A stretch of DNA of 64,000 nt from a virus (IMGVR_UViG_3300042731_004976:103993-167992); one strand, 5' to 3'; shown: positions 1 through 64,000, counted from the stretch's first letter. Notes: generated from the sequence alone by a model not told the origin. Program-made: numbers and translations.

Positions 1-22
1 CATCGAGAAGATCGCTGAGTAC

Positions 23-304
23 GTGGACGCTCGTTCGAAGGAATGGATCAGGTTGTACGGTCCGGAGATGGTCAGGCGTCAGCGCCGGGCCAAGTGGGGC
101 GTGGTTGCCAAGACGCTTCGGGAGAAGCACCCTGAGGCAGCGAAGCGCGCTACGACCTTCGAGGGATGCTCCAAGGGGATCCGTGCGCACTTCGTGCTCG
201 ACCGCAAGGAGGCCGATGCGGTGCTCGTCCTGTTGGAGACCTTCGCCAAACAGAAGGAGAAGGCGGCCAAGAAGGCGAAGCCCTCACCCGCTCCTGTAGC
301 TTGA
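23..304 (+). CDS. hypothetical protein (5' end may lie outside the window)
   Basis: Open frame with typical codon usage, ending just at the next promoter. Confidence 0.5.
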   Translation: MDARSKEWIRLYGPEMVRRQRRAKWGVVAKTLREKHPEAAKRATTFEGCSKGIRAHFVLDRKEADAVLVLLETFAKQKEKAAKKAKPSPAPVA

Positions 305-329
305 CTATCGCCCGGCTTACTGATAGGTA
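301..329 (+). promoter_or_regulatory. sigma70-type promoter
   Basis: TTGACT-N17-TAGGTA, 8 nt before ATG 338. Confidence 0.55.
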
Positions 330-337
330 GCTCAGGC

Positions 338-868
338 ATGAATGAACTACTAGAGAAAGCAAGAGCCTTCGCGGAGAAGGCGCATGGTGACCAGAAGTAC
401 GGTAAGCAGCCGTACATGGTTCACGTAGACGCGGTGGCAGGTGTTCTGCTTCAGCGTTTTCAGGGACCGGAGGCGGATAAGGAGGAGATCCAGGAACTGA
501 TCGCGGCTGCTTATCTGCACGACACCCTGGAGGACACGGACACCACGAGGGAAGACCTCGTGCGTGAGTTCGGCGACGCCGTCGCCATGCTCGTGGACGC
601 TGTGACTGATGGTAAGGGGAAGAATCGAAAGGAGCGCAAGCAGCGTCCCTACAAGTTGATCCCAATGGTCCGTTGGTCCCTCTTCCTCAAGCTGGCGGAC
701 CGCGTAGCGAATGTGGAGGCCGCGAAGGCCGAGGGTCGTGAAGACCTCGTGGCCATGTACCGCAAAGAGCAGCCGGAGTTCCAGTTTCGGCTGTTGGACT
801 CAGCCAATTCGATTGGAGAGCAGGCGCTGTTCAGTCGCTTGAATCGCCTTCTGGAGACGGAGGAGTGA
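338..868 (+). CDS. RelA/SpoT-type (Mesh1-like) HD hydrolase, putative (p)ppGpp hydrolase
   Basis: AH-x-Q...PYMVH, AAYLHDTLEDT, KLADRVAN motifs. Confidence 0.85.
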   Translation: MNELLEKARAFAEKAHGDQKYGKQPYMVHVDAVAGVLLQRFQGPEADKEEIQELIAAAYLHDTLEDTDTTREDLVREFGDAVAMLVDAVTDGKGKNRKERKQRPYKLIPMVRWSLFLKLADRVANVEAAKAEGREDLVAMYRKEQPEFQFRLLDSANSIGEQALFSRLNRLLETEE

Positions 869-1080
869 CGAACGCTGAGTTGGGCCTGGCACGTTGGTTC
901 GCCGACAAGGTAGCAACCGAAGCGAGGCTGCCGAAGTACGTTCAGCGCGAGGTGCTTGGCATGGGCTTTGAGCCTGAGACCGGTGCCCTGCGCGTCAAGC
1001 TACGTCAGGTGTCGGAGGACGGAACCGAGAAGGAAACGTCCTTCCGTTTCGTCCCCGAGCTGGATTGGAGGAAAGGGTAG
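865..1080 (+). CDS. hypothetical protein
   Basis: GTGA overlap with the upstream gene. Confidence 0.55.
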   Translation: MTNAELGLARWFADKVATEARLPKYVQREVLGMGFEPETGALRVKLRQVSEDGTEKETSFRFVPELDWRKG

Positions 1081-1633
1081 TGAACTTCGTGATCTTCGGT
1101 GTGCCGGTGCACTTCTGTCAGCAAGAGCTAGCAGCGATGATGGCCGCTCTTCCTTTTGCGGGTGTGATCGTGGCTCGGGTTCGTACGTGGTGGAGGAGTC
1201 GGTGGGAACGAACCTGAACCTGTGCAAAGAATGGGGCGCGCCTGTGGAGGTGGAATGCCCTTCCTGCCATGCGCTGACGTACACCCCGTTCGAGGAGTAC
1301 GATGTGGAGGTCGCGCGACAGGTAGGGGACAACTTGTACGAGCTACCCACGCTGTGCATGCACTGCGAGCACGAGTGGAACTTCGTATGGGCTCCCATCC
1401 AAAAAGACTCTTTGATGATGGACGAGGACACCAAGCGTCGAGCGATTTACGGACTCGGTCTGCGTGCGATTCGGTACTACGTAGACACCGGGATCTGTGT
1501 GTTCTGTGAACCTGAGGGCGATACGCACGAAGAGCACTGCAATCTCGGTGAGCTGGTAGACGCTCTCCCGAGTGAGGAGCGCATTTGGGCGAAGGCGGAG
1601 CAGCACGCGAACGAGCGGTCGGAAGAGGACTGA
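956..1633 (+). CDS. zinc-ribbon protein (true start probably near 1200)
   Basis: CPSC, CMHC and CVFC pairs. Confidence 0.5.
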   Translation: MAWALSLRPVPCASSYVRCRRTEPRRKRPSVSSPSWIGGKGSELRDLRCAGALLSARASSDDGRSSFCGCDRGSGSYVVEESVGTNLNLCKEWGAPVEVECPSCHALTYTPFEEYDVEVARQVGDNLYELPTLCMHCEHEWNFVWAPIQKDSLMMDEDTKRRAIYGLGLRAIRYYVDTGICVFCEPEGDTHEEHCNLGELVDALPSEERIWAKAEQHANERSEED

Positions 1634-1911
1634 TGCGTAACCCGTTCGAATTCAATCCGGTCCGGCTTCCTCCTGGAAGCCTGCGCCACGTCGGTTCCTA
1701 CAAGGGGCGGGACGGCAAGGTGCTCAAGATCATGCGGTACCCGACCGCGTGGGATCCGAACGACGACGGTCCCGTGGGTTGGGAGCAAGACTGGAGCCCC
1801 CTCCCTATGGGAGAGATCAAACGTGAGCCCATGAAGGTGCCGACCGGCGGCCTCTTCTACCTGGACTACAAGTACGAAAAGGACTCCCGTGGAAAAGCAG
1901 ATACTGAATAG
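1633..1911 (+). CDS. small protein with a gp23-like segment at the C-terminus
   Basis: EPMKVPTGGLFYLDYKY resembles T4 gp23 QPMNSPTGQVFAL. Confidence 0.5.
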   Translation: MRNPFEFNPVRLPPGSLRHVGSYKGRDGKVLKIMRYPTAWDPNDDGPVGWEQDWSPLPMGEIKREPMKVPTGGLFYLDYKYEKDSRGKADTE

Positions 1912-2070
1912 AACCGAAACCCTGGCCCTCATGCGCGTTCTCCAAGTGGGGCTCGACACCCCGGGGGCTCCGCCTCTGTCGGATCACGAGCGTCGAACAG
2001 CAGAAGCGGCGGGCGGTAAGATCGCTCAGCTCTTCATGGTGGCGAACAGCGTGGAGATCTCCGAGGGCTT

Positions 2071-2559
2071 GTGATGGAGGACGGTCGGCACGACCCTCCT
2101 TCCGAACGGGAGCTGCGGGAGTGGGAGACGCTGCGTTCCTACAGCGATCCGGGTCCGGAGGTGGTTCGAAGGATCGTGCGTACTGCCTTCCCTGTTCTCT
2201 TGGACAACCGCAACCGCTTGGCCGAAGAGGTCGAGCGCTTGAAGGAGACCTATGTTCCGCAGGACGTAGCGGCGGAGTGCATCGAGCGTTTGAAGAAAGC
2301 TCTAGACGGTCCTCCCGAGGAGCAAGCCAATACGCTCTGGGACATGGTACACGAGGTCTGCGAGCGCTACGAACGGATGTTCGGGTTTTTCGCTCATCAG
2401 TCTTTCGATCTCGACGACGACCCGAACATCACTTGCGTGTTCTGCGGCAAGGAGGGTTGCGACGCTTCTTTCGTTACTCGGGCTGGAGGAGTGACCGCGG
2501 GCCACGGGCTTCACATCGACTGCCGCAAGGCTGCTAGGAAGCTGCTGAGGTTGTGGTGA
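2071..2559 (+). CDS. hypothetical protein with C-terminal Zn finger
   Basis: CVFC...HIDC; coupled to neighbouring genes. Confidence 0.55.
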   Translation: MMEDGRHDPPSERELREWETLRSYSDPGPEVVRRIVRTAFPVLLDNRNRLAEEVERLKETYVPQDVAAECIERLKKALDGPPEEQANTLWDMVHEVCERYERMFGFFAHQSFDLDDDPNITCVFCGKEGCDASFVTRAGGVTAGHGLHIDCRKAARKLLRLW

Positions 2560-2831
2560 TAGGTCCCTGCGTAGGCTCTGGATACTGCTGCAAGAAGGCG
2601 CCCTGCGGATACGGGGAGCCAGACGAGACGGGAGGCTGCCGGTTCCTCGTGGTGTGGGATCAAAACGAGACGAAGACAGAGCGCTATCGCTGTGGGAAGT
2701 ACGAGGAGATCCAAGATCTCCCCGGGGCTGACCTCATGCCTGCCTTTGGTGCGGGTTGTTGCTCCTCGTTTTTCAACGAGCGGCGAGATGCTGTTCTCAT
2801 CGAGCTTCGAACACCGCGAAAGGTTGGCTGA
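2553..2831 (+). CDS. small Cys-rich protein
   Basis: CVGSGYCCKKAPC, GCC clusters. Confidence 0.55.
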   Translation: MVIGPCVGSGYCCKKAPCGYGEPDETGGCRFLVVWDQNETKTERYRCGKYEEIQDLPGADLMPAFGAGCCSSFFNERRDAVLIELRTPRKVG

Positions 2832-2993
2832 ATGGTTCGGGTTACTTGTGAACGTTGTGGGGTCCGTTGGGATGTGGACACGAGCCGCTTCGGCGCGGAA
2901 CCTGTGGAACACACTTGCCCTGCTTGTTCGAGAGCCCTCGACACGCTCCCTGTGTTCCTTTTCTACATCGTCCTCGGTATCGCGTTTTTCGCC

Positions 2994-3956
2994 CTATGCG
3001 CGGCTCTCTAGCAAGCTCTCCGGAGCTTCGACGTGTTGCAAAGTCCTAGCGTCGTCCTTGTTGATCAGGTCCGGACGCTTCTTCTCGTACATCGCTCGGA
3101 GTTGCGGGGGTAGCCACGTCATTGCCGTGAATCCTTGGGCGTCGAACCAGGGGAAGGGCTTCTTCGATTCACGGAGGCGATGCTCGATTCCTACCGGGAG
3201 TTTTCCGTTATCCCGCATGTTGAGCGGCTGTCCGCTCGCGACGATGAAGCCCCATGTACTCATGAAGCTGCTGATGCCGACTCGATACGGCATCGTGTGA
3301 GGGAACACGCTGCGCACGGTTTCGTAGAGCGTGTGGAAATTGTCCCCTTCCTTGCCCATGAACTCGCCAGCCTGCATGGCGAAAACTCCCCCGTCTGCTA
3401 GGCGCCTTCGGACGAGCCAGAAGAACTCCTGCGTGTACCCTCGTTGCGACTCGGCGCATGAAGCAGGGTCTCCCAGGTCTAGGATGATCACGTCGAACTG
3501 ATACTCGCCCTCGTAGTCCAAGGCCGTTCGAATGTCGTGGTGCAGTACCGTCACCCGTGGATCCTCGAAGGCGCCCTGATGCCACTCCGGAAGATGCTCC
3601 TTGCACGCAGCGACTACGCGCGCGTCTATGTCGATCATTGCTACGTGTCTGATGTCCGAATGCTTCAAGACCTCGCGCAGCGTAGCTCCTTCAGCGCCTC
3701 CGCCGATGAGCACTCGCTCGGGACGCATGTGTAGAAACATGCCAGGATGCACCAAGGCCGAATGATACAAGCCCTCGTCCACAGCTGCGCTGTTCAACAC
3801 CTGGTCCAGGAAGAGTGCCTTGCCGAACGCTTTCGTCTCAACGATGAGCACATGCTGGTAGGGCGTCTGCTCTACGTGGCGAACGACGTCCCCTATTTCG
3901 ATGATGGTCTCCACTCCCGTAAGGGCCCCCGTCGGGTCCGTCACATGCCTTGCCAT
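2994..3956 (-). CDS. speE: spermidine synthase (aminopropyltransferase)
   Basis: TPYQHV, FGKALFLD, LIGGGAEGATLREVLKH, DID, DVIILD motifs; start set at MARHV. Confidence 0.9.
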   Translation of the reverse strand: MARHVTDPTGALTGVETIIEIGDVVRHVEQTPYQHVLIVETKAFGKALFLDQVLNSAAVDEGLYHSALVHPGMFLHMRPERVLIGGGAEGATLREVLKHSDIRHVAMIDIDARVVAACKEHLPEWHQGAFEDPRVTVLHHDIRTALDYEGEYQFDVIILDLGDPASCAESQRGYTQEFFWLVRRRLADGGVFAMQAGEFMGKEGDNFHTLYETVRSVFPHTMPYRVGISSFMSTWGFIVASGQPLNMRDNGKLPVGIEHRLRESKKPFPWFDAQGFTAMTWLPPQLRAMYEKKRPDLINKDDARTLQHVEAPESLLESRA

Positions 3957-4047
3957 TCCCCTATGGTCTAGCCGTCCGCCGCAGGCGACAACCCCTTCTG
4001 TGCAATGTAGGTGAAGGTAGGGAACGGATCTTTTTTCTCTCCTCTTC

Positions 4048-4076
4048 TTGACTATCCCTAATCTATGCGATAGGGT
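4048..4076 (+). promoter_or_regulatory. sigma70-type promoter, leaderless
   Basis: TTGACT-N17-TAGGGT-N6-ATG(4083). Confidence 0.7.
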
Positions 4077-4082
4077 TAGAGC

Positions 4083-4451
4083 ATGAAGGAAGAGCAAGGC
4101 CCCAAGGCCACGAAGAAACAGGGACAATCCTCCAAGCACTCCGCTGCGAGCATTCGCGATCTTCTTCTGAAGAGCGACAAGGCCGTGGAGCGGGCGCTGG
4201 TGGCGATCTACGCTCGCCAGACTGCGGACGAGAAGCAATCGCACGTGACCAAGCACACGAACAACGTCGGCTTCAACAAGCCGGACTCGAACTACTGCAC
4301 CTATCTCGCGAAGTGGTGCCTCAAGGGCAAGTCCCTCTCAGGCAAGCACCTTCAGCAGGGCCGTGCTCGGGTGCTCAAATACGCGGGGCAGCTCGCGGCC
4401 ATCGCCAACGCCAAGGAAGCGGCCAAGGTCGCTCAGAAGGTGGCTGCGTGA
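4083..4451 (+). CDS. conserved phage hypothetical protein
   Basis: AVERALVAIYARQTADE...NNVGF motif; own promoter. Confidence 0.7.
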   Translation: MKEEQGPKATKKQGQSSKHSAASIRDLLLKSDKAVERALVAIYARQTADEKQSHVTKHTNNVGFNKPDSNYCTYLAKWCLKGKSLSGKHLQQGRARVLKYAGQLAAIANAKEAAKVAQKVAA

Positions 4452-4790
4452 GCTTCGATTCTGACCTCCCTCCGAACGTCGTTCTCGTGCGCATCATCTT
4501 CGAGGAAGAGTACTTCCTTGGCGGTGCCTACGAGGTGACCGAGGACGAGTGGTCCAAGCTGATTGTTTCGGCAGTCCAGCGCAAGGATGGTGCCTACGAG
4601 GGGCGGACGGTGAACAGTCGATTGCTCGACATGATCACGGATCGCGAAGACGTTGGTCCCCTCTACACTTCAGGAGACGTGATCGCCATCGAGCGCTGCG
4701 TGTCCTTCATCGACTTGAACAGAAACGTATACTGAAAACAATTCCCATACGTGCGGCAGAGCCGCTGACGTCGGAAAGGTTGAAAAGGAA

Positions 4791-5756
4791 ATGTGGGTAT
4801 TCACTACGATCGGGTTCTTTAGCATTGTCGCGGACCGCTACGACAAGGAAGGGCGTCGTCTCATGGTCCGAGCGCGCGCCAAGAAGGATTTGGAGCGACT
4901 CCAGAAGCAGTACCTACACGATCTCACCATCGTGGACAGTACGAGAGAGCAGTTCCAAGTCAAGGACGGCAAGGGAGGTCACTACTACCGAAGCTCGGAC
5001 TATCCCTACCGGGCGTTTGTCACTCGGCGTGCGTTGGCCAATGCGATGCGCCGCATGGTCATGGACCTGGTGTACACGAACTTCAAGAGCGAGGTGATGA
5101 AGATCGACGGCTCCGTTCGTGAGGGCGTCTACATGGACGTGTGGAGCACGATGCGTGCGGCGGAGGACAAGGGGAAGCTCAACGGCACCTACAAGCCCCG
5201 TCCCTTCAAGAGTTACAGCGGCGGTAGGAGCAGCAGCCAGCTCTCCTTCGGCGACACGCGCTACGACCTTCCTCCGTCTCTCATGGATCACTTCATGGGC
5301 GGGGGCAACGAGCCGGAGCTAGATCCCGAGGAGGAAGAAGCGTTCCTTGCCGAGCACCCGGAGATGGCTGACCCTTTCTTCTGGAGGGACGGCGAGGGGC
5401 ACACAAGCGACGACGCCGATCCCGACGACGAAGACGAGGAACGAAGGGCCATCGAGGAGGAAGCGGCATCTGACGCTCCCATGGAGTTCGATTCGATCGA
5501 AGACGTGCTTGCTCACTTCCGCACCGAAGGTCTGGACGATGGAGAGTCCCTCTTGCCCTCCAAGGCGGCCGAGCTTCCCACGGACGGACGTTCGTCCTGG
5601 ATCGATACCACCGGAGGTTTGGTGCCCCTGGTGGACCTATCCGAACCCAAGGAGCCTGAAACATCGGAGCCTCCCCCGAGCCCCAAGAAGCCGAACCCCA
5701 AGAGCAAGAAGACGGGTAGGAAGGCGAAGAACAAGGGCAAGGGGAAGAAGAAGTAG
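4791..5756 (+). CDS. phage protein with acidic and Lys-rich tail
   Basis: MWVFTTIGFFSIV...VRAR...DYPYRA...YTNFK; SD AAGGA. Confidence 0.7.
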   Translation: MWVFTTIGFFSIVADRYDKEGRRLMVRARAKKDLERLQKQYLHDLTIVDSTREQFQVKDGKGGHYYRSSDYPYRAFVTRRALANAMRRMVMDLVYTNFKSEVMKIDGSVREGVYMDVWSTMRAAEDKGKLNGTYKPRPFKSYSGGRSSSQLSFGDTRYDLPPSLMDHFMGGGNEPELDPEEEEAFLAEHPEMADPFFWRDGEGHTSDDADPDDEDEERRAIEEEAASDAPMEFDSIEDVLAHFRTEGLDDGESLLPSKAAELPTDGRSSWIDTTGGLVPLVDLSEPKEPETSEPPPSPKKPNPKSKKTGRKAKNKGKGKKK

Positions 5757-5801
5757 CGCCGGTTTTTTGGCCATCCTCTTTCTGACTGGTAAGGTTGAAA
5801 C

Positions 5802-6458
5802 ATGCAGACCTACGTGATTTATGCAAACCACGATGCTATGACCGAAGAGCAGCGCGCTCTTGCTTCCTCGGGGAGAACGTTCGTCGACCCAGATCTATAC
5901 GACGTCGTCTTCTCCGAGGAGGACTCGGGAGGGCTCACCCCACCCTTCTACGGCGCTCAGGTGTTGGCCGCCTTCAATGTGCACGGTGGTATGCACGAGC
6001 GCTTGGGGCTTCGGAAGCTCGGCCCCGGAGACTGTGTGGGTGTGGGGGCTCATCTACTAGCTTGTGACGAGGACCTACTCTGGTTCCCAGTTCCCAACGG
6101 AGACACCCTGCTCCATCTGATCAAGAAGAAGTGCATTCGGGTGGTGCGTAAGGCCCCGGGAAAGGATCCGGAGGTCATCCATACGTTTCGAACGCTTGCG
6201 AACCTCCAAGCCCTGGTTGACGGTCCCATCGAGATGTATCGCTTTGGCGATCAGTACCGAGTCGTGGTGTCTGAAATGGGGAACGCGCTCCCTGCGAACT
6301 ACTCCGAGAACATAGTGCTGTCCTCCGTGGCTCCTTATCCCCTTCGAGGTACGATCATCGTTGCCCGAGAAGGGGGTTGTGAGCTGGTCGACATGACCGA
6401 GGATGAAGCAGCACATGTCGTGGAGGTCCTCACTCGCTCAGGAAGGAAGGCATCATGA
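5802..6458 (+). CDS. DUF3846-like domain protein
   Basis: TLANLQALVDGPIE...LRGTIIV; promoter TTGGCC-N17-TAAGGT-N6-ATG. Confidence 0.55.
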   Translation: MQTYVIYANHDAMTEEQRALASSGRTFVDPDLYDVVFSEEDSGGLTPPFYGAQVLAAFNVHGGMHERLGLRKLGPGDCVGVGAHLLACDEDLLWFPVPNGDTLLHLIKKKCIRVVRKAPGKDPEVIHTFRTLANLQALVDGPIEMYRFGDQYRVVVSEMGNALPANYSENIVLSSVAPYPLRGTIIVAREGGCELVDMTEDEAAHVVEVLTRSGRKAS

Positions 6459-6640
6459 AAGATCGAACCTTGTTGGTTCTGGGGGTCCTTGCGGTTTGGG
6501 CTTTTCACCAGACCGCGGAAGTACAGGCGGCCCCCAACCCGCCTCCGTCGAGTTTCGCTTCGCGGCAGACGAGGGCGTTGGAAGAGATCGCCACACAGCT
6601 CAAGAAGCTGAACACGGAGATGGGCAAATGCAGACGCTGA
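6455..6640 (+). CDS. small signal-peptide protein
   Basis: Hydrophobic N-terminus, SD, ATGA coupling. Confidence 0.5.
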   Translation: MKDRTLLVLGVLAVWAFHQTAEVQAAPNPPPSSFASRQTRALEEIATQLKKLNTEMGKCRR

Positions 6641-7851
6641 TCCTTTTGTTGGGGCTGCTGTTCCTCGGGGCTTGCGGAAGCGCCGACCAACCGAGCCCAT
6701 TTTCTGACCTCTCAGCTCCCGACAGTTCCTTTGGGGGCTCCCCGGGAGTCAGCGGTGGGGCTCAAGGAGAAAGTGGCTCTGGAGGCATCTCAGGGGCCGG
6801 AACAGGGGGTTCGGCCGGAGCCCTCGCGGAGCCCCTCGATGCAGGCGCTGATGCCCCGGTCTTTTGGGATGCTACGGTTGTGGATGGTTCCTCTTCGGAT
6901 GGGGCTGTAGACGGCTCCCTAGGCGGCTTTGGAAGCTTCGGAGGCGGAGGGTCGTCTGGTTCCGCAGGAGCGCTCTCGGGCGGTTCTGGGGGCTCTGGAG
7001 GGGACTCTGGCGCGGGTGCTGGGGGTCTGGGAGGGTCTGCTGGTTCTGGAGGGCTTGGGGCTTCTGGGGCTTCTGGGGGTACCGGGGGTGTAGCCGGAAC
7101 CGGAGGCGGCGGGTCCGGAGGTCTTGGGGGCTCCGGAGGTCAGGCACCGAACTGCGTCCAGGACCAGTTCAACAACCAGTGCCGGGATTCTGCGGAGAAC
7201 GACGGTTGGCTCCAGACCGACAAGCTGGGCAAGTGCTTCCAAGATCGATGCTGTAGCGGCTGTACGGAGGGCGGGGTCGTGAACGGCACATCGTGCGAGC
7301 CAGGAACCTCGTTGCGAGCGTGCGGGTATGGGGGGCTTGCGTGCGAGGACTGCGAGGACTTCAACGAGTGCACCGACGATGCATGCGTTGGAGGAACCCT
7401 CTGCTCGAACCAGGGCAAGATCGATGTGGCTTGCACGAGCATCAGTTCCACGGGCAAAGGCGTGTGCAAAGCGCAGATAGGAGGAAGTTACGGATGCATC
7501 CCATGCGGAGGCATCGCCGAGCTGTGCTGCGTCGGAGACACGTGTGACAGCGGCCTGAGTTGTGTCAACGATCGATGCAAGGCGCCTTGTGGCAACAGTG
7601 GTGAGGTGTGCTGCTCTGGCAGCTACTGCAACACGGGACTGTTCTGTCAGAGCGGGACGTGCGAGGCCCCGCCGTCGTGCGGGGGACTCAACGAAGCATG
7701 CTGCGCTACGGGATCCCAGTGCAAGAGTTCGCTGAGCGCCTGTGTCAACGGCGTGTGTATCTCTTGCGGCAATCCCAATGGTCCCTGTTGTCCGGGCGCG
7801 GTCTGTACTAGTGGGTACTTTTGCATCGGAGGCTCGTGCGGTACGAGGTGA
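6628..7851 (+). CDS. lipoprotein with Gly-rich linker and Cys-rich repeats (myxobacterial style)
   Basis: MQTLILLLGLLFLGAC lipobox; GGSGG linker; repeated CG-x4-CC units. Confidence 0.8.
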   Translation: MQTLILLLGLLFLGACGSADQPSPFSDLSAPDSSFGGSPGVSGGAQGESGSGGISGAGTGGSAGALAEPLDAGADAPVFWDATVVDGSSSDGAVDGSLGGFGSFGGGGSSGSAGALSGGSGGSGGDSGAGAGGLGGSAGSGGLGASGASGGTGGVAGTGGGGSGGLGGSGGQAPNCVQDQFNNQCRDSAENDGWLQTDKLGKCFQDRCCSGCTEGGVVNGTSCEPGTSLRACGYGGLACEDCEDFNECTDDACVGGTLCSNQGKIDVACTSISSTGKGVCKAQIGGSYGCIPCGGIAELCCVGDTCDSGLSCVNDRCKAPCGNSGEVCCSGSYCNTGLFCQSGTCEAPPSCGGLNEACCATGSQCKSSLSACVNGVCISCGNPNGPCCPGAVCTSGYFCIGGSCGTR

Positions 7852-8031
7852 TGTCATGTCCCGCTGCCCCGTCTGTTTGAATCCCCAGGCATCATCCAAG
7901 AGCAAGTCCTCAGAGAGGGAACGCATGGAGCGCAACCTTGCTGCATTGAAACGCGAAGAGGAAGCGCTCCAGAAGAAGTTGCACGACAACTTGGTCAGGC
8001 AGCATCGGCTCGAAGCGGTGCTGAAGGACGC

Positions 8032-8060
8032 TTGACTATCCGTTCTCTTAGAGGTATAGC
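8032..8060 (+). promoter_or_regulatory. sigma70-type promoter
   Basis: TTGACT-N17-TATAGC. Confidence 0.6.
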
Positions 8061-8091
8061 AACGACTTTATGAACGAGAAAAGGATTTCGA

Positions 8092-8724
8092 ATGTCGCAG
8101 CATCGACGAGTACGTGACTTTGGCACCGATCCCAAGGCAAACCTCTTCCAGGCGGCTATTCCCGGAGGCCGAGGCATCGAGGCATCAGAGGCGCGAGGTC
8201 AGGTCGAGTTGGTGAACAGCACCCAATTGCCTTTTCAAGGCAGCGATGACCCGGCTTTGGCGGCTGCTGGTGTGGTGGTCGGGGGAGAGACGAACGGGAA
8301 TGACATGCGGAATGCGGGGAAGCCGCTCTTCATCGACGCAACGCTTCCCGCGGGTTGGAAGAAGGTCGGTACGGATCACGACATGTGGTCCAAGCTCGTA
8401 GACGAGAAGGGGCGTACTCGCGCCACAATGTTCTACAAGGCGGCGTTCTACGATCAGAGCGCGTTCATGGGTACGGTGGGCCGCTTCAACATTCAGCGGA
8501 AGTACATCGAGGGCAACGACAACACCTACGTGTTGGAGGTACGTGACTGCGAGGAGCCGATCTTCTCCGTCACCCGCGAGCTTCCAGGCAAGCAGAAGGA
8601 GCGCACTCGCGAGCAGTGGTCGGAGTGCGACGCGATCGAGAAGGAAGCGGCGGCTGTCTGTGAGAAGTGGCTCGTGGATCAGGGCTATCCCGAGTGGAAG
8701 GACCACTCGAAGTACTGGGACTGA
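8092..8724 (+). CDS. conserved phage hypothetical protein
   Basis: GIEASEARGQ...LPAGW...DHDMWS...FYKAAFYD. Confidence 0.7.
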   Translation: MSQHRRVRDFGTDPKANLFQAAIPGGRGIEASEARGQVELVNSTQLPFQGSDDPALAAAGVVVGGETNGNDMRNAGKPLFIDATLPAGWKKVGTDHDMWSKLVDEKGRTRATMFYKAAFYDQSAFMGTVGRFNIQRKYIEGNDNTYVLEVRDCEEPIFSVTRELPGKQKERTREQWSECDAIEKEAAAVCEKWLVDQGYPEWKDHSKYWD

Positions 8725-8727
8725 GAC

Positions 8728-9243
8728 GTGCTCAAGTACTTGGTAGGCGACGCGACGCGGCCCGTGGGTGGTGGTGAGAAGATCATCACCCATTGTTGCA
8801 ACGACCTCGGGCGTTGGGGATCGGGCTTCGTCGTGCCTCTCGGTCGGCTCTACCCGAGTGCGAAGTTCGCCTACCACCGCTGGTGTGAGGGGTTGGACGA
8901 TCCTTCCTACTCCGCGACGGGTCTCATGGGTTTGGGAGAGATCCAGTTCGTTCAGGTCGAACCGCACCTGTGGGTGGTCAACATCATCGGGCAGCATGGA
9001 GTGATCGATCGCACCCCTGCGGGAGAGGGGCCTCCCATTCGATACGAAGCGATTCGGCAGGGGTTCGCCAAGCTACGGGGTTTCGCAACGCTGCGGAGTG
9101 CGAGCGTCCACATGCCTCGGATGGGTGCGGGACTCGCGGGAGGGCAGTGGGAAGAGATCGAGAAGCTCATCAACGCGGAGCTACTTAGCGGGGGCTTGGA
9201 CGTCTTCGTTTACGACTTGCCTACGAAGGAGGCGAGCTTCTGA
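8728..9243 (+). CDS. macrodomain protein (Poa1p/TARG1/DarG-like ADP-ribose processing)
   Basis: YLVGDAT, IITHCCNDLGRWGSGF, MPRMGAGLAGGQW. Confidence 0.85.
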   Translation: MLKYLVGDATRPVGGGEKIITHCCNDLGRWGSGFVVPLGRLYPSAKFAYHRWCEGLDDPSYSATGLMGLGEIQFVQVEPHLWVVNIIGQHGVIDRTPAGEGPPIRYEAIRQGFAKLRGFATLRSASVHMPRMGAGLAGGQWEEIEKLINAELLSGGLDVFVYDLPTKEASF

Positions 9244-9244
9244 C

Positions 9245-9721
9245 ATGGGCTACTTCAGTAACAACGATGAAGGTTCGGCATACGAGGAACGCTACTGCTC
9301 TCGGTGCATCCACGGCGGGGAGGACTTGGAGTGTCCTGTGATCTTCGTTCACGCGATGTACGCCTACAAGGAGTGCGGCAAGGGTTCGAACGCGGAGCGC
9401 ATCCTCAACATACTGATCCCTCGTGCGAAGAACGGTGTGGGCAACGAGCAGTGCAAGATGTTTGTCGCGCGCACGGGTTCTGAGGAGGACGAAAGCGAAG
9501 ATGCTGCTGTGCTCCGGATCATCGAAACGGACAAGAGCATCGCCGAAGCGTTCGCTCGCTTCGTTGCGGAGCCTATGTCCGTCAAGGCGCATCTCACGGA
9601 TTGGGAGTTCAAGCTCGCATGCGAAGCTCCGATCGTCTTCGAGAAGTACAAGGGCTTCACGTGGAAGCAGCGCCGCAGTCTTCGTCAGATCGTGCAGAAG
9701 ATCATTAAAGGACAAGGGTGA
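9245..9721 (+). CDS. Cys-containing hypothetical protein
   Basis: YFSN..EG..Y...CSRC...CP...C motif. Confidence 0.55.
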   Translation: MGYFSNNDEGSAYEERYCSRCIHGGEDLECPVIFVHAMYAYKECGKGSNAERILNILIPRAKNGVGNEQCKMFVARTGSEEDESEDAAVLRIIETDKSIAEAFARFVAEPMSVKAHLTDWEFKLACEAPIVFEKYKGFTWKQRRSLRQIVQKIIKGQG

Positions 9722-10233
9722 TGGTTACGGACGGTCGCGAACTGGTCGAGATTCTAGACCGAGCCTTCAAGGGTTCTGTCTCGATTCCTTCTGGGGCGGG
9801 GTTGCCGCCGCGGCACTGGAAGTTGCGTCTCGAAGCGTACATGCACGAGATCGGTCACGGGGCCGTCCTCGGTTGGAAGCGCATTCCTCGGAAGCAAGAG
9901 AACCGCTTCCAGGACTTCGAGATGTTCGGTACGGAGATCGAACAGGCCTTATGGAACCTCACGGTACGTACAGCAAACATGCATGAGGTGAGGACTATTG
10001 CCACGGTGCTCGGGCTCAACCGCAAGTACGGTTGGGGGTTGCCTGAAGCACACTCGGTCTCTGTGGGCTTGGACAGCCTGTACAAGGGAGACGACAAGGG
10101 CTCGGTCAAAAAGCTCACCAGGAGGCAGCTACAGGCTCTCGTGGAGGCGGTGCCTCAACGTTCCGTGGCGAAGTACGTGAAGCGCTCTGAGACGATCATC
10201 TCGAACGTCGTCCAGCGGATGGCGCGTCTTTGA
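9718..10233 (+). CDS. HExxH-containing protein (possible metallopeptidase)
   Basis: AYMHEIGHG and a downstream HE. Confidence 0.45.
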   Translation: MMVTDGRELVEILDRAFKGSVSIPSGAGLPPRHWKLRLEAYMHEIGHGAVLGWKRIPRKQENRFQDFEMFGTEIEQALWNLTVRTANMHEVRTIATVLGLNRKYGWGLPEAHSVSVGLDSLYKGDDKGSVKKLTRRQLQALVEAVPQRSVAKYVKRSETIISNVVQRMARL

Positions 10234-10434
10234 GGTACTTGTAGGCGGCGTGTAGGCGTGCGTCGCTTCGGTACTTGCGGAAGGCTCGAACCGCAGGCCA
10301 CAGCTCATCGGGGATCTCTGCATAGGGGAGCTGCTCGACACGGAGGGACTCGGCCAGCTCGTGTGCGGAGGGAGTTTTCCGCATCTGGGCTGCTCGCCAA
10401 GCTAGGGCTGGGAAAACTTCCGAATAGCGAGGCA

Positions 10435-10860
10435 TCAGAAGTCGTTCGGGCGAAGATCGCTCTCACCCGTCAGGTATTCCAGGAGATCTACTCGTCCGCC
10501 GAACCCTGCGCGGATGGTCTTCCTCTTGAGTGCGTGGTGTGCGAAGTATCGATGCCAGCCGTCGAGGATGACTGGGATTGCGTAGACACGACCGCCTCCG
10601 CAGATGCAGTCGATCGAGATGGGAGCCTCCAGGTCTTCGGGGCTTTGCATGAGGTAGCGGATGCGCGCAGCATGCGTTTCCGCAGTCCACTTCTTGGGAG
10701 CGCTGTGTCCATCCGGAGTGTAGCGGGAAGGTTCCAGGGAGGTGCCTTCTTCCACCATACTCGGGTAAAAGCCAACGCCCCAGATGTCGTCCTCATCACA
10801 AGGACCGGCGCCGAAGCATTCGTCGAGGCGAGCAAGGATGATGTCGTAGACTGGATCTAC
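10435..10860 (-). CDS. ParB/Srx-like domain protein (start uncertain)
   Basis: PI-x-I...ILDGWHRY motif. Confidence 0.55.
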   Translation of the reverse strand, partial: VDPVYDIILARLDECFGAGPCDEDDIWGVGFYPSMVEEGTSLEPSRYTPDGHSAPKKWTAETHAARIRYLMQSPEDLEAPISIDCICGGGRVYAIPVILDGWHRYFAHHALKRKTIRAGFGGRVDLLEYLTGESDLRPNDF

Positions 10861-11123
10861 TTCACGGTCGCTTGCGGTTGGATCCAAAACATCGTCGCTA
10901 CCAGATACGCTCCCTTGAAGGGCGTTGGTTTGACGATCACTAAGCGCAGTCCGTTGTGCTCTCGCCATGTCGAGTCCGTGTCGAACGTATCCTTGCCCTT
11001 CTCCAGGGCTTCCGCAACGTGGAAGTCGGTGATGCTCTGTTCCTCCGCCTTGGCTTGCGCGTGACGGGTGAGTACGATTTTGTGCCTCCCGTAGCCCGGT
11101 ACGTCCTCGTAGAGGTACTTCAC
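10857..11123 (-). CDS. DUF4258-like small protein
   Basis: LTRHAQAKAEEQSIT...EALEKG...VATMF; GTGA overlap with NMNAT stop. Confidence 0.5.
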   Translation of the reverse strand: MKYLYEDVPGYGRHKIVLTRHAQAKAEEQSITDFHVAEALEKGKDTFDTDSTWREHNGLRLVIVKPTPFKGAYLVATMFWIQPQATVK

Positions 11124-12223
11124 GCACGCCCCTCGCGAACGTCCGTGGAGCTGATGTCCCATCGGCCTTTGACGGGGTAGAATAGGAAGTCCGAGTTCAA
11201 GGAGAGCGTCTCGTCGTTCAAGAGGTCTCGCATCGTGGTGTACCCCCGGTCCGGGATCTCTCGTCCTACGACGTAGAACCGTACTCTCTCTTCGACGAAG
11301 GGGGCCAGGTTCTCCTCGGGGGTCTTGTTGTCCCACGTCATGAGACGCAGCAGGGCGTCTGCACCGATGACGATGTGCTTCACGCCGGAGGCGATCTTGT
11401 CCTCATAGAGGGGTTGCCCTCTGGTGAAGATCACACTGTGTCCCTTGAGCATCTTCGCCCGCTGCAACATCTCGGGGACGGTGAGCGCTGGCTTGTGCGG
11501 AGGCTCTGCCTCGATGCTGAATAGCACCGGACGTCTGTGCTCTTCTTCGATCTGCTCGGCGATGCCGAAGTGCCCTTCGTGTGGCGGGTTGAACGCTCCG
11601 GGGAAGTGTGCGTACTCCGAAGCACGCCTGTGGCTCAGGTTGGTGAAGGGACGCAAGAAGAAGACGTCTCGAATGTCGATGGGGTCGCTCAGTTCGTACC
11701 AGTCGAAGATCTCTTGGGTGATGGGCACGAGAGGAAGACCAAGGGCGTTGCGTAGCGCGTTGAGTCCTAGAAGATCGCAGGTCTCTCCCTCGTCCTCACG
11801 TCCTGTGCTCTTGCTTTTGTTCAGCACGGCGTAGAGCAAAGTGCACTTGTCTTCGCTTACCGTTGCGATGTAGACCCGGTGATCCCCCTTGTGCTCCCGG
11901 GTGGTGCCGACGACGGCCGTCATGCCTACACCGATCGTCCTCTTGTTTCCCGGTTTCCACGCACGGCTGTATGCCTCCATGGCGAGCTGGATAGCCGTGG
12001 TCTCGGTGCATGCTCGTTCGGGCTCGAACCCTAGGAAGTCCGCTGTGTCCTCCGCCGCGTAGGGGAATGCTGCGCCCACGAGGAACTTGGAGCACCCGGG
12101 GACGTCCCACAGCAGCTTCTGGAGGCCTGCCCCGGCCCCCGTACAGACCACGTAGACCTGCGGGGGCTCGGGGAGGTCACGGATCTCCGTGACTGCGTCG
12201 ATGGTGTTCACTGGACCGCTCAC
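11120..12223 (-). CDS. CinA/PncC-like domain fused to HxGH nucleotidyltransferase (NMN/NaMN adenylyltransferase)
   Basis: VCTGAGAG...VPGCSKF N-domain; FPGAFNPPHEGH, IGAD, DISSTDVR; directly downstream of nadV. Confidence 0.8.
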   Translation of the reverse strand: MSGPVNTIDAVTEIRDLPEPPQVYVVCTGAGAGLQKLLWDVPGCSKFLVGAAFPYAAEDTADFLGFEPERACTETTAIQLAMEAYSRAWKPGNKRTIGVGMTAVVGTTREHKGDHRVYIATVSEDKCTLLYAVLNKSKSTGREDEGETCDLLGLNALRNALGLPLVPITQEIFDWYELSDPIDIRDVFFLRPFTNLSHRRASEYAHFPGAFNPPHEGHFGIAEQIEEEHRRPVLFSIEAEPPHKPALTVPEMLQRAKMLKGHSVIFTRGQPLYEDKIASGVKHIVIGADALLRLMTWDNKTPEENLAPFVEERVRFYVVGREIPDRGYTTMRDLLNDETLSLNSDFLFYPVKGRWDISSTDVREGRA

Positions 12224-13593
12224 GCGGTCTCCTTTGCCCTCTTGCGGACGTCGTCGAAGGTGAGGGTTCGGAGGATCTTGCCGTTCTCGTAGACGACCTC
12301 CAGTAGATCCCCGTGCTTGACCTCGGGAACGGTGCGGAGCTGCCCGCCCTCGCGAACGAGAGACATGCGACCCTTCTTGCTGACCTTGCCGTGGTCAGTA
12401 GCAGGATCCTTGAAGACCTCCACATCCTTGCCGGCAACGCGCGCCCAGGAGCACTTGAATGCGAACTTCTGGGTGTCCCGATCCATTTTCTGGAGCAGAG
12501 CCCCGCCGCATCCGAAGGCGATGTTCGAGGCCGAGTAGCCGTTGCTGAGCACGACTCGAAGGATCTCCTGGATCGAGTCCTCGTTCACGCCGTCGCCTTG
12601 GATGAGCCGGAACTCGGGAGGGAGCACCTTGTAGCCTTTGGTGTTCTTGGTCATGCCCACCTTGCGCTCCAAGATCTGAAGGCACTTGAGCACGACGTCC
12701 GGCGGGTTGCCCGAGTCCGGACGGATGATGAGCGTACCGCCCGACTCCTTGACCAGCTCACGCAGCTCTTCGCCCCAGAGATTTTCCACAGCGCTGAAGA
12801 TGTCCCACGAGTCGGACACGCAGGCGTACAGCTTACCCTCGCCTGCGTACTGCTTGACCATGTTCCGGTAGGCGTCGGCCTCGTGAGCCTTGCCCCACAT
12901 GGTCATCGTGGAGTGCTCGGCCGCGGGAATCGAGAAGCCTGCCATCTCACAGTCGTAGAAGTGGTTGGCGTAGCGCACTCCTTCGACCGTGTCCGATCCC
13001 ATGAAGTTCACGAGGTGGGCCATGCCTCCGATACCCGCAGCTTCCCGGGACGTCACGCCACGACCACCGAAGTCGTGCAGCTTGAAGTCGATCTCCGCGG
13101 CGGGATCGTCTGCGGACTCCACGAGAGCCTCCCAGATGATCCTTCGGATGTTGTGACTCTGCGTCGCAACCGTGATCGGGTACCAGAGGCGCACCATTTG
13201 GGTTTCGAGCCAGGACACGACCCAGAACAGCTCTGGGTCCGTGCTCTCGACGCTGAGCAGGATGTTCCGCGTGGGCACCACCAGCCCCTCGGGAACGGCG
13301 CGGATGCGTACGGGCAAGTAGCCGTTGTGCTTGGTGACGACTTTCATCCAACCCTCGCGATTGAAAGGCTCCCCGTGAGCCGCGAAGAACTCGGCCGCCT
13401 CGTTCACGTCCGCTGCGGTGATCGGCTTCGAGAGGTACTCGCGCATGAACCACTGGAGGCCGAAGAAGACGGTCTGCCCGTAGCGCCCGCCACGCGACTC
13501 GAAGTACGAGTACATCGCTTCGGTCTCCGGAGGGTACTGAAGCCAGTGGCTGGCCTTGTAGCTGTCGGTGTCGAGAATGAGGTTGAAGTCCAT
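12220..13593 (-). CDS. nadV: nicotinamide phosphoribosyltransferase
   Basis: LDTDSYKASH, LHDFGGRG, GSDT, SIPAAEHS, IRPDSG, IQGDG, FGCGGALLQ, DTQKFAFK. Confidence 0.95.
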   Translation of the reverse strand: MDFNLILDTDSYKASHWLQYPPETEAMYSYFESRGGRYGQTVFFGLQWFMREYLSKPITAADVNEAAEFFAAHGEPFNREGWMKVVTKHNGYLPVRIRAVPEGLVVPTRNILLSVESTDPELFWVVSWLETQMVRLWYPITVATQSHNIRRIIWEALVESADDPAAEIDFKLHDFGGRGVTSREAAGIGGMAHLVNFMGSDTVEGVRYANHFYDCEMAGFSIPAAEHSTMTMWGKAHEADAYRNMVKQYAGEGKLYACVSDSWDIFSAVENLWGEELRELVKESGGTLIIRPDSGNPPDVVLKCLQILERKVGMTKNTKGYKVLPPEFRLIQGDGVNEDSIQEILRVVLSNGYSASNIAFGCGGALLQKMDRDTQKFAFKCSWARVAGKDVEVFKDPATDHGKVSKKGRMSLVREGGQLRTVPEVKHGDLLEVVYENGKILRTLTFDDVRKRAKETA

Positions 13594-13606
13594 GATTCGG
13601 TTCCTT

Positions 13607-14311
13607 TCAGATCTCGAAGACGAGCCCGTTCTTCACGGCCTTGTCGTAGGCCCGCTTGTCGAAGCGGTAGAGTTGAGCGGGACGGTGACTCGTCCCCTGT
13701 TGCATCCCGTTCTCCACGAGGATGTTCATGGCGAGGATCTTCTTGCGGAAGTTCCGCTTGTCGATCTCACGCCCCAGGATCGTTTCGTACAGCTTGCGGA
13801 GCTGCCCGAGCGAGAATTCCTTCGGCAGGAGGTTGAAGCCGATCGGTTCGTACGTCAGCTTCCCCCTCAAGCGCTGTACGGCCGTGCTGAGGATCTTGTT
13901 GTGGTCGAAGGCCAGCTCGGCTTTCATCGCTTCGTCGAGGGGCATCCACTTTGCTTCGGCGGCGTCGCTGGCTCCTTCCACGAGCATGGAACGCACCAGC
14001 CCGAAGTGGGCCACGGTGATGACACGCCCCCGAGGATCTCGGTCCTTGTCGCTGAACGTGTAGAGCTGCTCCAAGTAGTCGACCGTGGCGCCGGTCTCCT
14101 CCTCCAGCTCACGACGTGCTGCGGCTTCGATGTCCGGGTCTTCGTCGATGTCTAGGAATCCGCCAGGTAGTGCCCACTGACCCTTGAAGGGCTCGCCGCC
14201 CCTCTGGATCAACAGCACGTTCAGCGAGGGCTCTAAGTAGGACTGGTGGAGACCGAAGAGCACGATATCGGCTGTTACGCTCGGTCGCGGGTACTTGTAG
14301 GTGTGAGCCAT
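13607..14311 (-). CDS. nrtR: NrtR-family Nudix/winged-helix transcriptional regulator
   Basis: WALPGGF, AARRELEEETG, EQLYTF..RDPRGR, LAFDH, C-terminal DKRNFRKK...RPAQLY. Confidence 0.9.
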   Translation of the reverse strand: MAHTYKYPRPSVTADIVLFGLHQSYLEPSLNVLLIQRGGEPFKGQWALPGGFLDIDEDPDIEAAARRELEEETGATVDYLEQLYTFSDKDRDPRGRVITVAHFGLVRSMLVEGASDAAEAKWMPLDEAMKAELAFDHNKILSTAVQRLRGKLTYEPIGFNLLPKEFSLGQLRKLYETILGREIDKRNFRKKILAMNILVENGMQQGTSHRPAQLYRFDKRAYDKAVKNGLVFEI

Positions 14312-14375
14312 GGGGTAATAATCACACTAACTTAGTGTTCTGTCAACACAAAAGTTCGTGTGCTCCTAACCCTAA
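14310..14375. promoter_or_regulatory. three tandem NrtR-type operators overlapping the nrtR promoter
   Basis: 21-bp GT-N7-AC boxes at 14310-14330, 14332-14352, 14355-14375; minus-strand TTGACA(14346-14341)-N17-GATTAT-N6-ATG. Confidence 0.7.
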
Positions 14376-14477
14376 GTAATCATGGGTCTCTTTCGCCTCT
14401 TCCCCCAGGCAGGTCCTTCCGATACGCTCGCTGCTTCCAGGGCCCGAGAGGGCCCCCTAGAGACGAAGGAGCTGAGA

Positions 14478-15527
14478 ATGGAACAACGGACGCTGCGCCC
14501 CACGGTCCCGGCCGCGGAGGCGATTTTGGGCAAGTACTTCCCCGTGCTCGACAACGGGTTCATCGCCCTGAAGGACTACATGGGGTGCGATGAGGGGATC
14601 GAGGAGGCGGCTCGCCTCTCGTACCAAGGAGGCACGAGACAGACGAGCGAGACACGGGGGCTGGTTCGATACCTACGCCGCTTGAGGCATACGAGTCCGA
14701 GCGAGATGGCGGAGCTGAAGTTCCACGTATCTATGCCGATCTTCGTGGCGCGCCAGTGGGTCAGGCATCGTACGGCCTCCCTCAATGAAGTCAGCGCGAG
14801 GTACTCGCTGCTTCCCATGATCTTCTACACGCCGAAGAAGGAAAACTTCCTGCCGCAAGCGAAGAACAACAAGCAGGGTCGAGAGGACGGCGCCTCGTTC
14901 GAAGACGAGGGGTTGTACGAGCGTACGGTCATCGAGTGGAACAACGAGAGGAAGCGTTCGAGCGGTCTCTACGAGAACCTTGCTGCGGACGGGGTTGCGC
15001 GTGAGCTGGCTCGCATCGACTTGCCCTTGTCGACGTACACCCAGTGGTACTGGAAGGTCGACCTGCACAACCTGCTGCACTTCCTAACGTTGCGAGCCGA
15101 CGAGCACGCTCAGTGGGAGATCCGTCAATACGCCAACGTCATCGTGGGCATGGTGAAGCGCCTCGCTCCCCTGACGTACCAGGCGTGGATCGACTACGAG
15201 CACATGAGCGCTCGTTTCTCCCGCATGGAGATGGAGGTGCTTCAGGAGCTGGTGTCAGTTCTCACACAGGAAGAGGATGGGCAAGCGGGTGTGGACACGG
15301 CTGCGGGGTCCCCAACGTCGGGGAACTTCATCTCGCACGAAGAACTCGTGAAGCGCATCGGTTCGAAGCGTGAAGTTCAGGAGTTTTACGCGAAGCTGAC
15401 GAAGCGCTACGTGCGTCCCGGCTTCGACATTTCGGAAGCGGATGCCAAGCCTCCGGAGTGGTTCGAGGAACGCATGGCCAACGCGACTCCGAAGATCGAT
15501 GCAGCTCCCAAGGGTGTTGCTACGTGA
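14478..15527 (+). CDS. thyX: FAD-dependent thymidylate synthase
   Basis: AARLSY, HTSPSE, PIFVARQWVRHRTASLNEVSARY, RELAR..LP, HAQWEIR; SD AAGGAG before 14478 (14382 is an alternative start). Confidence 0.95.
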   Translation: MEQRTLRPTVPAAEAILGKYFPVLDNGFIALKDYMGCDEGIEEAARLSYQGGTRQTSETRGLVRYLRRLRHTSPSEMAELKFHVSMPIFVARQWVRHRTASLNEVSARYSLLPMIFYTPKKENFLPQAKNNKQGREDGASFEDEGLYERTVIEWNNERKRSSGLYENLAADGVARELARIDLPLSTYTQWYWKVDLHNLLHFLTLRADEHAQWEIRQYANVIVGMVKRLAPLTYQAWIDYEHMSARFSRMEMEVLQELVSVLTQEEDGQAGVDTAAGSPTSGNFISHEELVKRIGSKREVQEFYAKLTKRYVRPGFDISEADAKPPEWFEERMANATPKIDAAPKGVAT

Positions 15528-16036
15528 ACCCGGTTCCTACGGTGGACCTCGATATTGAGATCGTGCACATCGATGCACGCTCTCGTCAGATCACGTCGGT
15601 TCTGGCAGTCCCGCTCTACAGGAACCTTCGAGCTTTTGTGGAGCGGCAGGGCTGGCGTTTGGCGAAAGAGCAGTGGGAGGCGTACCGAGTGCTCACGGAG
15701 CACTTCTGCCTGGAACTGAATCGTACGGACGAGGGGTTCTTGTTTACAGGCGCTCCTTCTTTCACGGTGCCCGAGTTGGGGGAGGCGTTCTTCAACTACC
15801 ATACGGACAAAGCGTTCTTGGAGAGTTTCGACCCCGTGTACCTCGCTGGTGTAGGTAAGGGTATCGCGAGAGAGGTTCAGAGGGAGATCGAGCGCGTGCA
15901 GCGCACGCTCAGTCCTATCAAGGAGTACCGCCTCTTCCTGCCCCCGTTCCAGCCTCCTCTCTTGGCAGGGGACTCGTTGGACGGGCTCTGGTTGGGGAGG
16001 GAGCTGATACTCCAGCGAAGCCGCGAGTCCTCGTGA
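15524..16036 (+). CDS. truncated gp23-like capsid paralogue
   Basis: IDARSRQI vs gp23 IEAKSRQL; GIAREVQREI vs TEIMLEINREV. Confidence 0.5.
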   Translation: MNPVPTVDLDIEIVHIDARSRQITSVLAVPLYRNLRAFVERQGWRLAKEQWEAYRVLTEHFCLELNRTDEGFLFTGAPSFTVPELGEAFFNYHTDKAFLESFDPVYLAGVGKGIAREVQREIERVQRTLSPIKEYRLFLPPFQPPLLAGDSLDGLWLGRELILQRSRESS

Positions 16037-16040
16037 TTCC

Positions 16041-16069
16041 TTGACAATCGCAGCCCTACCTAATAGGGT
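16041..16069 (+). promoter_or_regulatory. sigma70-type promoter, leaderless
   Basis: TTGACA-N17-TAGGGT-N6-ATG(16076). Confidence 0.75.
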
Positions 16070-16075
16070 TGCCGG

Positions 16076-16381
16076 ATGGCTAAGCTGTCCGCAGAGGTTC
16101 TGGAAGAGGGTCGTGCCCTGATTCGGCAGAAGAACTTGGATGGGTTCTTGGCTTGGGTCGATCGTCAAAGGGTGGCTATCGACATGGAGGTCGTACGAGA
16201 TGCGTACGAGAAGTGCTTCGAGTACGACGACGTGGATAAGGCGCTGCGCCTGTTCGAAGCCATCTTCCCGAAGGCGGATCCTGCCGCAGATCTGCTCTTA
16301 GGCTTTTCCCGTTTGGCTCTTCGGATTCTCCTGGTCTTGGGAGTAATCGGGGGTCTCATCTATTTGATCCGGAATCTCTGA
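16076..16381 (+). CDS. membrane-anchored protein
   Basis: C-terminal hydrophobic helix. Confidence 0.6.
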   Translation: MAKLSAEVLEEGRALIRQKNLDGFLAWVDRQRVAIDMEVVRDAYEKCFEYDDVDKALRLFEAIFPKADPAADLLLGFSRLALRILLVLGVIGGLIYLIRNL

Positions 16382-16510
16382 TGTCTCGTAACCTGGGTCG
16401 CCGAGACTGCTACTTCTGCGGCGGGGAAGTGATCCTCGTCGAGACTTGGCGTACGCTCGGTGAGCGGGAAGCGAACGAGCGTTACGGACACCTGCTGGAG
16501 GCTGCCGCCG

Positions 16511-17248
16511 ATGCCTCTTAGTCGCGTCACTCTTACCGGGGTCGACGAGAAGACGAGCCCCGAGGAGCTGCTCAAGCTTTCTGCGCGCTACCCGTTCGCT
16601 GAGTGGGGCGTGCTGTTCTCCCCGAAGAGACAGGGAGAGGAGCCGCGCTACCCACCGAAGTGGTGGCTGGAGCAGCTCTACGAAGTGGTCGTGCTCAAGG
16701 GAGTCAAGGGCTACTCGTTCGCCGCGCATCTGTGTGGAAAGCACACGCGCGACGTCGTGCAGTACGGCAACCTGAATTGGGTCCACCCGATCTTCGAGCG
16801 TGTTCAGCTCAATGGCGTGAGTGCTTACTCCACCTTGATGGAGAACATGAGGTGGCCCGCAAGCGGCTTGGAGGTCATTCTCCAGATCGGGAAAAAGGCT
16901 AGCTTGGAAGAGGTAGCCAAGTTCTATCGGATGCTGCCCTTTATGGACCTGGCAGGCTTGTGGGATCCTTCGGGAGGTAAGGGCATCCGCACCAAGAAGT
17001 TCCCCGACGCCCCTACGCTTCCGCGAGGACCGAACGAAACGGTTACGCTGCGCATCGGTTATGCGGGAGGGATCTCTCCGGAGAACATCGAAGAGGTGTT
17101 GGGCGCGCTCAAGGATAAGCAGCACGTCTACTGGATCGACATGGAAACGGGTGTACGTACCGACGACTGGTTCGACGTGGAGAAAGTGGAGGAGGTCTTG
17201 CAGAAGGCCGAGCCCTTCGTCGACTCCCGATTCCGGAGGAGCGCGTGA
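16511..17248 (+). CDS. TrpF-like TIM-barrel phage protein
   Basis: TLTGVDE, EWGVL, DPSGGKG, GYAGGISPEN, WIDMETGVR. Confidence 0.7.
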   Translation: MPLSRVTLTGVDEKTSPEELLKLSARYPFAEWGVLFSPKRQGEEPRYPPKWWLEQLYEVVVLKGVKGYSFAAHLCGKHTRDVVQYGNLNWVHPIFERVQLNGVSAYSTLMENMRWPASGLEVILQIGKKASLEEVAKFYRMLPFMDLAGLWDPSGGKGIRTKKFPDAPTLPRGPNETVTLRIGYAGGISPENIEEVLGALKDKQHVYWIDMETGVRTDDWFDVEKVEEVLQKAEPFVDSRFRRSA

Positions 17249-17507
17249 CCATCATCAATCTCGACTACGGCGGTTGGTCCCGAGAGGATTGGGAGCGCTC
17301 CCTCCCCAAGCTGACTCCAGGCAAAGTCTGCGTTGTTCCGATGCGGCACCCCGACAACGACGATACGTGGGGTGTGGGTATCTACGACCCGTACAAGATC
17401 GAAGGTACCCGTGGAAAGGGACATCGCCTTCGAGGCATGCTCAAGGGGGTCAAGGTTACGACCTTCGGGGAAGCCGAAGCCGCAGTAGCTGCGTTGCGAG
17501 GAGAAGC

Positions 17508-18119
17508 ATGAGCGTCACAGGAGACATGCTGGCTACGGCGGATGCGGAAGCCTCGTACTACAAGGCGGTCGCTATTGATCTTCAGCGTCGCTTGACGGTT
17601 CTTCTAGCTGTTACCCGAGATGCGAGACAAGCCGCGGATCTTCCCTTGGACCTGGGTCCTCGGTTGCAGGACGCTATTCAGAAGGCCGAAGAGAGCTACA
17701 CGGAGCCCGACGGCCCGGCGCGCTCGTACTTGAGAGGCACGCGCTTCACCGTCGAGCAGCTCATAGCCGAGATGGACTTGGGAGGGTCTCTCGGTCTGGG
17801 TCAGTCCTTCGTCGAAGTGTGCAACGAGTTCGACCTGGACGCACAGGTCGCTGCCGGAGCCCTCGTGGAGCACTACGCTTCAATGGAGGAGTTGAAGGCT
17901 GCGCGTCAGAAGCGGCTTGCGCTCCTGAACGATAGGATCGACGAGGAGTATGCCAAAGAGCCCAGGGACGAGGCCAAGATCGATTCACTACGGCGCGAAG
18001 CAGCCGACCTCATTCGAGTGCTTTCGGAGGACGAGTTGGCTCCTATGAAGGAGCGCTTTGCTCGTCTCAAGCAGATCCTCGATGAGGGGCTTCCCAAGGA
18101 GCACCTCGCTGGAGACTAG
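17508..18119 (+). CDS. hypothetical protein with DUF433-like segment
   Basis: LRGTRFTVEQLI...EFDL. Confidence 0.45.
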   Translation: MSVTGDMLATADAEASYYKAVAIDLQRRLTVLLAVTRDARQAADLPLDLGPRLQDAIQKAEESYTEPDGPARSYLRGTRFTVEQLIAEMDLGGSLGLGQSFVEVCNEFDLDAQVAAGALVEHYASMEELKAARQKRLALLNDRIDEEYAKEPRDEAKIDSLRREAADLIRVLSEDELAPMKERFARLKQILDEGLPKEHLAGD

Positions 18120-18505
18120 TGATGGAGATCTGCAAGAAGTGCGGCAAGCGTCCGGTAGGTTTAGGTTTGGCTTCCCTCGCGAAGCGCTGTGCCGAGTGCT
18201 ATGCGGGAGCGAAGGAGGGCCTCGTCATGGTTTGCTTCGAGGGCGACGTGTCCGTACTCGATCAGATTCGTTCGAGCGGGCGGCGAGGTATCCTTCGATG
18301 ACGACCGCGGAGATACGAGGGTTCTTCGATAGGATTCGGAAGAAGTGGCCTCCCGAAGAATTCGATCTGACAATCATCGGTCCTCGTACCGATGGTGGCT
18401 ACGTCGTCACTATCCGGCGTACGCGCAGTTTCGCAGATATACATCGATTGGAGGCTTCTAGCTATCGGGGCGTCTTGCTGAAAGCGCTGGGTGCTTCTGG
18501 AGGGT

Positions 18506-19330
18506 ATGATCGTGCCTAAGCGGGTCGTTGTAGTCGTCAAACGCAGCTCGTGGTCTCAGCGTGTGTCCTCCGGGGAACCACTTCCGGCCGGTTGGAAGCG
18601 TAAGGCGTTAGCAAGCCACAAGCAGCAGCAGAGGATCAGAGATCGAGTCCTTGACCTGATCCGTGGCTTTGGTGTGAAGCCTTGGATCGTTGAAGGCGCA
18701 GAGACTGCTTTCAACGCGCGAGGTGCGGACCTTGTGGTGTCTGTTGGAGGTGACGGTACTTTGCTTTCAGCGAGCCACTACGTTGGCAAGGAACCATTGC
18801 TCGGCATCAACAACGACCCGGGACGGAGCGAGGGACACTTCTGTGTCGATACCAGCGATGACCTCAGCCGCACGTTGGAGCAGGCGTTGAAAGATCCTTG
18901 CACGCACAGTGTGACTCGCATGCGTGTCTCCGTAGGAAGACGGGTGGTGGCAGATCGAGTTCTCAATGAAGCTCTCTTCAGCCACACGTGTCCCGCAGCC
19001 ATGACGCGCTTCCAACTCGGGAGCTACAAGTACGCTTGTTCTGGGGTGTGGGTAGGAACGGGTGCCGGCTCTACGGGTGCGCTGGCCTCTGCCGGGGGCG
19101 AGGCGATGCCGTTGTCTGCACACAAGCTGCAAGCCGTCATTCGAGAACCCTTCAAGGAATACGATGGCAACGTCATCCGCTACCAGAGTCGATCGATTCG
19201 TCTCACGAGCCTTACTGACGATGCGACACTCTACCTGGACGGACCGTTCCTCCGCGTACCTGTGGGTCTGGAAGACGTCGTCGTGTTCGATCGATCTCCG
19301 TCTCCTCTGAACCTGGTGATGAACCCATGA
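18506..19330 (+). CDS. nadK: NAD kinase
   Basis: VSVGGDGTLL, LLGIN, VLNEA, GTGAGSTG..SAGG. Confidence 0.85.
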   Translation: MIVPKRVVVVVKRSSWSQRVSSGEPLPAGWKRKALASHKQQQRIRDRVLDLIRGFGVKPWIVEGAETAFNARGADLVVSVGGDGTLLSASHYVGKEPLLGINNDPGRSEGHFCVDTSDDLSRTLEQALKDPCTHSVTRMRVSVGRRVVADRVLNEALFSHTCPAAMTRFQLGSYKYACSGVWVGTGAGSTGALASAGGEAMPLSAHKLQAVIREPFKEYDGNVIRYQSRSIRLTSLTDDATLYLDGPFLRVPVGLEDVVVFDRSPSPLNLVMNP

Positions 19331-19632
19331 CTCCCGAGGAAGGCGTCGAGTTTCAGGTGGGTTCGGAGCCTGAGCTGGCTCCAGGAGTGCGGGGTGTCGT
19401 GTTCGACACGGAGAAGGGCATCTACGTTCCTCTCATTTTGGCCGAGGAACCCGGTAGCGGAGCGGTTTCCGCTTGGCTCGACACCTTACCCGCAGATCGC
19501 CGCGTTGTTTTTCCCAACGTGCTAAATGGTAAGCTACGCACGATGCTACAGCGTCGAGGATTTCACGAATCCCGAGAGCTGGATCCGATGAGCGGTGATC
19601 TGGTAGAGATCATGGAGCGCTTAGGCTCATGA
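19327..19632 (+). CDS. GNAT-like small protein
   Basis: EPGSG...NVLN..L..ML.RRGF. Confidence 0.4.
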   Translation: MTPEEGVEFQVGSEPELAPGVRGVVFDTEKGIYVPLILAEEPGSGAVSAWLDTLPADRRVVFPNVLNGKLRTMLQRRGFHESRELDPMSGDLVEIMERLGS

Positions 19633-20003
19633 CGCACGGTAGTACGCCAAGAGCGCGAGGAAACGCGCTTACTCCGCAGCAAAGCTACTTGCTGAACCTA
19701 GCTTGTCGGGGTCTTGTAGATGCTTTCGGTCCCAACATCTTCCAGGTAGGCTCCTCGATGAGCCGACGGGACTACCGAGACGTAGACGTTCGGTGCATTC
19801 TGGATGATGCGGAGTTCGAGCACCTGTTTCCCTCTTGCTCGGAGCGCCCGCACGCCAACGCCTTGTGGAAGGTGCTCTGCGCTGCGATTTCCGACCATCT
19901 CTCTCGAATCACGGGCCTGCTCATCGACTTTCAGTTCCAGCAGCGGACGCAGGCCAACACAGAGTACCCGGGACAGATCAGAAGCGCGCTGGGAGTCAGA
20001 TGA
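19629..20003 (+). CDS. minimal nucleotidyltransferase-fold protein
   Basis: VGSS...RDVDVR...IDFQ (GS plus DxD plus D). Confidence 0.65.
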   Translation: MTHGSTPRARGNALTPQQSYLLNLACRGLVDAFGPNIFQVGSSMSRRDYRDVDVRCILDDAEFEHLFPSCSERPHANALWKVLCAAISDHLSRITGLLIDFQFQQRTQANTEYPGQIRSALGVR

Positions 20004-20090
20004 TGCCGATGAAGCTGCGTGGATCTTTAACGGCGCCCCTCCTTCCGGGCGATGGACGTACAACTGGTTCTGGGAACTGAAAGAGAGACA

Positions 20091-20576
20091 ATGCAAAACC
20101 TACTGCCCTACCGCGAGCTTCTGCTGAAGAACATCGAGAGCGTGGTGAAGCTCGCCGGAAACGATGCCTACGTGCTGCGAACCTCTACGGAGGTCACCGC
20201 TACGCTGTGCGAGCTGATTCAGATCCCTGATGAAGTGCTCATCCAACCACTAGAGGCTCCCCTCGGAGTCGTCACTACGGCCGAGCACTACAAGCCGGGT
20301 TGGTTCCAAGACTACGATCCGTGGGAAGGAGAAGGCATCCCTCACAAGTTGATTCAGGCCGAAAGAACACATCTTCCTTGGCAACCTGCCCAGGAACCGA
20401 GCTGGGAGGAGGTAGCCCGCGGAATCGAAGAGTCGATCAAGAAGGTTCTGAAAGGCACTCCACCCGCGTCGGGGCAGAGTGCGGCGCTGGTCTACTCCCC
20501 GTACATGCTTCTTCTTTGGACTACGGATTCGCATCGGCCCTACTACACGCGGCACGCTCTGACGTGGATCGCGTGA
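20091..20576 (+). CDS. possible truncated gp23-like capsid paralogue
   Basis: LVYSPYMLL...YTRHA vs gp23 IYYAPYVAL...KTRYG; TSTEVTATL. Confidence 0.4.
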   Translation: MQNLLPYRELLLKNIESVVKLAGNDAYVLRTSTEVTATLCELIQIPDEVLIQPLEAPLGVVTTAEHYKPGWFQDYDPWEGEGIPHKLIQAERTHLPWQPAQEPSWEEVARGIEESIKKVLKGTPPASGQSAALVYSPYMLLLWTTDSHRPYYTRHALTWIA

Positions 20577-20654
20577 ACGTATGGGTATTCGCAGCGTCGA
20601 GGACATGAAGAACGACAACCGTCCTGAGGACAGCAAGTTCGACAAGGATCGAGT

Positions 20655-21155
20655 GTGATGAGTGCTGAGAACCTACTAGCTCGCTTGGTCTTCGACTCAG
20701 AAGAGATGTGCGGCCGTCCGTTGCCGGACATCCAGGAGAAGGACTCTCGGGTGACCTTTACCTTTCGCATCGAGGGTTCGGACATGGTCTGGTCTGGCTT
20801 CGCGTGGCTAGGACCTGGGTATGCTCCTGGTCCTACGCTCGCGAAGATTCACCCCCTAGCGAAGGAGGCTCGTGAGCTTCTGGTGCCGGGTACGCGCATC
20901 TCGTTCTGTTACGCCGGACCGTACTTCACGGGAGCGGGAGAGATCCTCCCGATCCACATCGCGACAGGGATTATCGAGCACGGGCGTCCGGTGTACTGGT
21001 GTGATGCGAAGCCTATCGCAGGAGAGTTGGACAAGGAGGAGTACTCGTTGACGATCCTAAACGGAACCGACAAACCGGGTAATTCGACATGCTCCGAGTG
21101 CTGGGTGCGCTTCGAGGAAGCGATGAAGGCGCATTCTTCTGGAGGTCACCCGTGA
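20655..21155 (+). CDS. hypothetical protein
   Basis: ORF with C-terminal CxxC. Confidence 0.5.
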   Translation: MMSAENLLARLVFDSEEMCGRPLPDIQEKDSRVTFTFRIEGSDMVWSGFAWLGPGYAPGPTLAKIHPLAKEARELLVPGTRISFCYAGPYFTGAGEILPIHIATGIIEHGRPVYWCDAKPIAGELDKEEYSLTILNGTDKPGNSTCSECWVRFEEAMKAHSSGGHP

Positions 21156-21857
21156 GACGCGAGCCACCTCCCGATCCTATCGAGCTAGAACCTCGTACGA
21201 CAGGGGACGCGGTTTGGGGTGTCGTACTTGTCGTGTTTGCTGTTCTCGGCGTGCTTGCTCTCATAGGCATGGTTGCGGTGGCCGCCTTTCTTCCGACTCC
21301 GTGATGCTTACCGGAACGCCTTGCCCCGAGTGCCTGAGCGGAGATCTCGTCTTCGTCGTGGTGTGGGGCGACACGGCTTGCCGGCGTTGCGGTCAGAAGG
21401 TCTCAGAACGTTTGACCCGCAAGGAGATCCGGGCGTGCATGAAGGAACGTCGTAGGTTGGCTGCGGAGGAAGCTGCGAAGGAAGAGGACTCTTGACCATC
21501 GCTTTTCTTTACGGTAGCATTCTGTTCCTATGTATCGGTACGGGTTACGTTCCGGTTTTGACTCTGACGGTTCGGGAGCTGCACACGTGAAGAAAGAGGT
21601 GGGGATCGAAGAGAGTGCCGAAATCCAGATCGATGGCCCCCTCTTCGTGGCGTTTCTCTTTATCTTGATCTTTTCTTTCGGGGCGCTGCTGTTTTCCGTG
21701 TTCACCCTGTGGCAGATAGGGAAGGTCGAGAAGATGCTGGAAGAGCATCACGTACAGGGACGCTGTCCGTGATCCGTTGGCGTCCAGACGTACCTTACTG
21801 CGAGTGCGTCCGTCGACACTTTGAAAGCTGCGGCGCGTACCGCAGAAGGGATATACC

Positions 21858-22214
21858 ATGAATGACGACCTGCAAGATACTGGGGAGATCAACACTCTGG
21901 ACGAGGCGTATTTTCACCTGAGCAACTCGGGCATCAACGTGTGCCTTGTCGAGGAACGCATGGAACGGACGCGACAAGACCTGGTTCGCGTTCGAGAGCA
22001 CACCTTCTACGTCGACTTTCAGATGCACGCCTTCAACACCAAGCTGTCGCTGCGTCTTCCCCTGGAGACCTCGGCCTTTGCTCACTGGCTTGGGTGGGCT
22101 TTGGTACGTGCTTCGAAGAAGATGCGTGTCGTCGAGCAGGAGGAGCAGATGAAGTACACCTCGATGGAGGAGCCTCAAGTGAAGTACTCCTCGGGGGCTG
22201 TCGAGTCCGGTTGA
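21858..22214 (+). CDS. hypothetical protein
   Basis: SD AAGGGA; coherent ORF. Confidence 0.55.
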   Translation: MNDDLQDTGEINTLDEAYFHLSNSGINVCLVEERMERTRQDLVRVREHTFYVDFQMHAFNTKLSLRLPLETSAFAHWLGWALVRASKKMRVVEQEEQMKYTSMEEPQVKYSSGAVESG

Positions 22215-22220
22215 ACTTCC

Positions 22221-22240
22221 ATGCGTCCATGTGGACGCAT
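22221..22240. repeat. dispersed palindrome, copy 1
   Basis: ATGCGTCCATGTGGACGCAT, intergenic. Confidence 0.85.
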
Positions 22241-23245
22241 CAGGATTCCCGTGGCGTGGCCGACCATGAGGTCGGTTGGGGACCCACTTCGGATCGCGTG
22301 TGGGACACGCCACCTTTCAGGAGATGCGCATGAGCAAGTGGAAGAACGTGGTTTGGCGCCATCCGGACGGGGACCTGGTTCGCTTGATTCCCCAGACTGA
22401 GCAGGCAGCTGAGGACCTCGAACGCTGTGGACCGAAGATCTTCGAAGGTCTGAAGAAGCTGGGCTACGAGCCGGTGTCGGTGGAGCTGTCGAAAACTCCC
22501 GACGGGGTTCCAATTCACTAGCAGGGACTCCCAGTGATCACTGTGGGGGAGCTGATGGTCGACCCACAAGCAACCCGGCGCTTGGCTCAGTGGCTTCGGT
22601 TGAAGACCGAAGGCATGAGCGACCGTCAGGTAGCAAAGCTAGTACGCTGGAGAATCACTCGTCGGCAGATGCGCTGGTTCACCTACGAGGAGGTCGCTCG
22701 GAGCGCGCCCAAGCGATGATCTTGGAGTCGACGCACTCTCTTGCTTCGGCGTCCCATGCTTGAAGCTCGTCCCACAGCTCGTTGAACCCGGAGAGTTGCC
22801 CTGGGGGTAGGCCTCGTTCAAGCGCAGCTTTCTGGAGCATGAGAAACGCGCTCTCGATGTCCTCCCGGCGGTGGAGGGAGAAGACCATTTGGCTGCTGTC
22901 CGGGTCTGAGGCCCGCACCCAGCACAGGGGTAGGGTCTCCAGCTCCTTGCGGTAGGCAGCCACCAGGGCCTCCAGGAGCCTTGTAGGGACGCGCTGGTGG
23001 AACTTCCGGAGCCCTGGGTTGCCGTAGTCCTCCCAGCGCAGCAGCTCGCCCCTAGCCTCGAAGACGAGGCCCACGGTGAGCAAATGCTCGGGGTCCGGTT
23101 CCTTCTCAGAGAGGGCGGTTCCCTGGAGCAGGAGGTTCAACATGTGGATGCGCTCGGTACGGATTGCGTCGTTCATGCCCCCAAGGACGCAGAGGGGTCT
23201 CGGAATCTGACGAAGAAAAAAGATCCGTTTTCTAGATCCAACCCC

Positions 23246-23274
23246 TTGACCATCCCGATTCTATGCGATACCTT
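23246..23274 (+). promoter_or_regulatory. sigma70-type promoter
   Basis: TTGACC-N17-TACCTT; spacer resembles that of the 4048 promoter. Confidence 0.6.
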
Positions 23275-23549
23275 GGTGTTGGAAGGAAGAAGGAACCGAT
23301 GGAAACACTGGAGTTCGTACAGAACGTGAGCAAGCATGCAGGGGAAGAGGGGCTGGTCCTGAGCCTCTGCGGTTCGGACGGGTTCGAGATCGGCGTGCAG
23401 TTGCCTCAGGGTTTCGGTGTCGGGCGGGAGACCCCTGAGTACCGGGACCTTCGGGCTTGCCGTGCGGTGGACCAGGAGTGGACGGTGGAGGCTCAGACGG
23501 AGCTGGGCGTGCTGTTCCTCGACATGCTTCGGGACGGGGAGCTGGGCTG

Positions 23550-23924
23550 ATGGCACGGGCAGGCAGTAGCGATCTTCGCTTCGAGGACTACGAGTACGAG
23601 TTGGAGCGCGAGTCCCCGATCTTGGACGAGAACGGAGAGATCGAGGACTACGACTACGAGTGCATCACGCTATTCATCAGCGGCAACTACGACCCGGGCG
23701 AGGCTCCTAGCTGGGGCTACTACGGGGGTTGCCCGGGGGCTCCGGCAGACGTCGAGATCTTCACCATCGAGGTGGAGGACGAGGACGGCAAGCGGGTCAA
23801 GTGGGACGGCACGCTGGACAAGGACGAGGAGCGTCAGGTGTGTGCCTCTCTGCGAGAGCAGGCTGAGGACGAGATCCGGATGTGGAAAGAGGACGCTGCT
23901 GCGGCACGCGCGGGGCTCGACTGA
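23550..23924 (+). CDS. acidic hypothetical protein
   Basis: Translationally coupled; YDPG..P motif also seen in 25436..25906. Confidence 0.5.
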   Translation: MARAGSSDLRFEDYEYELERESPILDENGEIEDYDYECITLFISGNYDPGEAPSWGYYGGCPGAPADVEIFTIEVEDEDGKRVKWDGTLDKDEERQVCASLREQAEDEIRMWKEDAAAARAGLD

Positions 23925-25002
23925 TGGTTTCGAACGAGCGTGTCTCGTTGAGGCCCCAGCGCTTCCGTTTTCGGGTCGGTGCTGTCGTGGCTCTGTCTCA
24001 GGAGGGGTTTGACGCTTTCGAGCAGGACCGCACTCCGGGTTGGTCCTCGAAGTGGAAGCTCGGGGACCGCCTCACGATCCTCAAGAAGTTCCCTAGCCGT
24101 AGTTGCTCAGAAGAGTACCTAGTGCTGTATCCTGGTGGGGGCACAGGGCGTTTGCCGGCGCACCTCATCAACACTCGGTGGGAGCAGGTCGAAGACCCGT
24201 GCCCCAGAGAGCGTAAGCAGCTGCGGGAGGTCATCACGCTCCAAGAGGAATGTCGGAAGGCGGGCAAGCAGGAGCGCGCGGAAGAGTTGCAGCGGGTTCG
24301 GGCTCAGCTCCTTGCTGCCATTCAGGAGGCTGAAGCATGAAGATCACACTCACCTACGTGAGCACCCCGGGCGGTGCTGGGAAGAAGTTCCACTACAAGA
24401 CGCTGGGCGGGGCTCGCAAGAAGGCGAGTCGCCTTGTCGGAGGCTTTCCCAAGTTCGACCCTGACGGCTACGCTGTGTCCCGTGCCCGGGGCGACTGCCT
24501 CTTCGTGACGGGAGACGCAACGCTGGAGGACATCTTCCCCGGCATCACTTCGGGTGTCGACAAGGCGGGCCATGGCCTGGGTTACATGCAGGGTCGAGGT
24601 GCGTCGTGAACGTCGAGGCCCTGGTAGAGGCCGAGGAACTCGTGCTCGACGACGGGTGCGGCATCGGAGGCCCCTACATCCCGGACGGCATCGTCCGTAT
24701 CTACGACCCCGAGGATTGCTACAACGTGCTTGGATCGGGAGAGACCGCAGAAGAAGCGTGGGACGAGTACTGGCGCTGGGCACAGAACCCATGATCACTT
24801 GGGTCGAGAATCCAGCCCAGTGGATCGAGGTTCGCGATGACAAGTTCAACACGAGCCGCTGGTGCCTCGTAGTTGCCGGCTACGTGCGCGTTCGGTCTAC
24901 GGACGAGGCTGAGATACGGGACCTGGCAAAGCGGCTCAGAGAGCTGTTTCCGGAGCCGCAGAGCCCACACCAAAAGAAGGCGAAGAAGAAACGATCTTCT
25001 CC

Positions 25003-25031
25003 TTGACAATCCCTTCTTCATACGGTAGCGT
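25003..25031 (+). promoter_or_regulatory. sigma70-type promoter
   Basis: TTGACA-N17-TAGCGT. Confidence 0.7.
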
Positions 25032-25055
25032 TAGAGGGTAAGAAGGAGTACAGCG

Positions 25056-25439
25056 ATGCCCTGGCACACATTCAAGTACAAGGTGCAGTTGGACGTCAAT
25101 TTCAACACGGCCCCCACGGAAGAGGACAAGCAGAGCGCTCACGAGGTTGCGCGTTTGCGCTTCATGGGCTTGCTGAGTTCGCTTTGGGAGGGCTGGACTC
25201 CGGTGGGCCCCAAGGGCAACGCGATCCTCCTGAAGGGCTACAGCGCGGTGCTCGGGGAATCGCTGACTCCAGCCGACTTGGAGGCGCAAGCGGTTCTCGC
25301 GAAGGAGCTGGACGAAGAGGTTCAGTTGGAGGCCCGCAAGTTGCAGCTGGTCAACACGGTCCTCGGGCTCGACGTCACAGATTCGCTGGAGCACTTCGAG
25401 GAGGTGTTACGCGGTGCCCTTTCGGAGAAGTTCCAATGA
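25056..25439 (+). CDS. hypothetical protein
   Basis: SD AAGGAG. Confidence 0.6.
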   Translation: MPWHTFKYKVQLDVNFNTAPTEEDKQSAHEVARLRFMGLLSSLWEGWTPVGPKGNAILLKGYSAVLGESLTPADLEAQAVLAKELDEEVQLEARKLQLVNTVLGLDVTDSLEHFEEVLRGALSEKFQ

Positions 25440-25906
25440 GCGTGAAGAAGGTAGCAGTTCAAAACATTTCCTCCCCGAGCACGTTCACGGAGCAGGAGAT
25501 CGAGCTGGTTCGGTCCACGGTGGCCTCGGTTCTCGGCGAGAAGGTCGAGGTCGAGGTACTCGACGACGGAGAGACGATCCGTATCGGCAACGTCTCGGGC
25601 ATCGCAGTGGACGAGAACGAGGTGGCGACCATCGGAGGTCGGCGTACCAGGCGCGAGTTCACCCTCCTCAAGTTCGTTTACGACCCAGGCGTTCGCTACT
25701 ACCCGGATGGATCTGGAGAGCCTCCGAGCGAGGACTGCGAGTCTGTGGGAGCCTCCGATCCAGGCATCGGCCACGTGTTGGCGAAGGCGTGTGCACAGCA
25801 CATCGAGAACGAGGTCTGGGACTGCCTACAGGCTCGGGACGAGGCCGAAATGGCCGAAGAGATGCAGGAAGTCGAGCAGATGTTGGCGGAGGACTCCCCT
25901 AGCTGA
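25436..25906 (+). CDS. acidic hypothetical protein
   Basis: ATGA coupling. Confidence 0.55.
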   Translation: MSVKKVAVQNISSPSTFTEQEIELVRSTVASVLGEKVEVEVLDDGETIRIGNVSGIAVDENEVATIGGRRTRREFTLLKFVYDPGVRYYPDGSGEPPSEDCESVGASDPGIGHVLAKACAQHIENEVWDCLQARDEAEMAEEMQEVEQMLAEDSPS

Positions 25907-25935
25907 CCCTGAGCCCCGTATGGTAGGCTCAGCGC

Positions 25936-26712
25936 ATGAAGATCATGGAAGGTGTCGAGCTGGATCCGAAGGAGTTTCGGGAACAAGCGGGGCTAGTGCC
26001 CCGATTCCCGGGTCTGCTGACTGAGGCTCAGAAGACGCTGACCTCTCAGGAGGTCGAACGTCTTCCCGAAGGCTCCCTCGTGGTTCCCAAGTCGGACTTG
26101 GGCATGTACTTGGTCCGAGTGCCCGGAGGTGTTGCGCCGATCACCATACTGCCGAAGCAGGCAGGCGGCGGACTTCCCGATGGGGAGGGATCCAAACAGT
26201 TCGGCAACGAGTTCGACTTGATCGTGAAGGGACGAGGCAAGGTTCCCACGCACAGCACGGCTGTGCGCCTCGTCACCGCTTGGGTACGTAGCCTACCTGT
26301 GCCTCGTCGGGAGTCTCGTTTGTCCGAAGCTGCGGTGTGGGACTCTGAGCGCTTCTGCGACGCCGTCCAGAAGCAAGCGAAGGCAAAGATCGGTAACAAG
26401 TATCTTCACTGCGATCACTACAACCAGTTCAACGACAAGCACGACCACGTGATCATCACCTTCGTGAACCTAGAAGGTCGTCCGGTCGGAGCTTCGGCCA
26501 TGAACAACAGAACGCAGTTCACGGTGGACGGGTTCGCGGCTCAGCTTGGACAGGATCCCCCGACAGGCAAGGTGAAGGTCAAGCAGCTCTCGGGCTTCGT
26601 CGGTAAGCAAGCTGGCTTGAAGTTTCGCGCCAAGACGGGTACGCCCGAGCAGATCGTCAAGTACCTCGTCGACTACATCGGACAGCTCGCGGAACTCGAA
26701 CCCAAGAGCTGA
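25936..26712 (+). CDS. MKIxE-leader protein 1 (putative head-internal protein)
   Basis: MKIMEGVELDPKEFREQAGLVPRFPGLLTEA; upstream TGGTAGGCT. Confidence 0.75.
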   Translation: MKIMEGVELDPKEFREQAGLVPRFPGLLTEAQKTLTSQEVERLPEGSLVVPKSDLGMYLVRVPGGVAPITILPKQAGGGLPDGEGSKQFGNEFDLIVKGRGKVPTHSTAVRLVTAWVRSLPVPRRESRLSEAAVWDSERFCDAVQKQAKAKIGNKYLHCDHYNQFNDKHDHVIITFVNLEGRPVGASAMNNRTQFTVDGFAAQLGQDPPTGKVKVKQLSGFVGKQAGLKFRAKTGTPEQIVKYLVDYIGQLAELEPKS

Positions 26713-26978
26713 TTCCTCTTGCATGAGACCGGGGACTCACTACTGTCCCCGACGCCTATGAGGAAGTTTTCCGAAACGCACGGGCCGGACGCGGTCTGCA
26801 CGATCTGCGGCTCGTACGTTACCTCTTACCTAGACGTCGAAACGCGCGTCATTCGCATCCACTGCCCTGGTTGCGCTTCGCGCAAGTCACGACCCCCTTC
26901 ACAACCGACGCTCGATGCTGAGGGCGACGCTTCCGGGGGTCTACTGGCGTAAAACTCCTTGTGGTATGCTTCGTGGCC

Positions 26979-27770
26979 ATGAAGATCGTCGAGGACGTGG
27001 AGTTAGATCCTCAAGCGTTCCTTCTCGTTGCGGGAGTGCGATCTTCTTTGCCCTCCTTGGGAGAGGCGCGGCGCAAGCGAGTCAACACCAAGAAGATCGA
27101 AAAGGTCTTTCAGCAGACCGTCGAGCGAGTGGCTCGTGACTTGGAATCGTACGAGACCCCAGCTTCTATTGGTACAGGGCTGTTTGCTTCGGCGAGCGAC
27201 GCTCTGTCAGGTGCCGTGGACGCGAATTTGGAACGACTCGATCGCGTTTTGGGGGCTAAGAAGTTCCAAGCAGGAAGACAGGATCGAACTGAAGACTCCT
27301 ACGAGTTCTCGGACAATGCCTACGTGAGCTACGAGATCGAGTACCCCAAAACTGTCAGCTCTGTGGTTTCCTTCAGATTGGATCCTGTGGACGTCGTTGG
27401 CGGCGCTCTGCGGGACGACTGGTCTGAATACAAGGAGTGGCTGCCCGAGTTCTTGAAGCAGCGAGAGATTCGATCTGCGATCGAAGATCTTGCGCAGTCC
27501 GTGCTTCCGGAAAACAACAAGGATCATACTCCCACGAGTAAGGTAGCGGACGACGCTGTGGAGTTCGCCTACCAGAAGATGCACACGGACTACGATGTGG
27601 ACGATGACGACAGACCCGACGTCCCCGTGGAGGCCAGAGCCAAGCTTACCGCCTGGAGCCTGAGTCGAGAGGTTTCCATCAAGAGCGGGAAGATGCTCGT
27701 GCGGTCCGATGTGGAAATCAGGGCCGAGGTCTTGTGGCCCGGAGACCCTGAGTACCACGACTACTTCTGA
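26979..27770 (+). CDS. MKIxE-leader protein 2
   Basis: MKIVEDVELDPQAFLLVAGVRSSLPSLGEA; upstream TGGTATGCT. Confidence 0.75.
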   Translation: MKIVEDVELDPQAFLLVAGVRSSLPSLGEARRKRVNTKKIEKVFQQTVERVARDLESYETPASIGTGLFASASDALSGAVDANLERLDRVLGAKKFQAGRQDRTEDSYEFSDNAYVSYEIEYPKTVSSVVSFRLDPVDVVGGALRDDWSEYKEWLPEFLKQREIRSAIEDLAQSVLPENNKDHTPTSKVADDAVEFAYQKMHTDYDVDDDDRPDVPVEARAKLTAWSLSREVSIKSGKMLVRSDVEIRAEVLWPGDPEYHDYF

Positions 27771-27810
27771 GCCTTGACCATCCTCTTCCTATATGGGATG
27801 GTCCGGAGGC

Positions 27811-28317
27811 ATGTCCGATGACCTCATGGCGGAGTTCCAGGCTGCGGCTGTTCGTCAGTTCGGTTTGGACAAACCGTGGCCTGTCGTTGCGATCTTCGAT
27901 GCCGTACCCGGATGGCATGCGGTTACGCGAGAAGCGACAGAGCTATCCAATCCCTCAGACGAGGATCGGGAGCTGGGCATGAAGTACGTCATCATTCGCG
28001 CGTTCCCCATCAGCAAATGGGGCATGACCTGCCCGCCTGAGTACTACAAGGGGCCTGCGTTCTCCGCGCCTGAGGAGGGAGGGATCAGCGGGGCTCTCCT
28101 AGGAGCCCTGGCTCGGATGGGAGGGACCCGCACTCCTCACGTTTTCCTGCCCCTCGATCCGAGAGAAGACGAGCCCTCGTTCTTCCGTGTTGACCAACTG
28201 TGGGGTGTGTATCCTCCATCAGAAGGGACCGCGAAGGAGGTCATCGAGAAGGCGAAGGCTGCGCTACAAGAAGAGTCCGACAAGCTTCTGGCTCAGAAGC
28301 AGAAGGAACGCAGATGA
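27811..28317 (+). CDS. hypothetical protein
   Basis: TTGACC promoter and GGAGG upstream. Confidence 0.55.
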   Translation: MSDDLMAEFQAAAVRQFGLDKPWPVVAIFDAVPGWHAVTREATELSNPSDEDRELGMKYVIIRAFPISKWGMTCPPEYYKGPAFSAPEEGGISGALLGALARMGGTRTPHVFLPLDPREDEPSFFRVDQLWGVYPPSEGTAKEVIEKAKAALQEESDKLLAQKQKERR

Positions 28318-29423
28318 ATCCGTCTTGTCCCTGCACGCACGCGACTCCTTGCCACCCCCGATGCACCTGCGTTAGTGGAGGCAGCTCGGTCGGATGCAAG
28401 CGTTGCTGCTCGTACGGTAGTCCCGAGCAGCAAGCTGCTGCTGCGAAGCGCATCGTCGAAGCTCTCGACGGCTATCGTCCCAAGAAGGGTCTCCCTTACT
28501 GTCAGCAAGTTGGATACATGCGCGGGGTGATGTTGGCTCTGGCTAAGGATCTTGCATACGCAGAGAACATGGGGATGGTGGCCGAATTGATGGAGCGCGC
28601 GTTCGAGCTGTTCGGTCTGGACGAGATTCCTCTGGACCCCTCCGGGTTGATCGACGGTCAAGCCCTAGATCGCTTGGGGGTCGACTCCGTTTGGAAGATC
28701 CCCTCATGATTGCCGAGCGGCTTGTCTTCGTCAGTGCTCTCCTCTTTGGTGTGAGTCACGTCTGTAGTGCAACGGAACCCGTGGAGCAGGTCCAGGAAGG
28801 TTTCTGGCGCGTCGATCCCGTTCTTCCCTCGGTACGAGAGACGTACGAAGCGCCCGAGTACTATAACGGCCCCGACGGTTGGATTCAGGGCTACCCGTCT
28901 CCGAAGTGCAGCTCTTCGAAGACGTGCGTAGCGAACGGGTGCGAGACTCATGCTCTTCGCTGGTCTTGGGAGGATCCTCGTGAAGAGCCTACGTGGCCTA
29001 CCAACCTGATTGGATGCGAGTGCTCGTCAGGCAGGCCGGCGTACGTGTCCTGTCTCTATGAGGTGGATTGATGTTTTACGACCTAGTCGAGAGGGTGCTT
29101 TACTCAGGTCTTGTTGCCTTGGGAGGCGTGGTCTTCGGGATCTGTATAGGTGGGCTCATCGGTACTCGCCATGAACGAGATCGTTGTCTTGCCCTCTTGT
29201 GCCTCATCCATTCGAAGTTCCGGCTGCGCTCCAAGGGGGACGCTCTTCTGAATGTGGTCACGGATGACATAGCCAAGGGAACGAAGGCCCGAGCCTTTTC
29301 GGCGCGGCTTCAGAAGATGCAGTCCGCGAAGGGCGGTCTGCCTCACGAGGGGCACGAAACGTCTGAGGACGAAGTCATTCTCACCGAAGACAAGTAGCTG
29401 TCGGTGGAGTATCCTTCGCCCTG

Positions 29424-30314
29424 ATGCCCGCGGCCCTGTCCCACCTGATCTCAGAAGCCTACCTCGCGGTCGAGGCGGAAACCCCCGATCAGTACCGAGA
29501 CCGTACAGGCCGTTGTCCTCGTGGCTACCGTTTCGCTCAGGACAAGGATCGCTGTCTCACCAAGCAAGGCGTCAGCAAGACAGAACCGAGTACGGAGAAG
29601 GAAACCTTCGCTCCCTCACCCGAGAAGGTGGAGGCCATGGCGAAGCACGTGGACGCCGTGGACAAGGCGTTGGGGTTGAATCCTATCGAGGCGTACAGGA
29701 ACCGCGCGTCCCTTCCGACTGTGTTGCGTGACGAGTTCGACAGGCTCCCGAAGGAATCGCAGTTCTTGATCAGTACGGCTCAAGCAGCGAGCTACGAGTT
29801 CGAGCACTCTGTGGTGAAGAAGAAGCCGTTCCACGATCGCGTGTGCGGAGCGTGGGCAGAGGACACGAGTGCCATCGACGCGCATCGTATCCAGGGGGCT
29901 CTTGCCGCCAAGGGTGTGAATGGGAGCCCTGCGCCAGACGATCCCGATGCATCCTCCGTACGCAAGGAGGGCGCGGACAGCCAGGATTTCAACGACTGGA
30001 TCGATGATGTCCAAGCGTTCACGCAAGCCTACCTCAAGAAGCACGGGATCGAGGAGGTCACCGTGTACCGTGGGGTGAAGGGTCAGTTGGAAGGCGTGGA
30101 GAAGGGGGACGACATTGGCATCGCTTGTCGCGAAGCGTCCTCGTTTTCCTTGAGCCCTCGGCAGGCGAAGCGCTTCTCGGACAACGTGATCGCCATGAAG
30201 GTGCCAGCGTCTCGCATCCTGATGACTCCGGTGACCTCCTCCGAGTTGGTTGCGTTGGGCGAACACGAGATCGTCGTCATGGGTGCCTCGGATCTCAAGG
30301 GAGTCTTGGTATGA
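29424..30314 (+). CDS. R-S-E class ADP-ribosyltransferase (Alt/Mod-like)
   Basis: VTVYRGV, ASSFSLS, GEHEIVV in canonical order. Confidence 0.7.
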   Translation: MPAALSHLISEAYLAVEAETPDQYRDRTGRCPRGYRFAQDKDRCLTKQGVSKTEPSTEKETFAPSPEKVEAMAKHVDAVDKALGLNPIEAYRNRASLPTVLRDEFDRLPKESQFLISTAQAASYEFEHSVVKKKPFHDRVCGAWAEDTSAIDAHRIQGALAAKGVNGSPAPDDPDASSVRKEGADSQDFNDWIDDVQAFTQAYLKKHGIEEVTVYRGVKGQLEGVEKGDDIGIACREASSFSLSPRQAKRFSDNVIAMKVPASRILMTPVTSSELVALGEHEIVVMGASDLKGVLV

Positions 30315-30469
30315 AGGTCATACGCATGAGCGCTGAAAACGAGAACTGGCTTCGCAAGAAGGACCGCAAGCGCAAGAAGAAGCGCGAGGCTCTAAGCGCA
30401 GATCAGAAGATCGAGGACTTGAGCAGAGAGTTGGACGCCGTGGGCTGCGTACCGAAGAAGGATTGACCC

Positions 30470-30775
30470 CTACTTGCGGCCCTTGTAGCCGGCCTTCTTC
30501 GCCTGTTTGAAGGCTTGGTCAATTGCCTTGTTCTCTGCGTCAGGTCCCTTCCAAACCCGAGCGGTGTCCAGGGCCATGTTTGCGTCCGTATCCCACAGCG
30601 TGACGGAGACTCCGTTCGTGATGCGGGCGACCTTCACTGCCGTTCCGTCCTCCGGGATCTCGTAGACCTTGATGACCTCGGTTTTCGTCTCGGACATCGG
30701 AGGCATGTGTCTCAGCGCACCCGCCCCCGCTAGCAGAGTTTTCGCATCCAGCTCCAGCCCTTCGACGATCTTCAT
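30470..30775 (-). CDS. MKIxE-leader protein 3
   Basis: MKIVEGLELDAKTLLAGAGALRHMPPMSE; upstream TGGTAGATT. Confidence 0.75.
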   Translation of the reverse strand: MKIVEGLELDAKTLLAGAGALRHMPPMSETKTEVIKVYEIPEDGTAVKVARITNGVSVTLWDTDANMALDTARVWKGPDAENKAIDQAFKQAKKAGYKGRK

Positions 30776-31138
30776 GGGTCTGAGAAATCTACCACCTCTC
30801 GCTTATCAAAAGCAGCCCCCGCGGAGTTCTTTCTTCTGAAGAGGTCGCAACGCCCTGGGTCTAGGCCCTGAGACGCTTCGCACATGAGGCAAGGGGCTTT
30901 CCGTGCGACCCCGCAAAAGGAGCTGAGAACACCCATGCTGAAGCTGACAGGACGCCTTCTGGGCGAGTGGATGGATCGCCACCCCGATAACAGAGAGGAC
31001 TGGCGGCCCTGGGCCTTTCCCCGGAGGCTTCAGCCTCCGAGACAGACCCGGGACGCGGTCGAGCTGCGTTACATTCGCAAGCTAGATCGTGGTCATGAAG
31101 CTCTTGACCATCACGGGGCTTGATGATACAAGGGTAGG

Positions 31139-31397
31139 TGCAAGTCCCGACAACGGGCGAAAAACGGACCTCTCGTGTGGGGTCTACCTACTGAATGCAA
31201 ACCCAACTGTTGAGACGAACTAGAACGACACAGCGACATCGTCGTCGAAGGAGCGTCCCATGACGTAGCTACGTTGCCACTTCGTGGGCCCCTGAGAGGG
31301 GCCAAACAAATGTGAAAAGATCCCTCTGAGGATCACAAGTGAGGCCCCTTGTGCGGGGTACAGGAGCGGCAGGCAAGGAGCCTGCCGCTTCGCTTTT
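31139..31397 (+). ncRNA. candidate structured ncRNA
   Basis: TTGACC-N17-TACAAG promoter at 31104-31132, several hairpins, terminator at 31364-31397, no sizeable sense ORF. Confidence 0.5.
31364..31397 (+). terminator. intrinsic terminator
   Basis: GAGCGGCAGGC-AAGGA-GCCTGCCGCTT followed by CGCTTTT. Confidence 0.65.
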
Positions 31398-31970
31398 GTG
31401 GTAACGTGCGTGTCATGTCCTACGTTCAGAAGCTGTGCGAGTGGTTCCGAGATCAAGACGACATCAAGTCGATCCAGATCACGGAGGACGTCGAGAACTT
31501 CACAGTGGACGATAGGGGCATGCCCGTGATCAAGTCGGCGTACCCGTTGAGCGAAGCTCAAGCGGAGGCGTTGTACAAGGTGGTGACCGGAATCATTCCT
31601 TCCGAGGACATCACCAATCAGGTACTGTAGAGCTACGCTTGGTTCATGGGCGTGGCGGTCCAGAGAGCCTGCTCTCCGTCCGCAGCTTGCACGTAGAACC
31701 ACACGGCGTAGCCGTTGACCACGTGAGCGTGTTCTTTAGCTTCGATCGTTAGAGCGCTGCGCATCCCAACTGAGAGTGGGATGCTCTTGGTCTTCAGGAG
31801 ATCTTGTCGGGACATCGTTCGAACGATGGTTCCTGTGACAGCGTCTTCCAGAACAACGCATACGAGGTCCGTAGTGCCGTTCTTGCGAGCTTCGTTGATG
31901 GCGTAGTTGATGACCTCCAACGCGCTTTGGAACACGCGCTGGACGCTGGGGTGGGGTTCTTGACCTACGA

Positions 31971-32435
31971 TCATGGTGGTCCCCAGACTCCCTCGACAGG
32001 GGTGACTCGGGCAAGCACTTCATTGATCTCGCTCTCGACCGCATCGAGGGACTTCGTGTGGTCCTCGGGATAGTACGAGACGTAGAGCCGACCAGCGTTC
32101 CGCCAGAACTTCCCACCGAAGCCGAAGACGCCGCAGAACCGAAACTCGGTGGCCGAGTGCTCCTTCTCCAGGAAGGAGTGGATGAAGTACTTGCGGGCGC
32201 CCTCACCGTCGTAGGCGCTGGCGAACAAGACGAGGATGCTCCAACACGCGCTGTAGAGAGAAGCATCGTGCGGGTAGGGTTCGGGACGTAGGTCGCTGAG
32301 GTGCTTCTCACGCACCGAAGCCGAGCGCTCGAAGAAGAGGTCGGTGTCCATGCGCGCTCGCTTGAGACTCTTGAAGACCTTGACCCAGGAGGCGTACAGC
32401 TCGGGGGGCAGTCCCGGGATCTCAGGAATCGCCAT
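31971..32435 (-). CDS. conserved phage hypothetical protein
   Basis: EFRFCGVFGFGGKFWRN...VSYYPED. Confidence 0.6.
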   Translation of the reverse strand: MAIPEIPGLPPELYASWVKVFKSLKRARMDTDLFFERSASVREKHLSDLRPEPYPHDASLYSACWSILVLFASAYDGEGARKYFIHSFLEKEHSATEFRFCGVFGFGGKFWRNAGRLYVSYYPEDHTKSLDAVESEINEVLARVTPVEGVWGPP

Positions 32436-32649
32436 CGGTCAGCATCTCCCGAGGACCGACTTTGAAGGGAATCACGCCGCGCTTCCACCGGATGTCGCAG
32501 TCTTCGCATGTGAATACGAGCTTGGTAAGATCTTCGGAGAATTCGTTCCCTCCGTCGACCCCTATCTCCTCGCCACATTGCGGGCATTCGTCCGAGTAGT
32601 AGAGGCTACGGAGATGGGCGCAGACGCGAACTTCTTCCGGCATGCCGCG

Positions 32650-32678
32650 ACTTTACTAGGTGATAACTGCGTTGTCAA
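32650..32678 (-). promoter_or_regulatory. sigma70-type promoter, leaderless
   Basis: TTGACA-N17-TAAAGT-N6-ATG(32643). Confidence 0.75.
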
Positions 32679-33125
32679 TTGAGTCCAAGGCTGCTACCTT
32701 GGGCGGCTCATGGACGAACCCCTCCCGCAAGTCGGTCGGTGCGAAGCCATCGATCTCGTTCCTACAGAGGATGATGCCAAGGCCGTACGTTGCGTGAACA
32801 GCGGCGTCCGCGTATTCGAGCGTGACGAGTTCGGGCGGGGACGTACACGCATCGCTTGTGCCTACCACCGCTCTTTGATCGACACGCAGCTATCCTGAGG
32901 AGAAGCTCTATTCATGAAGACTGTACATACGATCGATGCTGGTCGTCTTCTTGTGATTCTTCGATCCGATGGGCAAGTGTACGTGGCAGACAAGTCTGAC
33001 GTGGACACGTCATCGTTTGGATCCTTCGCGGAGAAGGCGAAGCCTGTAGCAAGCTCGGCTCCCGGTTGTGATGGCCTGGCCGACGCGCTGCACGAGATGG
33101 CGACCTTCATTCGGGAGCACAAGTC

Positions 33126-34340
33126 ATGATGGAGTTCCTCAGATCTATCCTGGAGAACCAGATCTTCAGCGGAATCATGGGCGGCTCCGTAGTCGTCTCG
33201 ATTCTCTACTGGTTTCGAGAAGTACCCGTGCGGCTCTACCGCCTCTTGTCCTGGCATCTCACTACGGAGCTGACGGTCTTCAGCGAGGACGTATCGTTCG
33301 AAGCGCTGGACTCTTGGCTGGCTCAGCGCGATGCTGCGAAGCGCGCCAGGACGTTACGTCTCATTTCCAAGTGGGACGATAACAACAGACGGGATCAGTT
33401 CCAGGTGACCTTTGGTCTTGGTGCGCATTGGCTTTGGTACAAGGCGCGGCCTGTACTCATCGAGCGCGAGCTAGCGAACAAGGACAACCCGCCCGTGGGA
33501 GCAGGCCGTCGACAAGAGACGCTCAAGGTGAAAACCATAGGCCGATCGCATAAGTTGATCTTCGACCTCATCGAAGAGGTGGTTGCGCACCATTACGGCG
33601 ACCTATCCAACTTCATCACGGTGTACCTCTACAGAGGCTATTGGCGGCAGGTTGCGCGCAAGGACAAGAGGAGCCTCAACACGATCGCGATGTCCGAGAC
33701 GCAGAAGGCGGAACTCGTCCAGGACATAGAACGGTTCCTCGAAGCTCGGGCGTGGTATACCGAGCACGGGGTTCCGTACCGTCGAGGATACCTGCTCTAC
33801 GGACCTCCGGGATGCGGCAAGACAAGTCTCGTGTTCGCCCTCGCTTCCTATCTTTCGAAGCGCATCTACGTCTTGAACATGGGTAGCATCAGCGACGACG
33901 ACGGTCTCATCGACGCGATGACCTCGGTCCCGGAGGATGCGATCCTTCTCATCGAGGACATAGACGCCGCGCAGAAGGATCGAGCCACGCAGGTAGTACA
34001 GGAAGAACCTCCTTCCGCTATCGGCGGTTCGGAGAACAAGAAAAAGGTCGAGGCGAAGAAGCTCACCATGAGTGGGCTGCTTAATGCGATCGACGGTGTG
34101 TTCAGTGCGGAGGGGCGTATCCTTGTGATGACGACGAACTACGAGGATCGCATCGACAAGGCGCTCTTGCGCCCTGGTCGGGCCGATGTTCGGGTTCCAG
34201 TGATGGAGATCGAAGAGGAAGAAGCGCTTGCCATGTGTCAGCGATTCGGGGTCGAGGAGATTCCGAAGAACATCGCTCCCGATATTCCCGTGCCCGCTGC
34301 GCAGCTACAAGAAGAGCTGCTTCGGCGTAGAGTTGCTTGA
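33126..34340 (+). CDS. BCS1-like AAA+ ATPase with N-terminal membrane anchor
   Basis: GVPYRRGYLLYGPPGCGKTS, LLIEDID, SGLLNAIDG, MTTN, ALLRPGR. Confidence 0.9.
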   Translation: MMEFLRSILENQIFSGIMGGSVVVSILYWFREVPVRLYRLLSWHLTTELTVFSEDVSFEALDSWLAQRDAAKRARTLRLISKWDDNNRRDQFQVTFGLGAHWLWYKARPVLIERELANKDNPPVGAGRRQETLKVKTIGRSHKLIFDLIEEVVAHHYGDLSNFITVYLYRGYWRQVARKDKRSLNTIAMSETQKAELVQDIERFLEARAWYTEHGVPYRRGYLLYGPPGCGKTSLVFALASYLSKRIYVLNMGSISDDDGLIDAMTSVPEDAILLIEDIDAAQKDRATQVVQEEPPSAIGGSENKKKVEAKKLTMSGLLNAIDGVFSAEGRILVMTTNYEDRIDKALLRPGRADVRVPVMEIEEEEALAMCQRFGVEEIPKNIAPDIPVPAAQLQEELLRRRVA

Positions 34341-35271
34341 TGATGAAGCCGAGTGATATCCCTACGCCGCGGCTTCCTCTGGACAAGGAAGCCTTCGCGC
34401 TGTTCGAAGCGTCTGCGGTCTCCTCCAGGTTGCACAAGGCTGTTCTCAACATCGCGTTGGAAGACGCACGACGCAAACCCGGGGATTCCTATCACAAGCA
34501 GGCTCTGGACTGGGCGCTGTGGCTATCTCGTCTTGCCGAGGACATCGACAAGCGGATCGAAGCCGCACGTAGCGCCGGTCCTGGAGGCCCACCCCGATGA
34601 AGCGGTACAAGTCGAAAACGGATGGCAAGGAGCACCGGGTTGACGAGAAGATCAAGACTACCTGTCCGTGCGGCGGGAAGGTGAGCATTGGGTACGACGG
34701 CGAGGGAAGAGGTGTAGTCATGCATGCGATGCCCATGTGCGAGGACTTCGAGAAGAAGGACCCCATGGATTACATGACCTGGCTTCGACGCAAGACCGTA
34801 GGCTATTTCCCGGGGGAGGACTCTTGATTGTCATCCGCAACCTGATGGCGGATCCCGATCGCTTCGGAGCAGAGCGTGTGACGCTGATACGTCCGGAACA
34901 CTGGTGGGAGTGGTTCTGCCTTCCTTTCGTCGGCGACCAGTGGCACGAGACGTACCTGTCCTCGTATCGTCTGTGGCGTCTCAAGAGGCAGAAGTGAAGC
35001 GCCGCCGCTACTTGCTGCCATATATTCGACGACGGAGTCCGAAGGACAAGTCCGAGTCGTTGAAGGTTGCTTACCGCATGGCGTACCTAGGAGAGAACTG
35101 TGTCGTCTTGGTACAGCGGGGGTACCCGCACCTGGTGATGTGGGCAGACAGGACGAAGCGAGATCTACTTCGGAGCATCGTACATGTTCGTCGACCGAAC
35201 GCTCGTAGCTTCCGGCAGTGGGCCAACCGTTTCGCTCGTCATGCCAGATCCGTTACGTTTGGTGGAGTTGA

Positions 35272-37074
35272 ATGATTACGATCGACGGCAAAGGTACGAA
35301 GGACATCGACGACGCGATCTGGGTGGAGCGCTCCCCTTCAGGGTGGGTCGTGTCCGTTGCCATCGCCGATGTGTCGAAGGACATCAAGAAGGGTTCGACG
35401 TTGGACAAGCGTGCCGAGGAAGTCGTGGCTACGCGCTACTTCGCAACGGGCAACAGTCCGATGTTCCCTCGGCGCTTGTCGGAGCAGAAGCTATCGCTCT
35501 GGCCTGGTGAGCCGAAGGACGTTGTCATCATCAAGATCGAGTTGGACTCCTATCTGCACGTCAAGGAGGTTTCGCTGAGCGACCTGAAGCCCCTCGTGAG
35601 CCAGGCGAAGCTCTCGTACGAGGAGATCCCAATCATCCTCCAGGAGGACTACAACACCGCGACAAGCGTGTTGATCGCGAACGCTGTCTTGAATGCTAGA
35701 GACCTTTCTCTCCAACTCATGCAGAGGCGGAGGAGCAACGGAGCCTTCGTTGTCTACGACTTGAACAATGGGTGGGTTACCACGGAAGAGGGGTTCATCA
35801 AGAGGATCGAGAAGAAGGAAGAGGTTGTCGGTCAGATCATCATCCAGGAGCTGATGATCTTGGCCAACACCGAGGTTGCCAAGCTGGCGGTTGAGCATGA
35901 CGTACCCGTCGTCTTTCGAAACCACGAAGCTCGGATAGCAGCTCCGGATCGTGAGGAACTGATGGAGCAGATCCAGAACGCGCACGCGATCCCCTTGGAG
36001 AACCTCGACACGCTTCGGCAACGTACGCACATGCTACTCGGTCGTGCCGACTACGGTGCCTCTCTCCGGGGGCACTACGGATTGAACCTTCCGGCCTACC
36101 TCCACTTCACCTCGCCCATTCGACGGTTCGTGGATCTGGTGAACCATCGGCAGCTCAAGGCTCACCTCCGAGGCGATCGATTCCCGTACACGAAGGACGA
36201 CATCCGAGATATCTGCAAGCACGTCAATGAGGTGGAGGAAGCCGAGAGGCAATCGACTCGCGAGCACTTCAAGGGGGAGCACGAGAAGCGGGTGGAGTCG
36301 CAGGCCGTGTCCGTTCGTCGCATCGAAGGGTTCAACGCCAAGGACTTCGAGCGGCTCACCAAGGTGCAGGTCCGCTCCGGAGAGGACCCCTCTCCAGAGT
36401 ACGTTGCGGGTTATCAGCGCCGGCTCAAGGAGGGGCGGGTTCCTCTCTTGTGCCAGGTCGTAGTGCTGGCCGAGGCGCCTCAGACAGAGGCGTGGACGGA
36501 CCTGAAGGAGCAGACGCTCCAGGCCATGGAAAAGACCCCTCAGGATGCCGTCAGCGCCCTTCTACAGGCTTCCCAGGGCATGGGGTGGCCCGAGGTCTCC
36601 TATCAGCTCGCGGGCCGCTCAGGACCCAGCCACGCGCCGTCGTTTACCGTTTATGCCTACCGGAAAGGTCTAGGGCGTTTTCCGGGGGTTGCGTCCAGTC
36701 GGAAGGTGGCTCAGCAGCTTGCAGCTTTGGCTTTGCTGCGGGCGGCCTCGCTAGGGCTCCAGGCGCCCGAGGACGGGGGTTTGCCGCCTCCTGAGGCCGA
36801 GCCCTTGGAGCCTGCCAAGAAGGTCTCTCAGGACCCCTTGACGGAGCCAGGGAAGAATCCGGTGGCGGCTCTCCAGGAGCACTCCCAAAAGACCGGAGGG
36901 ACTCCGCCTCTCTACGACTTTGAGCAGGTGGGGCCGGACCACGTTCCGAAGATCACGTGTACTGTCACATATGGCAAACGCACGGTTGAGGCTACGGCGG
37001 GGTCGAAGAAAGAAGCAAAGCGGCAGGCTTCGGCGCTGATGGTGGAGCAGTTACGGGTTGCGGAAGCGTCGTGA
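35272..37074 (+). CDS. RNase II/R catalytic (RNB) domain fused to two dsRNA-binding domains
   Basis: ITIDGKGTKDIDDAI, ELMILAN, HFTSPIRRFVDL; two dsRBDs (GPSHAPSF...SRKVAQQLAA; NPVAALQE...GPDHVP...SKKEAKRQAS). Confidence 0.9.
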   Translation: MITIDGKGTKDIDDAIWVERSPSGWVVSVAIADVSKDIKKGSTLDKRAEEVVATRYFATGNSPMFPRRLSEQKLSLWPGEPKDVVIIKIELDSYLHVKEVSLSDLKPLVSQAKLSYEEIPIILQEDYNTATSVLIANAVLNARDLSLQLMQRRRSNGAFVVYDLNNGWVTTEEGFIKRIEKKEEVVGQIIIQELMILANTEVAKLAVEHDVPVVFRNHEARIAAPDREELMEQIQNAHAIPLENLDTLRQRTHMLLGRADYGASLRGHYGLNLPAYLHFTSPIRRFVDLVNHRQLKAHLRGDRFPYTKDDIRDICKHVNEVEEAERQSTREHFKGEHEKRVESQAVSVRRIEGFNAKDFERLTKVQVRSGEDPSPEYVAGYQRRLKEGRVPLLCQVVVLAEAPQTEAWTDLKEQTLQAMEKTPQDAVSALLQASQGMGWPEVSYQLAGRSGPSHAPSFTVYAYRKGLGRFPGVASSRKVAQQLAALALLRAASLGLQAPEDGGLPPPEAEPLEPAKKVSQDPLTEPGKNPVAALQEHSQKTGGTPPLYDFEQVGPDHVPKITCTVTYGKRTVEATAGSKKEAKRQASALMVEQLRVAEAS

Positions 37075-37097
37075 TATCTTTCGGGAGGAGGCTGAGC

Positions 37098-37814
37098 ATG
37101 GATCGTCGATCGTTTCTATTGGGTGCGGTATCGATTCCCGTTGCAGGATCAGCGGGAGCGAAGGCCGAGCGCACGGGGGGTGCTGGGAGTTTTCCGGTAC
37201 TGCGTGACTCGAAGCCGCAGAGTATCGTTTATATCAAACCTCTCGATGTGCTTCGTGTTATTCACGAGGACTGTTCGTGGCGAGAGGATTGCGTAGACGG
37301 ACGTATATCGCTTCTGTGGCACCCGTACGAAGAGAGGCTCGTTGGATTCCAGTTGCGAGATGCGCACGGGCTTTGTGAAAAACTCCTGTACTCGCCTCTG
37401 GGGACTCGCCTCTACAGCTTGCTCCTCGTTGCGATGAACGCTTTGGATGGTGAGGGAGACGAACGTCTGTTGCCGTATATGCGTGCCTTGGTCCTCTTTG
37501 GTGTCGCTGAGATTCCTGAGGATGTGCTCTTCCACATGAGCAGCTTGGATCAAGACCTGCCTATCGTCGTTCTAGATCATGACGGTCCCGTGCCTGTTCA
37601 GCAGCTTCGGGAGAAGGCGGCCAAGATCCTAATGGGTCGCTGTCTTTGTGGCGCGCGCTTTTTCTCGAAGCCTCTGGATCCGGAGGAGGGTGCCCCCAAG
37701 TGCCCAACGCACAGCTACGGCGGCGAGTGGAAGATCTACGTGCAAAAGACAGGACACGATTGGGTGACCAACGGCAAGGTGCCGTACCCGGACAGCGTGT
37801 TGCTCCTTGGTTGA
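37098..37814 (+). CDS. hypothetical protein with Tat-like signal
   Basis: MDRRSFLLGAVSIPVAGSAGAKA; SD GGAGG. Confidence 0.55.
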   Translation: MDRRSFLLGAVSIPVAGSAGAKAERTGGAGSFPVLRDSKPQSIVYIKPLDVLRVIHEDCSWREDCVDGRISLLWHPYEERLVGFQLRDAHGLCEKLLYSPLGTRLYSLLLVAMNALDGEGDERLLPYMRALVLFGVAEIPEDVLFHMSSLDQDLPIVVLDHDGPVPVQQLREKAAKILMGRCLCGARFFSKPLDPEEGAPKCPTHSYGGEWKIYVQKTGHDWVTNGKVPYPDSVLLLG

Positions 37815-37838
37815 GTATTCACCTGATGATGAACTTCC

Positions 37839-38357
37839 TCACTGAGTGAGGAGTTCGACGACGAGTTCCGCGTAGCGGGTCGTGAGACCTCGCTTGTGGT
37901 TCACTCTTACTAAGCGATCCATGAGGTGGGCCATGTCGGAGTCGTCGTCGAGGATCGCGAAGCTCTCGATCTCCATCCCCTTCTCGCGAGCTTGATTCAG
38001 CCAGGCTTGGATGTCGTTGCCTCGCAAGTGAGCCCGCTTTTCCTGAGGAGTCCAGTTGTCCCAGTCCCGTACCTCGGGCGTGAGCGGAGCGCTCGTCGGG
38101 GTGATGCCGAGTACCACGTTTGGGTAGCAGAAGCCCGCATCCCAGAGGTCGGCTACCAGCTTCTCGGCGCTGTTGATGATGCGCTTCGAGGAGGTGATGA
38201 CGATGCGAGCATCGGTCTTCTCGATGATCCAGTTCAGCACTCGTACGGCTGCTGGGTCCAGAGGCGTGATGCTGTAGGTACGGCCGGCAGCCGCTTCGCT
38301 TCTAGTGAACTGGAGGCTGTTGAGCACGCCGTCGAAGTCGAGAAAGAGGATCCTCAC
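37839..38357 (-). CDS. HAD-superfamily phosphatase (Swiss-army-knife RNA repair type)
   Basis: LFLDFDGVLNS, IVITSS, RG..I..WL, FAILDDDSD. Confidence 0.85.
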   Translation of the reverse strand: MRILFLDFDGVLNSLQFTRSEAAAGRTYSITPLDPAAVRVLNWIIEKTDARIVITSSKRIINSAEKLVADLWDAGFCYPNVVLGITPTSAPLTPEVRDWDNWTPQEKRAHLRGNDIQAWLNQAREKGMEIESFAILDDDSDMAHLMDRLVRVNHKRGLTTRYAELVVELLTQ

Positions 38358-38413
38358 GATGCGCAACCCTACCCCATGGGCATCGGATTGTCTAGCTGTG
38401 CTACGCTTGAGGC

Positions 38414-38617
38414 ATGAAGCGCCGGAAGAAGGGAGGAGCACCGCGTAAAGCGCCTGGTGGACTCACCAAGGTGCTTTTCCTTCGAGTAGACCGGGCCCTT
38501 CACAATCGAATCGAGCAGGAGCGCGCGCGCAAGAGCGAGTTGCTGGGGGTGACCCTGTCTCAAGCAGACCTGGTTCGTATGCTTCTGGTAGAAGGTCTCG
38601 ACAGAGCCGGGTTCTAG
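38414..38617 (+). CDS. ribbon-helix-helix DNA-binding protein
   Basis: VLFLRVD strand, then helix, then SQADLVRMLL. Confidence 0.6.
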   Translation: MKRRKKGGAPRKAPGGLTKVLFLRVDRALHNRIEQERARKSELLGVTLSQADLVRMLLVEGLDRAGF

Positions 38618-39024
38618 CTTGATGTGCTGGAATTGATCCAGTTCGGGTTTCGTACGCGGCTTGCAACTAGCGTGAACTCGTCTCGTGCGAGGTGGGAAGC
38701 GTCGCCTGCGTAGCTCTTACGGGCAGAGGCGAGGAGAAGGGCGGCCACTTGAAGTTCTAGCTCCTTCTGTTCCAGTTGCTCCTTGAGCTTCGTGACGTCG
38801 TTCGCCTCGGAGTCCGTAGCGCTCAAGATCTCGACTCGGCGCCCGTTTCCCTTCGGCAGGGCCATGTCCTGACACATCCGTGCGTGATGCTTGTCGTCGA
38901 CCCGCACTGCATCGTACCCAGATCCTTGAAGCCACTTTTGTAGGAGGTAGGCAATAGTCGACTTTCCAGACGCCACGGCTCCGGTGATTTCAATGTGGAC
39001 AACAGGATTCTCGGGGATGTGCAT
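38614..39024 (-). CDS. P-loop containing protein
   Basis: ITGAVASGKST; promoter TTGACA-N17-TAGCAT-N6-ATG. Confidence 0.55.
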   Translation of the reverse strand: MHIPENPVVHIEITGAVASGKSTIAYLLQKWLQGSGYDAVRVDDKHHARMCQDMALPKGNGRRVEILSATDSEANDVTKLKEQLEQKELELQVAALLLASARKSYAGDASHLARDEFTLVASRVRNPNWINSSTSS

Positions 39025-39149
39025 ATCTCGATGCTATGCCATAGGCTGGGTATTGTCAAAAGTCGGGTCTTCCCCGTTCTCTTCTTCAGCCGTGTGTTTC
39101 AGCGTATCGGCAGCTGACCATGGTGTCTATGCATGATAGAGTCCGTCGG

Positions 39150-39860
39150 ATGGACAGACGATCGGTACTCAAGTTCTTGACGACTCTTCCTGTTATCGGA
39201 GGCTTCGTAGCTAAGGTTACCTCAGCGAAAGCCGGTTCCTTCACCCGCCCCAACGGTCCTGCTGATCCCGCTCCGGTTCTGTGGGACGACGTTGCGCAGC
39301 GTCCGGCATACAGCGAGATCAAGAAGCATGGAGATGTGATCCACACCATGCATTTCGCCGGGGACAGCTTGGTAGAGGATCGTGCGGCTGTGCTCATGAA
39401 CAACTACCGACTCCTTCACGACCTTCGGGGTTGGCCGCAGAAGGCTGAGACGGACAACTTCGTTGGGCGGGTGACGGAAGTGTTGAGTAAGCACCTGGAG
39501 GACTGGTCCTTGTCCGCTCCTTTCGCACCTGGCGCCCCTACTCCGGAGACGGTGTTCACTGTGCTCACGAATCCAGAAGTGAGTGCGATTCGCAACTTCC
39601 CGCCAATCGTTTGGTCTTCGGAAGCTATGGGGGACATCCAGACGCTTCACGGTCTGGATCCGATGGAGACCTTGGCTTCGTCGATCGGTCAGGATCTTGC
39701 GCTCAAGATCCAGATGGAGGTGCGCAAGTACCTCAAGGAAGGCACACCGCTCAAGGAGTACGCCTTGGCTTGTGCGCCCCTACTCGGTCCTCCCATCATG
39801 AAGCCCGAGGATTTCTCGGTGCGCAGGGACCTCAAGCTCAAGTACCTACGGATCCCTTGA
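39150..39860 (+). CDS. truncated gp23-like capsid paralogue with Tat-like N-terminus
   Basis: MDRRSVLKFL; WSSEAMGDIQTLHGLDPMETLASSIGQDLALKIQMEV vs gp23 YSIELAQDLRAVHGMDADAELSGILATEIMLEINREV. Confidence 0.6.
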   Translation: MDRRSVLKFLTTLPVIGGFVAKVTSAKAGSFTRPNGPADPAPVLWDDVAQRPAYSEIKKHGDVIHTMHFAGDSLVEDRAAVLMNNYRLLHDLRGWPQKAETDNFVGRVTEVLSKHLEDWSLSAPFAPGAPTPETVFTVLTNPEVSAIRNFPPIVWSSEAMGDIQTLHGLDPMETLASSIGQDLALKIQMEVRKYLKEGTPLKEYALACAPLLGPPIMKPEDFSVRRDLKLKYLRIP

Positions 39861-39879
39861 AACCTGCTACACTGCCCTC

Positions 39880-40130
39880 GTAGGTCGCGTGTCGATATCC
39901 CCTCCCTCCTCAAAGGCAAGGCGCGCTTCCGAAAATCCAGGCCCTCGATAGTTCCGCACCTCCGAAGGGATTCATTGGTCACGGTGGCTGTCGAGGGCGT
40001 GGTGTACCCCCGGCAGAATTCTTCCGGTTCCTAGGAGGTCCCAACGCTTCTAGGTTGGAGCTGCGTCAGACCTCGGAGGCTTTGCTGCCTTGTGAGTTCT
40101 TGGAGTTGACAGTGGAAGCGCCGACGCCTG
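39880..40130 (+). ncRNA. candidate structured ncRNA
   Basis: Intergenic region with nested stems (39923-39930/40114-40121, 39941-39951/39988-39998) after TGCTACACT. Confidence 0.4.
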
Positions 40131-40368
40131 GAGCGGGTTTGCTCACGAGGATCCTTTCTCCTTCGAGATCTGACGTCTTCTTTCGTTCTCTGCTGCTGCT
40201 AGATGCATAGATCCGCCTTCACGCCATTCTTTGATGATCGGGCACCAGTATTCCACTCGGCTGTACTCCCACAGGCGCATCTTGGCGGGGCCTCCTCCCC
40301 ACGGAACCATCCCTTCCCAGATGACCTTCAAGCCTGCGTACCTCCGTGTACTTTCCTACGGAGGGTGT

Positions 40369-40388
40369 ATACGTCCATATGGACGCAT
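40369..40388. repeat. dispersed palindrome, copy 2
   Basis: ATACGTCCATATGGACGCAT. Confidence 0.85.
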
Positions 40389-40469
40389 GGGAAGCCTAGG
40401 GCTGTGTCGAAAACCACCACAGACTAGGCAGGCCGTCTCTTTACAAACGACCTGCCTAGCAGGGGTTGA

Positions 40470-40802
40470 TCACTGCTGGGTGGAGCAGGCTTCGCGCTCG
40501 TCGCAAGACTCCATCTCGGCAATGCACTCGGGATGAAGGTCGACGCCGTTCTTCTGGGCGTTCTTGAAAACGTCCGGACACTCGACACCTCCAGGAGTGG
40601 GCTCCCAAAGGTTGCGTCCGTCTCTGGATTGACATCCGAGTTCTTCGAAACGCTGGCATGCAGCTTCGTTGACATCGGGAGTGGGCTCGATGGGTTTGGC
40701 CGGTTCCGTCGTGGGCGCCGGTTTGTCCTCGGGCGTGACTGGGGGTTGAAGCTCGCACGCCAATGCGAATGCGAGAGGGATCAGGAGTAGTAGGGATCTC
40801 AC
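40470..40802 (-). CDS. lipoprotein
   Basis: RSLLLLIPLAFALAC lipobox, Pro-rich linker, Cys domain; GTGA overlap. Confidence 0.65.
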   Translation of the reverse strand: MRSLLLLIPLAFALACELQPPVTPEDKPAPTTEPAKPIEPTPDVNEAACQRFEELGCQSRDGRNLWEPTPGGVECPDVFKNAQKNGVDLHPECIAEMESCDEREACSTQQ

Positions 40803-41614
40803 AGCGTAAACTCCTTTGCGTTGTCGATGGCCCACCAGTCCGTGGCCTGGTTCCAGTTCACCCACTCCCACGCCATGCGGAAGAAGCCCGCGGAGAAGCG
40901 TCCGGTGGGATCGGGACTTCCCCAGTCGAGACCCCACGAGTTTGCGATCCAGAGGCCCTCCTCGTCATAGGCTACGGCGCACATCATGTGTCGTCCGATC
41001 GGAGTCGAACGAGGGATGCCCAGAGTCTCGATGGTAGCCTGGTGATAGTCGTCGAACTTGTCGTCAACCAACGAGCCGAAGACCACGGGATGGTTCTTCG
41101 AGATCGCTGCCTTGACCTCCACGTCACGTCCGTAGAGCAAGCCCCAAATGTTGTAGTAGCCGTCGAGCCACTTCTGATCGATGGCGCCCGAAGTTGCGTC
41201 GTAGTCCGGTTGCGTGTTCACTTTCGAGCGATCGAAAGGCCACAGTTCTTCGGTGCAGAAGCCCATCCCTGCGGCAGCCTTCCACGCTTCACGAGGAACG
41301 CAGCCTCCATCGACGTTCTGAACGCCGGTACGCTTTCGCGTGTGGAAGTAGCCATAGAGGCGGGAGAGGAGCTTGGGATCTGGAACCCCCTTCACCTTCT
41401 GCCCGATGTAGTGCTGCGTCTGGATGGCATTCCACACGCAGGAGTTCGTGTGCCCTTGCTCGTTGATTCCGTGCATGAGGGCGATGAGGTCGAAGTGTTC
41501 CTTTGGGATGTCGGGGGGAACGACGGCTCCGAAGAGCGCCCCGTCGTCACCCACCAACTTCCGATCGCGGTCGTCGATGGGTGACGGCTGAAAGCCTAGA
41601 TTGTGCTTTGCCAA
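40799..41614 (-). CDS. papain-like (C1) cysteine peptidase
   Basis: QGHTNSCVWNA, GRHMMCAVAY, IANSWG; TTG start with GGGAG SD. Confidence 0.85.
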   Translation of the reverse strand: MAKHNLGFQPSPIDDRDRKLVGDDGALFGAVVPPDIPKEHFDLIALMHGINEQGHTNSCVWNAIQTQHYIGQKVKGVPDPKLLSRLYGYFHTRKRTGVQNVDGGCVPREAWKAAAGMGFCTEELWPFDRSKVNTQPDYDATSGAIDQKWLDGYYNIWGLLYGRDVEVKAAISKNHPVVFGSLVDDKFDDYHQATIETLGIPRSTPIGRHMMCAVAYDEEGLWIANSWGLDWGSPDPTGRFSAGFFRMAWEWVNWNQATDWWAIDNAKEFTL

Positions 41615-41627
41615 GGGGCGGCTCCCT

Positions 41628-42002
41628 TCACTTCGAGGCGGGAGCTGCTTCGGCCGGAGCTTCGGCTGGAGCGGCCGGAGCCGGAGCGGGGGAGGGAGTT
41701 TCCGCAGGGGCTGGAGCAGGCTCTGCGCACTTCGGGCACTCCGGGCAAGTGGTTGCTCCTGCTCCTGACATGCTGGCCGTTCGAGCGGCGCCTGCGGCCT
41801 GAGCAGAAGCGAGGTAGCCATCGACGAAGGGACGAAGCTTCTCCTCGGTGTCGCAAACGTCCTTCACAGACAGACCGTGCTGGGTGGCGTAGAGATCGCA
41901 GGCGTTGCGGGCAACGTCGAGGACCGTCTTCGCGACGTCCTTCTGCATCTGGGTGCAGCCTGTTGCCAGGGCGATGGTGGAGATGAGTAGGAACTTCTTC
42001 AT
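41628..42002 (-). CDS. lipoprotein
   Basis: MKKFLLISTIALATGC lipobox; PA-rich tail. Confidence 0.75.
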   Translation of the reverse strand: MKKFLLISTIALATGCTQMQKDVAKTVLDVARNACDLYATQHGLSVKDVCDTEEKLRPFVDGYLASAQAAGAARTASMSGAGATTCPECPKCAEPAPAPAETPSPAPAPAAPAEAPAEAAPASK

Positions 42003-42352
42003 GGCTTGGTACCTTCCGTTTCGTCGACTGTTGGGGTCTCCGGAGATCCGCCACCGAGTTTCTCAGCGACGGCGACGACCTTCTGTTGCTTCTCGGTCAG
42101 CTTGTTCTTGTTCTTGGCGGCTTCCCCCTTGACGGTTTCCTTCGTTGCTTGGACGACCTTCACAGGGTCAAGACCTGAGGCTCGAAGAAGCCGGATGATA
42201 CCAGCAGATCTCGGATACTTCTCAGCGAACGCCACCCATTCTTCTGCCGTCTTCTTGCGGAGGACAATGTTGAGGATTGCAGTGGCCACAGGCCAAACCG
42301 CGATGAGGAAGAAAACGCCATGCTTTTCCCAGAGATCGTTGATGAGTTCCAT
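41999..42352 (-). CDS. small membrane protein (holin-like)
   Basis: AGGAGG SD; N-terminal TM helix; basic C-terminus. Confidence 0.55.
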   Translation of the reverse strand: MELINDLWEKHGVFFLIAVWPVATAILNIVLRKKTAEEWVAFAEKYPRSAGIIRLLRASGLDPVKVVQATKETVKGEAAKNKNKLTEKQQKVVAVAEKLGGGSPETPTVDETEGTKP

Positions 42353-42454
42353 TCGATCCTCCTTGTAGCGGAAGCATAGCTCAAAGGAGATCTTAGGTGA
42401 AACCCTGCTCCCTTGTTCGACAATCGGGTTACTATTGGGTATGCTCCGGAGCAG

Positions 42455-43060
42455 ATGAGTCAGGCGACATTGTTCAGCGAAGAGGATCTTCGGGGACCGA
42501 GAGGCGCTCCGGAGGTAGATCGTTTGCGTGACGTGGCCTTGAGCTGCAAGGCGTGTCGCTTGTGTGAGAGTCGTACGAAGGTGGTTTTTGGATCTGGCAA
42601 ACCATCCAAGCCGCGGATCGCCTTCGTAGGAGAGGCCCCTGGGAAGAACGAAGACGAGACGGGGGAGCCCTTCATAGGCAAGGCAGGGATTCTGCTGGAC
42701 AGCATGATTTCCGCGATGAAATTGAAGAGAGACGATCTCTATATCTGCAACGTGGTCAACTGCCGACCGCCTGAAAACCGTACCCCCTATCCCGATGAGG
42801 TGGTGGCCTGCTCGCCCTTCCTCTTCGGACAGCTCCGTGCTGTCGAGCCCGAGTGCATCGTAGCTCTCGGAGCCTCTGCCGCGCGCGCCTTGCTGAGGGC
42901 AAAGCGCAGCATCAAAGACATGCGGGGGAAGTGGCACGATTGGGAAGGCATTCCCCTGCGCGTCACCTTCCACCCAGCATTCCTCCTCCGCGACCCACAA
43001 AAGAAGCGGGAAGCGTGGGGGGACCTCCAAGAGGTTATGGCTAAGCTACGGATATCGTAG
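42455..43060 (+). CDS. uracil-DNA glycosylase, family 4
   Basis: CKACRLC, VGEAPG, PFIGKAG, NVVNCRPPENR, TFHPAFLLR. Confidence 0.93.
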   Translation: MSQATLFSEEDLRGPRGAPEVDRLRDVALSCKACRLCESRTKVVFGSGKPSKPRIAFVGEAPGKNEDETGEPFIGKAGILLDSMISAMKLKRDDLYICNVVNCRPPENRTPYPDEVVACSPFLFGQLRAVEPECIVALGASAARALLRAKRSIKDMRGKWHDWEGIPLRVTFHPAFLLRDPQKKREAWGDLQEVMAKLRIS

Positions 43061-43611
43061 CTTTTTTGAGGGAGTCCTAACCTCTTACCTCAACTGTGAT
43101 ATACCAAAGGAGCGAAAAATTGTCAGAAGCAGCGACTGCTCAAGAAGCCTCCTCCTCAGAGGCACCGCGATGCATCGGTTGCGGCAAGCCCGTGACCACC
43201 GGCAAGACGTATCTCATTCTCACGGGTAAGACCAACGACGGTGAGTTCCGAGAGACGGGTACGTACGGTCACATCCACCAACCTTGTTTCGTTCGCGCGG
43301 TGGAGTCCCCACGCTCTGTGCTCGACGAGATCCAGAGGATCGCCAAGTCGGCACCGAAGGGGAGACTGCGAAAGGTCAAATGAGGCGGCGCCTACCTCGC
43401 CTCCGGCAGATTCGGCTCGACGTGGAAATGGAAGGGCATAAGCCCGGCACTCCCGTGTTCGAAGCGAAGGTGCGCCAGAAGCAGGTGAGCCTGTGTCAGG
43501 AGCTACAGCTCGTCCCGAACTGTCTCTCCTGCCCCGCCTACGATGATTGCGAGATTGTGAAGGCCCATCTTAGGGACATTCGCTTCGGTGTTCCTGGCGT
43601 GGAGGTGAAGG

Positions 43612-43887
43612 ATGCAACAGGTACAAGAGTCGGACACACGTGAGCTACTTACGGATGTGATCCGTGCGCTAGTCGATGTGCCTGGTGAGGTGCGCGTCGA
43701 AGAGCGTCGGAGCCGACACGAGTCCCACATGATCATCGACGTCTCTCCGAGAGACCGAGGCAAGATCGTTGGAAAACGGGGTGCTACCGTGCAGTCTCTT
43801 CGGGTGCTGTTCGGACGCATCGCTGCGGTAGAAGGACGTAAGATCTTCATCAACCTATCGGACGACGACCGCTTTCGCGCGGCCTGA
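43612..43887 (+). CDS. khpA: KH-domain RNA-binding protein (KhpA-like)
   Basis: LVDVPGEV...DRGKIVGKRGAT. Confidence 0.8.
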   Translation: MQQVQESDTRELLTDVIRALVDVPGEVRVEERRSRHESHMIIDVSPRDRGKIVGKRGATVQSLRVLFGRIAAVEGRKIFINLSDDDRFRAA

Positions 43888-44460
43888 ACGGACTGCATGG
43901 ACCCAGCCAACATCATCTGGCTCCTTATTGGAGGAGCAGGCTCTCTCACGATCGCTTTCGGAGTACAAACCTTCCTCGCACGACGCGCGTCGAGTGAAGA
44001 CGTGAACGAAGAGCCCCCTACCCCGGAGAACCGTCGCATGCCTCAACACGAAGATCCGTTCGATGCCGCCTTCGATGCTCTCGACGAATCCGAGAGTCCC
44101 ACAGACGCAGCGCTCTCCCACAACGTGTTTCCTCTTCCTCCTCGCGCGGCGGATCTCCGACCAAAGCGCCAGCCTCCCCCTCCTCAGGAGACCTCCGTGT
44201 CTGCAATCCAAACTCAAGTCCCGAACCACCCCTGCCGCTACATCGATGGAGTCTATCCACCCCACTACCGAGAGGGCGAGTGTCAGGGAACGTGCAGGCA
44301 CAACCAGCAGCCGGGTCGGCTCTGTTTTTGGGTAGCGAACACAGCAACCCAGTGCGGCTACTTTCACCCGAAGGTCGTGCCCACCATGAGCATCAGGAAG
44401 AAAGCCGCGGGGTGATTCCCCTCCTCTGAGTGCAGTCTACGCGAGCCTAACGTCCGACGA

Positions 44461-44489
44461 TTGACAATCCTATTCCTTACGGGTATGGT
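44461..44489 (+). promoter_or_regulatory. sigma70-type promoter
   Basis: TTGACA-N17-TATGGT. Confidence 0.75.
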
Positions 44490-45398
44490 TGCCCGTATGA
44501 ACGCTCAGTCCGCAGTAGAGAACAGGGTATTGTCATCCGCACACCGGATAGGAAGTTGATCGCGAAGCTTCGCTTCGAGGACTACAGGAGAAGCACATGA
44601 GTCTGCCCGAAGGCGAGTGCCCGGAGTGCGGTGCTTGCATGGTCCCGCTGGGATCGGGCTGGCTTTGGGGTTGGTTGTGCTTAGCTTGTGGCTTCGAACG
44701 GAGGTACCAGTGACGATCGACATCGAGGTGACTCTCAACCGCTTCGGTTTCGAGCGGGTTGCACCGAACAAGGTGCAGATTGCTTTCCTACGGATTGCCT
44801 GGTGGCAGATCGCCACGAAGCACTCGATGGGCATCGAGGTCAACTGGCGAAGGGACTTTTCGAAATGAATCGCTCAGCTCTGCGGGTTCGCAGGTTCGTT
44901 GTCGGGCTCTACTATCTTGCAATGGGATGGGTCGTCTATGGGGCGATCCTTCAGCCGTTACTATCGTTCGAGCAGTGCGCTTTGCTAGGTATCTTTCTAC
45001 TCTCGGTCGGGAGGCCGCCGTGAAGGATCAAGAACCTGATGAGATCGAGTTAGCCGCTATCAGCATCTTCGCTCGACTCAAGAGACTCTCGTTCCACGAG
45101 CAGCTTGAGGTGCTGGCCCTTGCCGCCCACATGCTGTTCGTCAGAGCCGTCAGGAGAGGCGTGTGAACTACGTCGAGGAGCTATCGCGACTCATTCGAGA
45201 GTCGGGGCTGCGTGCTACCTTCGACATGCAGCGCGACATCACCAAGCCCTGTGTGGTCTGTGGAGAGAAGGACGAGCCGCGAAACTTGAGACGTGTTGGA
45301 ACGTACACAGATCCCCAGAAGGGTAACCTACGTCGCGGAGATGCCATCACGAGGCCCGTATGCAAACCCTGCCAACAAGAGCTGGGCTTGGAGGAAGA

Positions 45399-45932
45399 AT
45401 GAACCCAGGAGAGATGACCGAGATCGGTAGGAATGCCGAATGCAGCCTACGCGAGCTTCTGGACTCGCCTCACGAGATGTGGGAGTCGCTGGACGTTGAC
45501 TACGAACCTCCTCATGTCGAGCGTGTATGGTGCACTCTGATGGATCTCCGTGTGAGTCTGCATCGCATTCATCCGTGCGAGAAAGCGCTCTACCATCCGC
45601 ACCCTTGGCCCGCGTGGGTGAGGATCCTCACAGGTAACTACGAGATGGGTATCGCCTACGGTACCGATCGCGAGAACCTCCACGAGGTAGCGCGCACGCG
45701 CCTGTGGTCGGATTCTGAGTACGAGATGGTGCACCCCCACGGATGGCACTACGTCCGACCCATCGGAGGTTTCAGCTTGAGTCTCATGGTGACAGCGCCT
45801 CCGTGGAAAGGTGCTCTTCCGAACGAGGACTTCGGAGGCAGCGCTGATCTCGGGCCTTTGGATCAAGAGGACAAGCTGGAGATCCTCAACGCCTTTCGCT
45901 CCCTGCTTGGTTTCGGTACACCCGTACCTTGA
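45399..45932 (+). CDS. cupin-fold protein
   Basis: LYHPHPWP...ILTGNYE...GWHYV. Confidence 0.6.
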   Translation: MNPGEMTEIGRNAECSLRELLDSPHEMWESLDVDYEPPHVERVWCTLMDLRVSLHRIHPCEKALYHPHPWPAWVRILTGNYEMGIAYGTDRENLHEVARTRLWSDSEYEMVHPHGWHYVRPIGGFSLSLMVTAPPWKGALPNEDFGGSADLGPLDQEDKLEILNAFRSLLGFGTPVP

Positions 45933-45962
45933 CCCCTGTCGGTAGGTCGCGTTCCCTGATAA

Positions 45963-46066
45963 GGAGGAGGGGAGAGCAGAAGAGACAGGGGAATTCCTCC
46001 GCAAAGAATCCACCATAGAAACCCAGGGAATATTGATCCCCAGTCCCTTCTGCTCTCCCCTCCTCC
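45963..46066. repeat. 20-bp perfect inverted repeat (long hairpin)
   Basis: GGAGGAGGGGAGAGCAGAAG (45963-45982) / CTTCTGCTCTCCCCTCCTCC (46047-46066). Confidence 0.9.
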
Positions 46067-46079
46067 GCGGGAGGGGAGA

Positions 46080-47057
46080 TCAGAACTTGGGGGGTTCGTC
46101 GTCCTCGGGCTTGTTTTCGGCTTCGAAGACCTTGAAGAACTCGGAGCGGGTGAGGTTTTGCCACACCGCGACCAGGCGACCGTCGGCGCCCTTCATGACC
46201 TTGTAGATGAGATCGCCGTTTTCATCGTCGCGCTTCTTGACCTCGTGAACGAAGAACCTGATCCACTGACCTTCTTCGACCCAGATCGCACGGTAGTAAC
46301 GATCCTCATCCTTGGCGACTTTGCATCCAGAGCGTCCTGAGGATAGGAAGCACTCGTTTCCGGCCGAGTCTGTGACCAACTGCGGGTGAGATCGGTTGGT
46401 GAAGATTTCGTGTACTAGGCATCCGGTAGTTACCAGTTTCCCGTTCCGGTGGATCGTGGCACTTCCGAAGATCAGTACTGCTACTTCTTGTCCGTCTCCG
46501 GAGTCGATGTAGGACAGCGGGTTCTTCAGATCACCTCCGCCAAGGAAGTTCGGGTAGCTGCCCTCGTCCTCGTAGGTCATGTCGCAGAACCCCTGCATGC
46601 TTGCTTCCATTAGCTGCTTGCAAGTATCTGCGACTGCGTCGAGCACGGAGCGCTCCTTGTTTGCCTCCTGCATCTTCTGGATGGGGTTCGGTGGCGCGAC
46701 GGCTGCGTCTGGTGTGGCCAGCGCCGCTGCCTTTGCCGGAACCTCGGGTTCCTTGGGAGTTTCCGAACTCCCTGGCGAGGAGTCCTCTTCGACGGCGTTG
46801 TTCTTCTTCAGCGCGTCGATGACGAGCTGAGGCATCAGCTCAGGAGGCAATCCCGTTGTCAGCTTCTGAAGCAGTAGGCGTGAATGCCACCTGCCCCCAT
46901 TGGCAACGAAGTCGAGTTTGGAAGCCACGCTCGCCGCCCAGGCAGCCCGGTAATCCGGGGGGACGTGAACGATTGCTTCATCCAAGGCCACCTGCATGAT
47001 CTCAGCAGAATAGCCCTTCTTGGTAGACCCCTGAGAGGTCTTCGCGATGTCCGTCAT
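46080..47057 (-). CDS. hypothetical protein
   Basis: Long coherent ORF; upstream TTGACC-N17-TACTCA and a structured leader. Confidence 0.7.
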   Translation of the reverse strand: MTDIAKTSQGSTKKGYSAEIMQVALDEAIVHVPPDYRAAWAASVASKLDFVANGGRWHSRLLLQKLTTGLPPELMPQLVIDALKKNNAVEEDSSPGSSETPKEPEVPAKAAALATPDAAVAPPNPIQKMQEANKERSVLDAVADTCKQLMEASMQGFCDMTYEDEGSYPNFLGGGDLKNPLSYIDSGDGQEVAVLIFGSATIHRNGKLVTTGCLVHEIFTNRSHPQLVTDSAGNECFLSSGRSGCKVAKDEDRYYRAIWVEEGQWIRFFVHEVKKRDDENGDLIYKVMKGADGRLVAVWQNLTRSEFFKVFEAENKPEDDEPPKF

Positions 47058-47320
47058 TGTCTAGCGTCTCTCTACGTCCTCGAAGGAACGTTGTGCGAGT
47101 TACTGGTCGATTGGTGGATTCTTCGCGATGACTAAGCCGACAGTTCCTGAACTCCGAGAAGGCGCGCCCTTCCTGTTCAGGCCGACCCCTTGCGGGGGTC
47201 TCGTTACTTCAGACTTTGAGTACGGAAAACTTCCGTAGGGGTCAATGCTATTTTGTAGAAGCCGCAAAAGCAGCAAAAAAGCTGCCGCTTCGTGCCCACC
47301 TTGACAATCCCCTGAGCGCT

Positions 47321-47623
47321 CTATGTCTCGGCGTCGGGCACGAGATGCACCTCTTCCCACTCCTGAAGAGGGATGGTCTTGCCCGCGTAGGAGTGTGTGC
47401 AATCCGACAGGTACTGCACCTTCCCCTCTCGGATGAACACGTGGCAGAGGTGGATGCTGCGTACGCGGATGGAGGGGTTCACACTCGGTCCCTTGGGGAG
47501 CTGCGTGACCTTCCAGATCTTTGCGTCGACCCAGTGGTACATCTGGCAGCCCGGACACCACCACGTGTGCGTGATGTTGGGATGCGACTTCAGGATCAAA
47601 TCTCGGCGTACGCGCTCGTGCAC
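47321..47623 (-). CDS. DUF6527-like Zn-binding protein
   Basis: WCPGCQMYH...PSVNPSI...CHVFIREGKVQYLSDCTH. Confidence 0.65.
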   Translation of the reverse strand: MHERVRRDLILKSHPNITHTWWCPGCQMYHWVDAKIWKVTQLPKGPSVNPSIRVRSIHLCHVFIREGKVQYLSDCTHSYAGKTIPLQEWEEVHLVPDAET

Positions 47624-47633
47624 GGAAAACTCC

Positions 47634-48074
47634 CTAATTGTCGAAGCTCTGTTTGTCGTCGAGGAACGCCATGAACTTGGTCCTCCCTCGAATGCGTCCG
47701 GGTTCGAGGAGATCGAGAAGCTCGGGCTTGAGCTTGGTGAGACGCAGTAGCGCCAAGCCTTCGGGAGGGCACTTCACTTCCCACCGCTTGAGGGTTCCGA
47801 AGGGTAGGGACAGAACCCGTTCGAAGTACGGATCTGTGATGCCTTGGCCCCGGAGTCCTTGGATCAAAAGGAAGGCGACGTGTTGCCTCGCTCGTCCCAA
47901 CGCTTCCTCGATCGCATCGTCGTTGTCTCCCCAGTAGAGGTGGCAGCTAGCGCATGTGTGGAAGGTGCCCACGTAGGTAACCCCGCCCTCCATCGGGAGG
48001 ATGGCTTGGTCCTTGTGGGTTTGGATCTCGTCGTCCTTGGCCCCGCACGCGGGGCATTCTACTTCGTCCGCCAT
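47634..48074 (-). CDS. MqsA-like Zn-finger/HTH protein
   Basis: CPACG...CASC, then FERVLSLPFGTLKRWE...LLRL...PELL. Confidence 0.6.
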   Translation of the reverse strand: MADEVECPACGAKDDEIQTHKDQAILPMEGGVTYVGTFHTCASCHLYWGDNDDAIEEALGRARQHVAFLLIQGLRGQGITDPYFERVLSLPFGTLKRWEVKCPPEGLALLRLTKLKPELLDLLEPGRIRGRTKFMAFLDDKQSFDN

Positions 48075-48157
48075 GGCCCGAGAGTCTACCAGATGCTGCC
48101 TTTGCGTGGACGTACGGTCTTCTTGACAATCGCTCCCCTTTGGGTTGGACTGGCGTG

Positions 48158-49447
48158 ATGCACTCTGAGAGTCGGACGCTCCGCGAGGGGGCGTCTCCTC
48201 CGTTGGAGCCTGCGCAGGCGGTTGCTGCGCTGGGCCTGGATTTGTCTCCTGACCAGAAGGAGGTTTTCCACAGCCTCTATGATTGGATGGGGGCTCGGAA
48301 GTCCGGAACACTCACCTTCGGTGGGTACGCTGGCACGGGTAAGACCACGCTAGTGAGCGTGTTGGCAAAGGCGTTCGATCCTCAGCGCAAGATCGCCTTC
48401 TGCGCGCTCAGCGGTCGAGCTGCTTCGGTGTTGCGGGGCAAGTTGCTAGACATCGGCATCCGCACAGGCGAGGGAACGGATCACTACTGTGGCACGATTC
48501 ACGGACTGCTCTACAGAGCGAAGACGGATCGCAATGGGAGAATCGTCGGATGGATGCGTAACCCTTCCGTGCAGGAATACGCGACCATCATTTTGGATGA
48601 AGCCTCGATGGTTTCGGAAGGGGTGTACAAGGACTTGGCATCGGAGGGCGTACCGATCCTTGCAGTAGGAGACCACGGTCAGTTGTCCCCGGTAGAGGGG
48701 CGTCGAGACTTCGGGCTGATGTTGAAACCGCAGTTGACGCTCACCAAGATTCACCGACAGGCCGAAGGAAGTCCGATCATCAAGTTGTCCCAGACCATCC
48801 GAGAGACCGGAGGGTTCAGTGCGAGCGTTGCAGATAAGGAGTCCATTTGGGTAGCGGGGAAGTCACATCTGAAGACTGCGATCAATCACTTGGCGAAAGA
48901 GCCTGCCGAGCATCTTTTGGACCGCGCGTTCCTCTGCTATCGAAACGCTACTAGATCCCAGGTCAACAACTTGTTCCGTGCTGCGCGCTTTGGTGGATCT
49001 CCTCCTGAGAATCCCCAGCAAGGCGAGCTGGCGATCTGTCTGAAGAACAGCAAGAACGAGGGCGTGTACAACGGCTATCGCGGAGTCGTTACGAAAACGT
49101 TCAAGCTACAGGGAGAGCATCACTTCAAGGGCAGCGTCGACTTCCCCTCGGAGAACCTGACGATGAACGGGGCTCGCTTCTCTCGATGGCAGTGGGGGTA
49201 CCCCAAGACCTTCAGTGGCTTCGACGAGATGCACGAGTACGGGTTCTCGCCTTCGAAGTGGGATCAAGTCGGCCACCTGTTTGACTTCGGGTACTGCCTG
49301 ACGGTACACAAGGCGCAAGGTAGCCAGTTCAGCCGTGTGTTCATCGTAGTCGAGCGCCCGGGTCCCGTGGACGATGACACGTTCCGCCGATGGCTCTACA
49401 CAGCGGTGACACGGGCTGAGGAGCGCGTGTTCCTCTTCCAGGGGTGA
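48158..49447 (+). CDS. SF1B helicase (RecD/Dda-like)
   Basis: GYAGTGKTT, ILDEASMV, VGDHGQL, IHRQ, TVHKAQGSQF, LYTAVTRA. Confidence 0.92.
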   Translation: MHSESRTLREGASPPLEPAQAVAALGLDLSPDQKEVFHSLYDWMGARKSGTLTFGGYAGTGKTTLVSVLAKAFDPQRKIAFCALSGRAASVLRGKLLDIGIRTGEGTDHYCGTIHGLLYRAKTDRNGRIVGWMRNPSVQEYATIILDEASMVSEGVYKDLASEGVPILAVGDHGQLSPVEGRRDFGLMLKPQLTLTKIHRQAEGSPIIKLSQTIRETGGFSASVADKESIWVAGKSHLKTAINHLAKEPAEHLLDRAFLCYRNATRSQVNNLFRAARFGGSPPENPQQGELAICLKNSKNEGVYNGYRGVVTKTFKLQGEHHFKGSVDFPSENLTMNGARFSRWQWGYPKTFSGFDEMHEYGFSPSKWDQVGHLFDFGYCLTVHKAQGSQFSRVFIVVERPGPVDDDTFRRWLYTAVTRAEERVFLFQG

Positions 49448-49450
49448 GGA

Positions 49451-49816
49451 CTAGGAGTCGTTCCAGGTCTCGTCTCGGAGAGGTATGTCGGTCGACACCT
49501 TTCGGAGAATGTTCACCGAGGTCCTATTCACCTCGTCAGCCGGGAACGTCTGGTAGTTGCCTACCTGCGTGATCAGAAAGACGCTGTCCGTGCCCGAGGG
49601 CTTGATCACGAAGTAGTACTCGTTGTAGTGAAAGGTCGGATCCGTACGGGTGTCCTGAGTCCAGCCGGGACCCAAGCGACGTCGGATCTCATCCGCCAGC
49701 TTCTTCATGTAGTCGCTGGATACAGCGGCCTCGGTCAGAGTCGGAAACCTCCGAGTGATGCCCGCGCGCTCACGGAACTCTTTCGGATCCAGTTCTACGC
49801 CTTCCAGGATCTTCAT
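49451..49816 (-). CDS. MKIxE-leader protein 4
   Basis: MKILEGVELDPKEFRERAGITRRFPTLTEA; upstream TGGTAGGCT. Confidence 0.75.
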   Translation of the reverse strand: MKILEGVELDPKEFRERAGITRRFPTLTEAAVSSDYMKKLADEIRRRLGPGWTQDTRTDPTFHYNEYYFVIKPSGTDSVFLITQVGNYQTFPADEVNRTSVNILRKVSTDIPLRDETWNDS

Positions 49817-50326
49817 GGGAGAAGCCTACCACGGCGGTCGCGTCAGAAGCCAGAGCGCGAGTCCGTGGTAGTCCTCCCAGGATTTCTGTTGATCTCTCTG
49901 TACTTCCTCGTCGTCCGGCTCTGCGAACTGAGAGACGAAGCGCACGAGAAACCCGGTCTCTTCCCCCAGAGGCGTTGGATCTCGATCCCGTTTGCCGTAC
50001 AGCATCCGGTTCGGCCAGCGACCCCCTCGCTCAAATCCCCAGTCCACGGCTCCTCGGCGGACGCAGAGGACGTCGATCGACTCCCGGAACCCTGCGTCAG
50101 GGCCTCCTAGAAAAGCGCACAGCGCCTCAGCTCGGGCCTCCGTGGGGAAAGGATCAGAGATGAACTCGTGTCTGGCTGTCTCGCTGGTGCGTCCCATACA
50201 CGAGAGACGCCGAGCGACTCACGCATCTGACACAGGGTCCGCAGATTTCTGAGGGGCTCCCGCCTGCTCCAGGCGGTGCCGTTCGAGCCGCTCGCTCGAA
50301 GGGGTCGAGGTCGCAGTCCCCGATCT

Positions 50327-50596
50327 TCATCGTACCGGTTTCCACTCGGAGACCGCAGCTTCGAGCTTGTCGATCGCGAAGTAGACCTGCTCGCGTTCCT
50401 TGAGCGAATCGAGCGAGCGGCTCTCGCTCAAACTCCAGAGGCGCGAGGCAGACTCTTTGGCGTCGGCCAACGCCTTCTGGAGCATGGCGATGTGACGACG
50501 CTCGGGAGAGACTGCTTCCTCGATCGGCTTCTTCTTGCCCACGCCTCTCGTGAGCTTTCTGAATTCGTCGATGTCTAGACCTGGGATTTTCGGCAC
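50327..50596 (-). CDS. protein with divergent leader
   Basis: MPKIPGLDIDEFRKLTRGVGKKKPIEEA; SD GGAG; follows leader protein 5. Confidence 0.55.
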   Translation of the reverse strand: MPKIPGLDIDEFRKLTRGVGKKKPIEEAVSPERRHIAMLQKALADAKESASRLWSLSESRSLDSLKEREQVYFAIDKLEAAVSEWKPVR

Positions 50597-50606
50597 CTTC
50601 GTTCTC

Positions 50607-50909
50607 CTAGCTGAGGCGGGGGACGCCCTTGAATCTCTTGGTGTAGCCCTTCAGAACCCGCAGGTCCCGCACGTCGTGCTTCTTGTCCTCGGGGTGGCCT
50701 GCCCAACGCACTTGTGCCTTGTCCCCGGTCACCGTTCGAACTTCACCCTCCATGCCGGCAAGGCGTGGTTCTTGATCGCCGATGTAGCGAACGATGTCCT
50801 TGGGCTTGGCCTTCTTCCACGCTTCGGTCATGGGCGGCGTATGACGCAGATCGCGAGCATGCTCGTTGAGAGTTTTCGGATCCAGCTCCAAGCCTTCGCA
50901 GATCTTCAT
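50607..50909 (-). CDS. MKIxE-leader protein 5 (SH3/KOW-like cargo)
   Basis: MKICEGLELDPKTLNEHARDLRHTPPMTEA; upstream TGATAGGCT. Confidence 0.75.
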   Translation of the reverse strand: MKICEGLELDPKTLNEHARDLRHTPPMTEAWKKAKPKDIVRYIGDQEPRLAGMEGEVRTVTGDKAQVRWAGHPEDKKHDVRDLRVLKGYTKRFKGVPRLS

Positions 50910-52269
50910 GGGAGAAAGCCTATCACCACGAGATCGGCAGGCGTAGTACCTTTTCCGAACCCCCTGTTTCCCAGGTACTTCCCTTACGGATCTTTGCGGT
51001 GCAGCCAAGCCCACAAGAAGCCCGCCATCGGAATTTCGGGAACGATGACGCACATCATCATGAAGCGCAGTCTCTCCTCGGGAGAGGCAGGAGGCTTCAT
51101 TGAGCCCTTCAGGAGCGCGTCGTTCCAACGCCCCTCGTCATGCAGGTGGAGCGTCACAAGGCCCAAGAGAAACCCCAGGCCACGTTCGAAGATGAAGAAG
51201 GAGAGCGCTAGGTCGATCATTTCCAACCCAGTAGCTCTTCTGCTTCGCCGATCAGCTCCTTGGCAGCGGCGTCGATCGCAGCCTTCACTTCAGGGAGGTA
51301 CTTCACAGCAACAATCTTGTCGTGCAAAAGGATGTGGGGGTCAATCGTTAAGCCCAAGCCAGTCACGCCAGCAATAGGAACGGCAGGATCTCCAGCGAAG
51401 TACAGAAGCCCGCAGTCGTAGTGGATCTGCCCACCGTCGCCTTCCTTGAGATCGAGACTCAGGTGCAGCATTGGTATTGGGGACCCGATGTCGTGGTAGA
51501 AGCTTCGGATCGCTTCGTCCAAGCGTGCGTTCAGCTTGTCCAGGCGCTCCAACGGAGTCAGACGTCGCACAGGCACGTTTATCACTTTTGGCTTTCTGGA
51601 GGCGCTGGCCACCCAGGGTGGTCCTGTCGCTTCCTTGAATGGTTCTCTCTCAGCTTTGAGAGAGCTACGCGGACCATTCGGTGCGCTTCGATGCGATAGG
51701 TGAGGTCGTGGATCCATTCCATCTCAGCATCGATCCCGTTGACGAGATGGTCGCGATTGAAATGCTCGGACCACGGAGGGATCGAGGCGATGGTCTCCCA
51801 TCCATCTTCGCCGTCCATGGTGAGCCGCAGTGTCATGACCGAAGCCTCCTCTGGCATCTCCTCGCACGGTCGAGTCTTGTCGCTAAACGCCTTCCACAAG
51901 TCACCGTCCGGTTCGACGTGGTCAATGATCTTGCAGCGCGTGCACTGGCGCAGTGTGCTCCCCGGGAGACCCACGCGAAAGGGAGTCGCTTTCCATTGGT
52001 GCTTCTGTGCTTTCGCACGAGGCGCGCGTCTTTCGGCAATGAGCCGGTGCAGGGTGGCTAACGGAGACGAGTCGCCTCCCTGCCTTTGAGCGAGCAGGAG
52101 GTCCATGATCTCGTTCATCTCTTTCTGGAGCGCTCGCTGCTGCGTCTGCAAGAGGTCCGCTACCAGACCTTTGCCCTCCCCCTCGCGAGCGCAGGGCACG
52201 CAGTTCTCGTTCTCGGGCACCCCGTGTTCGCACGTTCTCATCGAGCCAGTCTAGCGGCTGCGCCTGTGC

Positions 52270-52298
52270 TTGACAATCCCTATCCTAGAAGGTAGTAA
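52270..52298 (+). promoter_or_regulatory. sigma70-type promoter
   Basis: TTGACA-N17-TAGTAA. Confidence 0.55.
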
Positions 52299-53464
52299 CG
52301 AGGACTACTGATGGCGGGTTCATGCCGTTACTGACGAGGTTGGAGCCGAAAACCATGAGCGATTCAAGTCACGAGGTCCGGAAGATGATCAACGACTCGG
52401 TACCCTCTTCAGATGATGGTAGCAAAGGCACCAACATTGTGATCGGTTTCGAGCATCTTCACGCATCCATCTCAGGCGTGGTGGCGGAGCGTGATAGCCT
52501 ACGCACCGAGCGGGACGAGATGGAGCGTCGGGCGCGTGCGTTCGAGCAGGGAGCGACCAGGTTGCAGCGCGCGAGAGACGAGCTTCTCCAGGAGCGCAAT
52601 GAGGCGCGTGCCGAGGTCAAGCGGTTGCGGACCCTGCTGGAGAAATCACAGTGAGTCGACCGCGCCGTTGGGTTAAGAGGATCGTCTCCTGGATGTTCGG
52701 GCTGTTCGGTTACCGACGCTATCGACTTCGGGACACGCGGCGAGCGGACTGCTTTCTCTGTTGCAGCGCAAGTCGTACCGTGATGCGCAAAATGCCTCCG
52801 TGCCCTGAATGTGGAGGAACTATTGTCGTGCTCGGTGAGGTGACTGAATGAATCGACCCTGCCCCCTAGTTAAGCCGACCCAGCGGTACGACACGCAGCA
52901 GCGTCGCTTTACGAGATGTCAGGCCGATGATGACGGATACTGCGACTGGTCCGAGTGCCCTCAGCTACGGGACGGAGAGCCCGCGTGTTCAGGGCGCCAC
53001 TGCCCGCTGGATCTCGACGACGAGGGGGCTGAATGAATCGGCAGCGCTCGGTAGTTCAGGAAGAGCCAGTCGGCAGCGAGGACGGTCAGGGAGGACCTTT
53101 GTGCGCGGTCTGTGATGTGTGCTTCAACGGCGGCGCTTGCGAGTTGTCGGTCGAGGACCGCTACGAGCAGGAGACACTAGAGACTCTCACCCGAGAGAGC
53201 CGTCAGGGGTTGCGGTAATGAATCGGGTTCGCTACTTAGATCAAGAGCTTCGTCGTCTCAATGCGCTCATAGAGCAGAGGCAAAGCGCGGGCGCGCCGGA
53301 TGCTGAAATCATGTGCCTGAAGCACCGGGTCGAGCGTTGCATTCAAGCGCAAACAGCCGCTGAACTGGGGCCGATCAAGCGCAGGTCAGCGTGGGTTCGT
53401 CGAGAGGCGAAGCGGCTGCTCGCGGAGGTGCGCGGAATGCAGCGCTTGGTACAGGAGCCCCGCG

Positions 53465-54538
53465 ATGGCTGACCTAACCCTTGAAGAGAAGGCGACGAAC
53501 TACGAGACCTACAAGCACATCGAGGTGATCCGAAATCTCCTCAACATGGTAGTTGCGGAGCTACTACGCCGAGGAGAGATCCACGACCAATCGAAGCTGG
53601 GAGACGTCGAGCGTCAGACGTTCGTCGAGTACACGCCCAAGCTCAAGGGATCGACGTACGGGAGCGAGGAGTACAAGGGCTTCCTTCAGAAGATGAAGCC
53701 TGCTCTGGACAACCACTACGCGCACAATAGACACCACCCGGAGTGGAAGAGAGCCAATGAGGAGAAGTGGCTTCCTGTAGTAGGGTACGAGGGCCTGTAC
53801 GAGGTCAGTAATTTCGGTGACGTTCGCAGCTTGGAGAGGGTGGCCGAGAGATCAGGTCCGACAGGGGATGTTACAGTCTCCTCCCGTGTCCTGAAGCCAC
53901 ATGTTACTCCAAAGGGCTACTTACGCCTTCAGCTCAAAAAAGACGGACTCGCGAAGAATCACCAGGTTCATCGTTTGGTGGCTACGGCTTTTTTGGGCGC
54001 GCCGCAAGGTCGTAGAGATCAAGTGAATCATCTGAACGGCGACAAACAAGACAACTACCTCGGGAATCTTGAATGGGTAACGCCTTCAGAGAACCTGAAG
54101 CATGCCTACGACGAAGGTTTGAGACCGTCTGGGGCCAAGTTCGTCGTTCACTGCGTCGAAGAAGACCTAACGACGTTGGGTATTCAGAAGATGGTCGTAG
54201 AGCTACACAAGCGGGGCTACGAGGGGGTCAACTCTGGGGGCATCTGGCGTTGCATCGAAGGGGATGGTGTGTCCCATTTAGATCTTACGTTCACCAGCGA
54301 GAACGTCGAAGTCTACGGACCCCGCAGCGACATGAGGTTCATGAACCTAGTTGATCTCCTGGAGATGATCATCGATTGGAAGGCCGCTTCGATGCGGCAC
54401 GACGACGGAGACGTCATGCGGAGCATCGACATCAACACCAAGCGCTTCGGTATGGATCCTCAGCTCGTCAAGATACTCCAGAACACTGTGCGCGACTTTG
54501 GCCTGGATACGTGGCCTTGTGCGCGCGCAGTCGAGTAA
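53465..54538 (+). CDS. DUF5662-like HD protein interrupted in frame by a NUMOD4-HNH endonuclease
   Basis: HDQSK...NRHHPE and MNLVDLLEMIIDWKAA flank W.PVVGYEGLYEVSN...VHRLVA..F...VNHLNGDKQDN...NLEW. Confidence 0.85.
   Translation: MADLTLEEKATNYETYKHIEVIRNLLNMVVAELLRRGEIHDQSKLGDVERQTFVEYTPKLKGSTYGSEEYKGFLQKMKPALDNHYAHNRHHPEWKRANEEKWLPVVGYEGLYEVSNFGDVRSLERVAERSGPTGDVTVSSRVLKPHVTPKGYLRLQLKKDGLAKNHQVHRLVATAFLGAPQGRRDQVNHLNGDKQDNYLGNLEWVTPSENLKHAYDEGLRPSGAKFVVHCVEEDLTTLGIQKMVVELHKRGYEGVNSGGIWRCIEGDGVSHLDLTFTSENVEVYGPRSDMRFMNLVDLLEMIIDWKAASMRHDDGDVMRSIDINTKRFGMDPQLVKILQNTVRDFGLDTWPCARAVE
53744..54330 (+). mobile_element. NUMOD4-HNH homing endonuclease insert (boundaries approximate)
   Basis: NUMOD4 and HNH motifs inside the host HD domain. 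Confidence 0.7.
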
Positions 54539-54542
54539 GTCT

Positions 54543-54641
54543 GTGCCGAACGTTCCCATACTCATGGTGCTGCATTGCCCGCGTTGCGGCTTCCAGCACA
54601 TTGATGCTTCGGAGCCCGAGAAGGGGTGGTGCGATGCCTGA
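54543..54641 (+). pseudogene. truncated duplicate of the 54748..55041 N-terminus
   Basis: MVLHCPRCGFQHIDA.EPEKGW present twice. Confidence 0.6.
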
Positions 54642-54747
54642 CGACGGCGAACCGCCGCTATCCGAGTTTCTGTGGGACCTCGGGTTGATTTTGGGCGTGG
54701 TCTTGTTGACCTTTGCCCTCTTCTTTGTACCGCGTTATCTGTGAGGT

Positions 54748-55041
54748 TTGATGCCTGACCCAATTCCGATGGTTCTCCACTGCCCGCGTTGCGGGTTCCA
54801 GCACATCGATGCTCCGGAGCCCGAGAAGGGGTGGGAGAACCCGCCGCACAGATCGCATCTTTGTTCGAGGTGCCAGTACGTATGGCGCCCCTGCGACCTG
54901 CCCACGGTAGGGGTGGACGAGATCGACACCCGAGGCTCCCGAGACGACGATCCCGTGCCTCCGTTCGAGGACCGGGTTTGCGATGCAGTAGATCTGAGAG
55001 ACGGCAAAGACATCCGCAAGTTGGTTCGAGGAAAGAGATGA
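54748..55041 (+). CDS. Zn-binding phage protein
   Basis: CPRCGFQHID...PPHRSHLC..C..WRP. Confidence 0.65.
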   Translation: MMPDPIPMVLHCPRCGFQHIDAPEPEKGWENPPHRSHLCSRCQYVWRPCDLPTVGVDEIDTRGSRDDDPVPPFEDRVCDAVDLRDGKDIRKLVRGKR

Positions 55042-56101
55042 GTCTTCTACGGAGAATCCTATGGGCCGGAGCTAGTGCAGCGGCGCTTGCGTCGGCGTAC
55101 TACGAGGGAGTGGTGCGGGGGATCAACGGTACGACAGAACGTTACAGGGTCGAGTACGCGGAGCAAATCAAGCTGTTGAACGAGGCCGAGGTTCGCGTAA
55201 GAAAAGCGCTGAAGCTCTGTGAGCGGACTTGCGAGCCGGTCCACGCATCGTGCCCCAACGAAGTCGTTGTCGGAACAGAGAGTTCGCACATTGGTATCAT
55301 GGGCGTGCGGTGCGAAGATCCGACGGATGTCGTATGGTGCGAAGCCGTCGAGATGGAAGATGTGAACATGTTTGGCAACCACTGCGCGACTCGTTGGTTT
55401 TGTGGTCAGCCTGCCGTGGGAGATGGAGCTGATGAGTGATCTACTCAACGTAGCTGTGGCTGACGGAAAGTATACGTTCGTCCAACACGCAGACGGCAAG
55501 TTCGAGCTGCTTCGTTACGGCGAGCAATGGCGTAGTCTCATAGGAGATAACGCGGTGCTTGCACTAGCTCAGACCGCAGAGAACCTCCGCGACGAAGTCC
55601 AACGTCTGCGTGAAGCTCTCGGTCACGCAAGCACCGATGCGCATCCCATCGGATGCATCACGATCGCTCATGGAGACGAGCCTCCGTGCGGGGTTTGCCT
55701 GGGATGCCGGGCACGTGCAGCTCTACGTGATAGGGATCGCTTGGAGAAAGCAGTGCGCGCCTACGTTGCATGCCCCTCGTGCCTCGGGTCCAAATCCGAG
55801 GAGTGTGTGCACTGCAAAGGTTCAGGCTTGGATCCGAACGGACCGAGGATGCTCCTGGAGGCTCTGTGATTACGCACATGCGTGTGAACGCTCGCGTCTT
55901 CTATGTGCGCGTCTGGCAGGACGAGCGGGGTTGGTCGGCAGCGAACGATCTCTATCAGCTGTCTTGCGATGGCGGCGAGTCCGAAGACGAAGCGGTGAAC
56001 CACATCATAGGATCTGTCTACGCGGCGCTTGCCCACAAAGAGAAGCCTCCGCATGCGGTCACGTTCCTGGTCCGGAGGGACTCCGGAGACAAGCCCACAT
56101 C

Positions 56102-56836
56102 ATGAAGCTACAGCTAATCAGCGACCTGCACTTCGAGTTCCACGCGGACAAAGGTGCGTCCTTCGTAAACTCCCTGAACCCCGAGGGCGTGGACGTCCTG
56201 GTCGTTGCTGGAGACCTCGCAGTGGGTGAACAGATCTCCGATGCTTTGGGTTTGATCTGTCGTCGATACAAGGATGCGCACGTTGTATACGTTCACGGCA
56301 ACCATGAGTTCTACATGTCGGACCGAAGGAGCGTCTTGCGCGAGACCCGCAAGGCCCGTGAGCTGAACGACAACCTACACTGGCTCGATGGACACACCAT
56401 TGAAATCAGCGGACAGCGCTTTCTTGGGACGACTCTGTGGTTCCGTGAAGATCCAAAAGCCAGACCCTACGAAGGGCACTTGAATGACTTCCACGTCATT
56501 CGTGACTTTCGAGCCTGGGTCTACGAGGAGAACAGGAGAGCGAGGATCTTTCTCGAAGAGGATCTGCGCGAGGGCGACGTGGTGATCACGCACCACCTAC
56601 CCGTTCCGGAAGCCATCCATCCGAAGTATCGAGGTAGCCCTCTCAATGCTTTTTTCCTTTGCGATATGTCTCAGTTGATTGCCGATAGAAAACCTAAGCT
56701 TTGGATGCACGGTCACACGCATAGCTCGGTCGACCGTACGCTAGAAAGCGGTACCCGCGTTCTGTGCAACCCCTTCGGTTACGTGTCTCACGAGCTGAAC
56801 GCCGAGTTCCAAGACAGTCTGGTGGTCGATCTCTAG
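56102..56836 (+). CDS. calcineurin-like metallophosphoesterase
   Basis: SDLHFE, AGD, GNHE, ITHHLP, HGHTH. Confidence 0.9.
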   Translation: MKLQLISDLHFEFHADKGASFVNSLNPEGVDVLVVAGDLAVGEQISDALGLICRRYKDAHVVYVHGNHEFYMSDRRSVLRETRKARELNDNLHWLDGHTIEISGQRFLGTTLWFREDPKARPYEGHLNDFHVIRDFRAWVYEENRRARIFLEEDLREGDVVITHHLPVPEAIHPKYRGSPLNAFFLCDMSQLIADRKPKLWMHGHTHSSVDRTLESGTRVLCNPFGYVSHELNAEFQDSLVVDL

Positions 56837-57067
56837 TGTCCTTCCTAAAGAACGTCTTCCATGTCCTTCGCCATTGGGCTACTCGCTGTCCCCAGTGCGG
56901 CCTGATTGCCTACTGCGAGCAATGCGCGTTCTGCAAGGTCTGTAGGTTCGCAGCTCCCGAGGTACTGCCCCAGCCCTCCCCGCCCCTACCGCGTATCCCG
57001 TGTCGGGAGTGCAAGGAGACGACGACGCATGCGATTCACTGCTCGGTCACGCAGAAGCTGTTGGCAA

Positions 57068-57240
57068 ACTAAAAGCGCCCCAGCACGCGGAACCCGAGTG
57101 CTAGGGCGTGGGTATTAGAGTGGTCCTAGTCTAGTACCCCAACAGGAGCCGTCTCCGGGGGACCAGATCCGAAGGCGGCCTACCAGGACACCCTTCGTCC
57201 TGTCGGGACCTCCTCTTCCGCATGAGACGGAAAGAGGATT
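57068..57240 (-). ncRNA. candidate structured small RNA
   Basis: TTGACG-N17-CAAGAT promoter (57275-57247), four hairpins, terminator hairpin 57108-57076 plus TTTT. Confidence 0.5.
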
Positions 57241-57283
57241 GGTCCAATCTTGCTGAGAGAAAGGGGGCGCGTCAAGCCTCTAC

Positions 57284-57303
57284 GTACGTCCATGTGGACG
57301 CAT
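57284..57303. repeat. dispersed palindrome, copy 3
   Basis: GTACGTCCATGTGGACGCAT, between two divergent -35 boxes. Confidence 0.85.
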
Positions 57304-57343
57304 CTTGACAATCCCTAGTGTATAGGGTACGAGAAGGGTTGAG

Positions 57344-58000
57344 ATGTCGCCCAAGTATCCCAGAACCCCGCATCTTCCCTACAGCCCGGGAGGCTCGAAG
57401 GACGACCGTCGACTCTCGTCCGTGGATACTCTCCTTCGGATCCCGCTCGTCATCACGGAGAAGATGGACGGGTCCAACGTGTGTCTGGAACGAGACGGAT
57501 GCTTTGCTCGAAGTCACGCTTCCGCTCCCAAGCATCCGAGCTTCGATGCGTTCAAGGCGTACCATGCTTCGGTGAAGGGCCTGATCGGAGGGGACATTCA
57601 GATCTTCGGTGAGTGGCTCTACGCGCGACACAGCATCGCGTACACAAACCTCCCGAGCTACTTCCTGGTGTTTGGAGTCCGAGATGTCGCCAGCGGCTCG
57701 TGGGCGGAGTGGGAGGAGGTCGAAGCCTGGGCCGATTGCCTTCGGACTTTCACCGTGCCTCGGCTAGAAGTTGGTCGGTTCGAGAGCGCTTCAGACCTGC
57801 AAGAGGCGATCGAAGAGCATGCTCGGGCGAAGGGACTGCATAGAGAGCGTGAGGGCGTGGTCGTGCGTTGGGAGGAGTCGTTCGACACTGAGTGCTTCGG
57901 AGACGCGGTAGCGAAATGGGTGCGAGAAGATCATGTCCAGACCTCCGACCACTGGTCCCATCAGGCTCTTGTTCGGAACGGGCTTCTTCTCGGGGGTTAG
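57344..58000 (+). CDS. ATP-dependent RNA ligase family protein
   Basis: KYPRTPHL, TEKMDGSN, FGEW, FGV, EGVVVR, AKWVR. Confidence 0.85.
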   Translation: MSPKYPRTPHLPYSPGGSKDDRRLSSVDTLLRIPLVITEKMDGSNVCLERDGCFARSHASAPKHPSFDAFKAYHASVKGLIGGDIQIFGEWLYARHSIAYTNLPSYFLVFGVRDVASGSWAEWEEVEAWADCLRTFTVPRLEVGRFESASDLQEAIEEHARAKGLHREREGVVVRWEESFDTECFGDAVAKWVREDHVQTSDHWSHQALVRNGLLLGG

Positions 58001-58492
58001 GCGACGAGGCTCTCGATTTGAAAGCACCAGCCTCGCCACCTGACATCGAGTTGCCAGCCTCCGTTGGGGAAGGTGTACCACGCCTTGTGGATCCTCCAAT
58101 CCTTCATCTTGGGAGCCGCGAAGGGGGTCAAGATCAAGGACGTTGGTAGGACTCTCATGACGCGGCCTTTACGGCTTCGGCGATAGCCCAGCACGTGGGA
58201 CATTCCTGCGACGCGCGCCACTGATCGTTCACCCCGTCGAGGTAGCCTGTGGGAAAGGATCCTGCTTCGGAGACTGTTCCGCAAGCCGAACAGATCAGTG
58301 CATCGTGCGGGTACTGTGGCAAGCGCGGTGTTCCTACCGAGCCTGCGATTCCATTCCGCACCAGACGTCCCATGAGGCAACCGCGTGCATGAGTGAAGCG
58401 TAAGGTACCGTCCTTGAGGAGGTCGGCAGGCGCGTTACATGAGGGGCAGTGGCTGAGGTCCTTCATCTTGTGTAGCGACGATACCACGAGGC

Positions 58493-58951
58493 TCAGGGTT
58501 CTGGTGGGAAGCGGGGCTCCGGAGGCGGAGGCAAGGGCGGAGGCGGAGGAACGGGAGAGGTGTCCTCATCTCCGTTGAACGGTACGTATTGGATGGGTTC
58601 GGGATACGGCGGCGGGTCGAGAGGGATGAGGTCTTCTTCTTCTTCGTCGCGCAGAGGAGGGCCTTCGAACGGTTCGAGATCCTCTTCTACGGTCTCCCCC
58701 ATGCGCATCTCGACATCCGTCTCTTCGATAGGGTCCTCGGTGCTCGCGTCCTCTTCGTCCTCGTCGTCTCCGATGGACATTCCCACCGCAATGATCAAGC
58801 AGCACACGCCCATCACGAGACTGACGATTCGCCCTCCCAGACCGACCTTCGGGATCTTGGCTTCCTTGATCTCGAAGCCTCCTCCAATGCCTCCGGTAAG
58901 GATGAGCAGAGCCCCGAGTAGAGCAAGGATCGTTTCGATGGCGATGGTCAT
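58493..58951 (-). CDS. two-TM membrane protein with acidic/Pro-rich tail
   Basis: Two hydrophobic helices; upstream TGGTAAACT-N7-ATG. Confidence 0.6.
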   Translation of the reverse strand: MTIAIETILALLGALLILTGGIGGGFEIKEAKIPKVGLGGRIVSLVMGVCCLIIAVGMSIGDDEDEEDASTEDPIEETDVEMRMGETVEEDLEPFEGPPLRDEEEEDLIPLDPPPYPEPIQYVPFNGDEDTSPVPPPPPLPPPPEPRFPPEP

Positions 58952-59061
58952 GGCCGGGAGTTTACCACCAACCTTCGCTACGAGAGTGTCAGTGCCCGCG
59001 CCCTGGGCCTTGTGGTAGCCTAGGGGCTCCTAGATCCTCCCTTCCCGGGCAGGTGTTGAGC

Positions 59062-59406
59062 ATGGACAAGAAAGCGATTCAAGAAGGTTACGAGATGGTC
59101 GAGGCTGTCAGGGCTCGTGATATCTCTGAGAGCAAGAGCGTCATCGACTACGTCATCCCTACCAAAGAGATGTTGGCTATGGTCGATCGTGTAGAAGAGA
59201 AGGACGAGCAGGCTGGCAAACTGCTCATGGATGTCCTTCGAGAGCTGCGCAAGAAGATGGAGATCGACCAGGGCACCGCGGACGCTCTGAATCGCATTCA
59301 GGGTCTCATGCTCAAGGGCAAGAACTGGAGCCCGGAGCTGGTTCGGAACAACGTGTTCAAGGCCGCGAACGACATGAAGATCAAGTTGCCCTCGGGCATG
59401 TTCTAG
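59062..59406 (+). CDS. hypothetical protein (possible head-internal protein)
   Basis: Upstream TGTGGTAGCCT; MVEA and ISES near the N-terminus. Confidence 0.6.
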   Translation: MDKKAIQEGYEMVEAVRARDISESKSVIDYVIPTKEMLAMVDRVEEKDEQAGKLLMDVLRELRKKMEIDQGTADALNRIQGLMLKGKNWSPELVRNNVFKAANDMKIKLPSGMF

Positions 59407-59425
59407 GTCGAGCGCATCCTAGCCG

Positions 59426-59447
59426 GATGCGTCCATATGGACGCATC
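59426..59447. repeat. dispersed palindrome, copy 4 (perfect, 22 bp)
   Basis: GATGCGTCCATATGGACGCATC. Confidence 0.9.
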
Positions 59448-59507
59448 GAAACCTGCGCCAAAAGCGGCTCCCTTGACAATACTTAGCGTATAGGGTAGCC
59501 AGTACCG

Positions 59508-59834
59508 ATGACGGACTCCGAGCTAGCGGACCTTGTGATTGCGCGCCTGAACGAGATCCATTCCCACGACCCTGAAGCGCTGAAGGCTCTCATCTCTTCT
59601 CGCGTCCCCTGCAACGAGGCGCTTGCCAATCACCCGAGCGTCCAGGTAGGCATCCACGACGGCGTGACCAAGGTGGGGCTCCTGGGCATCATCAACGGCA
59701 TCGTGGGCACCATCCCCGAAGGCGAGAAGGCCGGCTGGGGTTACGTTGCCGCGGTCTTCGATGACGATGAGAAGACCCTCACCGGGTTCCGTCGTACGGA
59801 CCATCCCGAAGTCCGCCCGGAGGGAGAAGCGTGA
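59508..59834 (+). CDS. conserved phage hypothetical protein
   Basis: RVPCNEALANHPSVQV...GLLGIING; promoter TTGACA-N17-TAGCCA-N6-ATG. Confidence 0.65.
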   Translation: MTDSELADLVIARLNEIHSHDPEALKALISSRVPCNEALANHPSVQVGIHDGVTKVGLLGIINGIVGTIPEGEKAGWGYVAAVFDDDEKTLTGFRRTDHPEVRPEGEA

Positions 59835-60547
59835 CACCGCCCAAGTGCGAGAAGTGCGGTGGGGATCTCGTGAGCGTCTTGGATCCCGAGACCTTCACGA
59901 TCTCCTACAAGTGCTCGTCTTGCGAAGTCGAGGTCAAGCAGGAGCCGTCGCCTCACGCCGTCCCTCGCCGTCCCAAGCACCCCGGCAAGGGGAAGCGATG
60001 CTGACGCCGTTCGCTGACCTGGTTTTCTACTGGGGCGCCTTCTTCGCTCAGCTCGATGCGTGCCCAAACACCGAACCCTGTCGAGACAACAGGAGCCTTC
60101 AATGCACACGCAAGTAGATCATGAACCCCGCGTCTATCCCCGCAACGACCTGGAGCTGATGGTCGAGACGGAGTACCTCCGGGGGTTCAACGCCGGGGTC
60201 GACATGGCCCACACCTCTCCAAGGGCTCGACAACGCTTCCTGTACGGGCTCGGTGTCGGCTTCGGTCTTGGTCTCTTCGCAAGCGCGGTTATCCGCTTCT
60301 TGATCTTTTGGTGAGCCGTGGCTTCGCTGGCGAAGGGCCTCAGGTCTCGCTTCCGTACTTGGATGGCCAAGAGAGAGTGCCGGATCCATGGGCACCGATG
60401 GAACGTTCTAGGTGGATATGTTGACGACAACGGCGGTACGATCGTGCGCCCTATCGCTCCCACCGTTTGCCTTCGTTGCGATATGTGGCTGTGTGAGGAC
60501 GGCACGCTGAGCCCTACCGACCCCACGTTACCGAGGAAGACGAACCA

Positions 60548-60751
60548 ATGATGGGTCGACAGGACCTCGTGTTCAGGACCTGCCCGGACTGCAACGGGTC
60601 CGGGAAGAGTCGGAAGAAGAGGACGAACCCATGCTCCTTGTGCCGCGGGACGGGCAAGGCTGAGTACTGCGAGACCTGTGGGGAGATCATGCCGTGTCCT
60701 GGCACGGACCCGCAGATGTTCGACCAGGTCCGGTGCCTCTTGGAGCTGTAG
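60548..60751 (+). CDS. DnaJ-type zinc-finger protein
   Basis: CPDCNGSG and CSLCRGTG. Confidence 0.6.
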   Translation: MMGRQDLVFRTCPDCNGSGKSRKKRTNPCSLCRGTGKAEYCETCGEIMPCPGTDPQMFDQVRCLLEL

Positions 60752-61206
60752 AAGGAACACACGATGCCGATCGAAGAGATGAAGCCGTATCCTAAGTTCG
60801 AGCATGATGAGCCGCCCGAGTACAAACCCCAGGACGAGCGTCCACCGGATCTCGCGCTCTTGGTCAGCGACGGGAAGCGGTCCAAGGTCCTCGCCTACAT
60901 CGGTCCAGGTATCGAGTTCTGGATGGACGAGATCGGGGAGAGCGACGTCTTCGACGGTGTTCCGGCAGGCATCTGGATGTCGAAGATCCGCATCGACACG
61001 TACCGATGCCCTGACGGGGACTACGACTCCGACATCCATTCCGTGGAGCGAGCCCTGACCCCCCAGGAGTGGGAGATGTTCATGGAGGACCACGAGACAG
61101 GCCCGTGGTGCCCCGCAGACTGGTTCGTGAACCCACCCAGCGACCTCCCGAAGGAAGGGCCCAGCGACATCCCGAAAGGCTGGGGAGTGCCGAGCAAGGA
61201 GACCGA

Positions 61207-61656
61207 GTGAACCCGACAGAGATTCGGATCTCTACCGACCACTGGCTTACCTGGAGTCCCTGGGGTCTTCAGTGCAAGCCGGACGCCATCGAGGCCCTTG
61301 GGCACGAAGCCTACGACTTCCTCCTCGGCTTCGAAGACGAGTCCTCGACGCACGTCGTCCTGGCTACGAGTCGCCGAAAGATCCGTGGCTGGTTCCGCTA
61401 CAGCGTGAGCGACACCGAGCTGTTCGCGCAAGGGACGTGGGTTGCTCCTTCCCACCGCCTCAAAGGCATGGGCACGATTCTTTGGAACCACGTCATCCGC
61501 CAAAGCTGTCCCAAGCTGATCCACGTCACCACGATTTCGCCGGGAGGGAGAGCCCTGATGCGAGCCGTCTCGCAAGAACACCCCAGCATCGAGATCAGAG
61601 ATCACGTCGAGTTCCGTCGTCCTCCTCGATCGACTACTACGAGCCTCACGCTATGA
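61207..61656 (+). CDS. GNAT-fold acetyltransferase
   Basis: WVAPSHRLKGMGTIL acetyl-CoA motif. Confidence 0.6.
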   Translation: MNPTEIRISTDHWLTWSPWGLQCKPDAIEALGHEAYDFLLGFEDESSTHVVLATSRRKIRGWFRYSVSDTELFAQGTWVAPSHRLKGMGTILWNHVIRQSCPKLIHVTTISPGGRALMRAVSQEHPSIEIRDHVEFRRPPRSTTTSLTL

Positions 61657-61913
61657 GAACAGCCGAGACCCTCCTACGGATCATCACCAAGCGCTACCCG
61701 CCTCCCGAGGGCATGCGCCATTCCCTGGTGCTCGAACGAGACAAGATCATCCTGTTCATCCCTTTAGGCAACGGTGGATCTTTCATGCCCATCCACTTCG
61801 ATGACGACGACTACCGGAGGTCACCCGAGGAGCTGGCCGAAGACATTTTGGAGAGGCTGCGTCGCAACGAGTCCATCCGAGATCCTCTGCCGCCCGAAAG
61901 GGTTACACAATGA
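61653..61913 (+). CDS. hypothetical protein ending in RNESIRDPLPPE
   Basis: ATGA coupling; C-terminal peptide shared with the next gene. Confidence 0.55.
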   Translation: MRTAETLLRIITKRYPPPEGMRHSLVLERDKIILFIPLGNGGSFMPIHFDDDDYRRSPEELAEDILERLRRNESIRDPLPPERVTQ

Positions 61914-62113
61914 CGGACGAGAACCCCACCAAGATCCAACGCGGTTGGCGTAGACTAAAGCACTGGTTGTGGATCTTGGGTTGGCCTCCGATGCGCTTGA
62001 CCTGCCATTCCTGTGGACGCCTCAGCTATTCGGAGCGTGCGCACATCTCACACAAGTGCCCCCGGAACGAGTCCATTCGAGATCCTTTACCTCCCGAGGA
62101 GACGAAGACATGA
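61910..62113 (+). CDS. small Zn-finger protein ending in RNESIRDPLPPE
   Basis: CHSC...H.C; shared C-terminal peptide. Confidence 0.55.
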   Translation: MTDENPTKIQRGWRRLKHWLWILGWPPMRLTCHSCGRLSYSERAHISHKCPRNESIRDPLPPEETKT

Positions 62114-63686
62114 ACCATGAAGACGACGGGACGTGCTTGGCCCGTTCCATAGACCTGGGAAACACCTTTCGTCATGCCCAGCTCACGACCTGGTGCGGCT
62201 TGAGCGCTGATGGGGCCTTCGTAGTATTCCAGCACGAGGTAGCCACGTGCAGGAAGTGCCTGGACGCCTACAAGGCCGTGATGCCGGGCGAGGATCCCCC
62301 GCCCCCTCCGCAGAGAATCCCATGGTAGGTCCAAGTCGCCGCATCGAGGTCATGTTCTCGCCGGAGAACGTTTGCGATCGTGCCCAAAGTCGCAGGCAAG
62401 CCCTGCGTCGTGTTCTCGACGGTCCTGGCTCTGATGCTTGGAAGCTGGAACAGGTTCGAGGCTTCCTGGAAGAGGCCGACGCCGATGAGCCCTGGGGCAT
62501 CTGCCGGAAGTGCAAGGAGCCCATGCGGGTCAACGCAGAGATGATCTGCCTGACGTGCGACTGATGGAAGAGGACGAGGGAACCGTAGAGATCCAACACT
62601 TCGACTGCGTGTGTTGCCAGGCGCGCGTGCTCAACCCTTCACCGGAAGGCGCGACCCTGATCATCTTGCGGATGATGCTTCACGACGGGTTAGACCTGGA
62701 AGACCTTCGACAAGAGCTGTGTTTCTATCATCGAAGACGATTGGAGCAAGAAGAGTGAATCGTAGTCAGGCAGAGGAAGCTCTCAAGAATACTGTCGCCA
62801 TGCAAGCCGAGCGCGTGGCTCACTACGTCCACCGCATGGAGATCAAGGGTCTCACGGGCAAGGACGTGGTCATCGTCTTGATCAACGTCGACTCTCGCCA
62901 CGGTGCTCTCCTGGCAGAGGCCCTGATGCCCGGCCACGACTGGCAGGTCTATCGGGACCAGGGGCAGATCCCATTTGCGCGGGGTCTAGCAGATCGCTCC
63001 GGGATAGAGGATGCACTGGAGGCTCTCTTCGGATCCGAAGTTGCTGATGCCTTGCGTACCGAGGGAGACGCCCCTTCGGTGGTAGTGCTCGATCACGACG
63101 TTGCGGCTGTGATTGCGATGCCGTACGGCGTGCCTACAGATCCAGCCGGGTTCTCGTGATCTACTTGATACCTGCCGTCCTCCTCGGCCTGGCTGCCGTG
63201 TGGTTGGCTTGGGAGATGCACACAGCGCCCCTGGCGCCTGAGCCTGCCAGGTTCATCGTGTGTCCCAAGTGCAAGAGGGGTGTGGAGCTAGGCCAGACGT
63301 CGAAGTCGACGCCGGACACTCACGGGCTGCTCTCGTGCCATTGGTGCGATGCGAGGATCCGCATCGACCTGAACTAGTCCTCGCGCCCGACGGCTTCCAG
63401 CTCAGCCAACGGATCCGTTCCGTCCTCTTCACCGAAGGCCCCTCCGTCCAAACAGAGGCAAGCCCGGGTGTAGGGGCTGGGTTTTGGGTCGGGGCTTCCC
63501 CAACCTCCGAACCAGCCCTCCATCGATCGATCGTCGTAGCCTTCCCACTCTTCCGAGGTAAGACGGGGCCTACCGCACTTGGGGCAAATCTCACGTTTCG
63601 TCGTCATGCCTCGTAGACGCAGAGACTCCCTTCCGTCTGACAGTTTGGGATTCGATTCCTAGCCCTGTTGGGGTAGGCTTGAGGCC

Positions 63687-64000
63687 ATGGCTCGTTTAGA
63701 GGAAGTGCACCGCCTCATTCGTCAAGCGGCTGGCCTGATCGAGGCTACTACCGGGCTTCCCACGGGCTCCGAGATCAAGGTGCTCGTTCGACGCGGTTCG
63801 TGGCCACCGGACATGTACCGGAAGGGCGTCCTCGCCAAGGTGCTCCAAGGGGGCAAGGTTGGCGACGAGGTCAAGATCAAGGAGAAGGGCGAGGTGATGT
63901 CCTCGGGGCAAACCTTCCGCCTAGCAGCGAACAAGGATGGCACCTTCCAGCTCATCGGAGATCCTCGCTTCAAGCGGGCTCTCAAGGTGAAGGTGGCGTA
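63687..64000 (+). CDS. hypothetical protein (stop codon cut by window edge)
   Basis: GGGTAGGCT-N7-ATG; MARLEEVHRLIRQAAGLIEA...; open to the window end. Confidence 0.6.
   Translation, partial: MARLEEVHRLIRQAAGLIEATTGLPTGSEIKVLVRRGSWPPDMYRKGVLAKVLQGGKVGDEVKIKEKGEVMSSGQTFRLAANKDGTFQLIGDPRFKRALKVKVA

Follow-up and report, generated by a model that had tools for sequence, protein, structure and literature searches.

A probable NrtR-regulated operon for rebuilding NAD+ in an uncultured T4-type phage

An uncultured 168-kb T4-type phage carries three closely packed minus-strand genes, in the order nrtR, nadV and gene 3, and we think it fairly probable that they form an operon that rebuilds NAD+ from nicotinamide by a NARP2-like route, is repressed by its own NrtR and is released by ADP-ribose. 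By analogy with described systems, the phage NARP2 pathway is probably present here in a form switched by ADP-ribose. The features lie in a 64,000-nucleotide stretch of its DNA, the window (Table 1). A gp23-type capsid protein (241 bits) identifies the source contig as a phage, in line with an earlier note on this DNA, and not as a bacterial chromosome. That note had also described a nrtR-nadV-NMNAT operon, of which the minus strand, the tight packing and the identity of NrtR (Pfam) were confirmed. The gap between nrtR and nadV is 13 bp, and the GTG start of gene 3 overlaps the nadV stop (4-bp overlap, GTGA). The left border had to be moved: position 10857 was rejected, since it is part of an out-of-frame ORF (10857-11336), and the 3′ limit of the operon is the stop of gene 3 at 11120, where convergent plus-strand genes are met.

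Table 1. Features of the operon and its control region, in window coordinates
Feature	Position	Strand	Description
nrtR	13607..14311	-	234 aa; Nudix-like sensor domain and winged-helix DNA-binding domain; operon gene 1
nadV	12220..13593	-	457 aa; nicotinamide phosphoribosyltransferase (Nampt)
gene 3	11120..12223	-	367 aa; PncC/CinA-fold domain and NadD-fold adenylyltransferase
NrtR box 1 (predicted)	14310..14330	.	ATGGGGT-N7-ACACTAA
NrtR box 2 (predicted)	14332..14352	.	TTAGTGT-N7-ACACAAA
NrtR box 3 (predicted)	14355..14375	.	TTCGTGT-N7-ACCCTAA
sigma70-type promoter	14318..14346	-	TTGACA-17-GATTAT, TG upstream
thyX	14478..15527	+	FAD-dependent thymidylate synthase; divergent from nrtR

Pfam assigned residues 32-141 of the first protein to Nudix (PF00293, 79.7 bits) and residues 158-217 to the NrtR winged helix (NrtR_WHD, PF21906, 95 bits). 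In a PDB sequence search, S. oneidensis NrtR (3GZ5) aligned along its length (E 8e-37), and the best match, marginally, was B. thetaiotaomicron AraR (5BS6, 1e-39), an arabinose-sensing member of the family, so that the effector assignment of the phage protein rests on gene context. The match to the NCBIfam equivalog of ADPR-responsive repressors (NF050029) was below threshold (188 bits; cut-off 400), and the phage protein is best classified by sequence as a member of the wider NrtR family outside this narrow group. In comparison with its 120 nearest homologues, most of which keep the full canonical Nudix signature, its Nudix box reads GX5EX9REUXEEXGU, with a 2-aa insert and REUXEE intact.

Characterised NrtR sites are 21-bp GT-N7-AC palindromes, tandem sites are functional at prs-nadV, and ADP-ribose is the strongest inhibitor of NrtR DNA binding (Rodionov et al. 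2008, PMC2330246). Three 21-bp boxes with the GT-N7-AC core were found at nrtR, their sequences exactly as the earlier note had read them and their starts 22 and 23 bp apart, which agrees with the spacing of 22-23 bp given there. When all 21-mers of the 168-kb genome were scored with an operator matrix derived from 67 bacterial NrtR sites, box 2 (23.5 bits), box 1 (16.8 bits) and box 3 (11.5 bits) ranked first, second and third, with the next-best 21-mer at 7.1 bits and only 0.2 matches at 11.5 bits or more expected in random genomes. Only one other 21-mer in the 168 kb lies within three mismatches of TTAGTGT-N7-ACACTAA, and no further credible NrtR site was found in the whole genome. The three boxes are thus predicted NrtR operators. 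Three related contigs, phage or phage-like (L016, L017 and L018; NrtRs 63-72% identical to the phage protein), have boxes 1 (-19) and 2 (-41) at identical positions. Box 3 has no counterpart in L016 or L017 and is confined to the present phage among close relatives; triple arrays are also uncommon among bacterial loci (1 of 85).

A scan for sigma70-like promoters covering 10300-14700 (4.4 kb) gave a single match, with TTGACA at 14346-14341, GATTAT at 14323-14318 and 10 of 12 matches. The box 2 spacer contains the -35 hexamer and the box 1 spacer the -10 hexamer, and box 1 also takes in the first two nucleotides of the nrtR start codon, so the claim that the boxes cover the start codon, -10 and -35 of nrtR is borne out. 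Since the ATG lies 6 nt past the end of the -10 hexamer and no Shine-Dalgarno sequence precedes it, the nrtR transcript is predicted to be leaderless. This promoter layout recurs in L016 and L017, and the leaderless layout was seen at seven other genes of the present phage. On the other side of the intergenic region (14312-14477), the thyX product was identified by Pfam Thy1 (173 bits) and TIGR02170 (180 bits); its start is most likely at 14478, where an AAGGAG Shine-Dalgarno sequence is found, and the homologue in L017 is 339 aa long. The boxes do extend toward thyX, as had been noted, but box 3 still falls 102 bp short of its start, and no plus-strand sigma70-like promoter was found in the scan of 10300-14700. 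The divergent thyX-nrtR arrangement recurs in L017, and co-regulation of thyX with the operon is possible.

NadV carries NAMPT_N and NAPRTase domains (Pfam) and matched NCBIfam PRK09198 with 622 bits (cut-off 405) and phrog_448 with 520 bits. In gene 3, Pfam found CTP_transf_like (37 bits) and, weakly, CinA (PF02464, 25.3 bits against a cut-off of 23.5). The AlphaFold2 model of its product (pLDDT 93.7) showed a CinA/PncC fold for the N-terminal domain (about residues 1-190), with a Foldseek match to 2A9S (TMt 0.74 over 168 columns) and further matches to 6MR3 and 5KOL. Similarity to NadD was found both in structure (Foldseek TMt about 0.55) and in profile (1KAM, E 1.9e-8), and the adenylyltransferase motifs GxFxPxHxGH and ISSTxxR are present. 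We infer that the substrate is NMN rather than NaMN, which NadD-type enzymes usually prefer. The catalytic dyad of PncC deamidases is Ser31/Lys63 in A. tumefaciens numbering (PMC5384747). In a register set by eye from motifs, without residue-level structural alignment, G43-x-S45 and Y55 of gene 3 correspond to G46-x-S48 and Y58; here Lys63 is replaced by Thr60, with Thr also in the 71-member family consensus, and Ser31 by Val26 or Thr28, a position that is not invariant. The PncC-like domain therefore appears to be without the Ser/Lys deamidase dyad.

NARP2 of Vibrio phage KVP40 likewise pairs a Nampt with a nucleotide adenylyltransferase, making possible the synthesis of NAD+ from nicotinamide, PRPP and ATP. 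The adenylyltransferase predicted here differs in its NadD fold and PncC-like N-terminal domain, and it has no fused Nudix domain, the Nudix fold being found in the repressor instead. The KVP40 enzyme, in contrast, is a fusion of a NadM-type NMNAT with a Nudix ADPR pyrophosphatase. The gene 3 product, earlier called NMNAT, is a two-domain PncC-like/NadD-like fusion and not of the KVP40 type. NARP2 consumes PRPP and over-produces NAD+, is toxic in E. coli, and in experiments with the KVP40 genes abolished Thoeris and DSR2 defence; its description names no regulator (Osterman et al. 2024, bioRxiv 10.1101/2024.02.11.579819). No description of a regulated NARP was found in the literature searched. 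Control by NrtR would spare the PRPP cost and the NAD+ over-production reported for unregulated NARP2.

We propose that transcription from a host-type sigma70 promoter yields a single leaderless mRNA for the three genes. The promoter is embedded in two abutting predicted operators, and the third lies immediately beyond them on the upstream side. NrtR dimers at boxes 2 and 1 would block access to the -35 and to the -10/start site, respectively, so that the operon represses itself, and box 3, two helical turns upstream, would probably tighten repression by cooperative binding. ADP-ribose, a product of NAD+ cleavage, would free NrtR from the DNA, by homology with characterised NrtRs. NadV would then convert nicotinamide and PRPP to NMN, to which the adenylyltransferase domain of gene 3 would add AMP from ATP to give NAD+. 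In sum, NAD+ rebuilding would be low while NAD+ is intact and would rise when it is cleaved. NrtR binding, the ADP-ribose response and the timing during infection are, like the NMN substrate, inferred. The earlier statement that the operon switches on when defence is sensed is too simple: because nrtR heads the very operon that it represses, the genome enters without phage NrtR, and the promoter should be active until the repressor has built up, unless a host NrtR that shares the widespread operator consensus is already bound there. Among the plausible purposes of the operon is counter-defence.

Bacterial NrtR regulons resemble the phage operon in their Nudix and winged-helix repressor, in 21-bp GT-N7-AC palindromes, in operators arranged in tandem across a nadV operon's promoter and in gene-level autoregulation; examples are nrtR-prs-nadV of S. 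oneidensis (tandem sites), nadM-nadV of Synechocystis and pncB-nrtR-pncA of Blastopirellula (PMC2330246). At least one site within three mismatches of the consensus was found in 64 of the 85 bacterial loci, and in the loci examined the site lies immediately upstream of nrtR or of the first operon gene. Homologues with 56-58% identity have TTAGTGT-N7-ACACTA(A/T) before pncB-(nadE)-nrtR-pncA operons, and TTAGTGT-N7-ACACTAA, identical to the phage consensus, is common to relatives from Planctomycetota, Myxococcota, Verrucomicrobiota, Bacteroidota and others. The phage system differs in being phage-encoded, in having promoter hexamers inside the operator spacers, a leaderless transcript and three operators, and in its partner enzyme, a PncC-like/NadD-like fusion instead of Prs or NadM. 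The nrtR-nadV-fusion operon was also seen on two bacterial-looking metagenome contigs, L027 and L029 (GC 0.69-0.70), which have all three genes in unchanged order (NrtR 60-61%, NadV 68% and fusion N-domain 55-57% identical) with NrtRs in one clade with that of the phage. Their abutting operator pair, TTTGTGT-N7-ACACTAA-g-TTAGTGT-N7, is matched by the box 2 half-sites and the 1-nt gap of the phage. They have two boxes rather than three, a Shine-Dalgarno leader before nrtR and ordinary bacterial neighbours (beta-lactamase, sulfatase and PQQ proteins). The phage thus carries a bacterial-type cassette together with its probable NrtR switch, which was acquired ready-made from bacteria, and the regulated nrtR-nadV-fusion cassette is, judged by these contigs, not phage-specific.

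The same switch might serve another purpose, namely to refuel NAD(P) consumed by the phage, with ADP-ribose supplied by the phage's ADP-ribosylation cycle and not by the NADases of host defence; we hold this to be possible, though not the likelier case. Two phage products, a protein with an ART-PolyVal domain (35 bits, above cut-off) and an ADP-ribosylglycohydrolase (203 bits), would in combination yield nicotinamide and free ADP-ribose and could be the source of the latter. Moreover, ThyX, encoded divergently from the operon here and in L017, requires reduced pyridine nucleotide, a weak NAD-kinase-like gene (29 bits) lies at 18491-19330, and most of the more than 1100 GenBank phage records with nadV have no known link to defence. 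However, the KVP40 genes abolished Thoeris and DSR2, so whichever purpose came first, a counter-defence benefit would arise from the chemistry itself, and the two purposes are compatible. That NrtR acts chiefly in trans on host pncB/nadE/pncA operons, or conversely that host NrtR silences the phage operon until NAD+ is cleaved, is suggested by the operator consensus shared with bacterial regulons in many phyla; it is unlikely as the main role, and it would supplement the cis-acting model rather than replace it.

It is quite unlikely that the regulation is a mere passenger, in which an entire bacterial operon was taken up and, with its repressor and operators of no consequence in the short lytic cycle, is expressed early and in effect constitutively. 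Such a capture would fit the identical operon and operator pair of L027 and L029, the absence of phage NrtR at genome entry, and the scarcity of nrtR among phages with nadV: 1114 GenBank phage records have nadV and 11 a full-length NrtR-like gene, and Myxococcus phage Mx1 has nadV and NMNAT without nrtR. Yet operator positions are kept in three contigs with diverged NrtRs, the phage version has been rebuilt (hexamers inside the operators, leaderless mRNA, a third box added), and NrtR entered phages at least four times, each of which speaks against the passenger reading. The conserved winged-helix domain and operators make it very unlikely that the Nudix domain is primarily enzymatic, or binds molecules derived from ADP-ribose, and that ADP-ribose is no inducer. 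This possibility arises because REUXEE and the flanking G and E are retained, as is the full signature in most of the 120 homologues, and an intact signature is linked to ADPR pyrophosphatase activity; in NrtRs of this kind, however, catalysis and repression have been suggested to coexist (PMC2330246).

A more far-reaching version of the NrtR-regulated operon, which we offer only tentatively, is a closed-loop damage-sensing circuit in some large phages. NrtR would hold the costly Nampt pathway off until host SIR2/TIR-type defence or phage ADP-ribosylation cleaves NAD+; with REUXEE intact, NrtR may also hydrolyse its own inducer, yielding ribose-5-phosphate back toward PRPP and resetting the switch, while a catalytically inactive PncC-like domain would capture NMN for the adenylyltransferase and the third operator would tune the threshold. 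If true, it would be the first case of a regulated counter-defence in phages that senses a metabolic product of immunity.

Among the phage NrtRs, which have at least four separate origins, the present clade is well supported and comprises nine phage and two bacterial rows, all linked to nadV. The isolated jumbo Bacillus phage G has a full-length NrtR-like protein, gp273 (annotated as a MutT/NUDIX hydrolase; 38% identity over residues 6-217), which heads a cluster with pncA-like gp275, pncB-like gp277 and nadD-like gp281, in the nicotinate (Preiss-Handler) branch instead of the Nampt route.

The NAD operon on the minus strand is made up of nrtR, nadV (Nampt) and a third gene encoding a two-domain protein, with 13 bp between nrtR and nadV and a 4-bp start/stop overlap between nadV and gene 3. 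The nrtR product matched the S. oneidensis NrtR 3GZ5 (8e-37) and the B. thetaiotaomicron AraR 5BS6 (1e-39). An earlier note had placed this operon at 10857-14375; the tight gene packing was borne out, but the left border belongs to an out-of-frame ORF and the true end, at 11120, faces convergent plus-strand genes. Two more minus-strand ORFs, 10857-11336 and 10435-11127, were rejected as members. They overlap gene 3 (the first of them out of frame) or the convergent plus-strand gene at 10258-11064, which outscores both; neither had a family match, and both are probably spurious. Downstream of gene 3, no terminator-like sequence turned up. An NAD-kinase-like gene lies 4 kb from the operon and the divergent thyX, and may extend the NAD module to NADP.

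Features of the NAD module and related loci (window positions, or positions of the whole phage record where marked G000)
Feature	Position	Strand	Basis
nrtR (leaderless layout)	13607-14311	-	Nudix 79.7 bits; NrtR winged helix 95 bits
nadV (Nampt)	12220-13593	-	PRK09198 622 bits (cut-off 405); phrog_448 520 bits
gene 3, two-domain protein	11120-12223	-	
box 1	14310-14330		sequence
box 2	14332-14352		sequence
box 3	14355-14375		sequence
thyX	14478-15527	+	
NAD-kinase-like gene, 279 aa	18491-19330	+	N-terminal domain 29.2 bits (cut-off 25.5), weak
gene with leaderless layout	21530-21772		
gene with leaderless layout	32422-32643		
gene with leaderless layout	38614-39024		
gene with leaderless layout	51582-52241		
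gene with leaderless layout, upstream of window	G000 about 11025		
gene with leaderless layout, upstream of window	G000 about 11481		
gene with leaderless layout, upstream of window	G000 about 47276		
ART-PolyVal domain protein, outside window	G000 100780-100947	+	35 bits
ADP-ribosylglycohydrolase, outside window	G000 57823-58680	+	203 bits
second Nudix protein, outside window	G000 50175-50522		

The three GT-N7-AC boxes were found exactly as the note had given them, their starts separated by 22 and 23 bp, and the consensus of their six half-sites is TTAGTGT. In the 168 kb, a single further 21-mer differs from TTAGTGT-N7-ACACTAA at three or fewer positions; it is intragenic. With a scoring matrix of 67 sites from bacterial loci, the boxes were the top three 21-mers genome-wide (23.5, 16.8 and 11.5 bits; next 7.1), while random genomes of the same composition gave 0.2 matches of at least 11.5 bits. 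The training sites were picked by similarity to the phage-derived consensus, and the independent weight of the bacterial sites comes from their placement before nrtR or NAD operons and from the many perfect palindromes among them.

The sole sigma70-like promoter in 10300-14700 (TTGACA-17-GATTAT, TG upstream, 10/12 positions) has its -35 within the spacer of box 2 and its -10 within that of box 1, confirming the proposed overlap of the boxes with the nrtR promoter; the whole operator/promoter region measures 70 bp. Since the -10 lies six bases from the nrtR ATG and no Shine-Dalgarno precedes this ATG, the operon mRNA is predicted to be leaderless. The same layout was observed at eight phage genes including nrtR: a TTGACA-like -35 and a TAnnnT -10 separated by 17-18 nt, then a start codon 6-9 nt further on, and no Shine-Dalgarno. 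From the background rate of the scan, about 0.1 such cases would be expected by chance. This looks like a class of leaderless host-polymerase promoters in the phage, which are probably early. On the divergent side, the most likely thyX start carries an AAGGAG Shine-Dalgarno, which puts box 3 at a distance of 102 bp; thyX showed no sigma70-like promoter on the plus strand, and its 5′ region folded no better than shuffled sequences (z 0.82). The predicted ThyX is about 349 aa long (339 aa in the related phage L017) and would have N- and C-terminal extensions, because the TIGR02170 model covers 211 positions.

The note had considered that the contig might prove to be a bacterial chromosome with an ordinary NrtR regulon. 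We assign it to a phage, given a major capsid protein of the T4 gp23 type (PF07068, 241 bits) and an even GC throughout the window (0.57-0.62). The record is linear, 167,992 bp long and about 80% complete (CheckV), and the window is its final 64 kb. A megablast search of GenBank phages with 10 kb returned no match, and the capsid protein shared at most 35% identity with those of isolated phages. The top nadV match among phages was Myxococcus phage Mx1 (56%), which has no capsid-level match and carries no nrtR.

The closest NrtRs were encoded by the contigs L016, L017 and L018 (72%, 68% and 63% identity, respectively). L017, a related phage, has in common with the window the divergent thyX, the fusion gene, nadV (about 85% identity) and other genes besides; L018 is a 377-kb contig of phage-like gene content. 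In all three, as in the window, GT-N7-AC boxes stand at -41 and -19 from the nrtR ATG, and in L016 and L017 the upstream spacer still contains TTGACA and the start is again leaderless. Box 3, at -64, had no counterpart in L016 and L017, and the inspected stretch of L018 has two boxes only. Bacterial NrtR homologues of 56-58% identity occupy pncB-(nadE)-nrtR-pncA operons, upstream of which stands TTAGTGT-N7-ACACTAA (a perfect palindrome, in the bacterial locus L021) or TTAGTGT-N7-ACACTAT. Most importantly, the identical gene order nrtR-nadV-fusion occurs on two bacterial-looking contigs, L027 and L029 (GC 0.69-0.70), with beta-lactamase, sulfatase and PQQ genes among the neighbours. Their operon is preceded by TTTGTGT-N7-ACACTAA-g-TTAGTGT-N7-AC.., a pair that matches window boxes 2 and 1 in its half-sites and 1-nt gap. 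Of 85 bacterial loci, 64 had one or more sites within three mismatches, and the largest tandem array comprised a single site in 44 loci, two sites in 19 and three in 1. Taken together, this comparative evidence from the relatives, L027/L029 and the 85 loci makes the assignment of the boxes as predicted NrtR operators well supported. The two-box core arrived together with the cassette, and box 3 is an uncommon extra. The sole bacterial triple array, in a Planctomycetales MAG (L032, 3948-4015), stands directly before nrtR with box starts 22 and 25 bp apart, and is a natural comparator for that of the phage.

For gene 3, a confident AlphaFold2 model (pLDDT 93.7) was searched with Foldseek, and the N-terminal half matched CinA/PncC NMN deamidases (2A9S, TMt 0.74). 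NadD adenylyltransferases were the match for the C-terminal half, and the protein has GxFxPxHxGH and ISSTxxR motifs. By sequence, an 8-sequence profile of the N-domain found nothing in the PDB, and a 71-sequence profile found 2A9S at E 0.008 only; it was the fold search that settled the fold of this domain. The PncC catalytic dyad is Ser31/Lys63 (PMC5384747). In a motif register set by eye, with G-x-S and Y aligned with G46-x-S48 and Y58, the Lys63 position is Thr in gene 3 and in the family consensus, and the Ser31 position is not conserved. On this basis we interpret the N-domain as a nucleotide-binding module without catalytic function, which perhaps hands NMN to the transferase domain. At E below 1e-30 the fusion family comprises at least 218 representative clusters (P0123-P0272 among the proteins). 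Neither a PHROG nor an NCBIfam equivalog covers it, and it adjoins nadV in bacteria as well as phages, leaving an annotation gap around a large uncharacterised partner of nadV.

The Nudix box of the window NrtR reads GX5EX9REUXEEXGU, with a two-residue insert and an intact metal-binding REUXEE, and most of the 120 nearest homologues retain the canonical signature. An intact signature has been tied to ADPR pyrophosphatase activity, and such NrtRs have been suggested to both regulate and hydrolyse (Rodionov et al., PMC2330246). By analogy with the family and from the NAD gene context, we infer that ADP-ribose is the effector. The ligand could come from host SIR2/TIR NADases, which are described as converting NAD+ to ADP-ribose and nicotinamide. 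It could also come from the phage ART-PolyVal protein and ADP-ribosylglycohydrolase, which with the second Nudix protein would amount to the phage's own ADP-ribose write/erase set; no member of the ADP-ribosylating exotoxin family PF03496 was found in the genome.

We propose that NrtR dimers at boxes 2 and 1 would block RNA polymerase at the leaderless sigma70 promoter, with box 3 contributing cooperativity, and that ADP-ribose would make NrtR let go of the DNA, whereupon NadV and the fusion enzyme would rebuild NAD+ from nicotinamide. Since nrtR is first in its own operon, an entering genome would be unrepressed unless a host NrtR cross-binds; a host NrtR sharing the same widespread consensus may occupy the phage operators at entry. 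The circuit is therefore better described as negative autoregulation that ADP-ribose can override than as a simple off-to-on switch. Both halves are known, namely NrtR regulons in which nadV operons have tandem sites (PMC2330246) and the phage Nampt plus NMNAT pair as NARP2 (10.1101/2024.02.11.579819). The latter consumes PRPP, over-produces NAD+ and was toxic in E. coli (10.1101/2024.02.11.579819). NARP1, 2 and 3 have to date been reported as sets of enzymes lacking a regulator; the window operon adds a predicted ADP-ribose-type sensor, and no phage-encoded NrtR or regulated NARP was described in the literature searched. What is new is a NARP2-like pair under a predicted NrtR switch in a T4-type phage, a leaderless promoter set inside the operators, the third operator and the PncC-like/NadD-like partner enzyme. 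The sensor wiring, if true, would show how the cost of NARP2 can be avoided, and would be an example of a virus sensing a by-product of metabolism left by host immunity or by its own use of NAD+.

A quick maximum-likelihood tree built on 100 NrtRs gave phage NrtRs at least four separate origins and placed the window NrtR in a clade of nine phage rows with L027 and L029, all nadV-linked (SH-aLRT 98). NrtR relatives were found on 14 IMG/VR phage contigs, most of them 200-500 kb long, whose GC ranges from 0.25 to 0.71; nadV directly follows nrtR in five of these and the full three-gene order occurs in two. Near nrtR or nadV, several have their own version of the GT-N7-AC palindrome, such as a pair spaced 24 bp in L009. 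A generic palindrome scan over the viral loci was too noisy for use. Among GenBank phage records, 1114 have nadV and 11 a full-length NrtR-like gene. One of the latter, Bacillus phage G gp273, heads a cluster (NC_023719.1 200123-206236) with gp275 isochorismatase (pncA-like), gp277 nicotinate phosphoribosyltransferase, gp280 KptA and gp281 nadD-like. It is annotated as a MutT/NUDIX hydrolase, the label that PHROGs also gives to the NrtR-like family (phrog_1198), so that phage NrtR-like repressors are concealed by their annotation. In the 377-kb contig (L018 8001-16188 and L019), the order is nrtR-orf111-nadV, followed by genes for an unknown protein of 325 aa, a 472-aa adenylosuccinate-synthetase-like protein, a 299-aa protein with a faint likeness to protein kinases and one of 567 aa.
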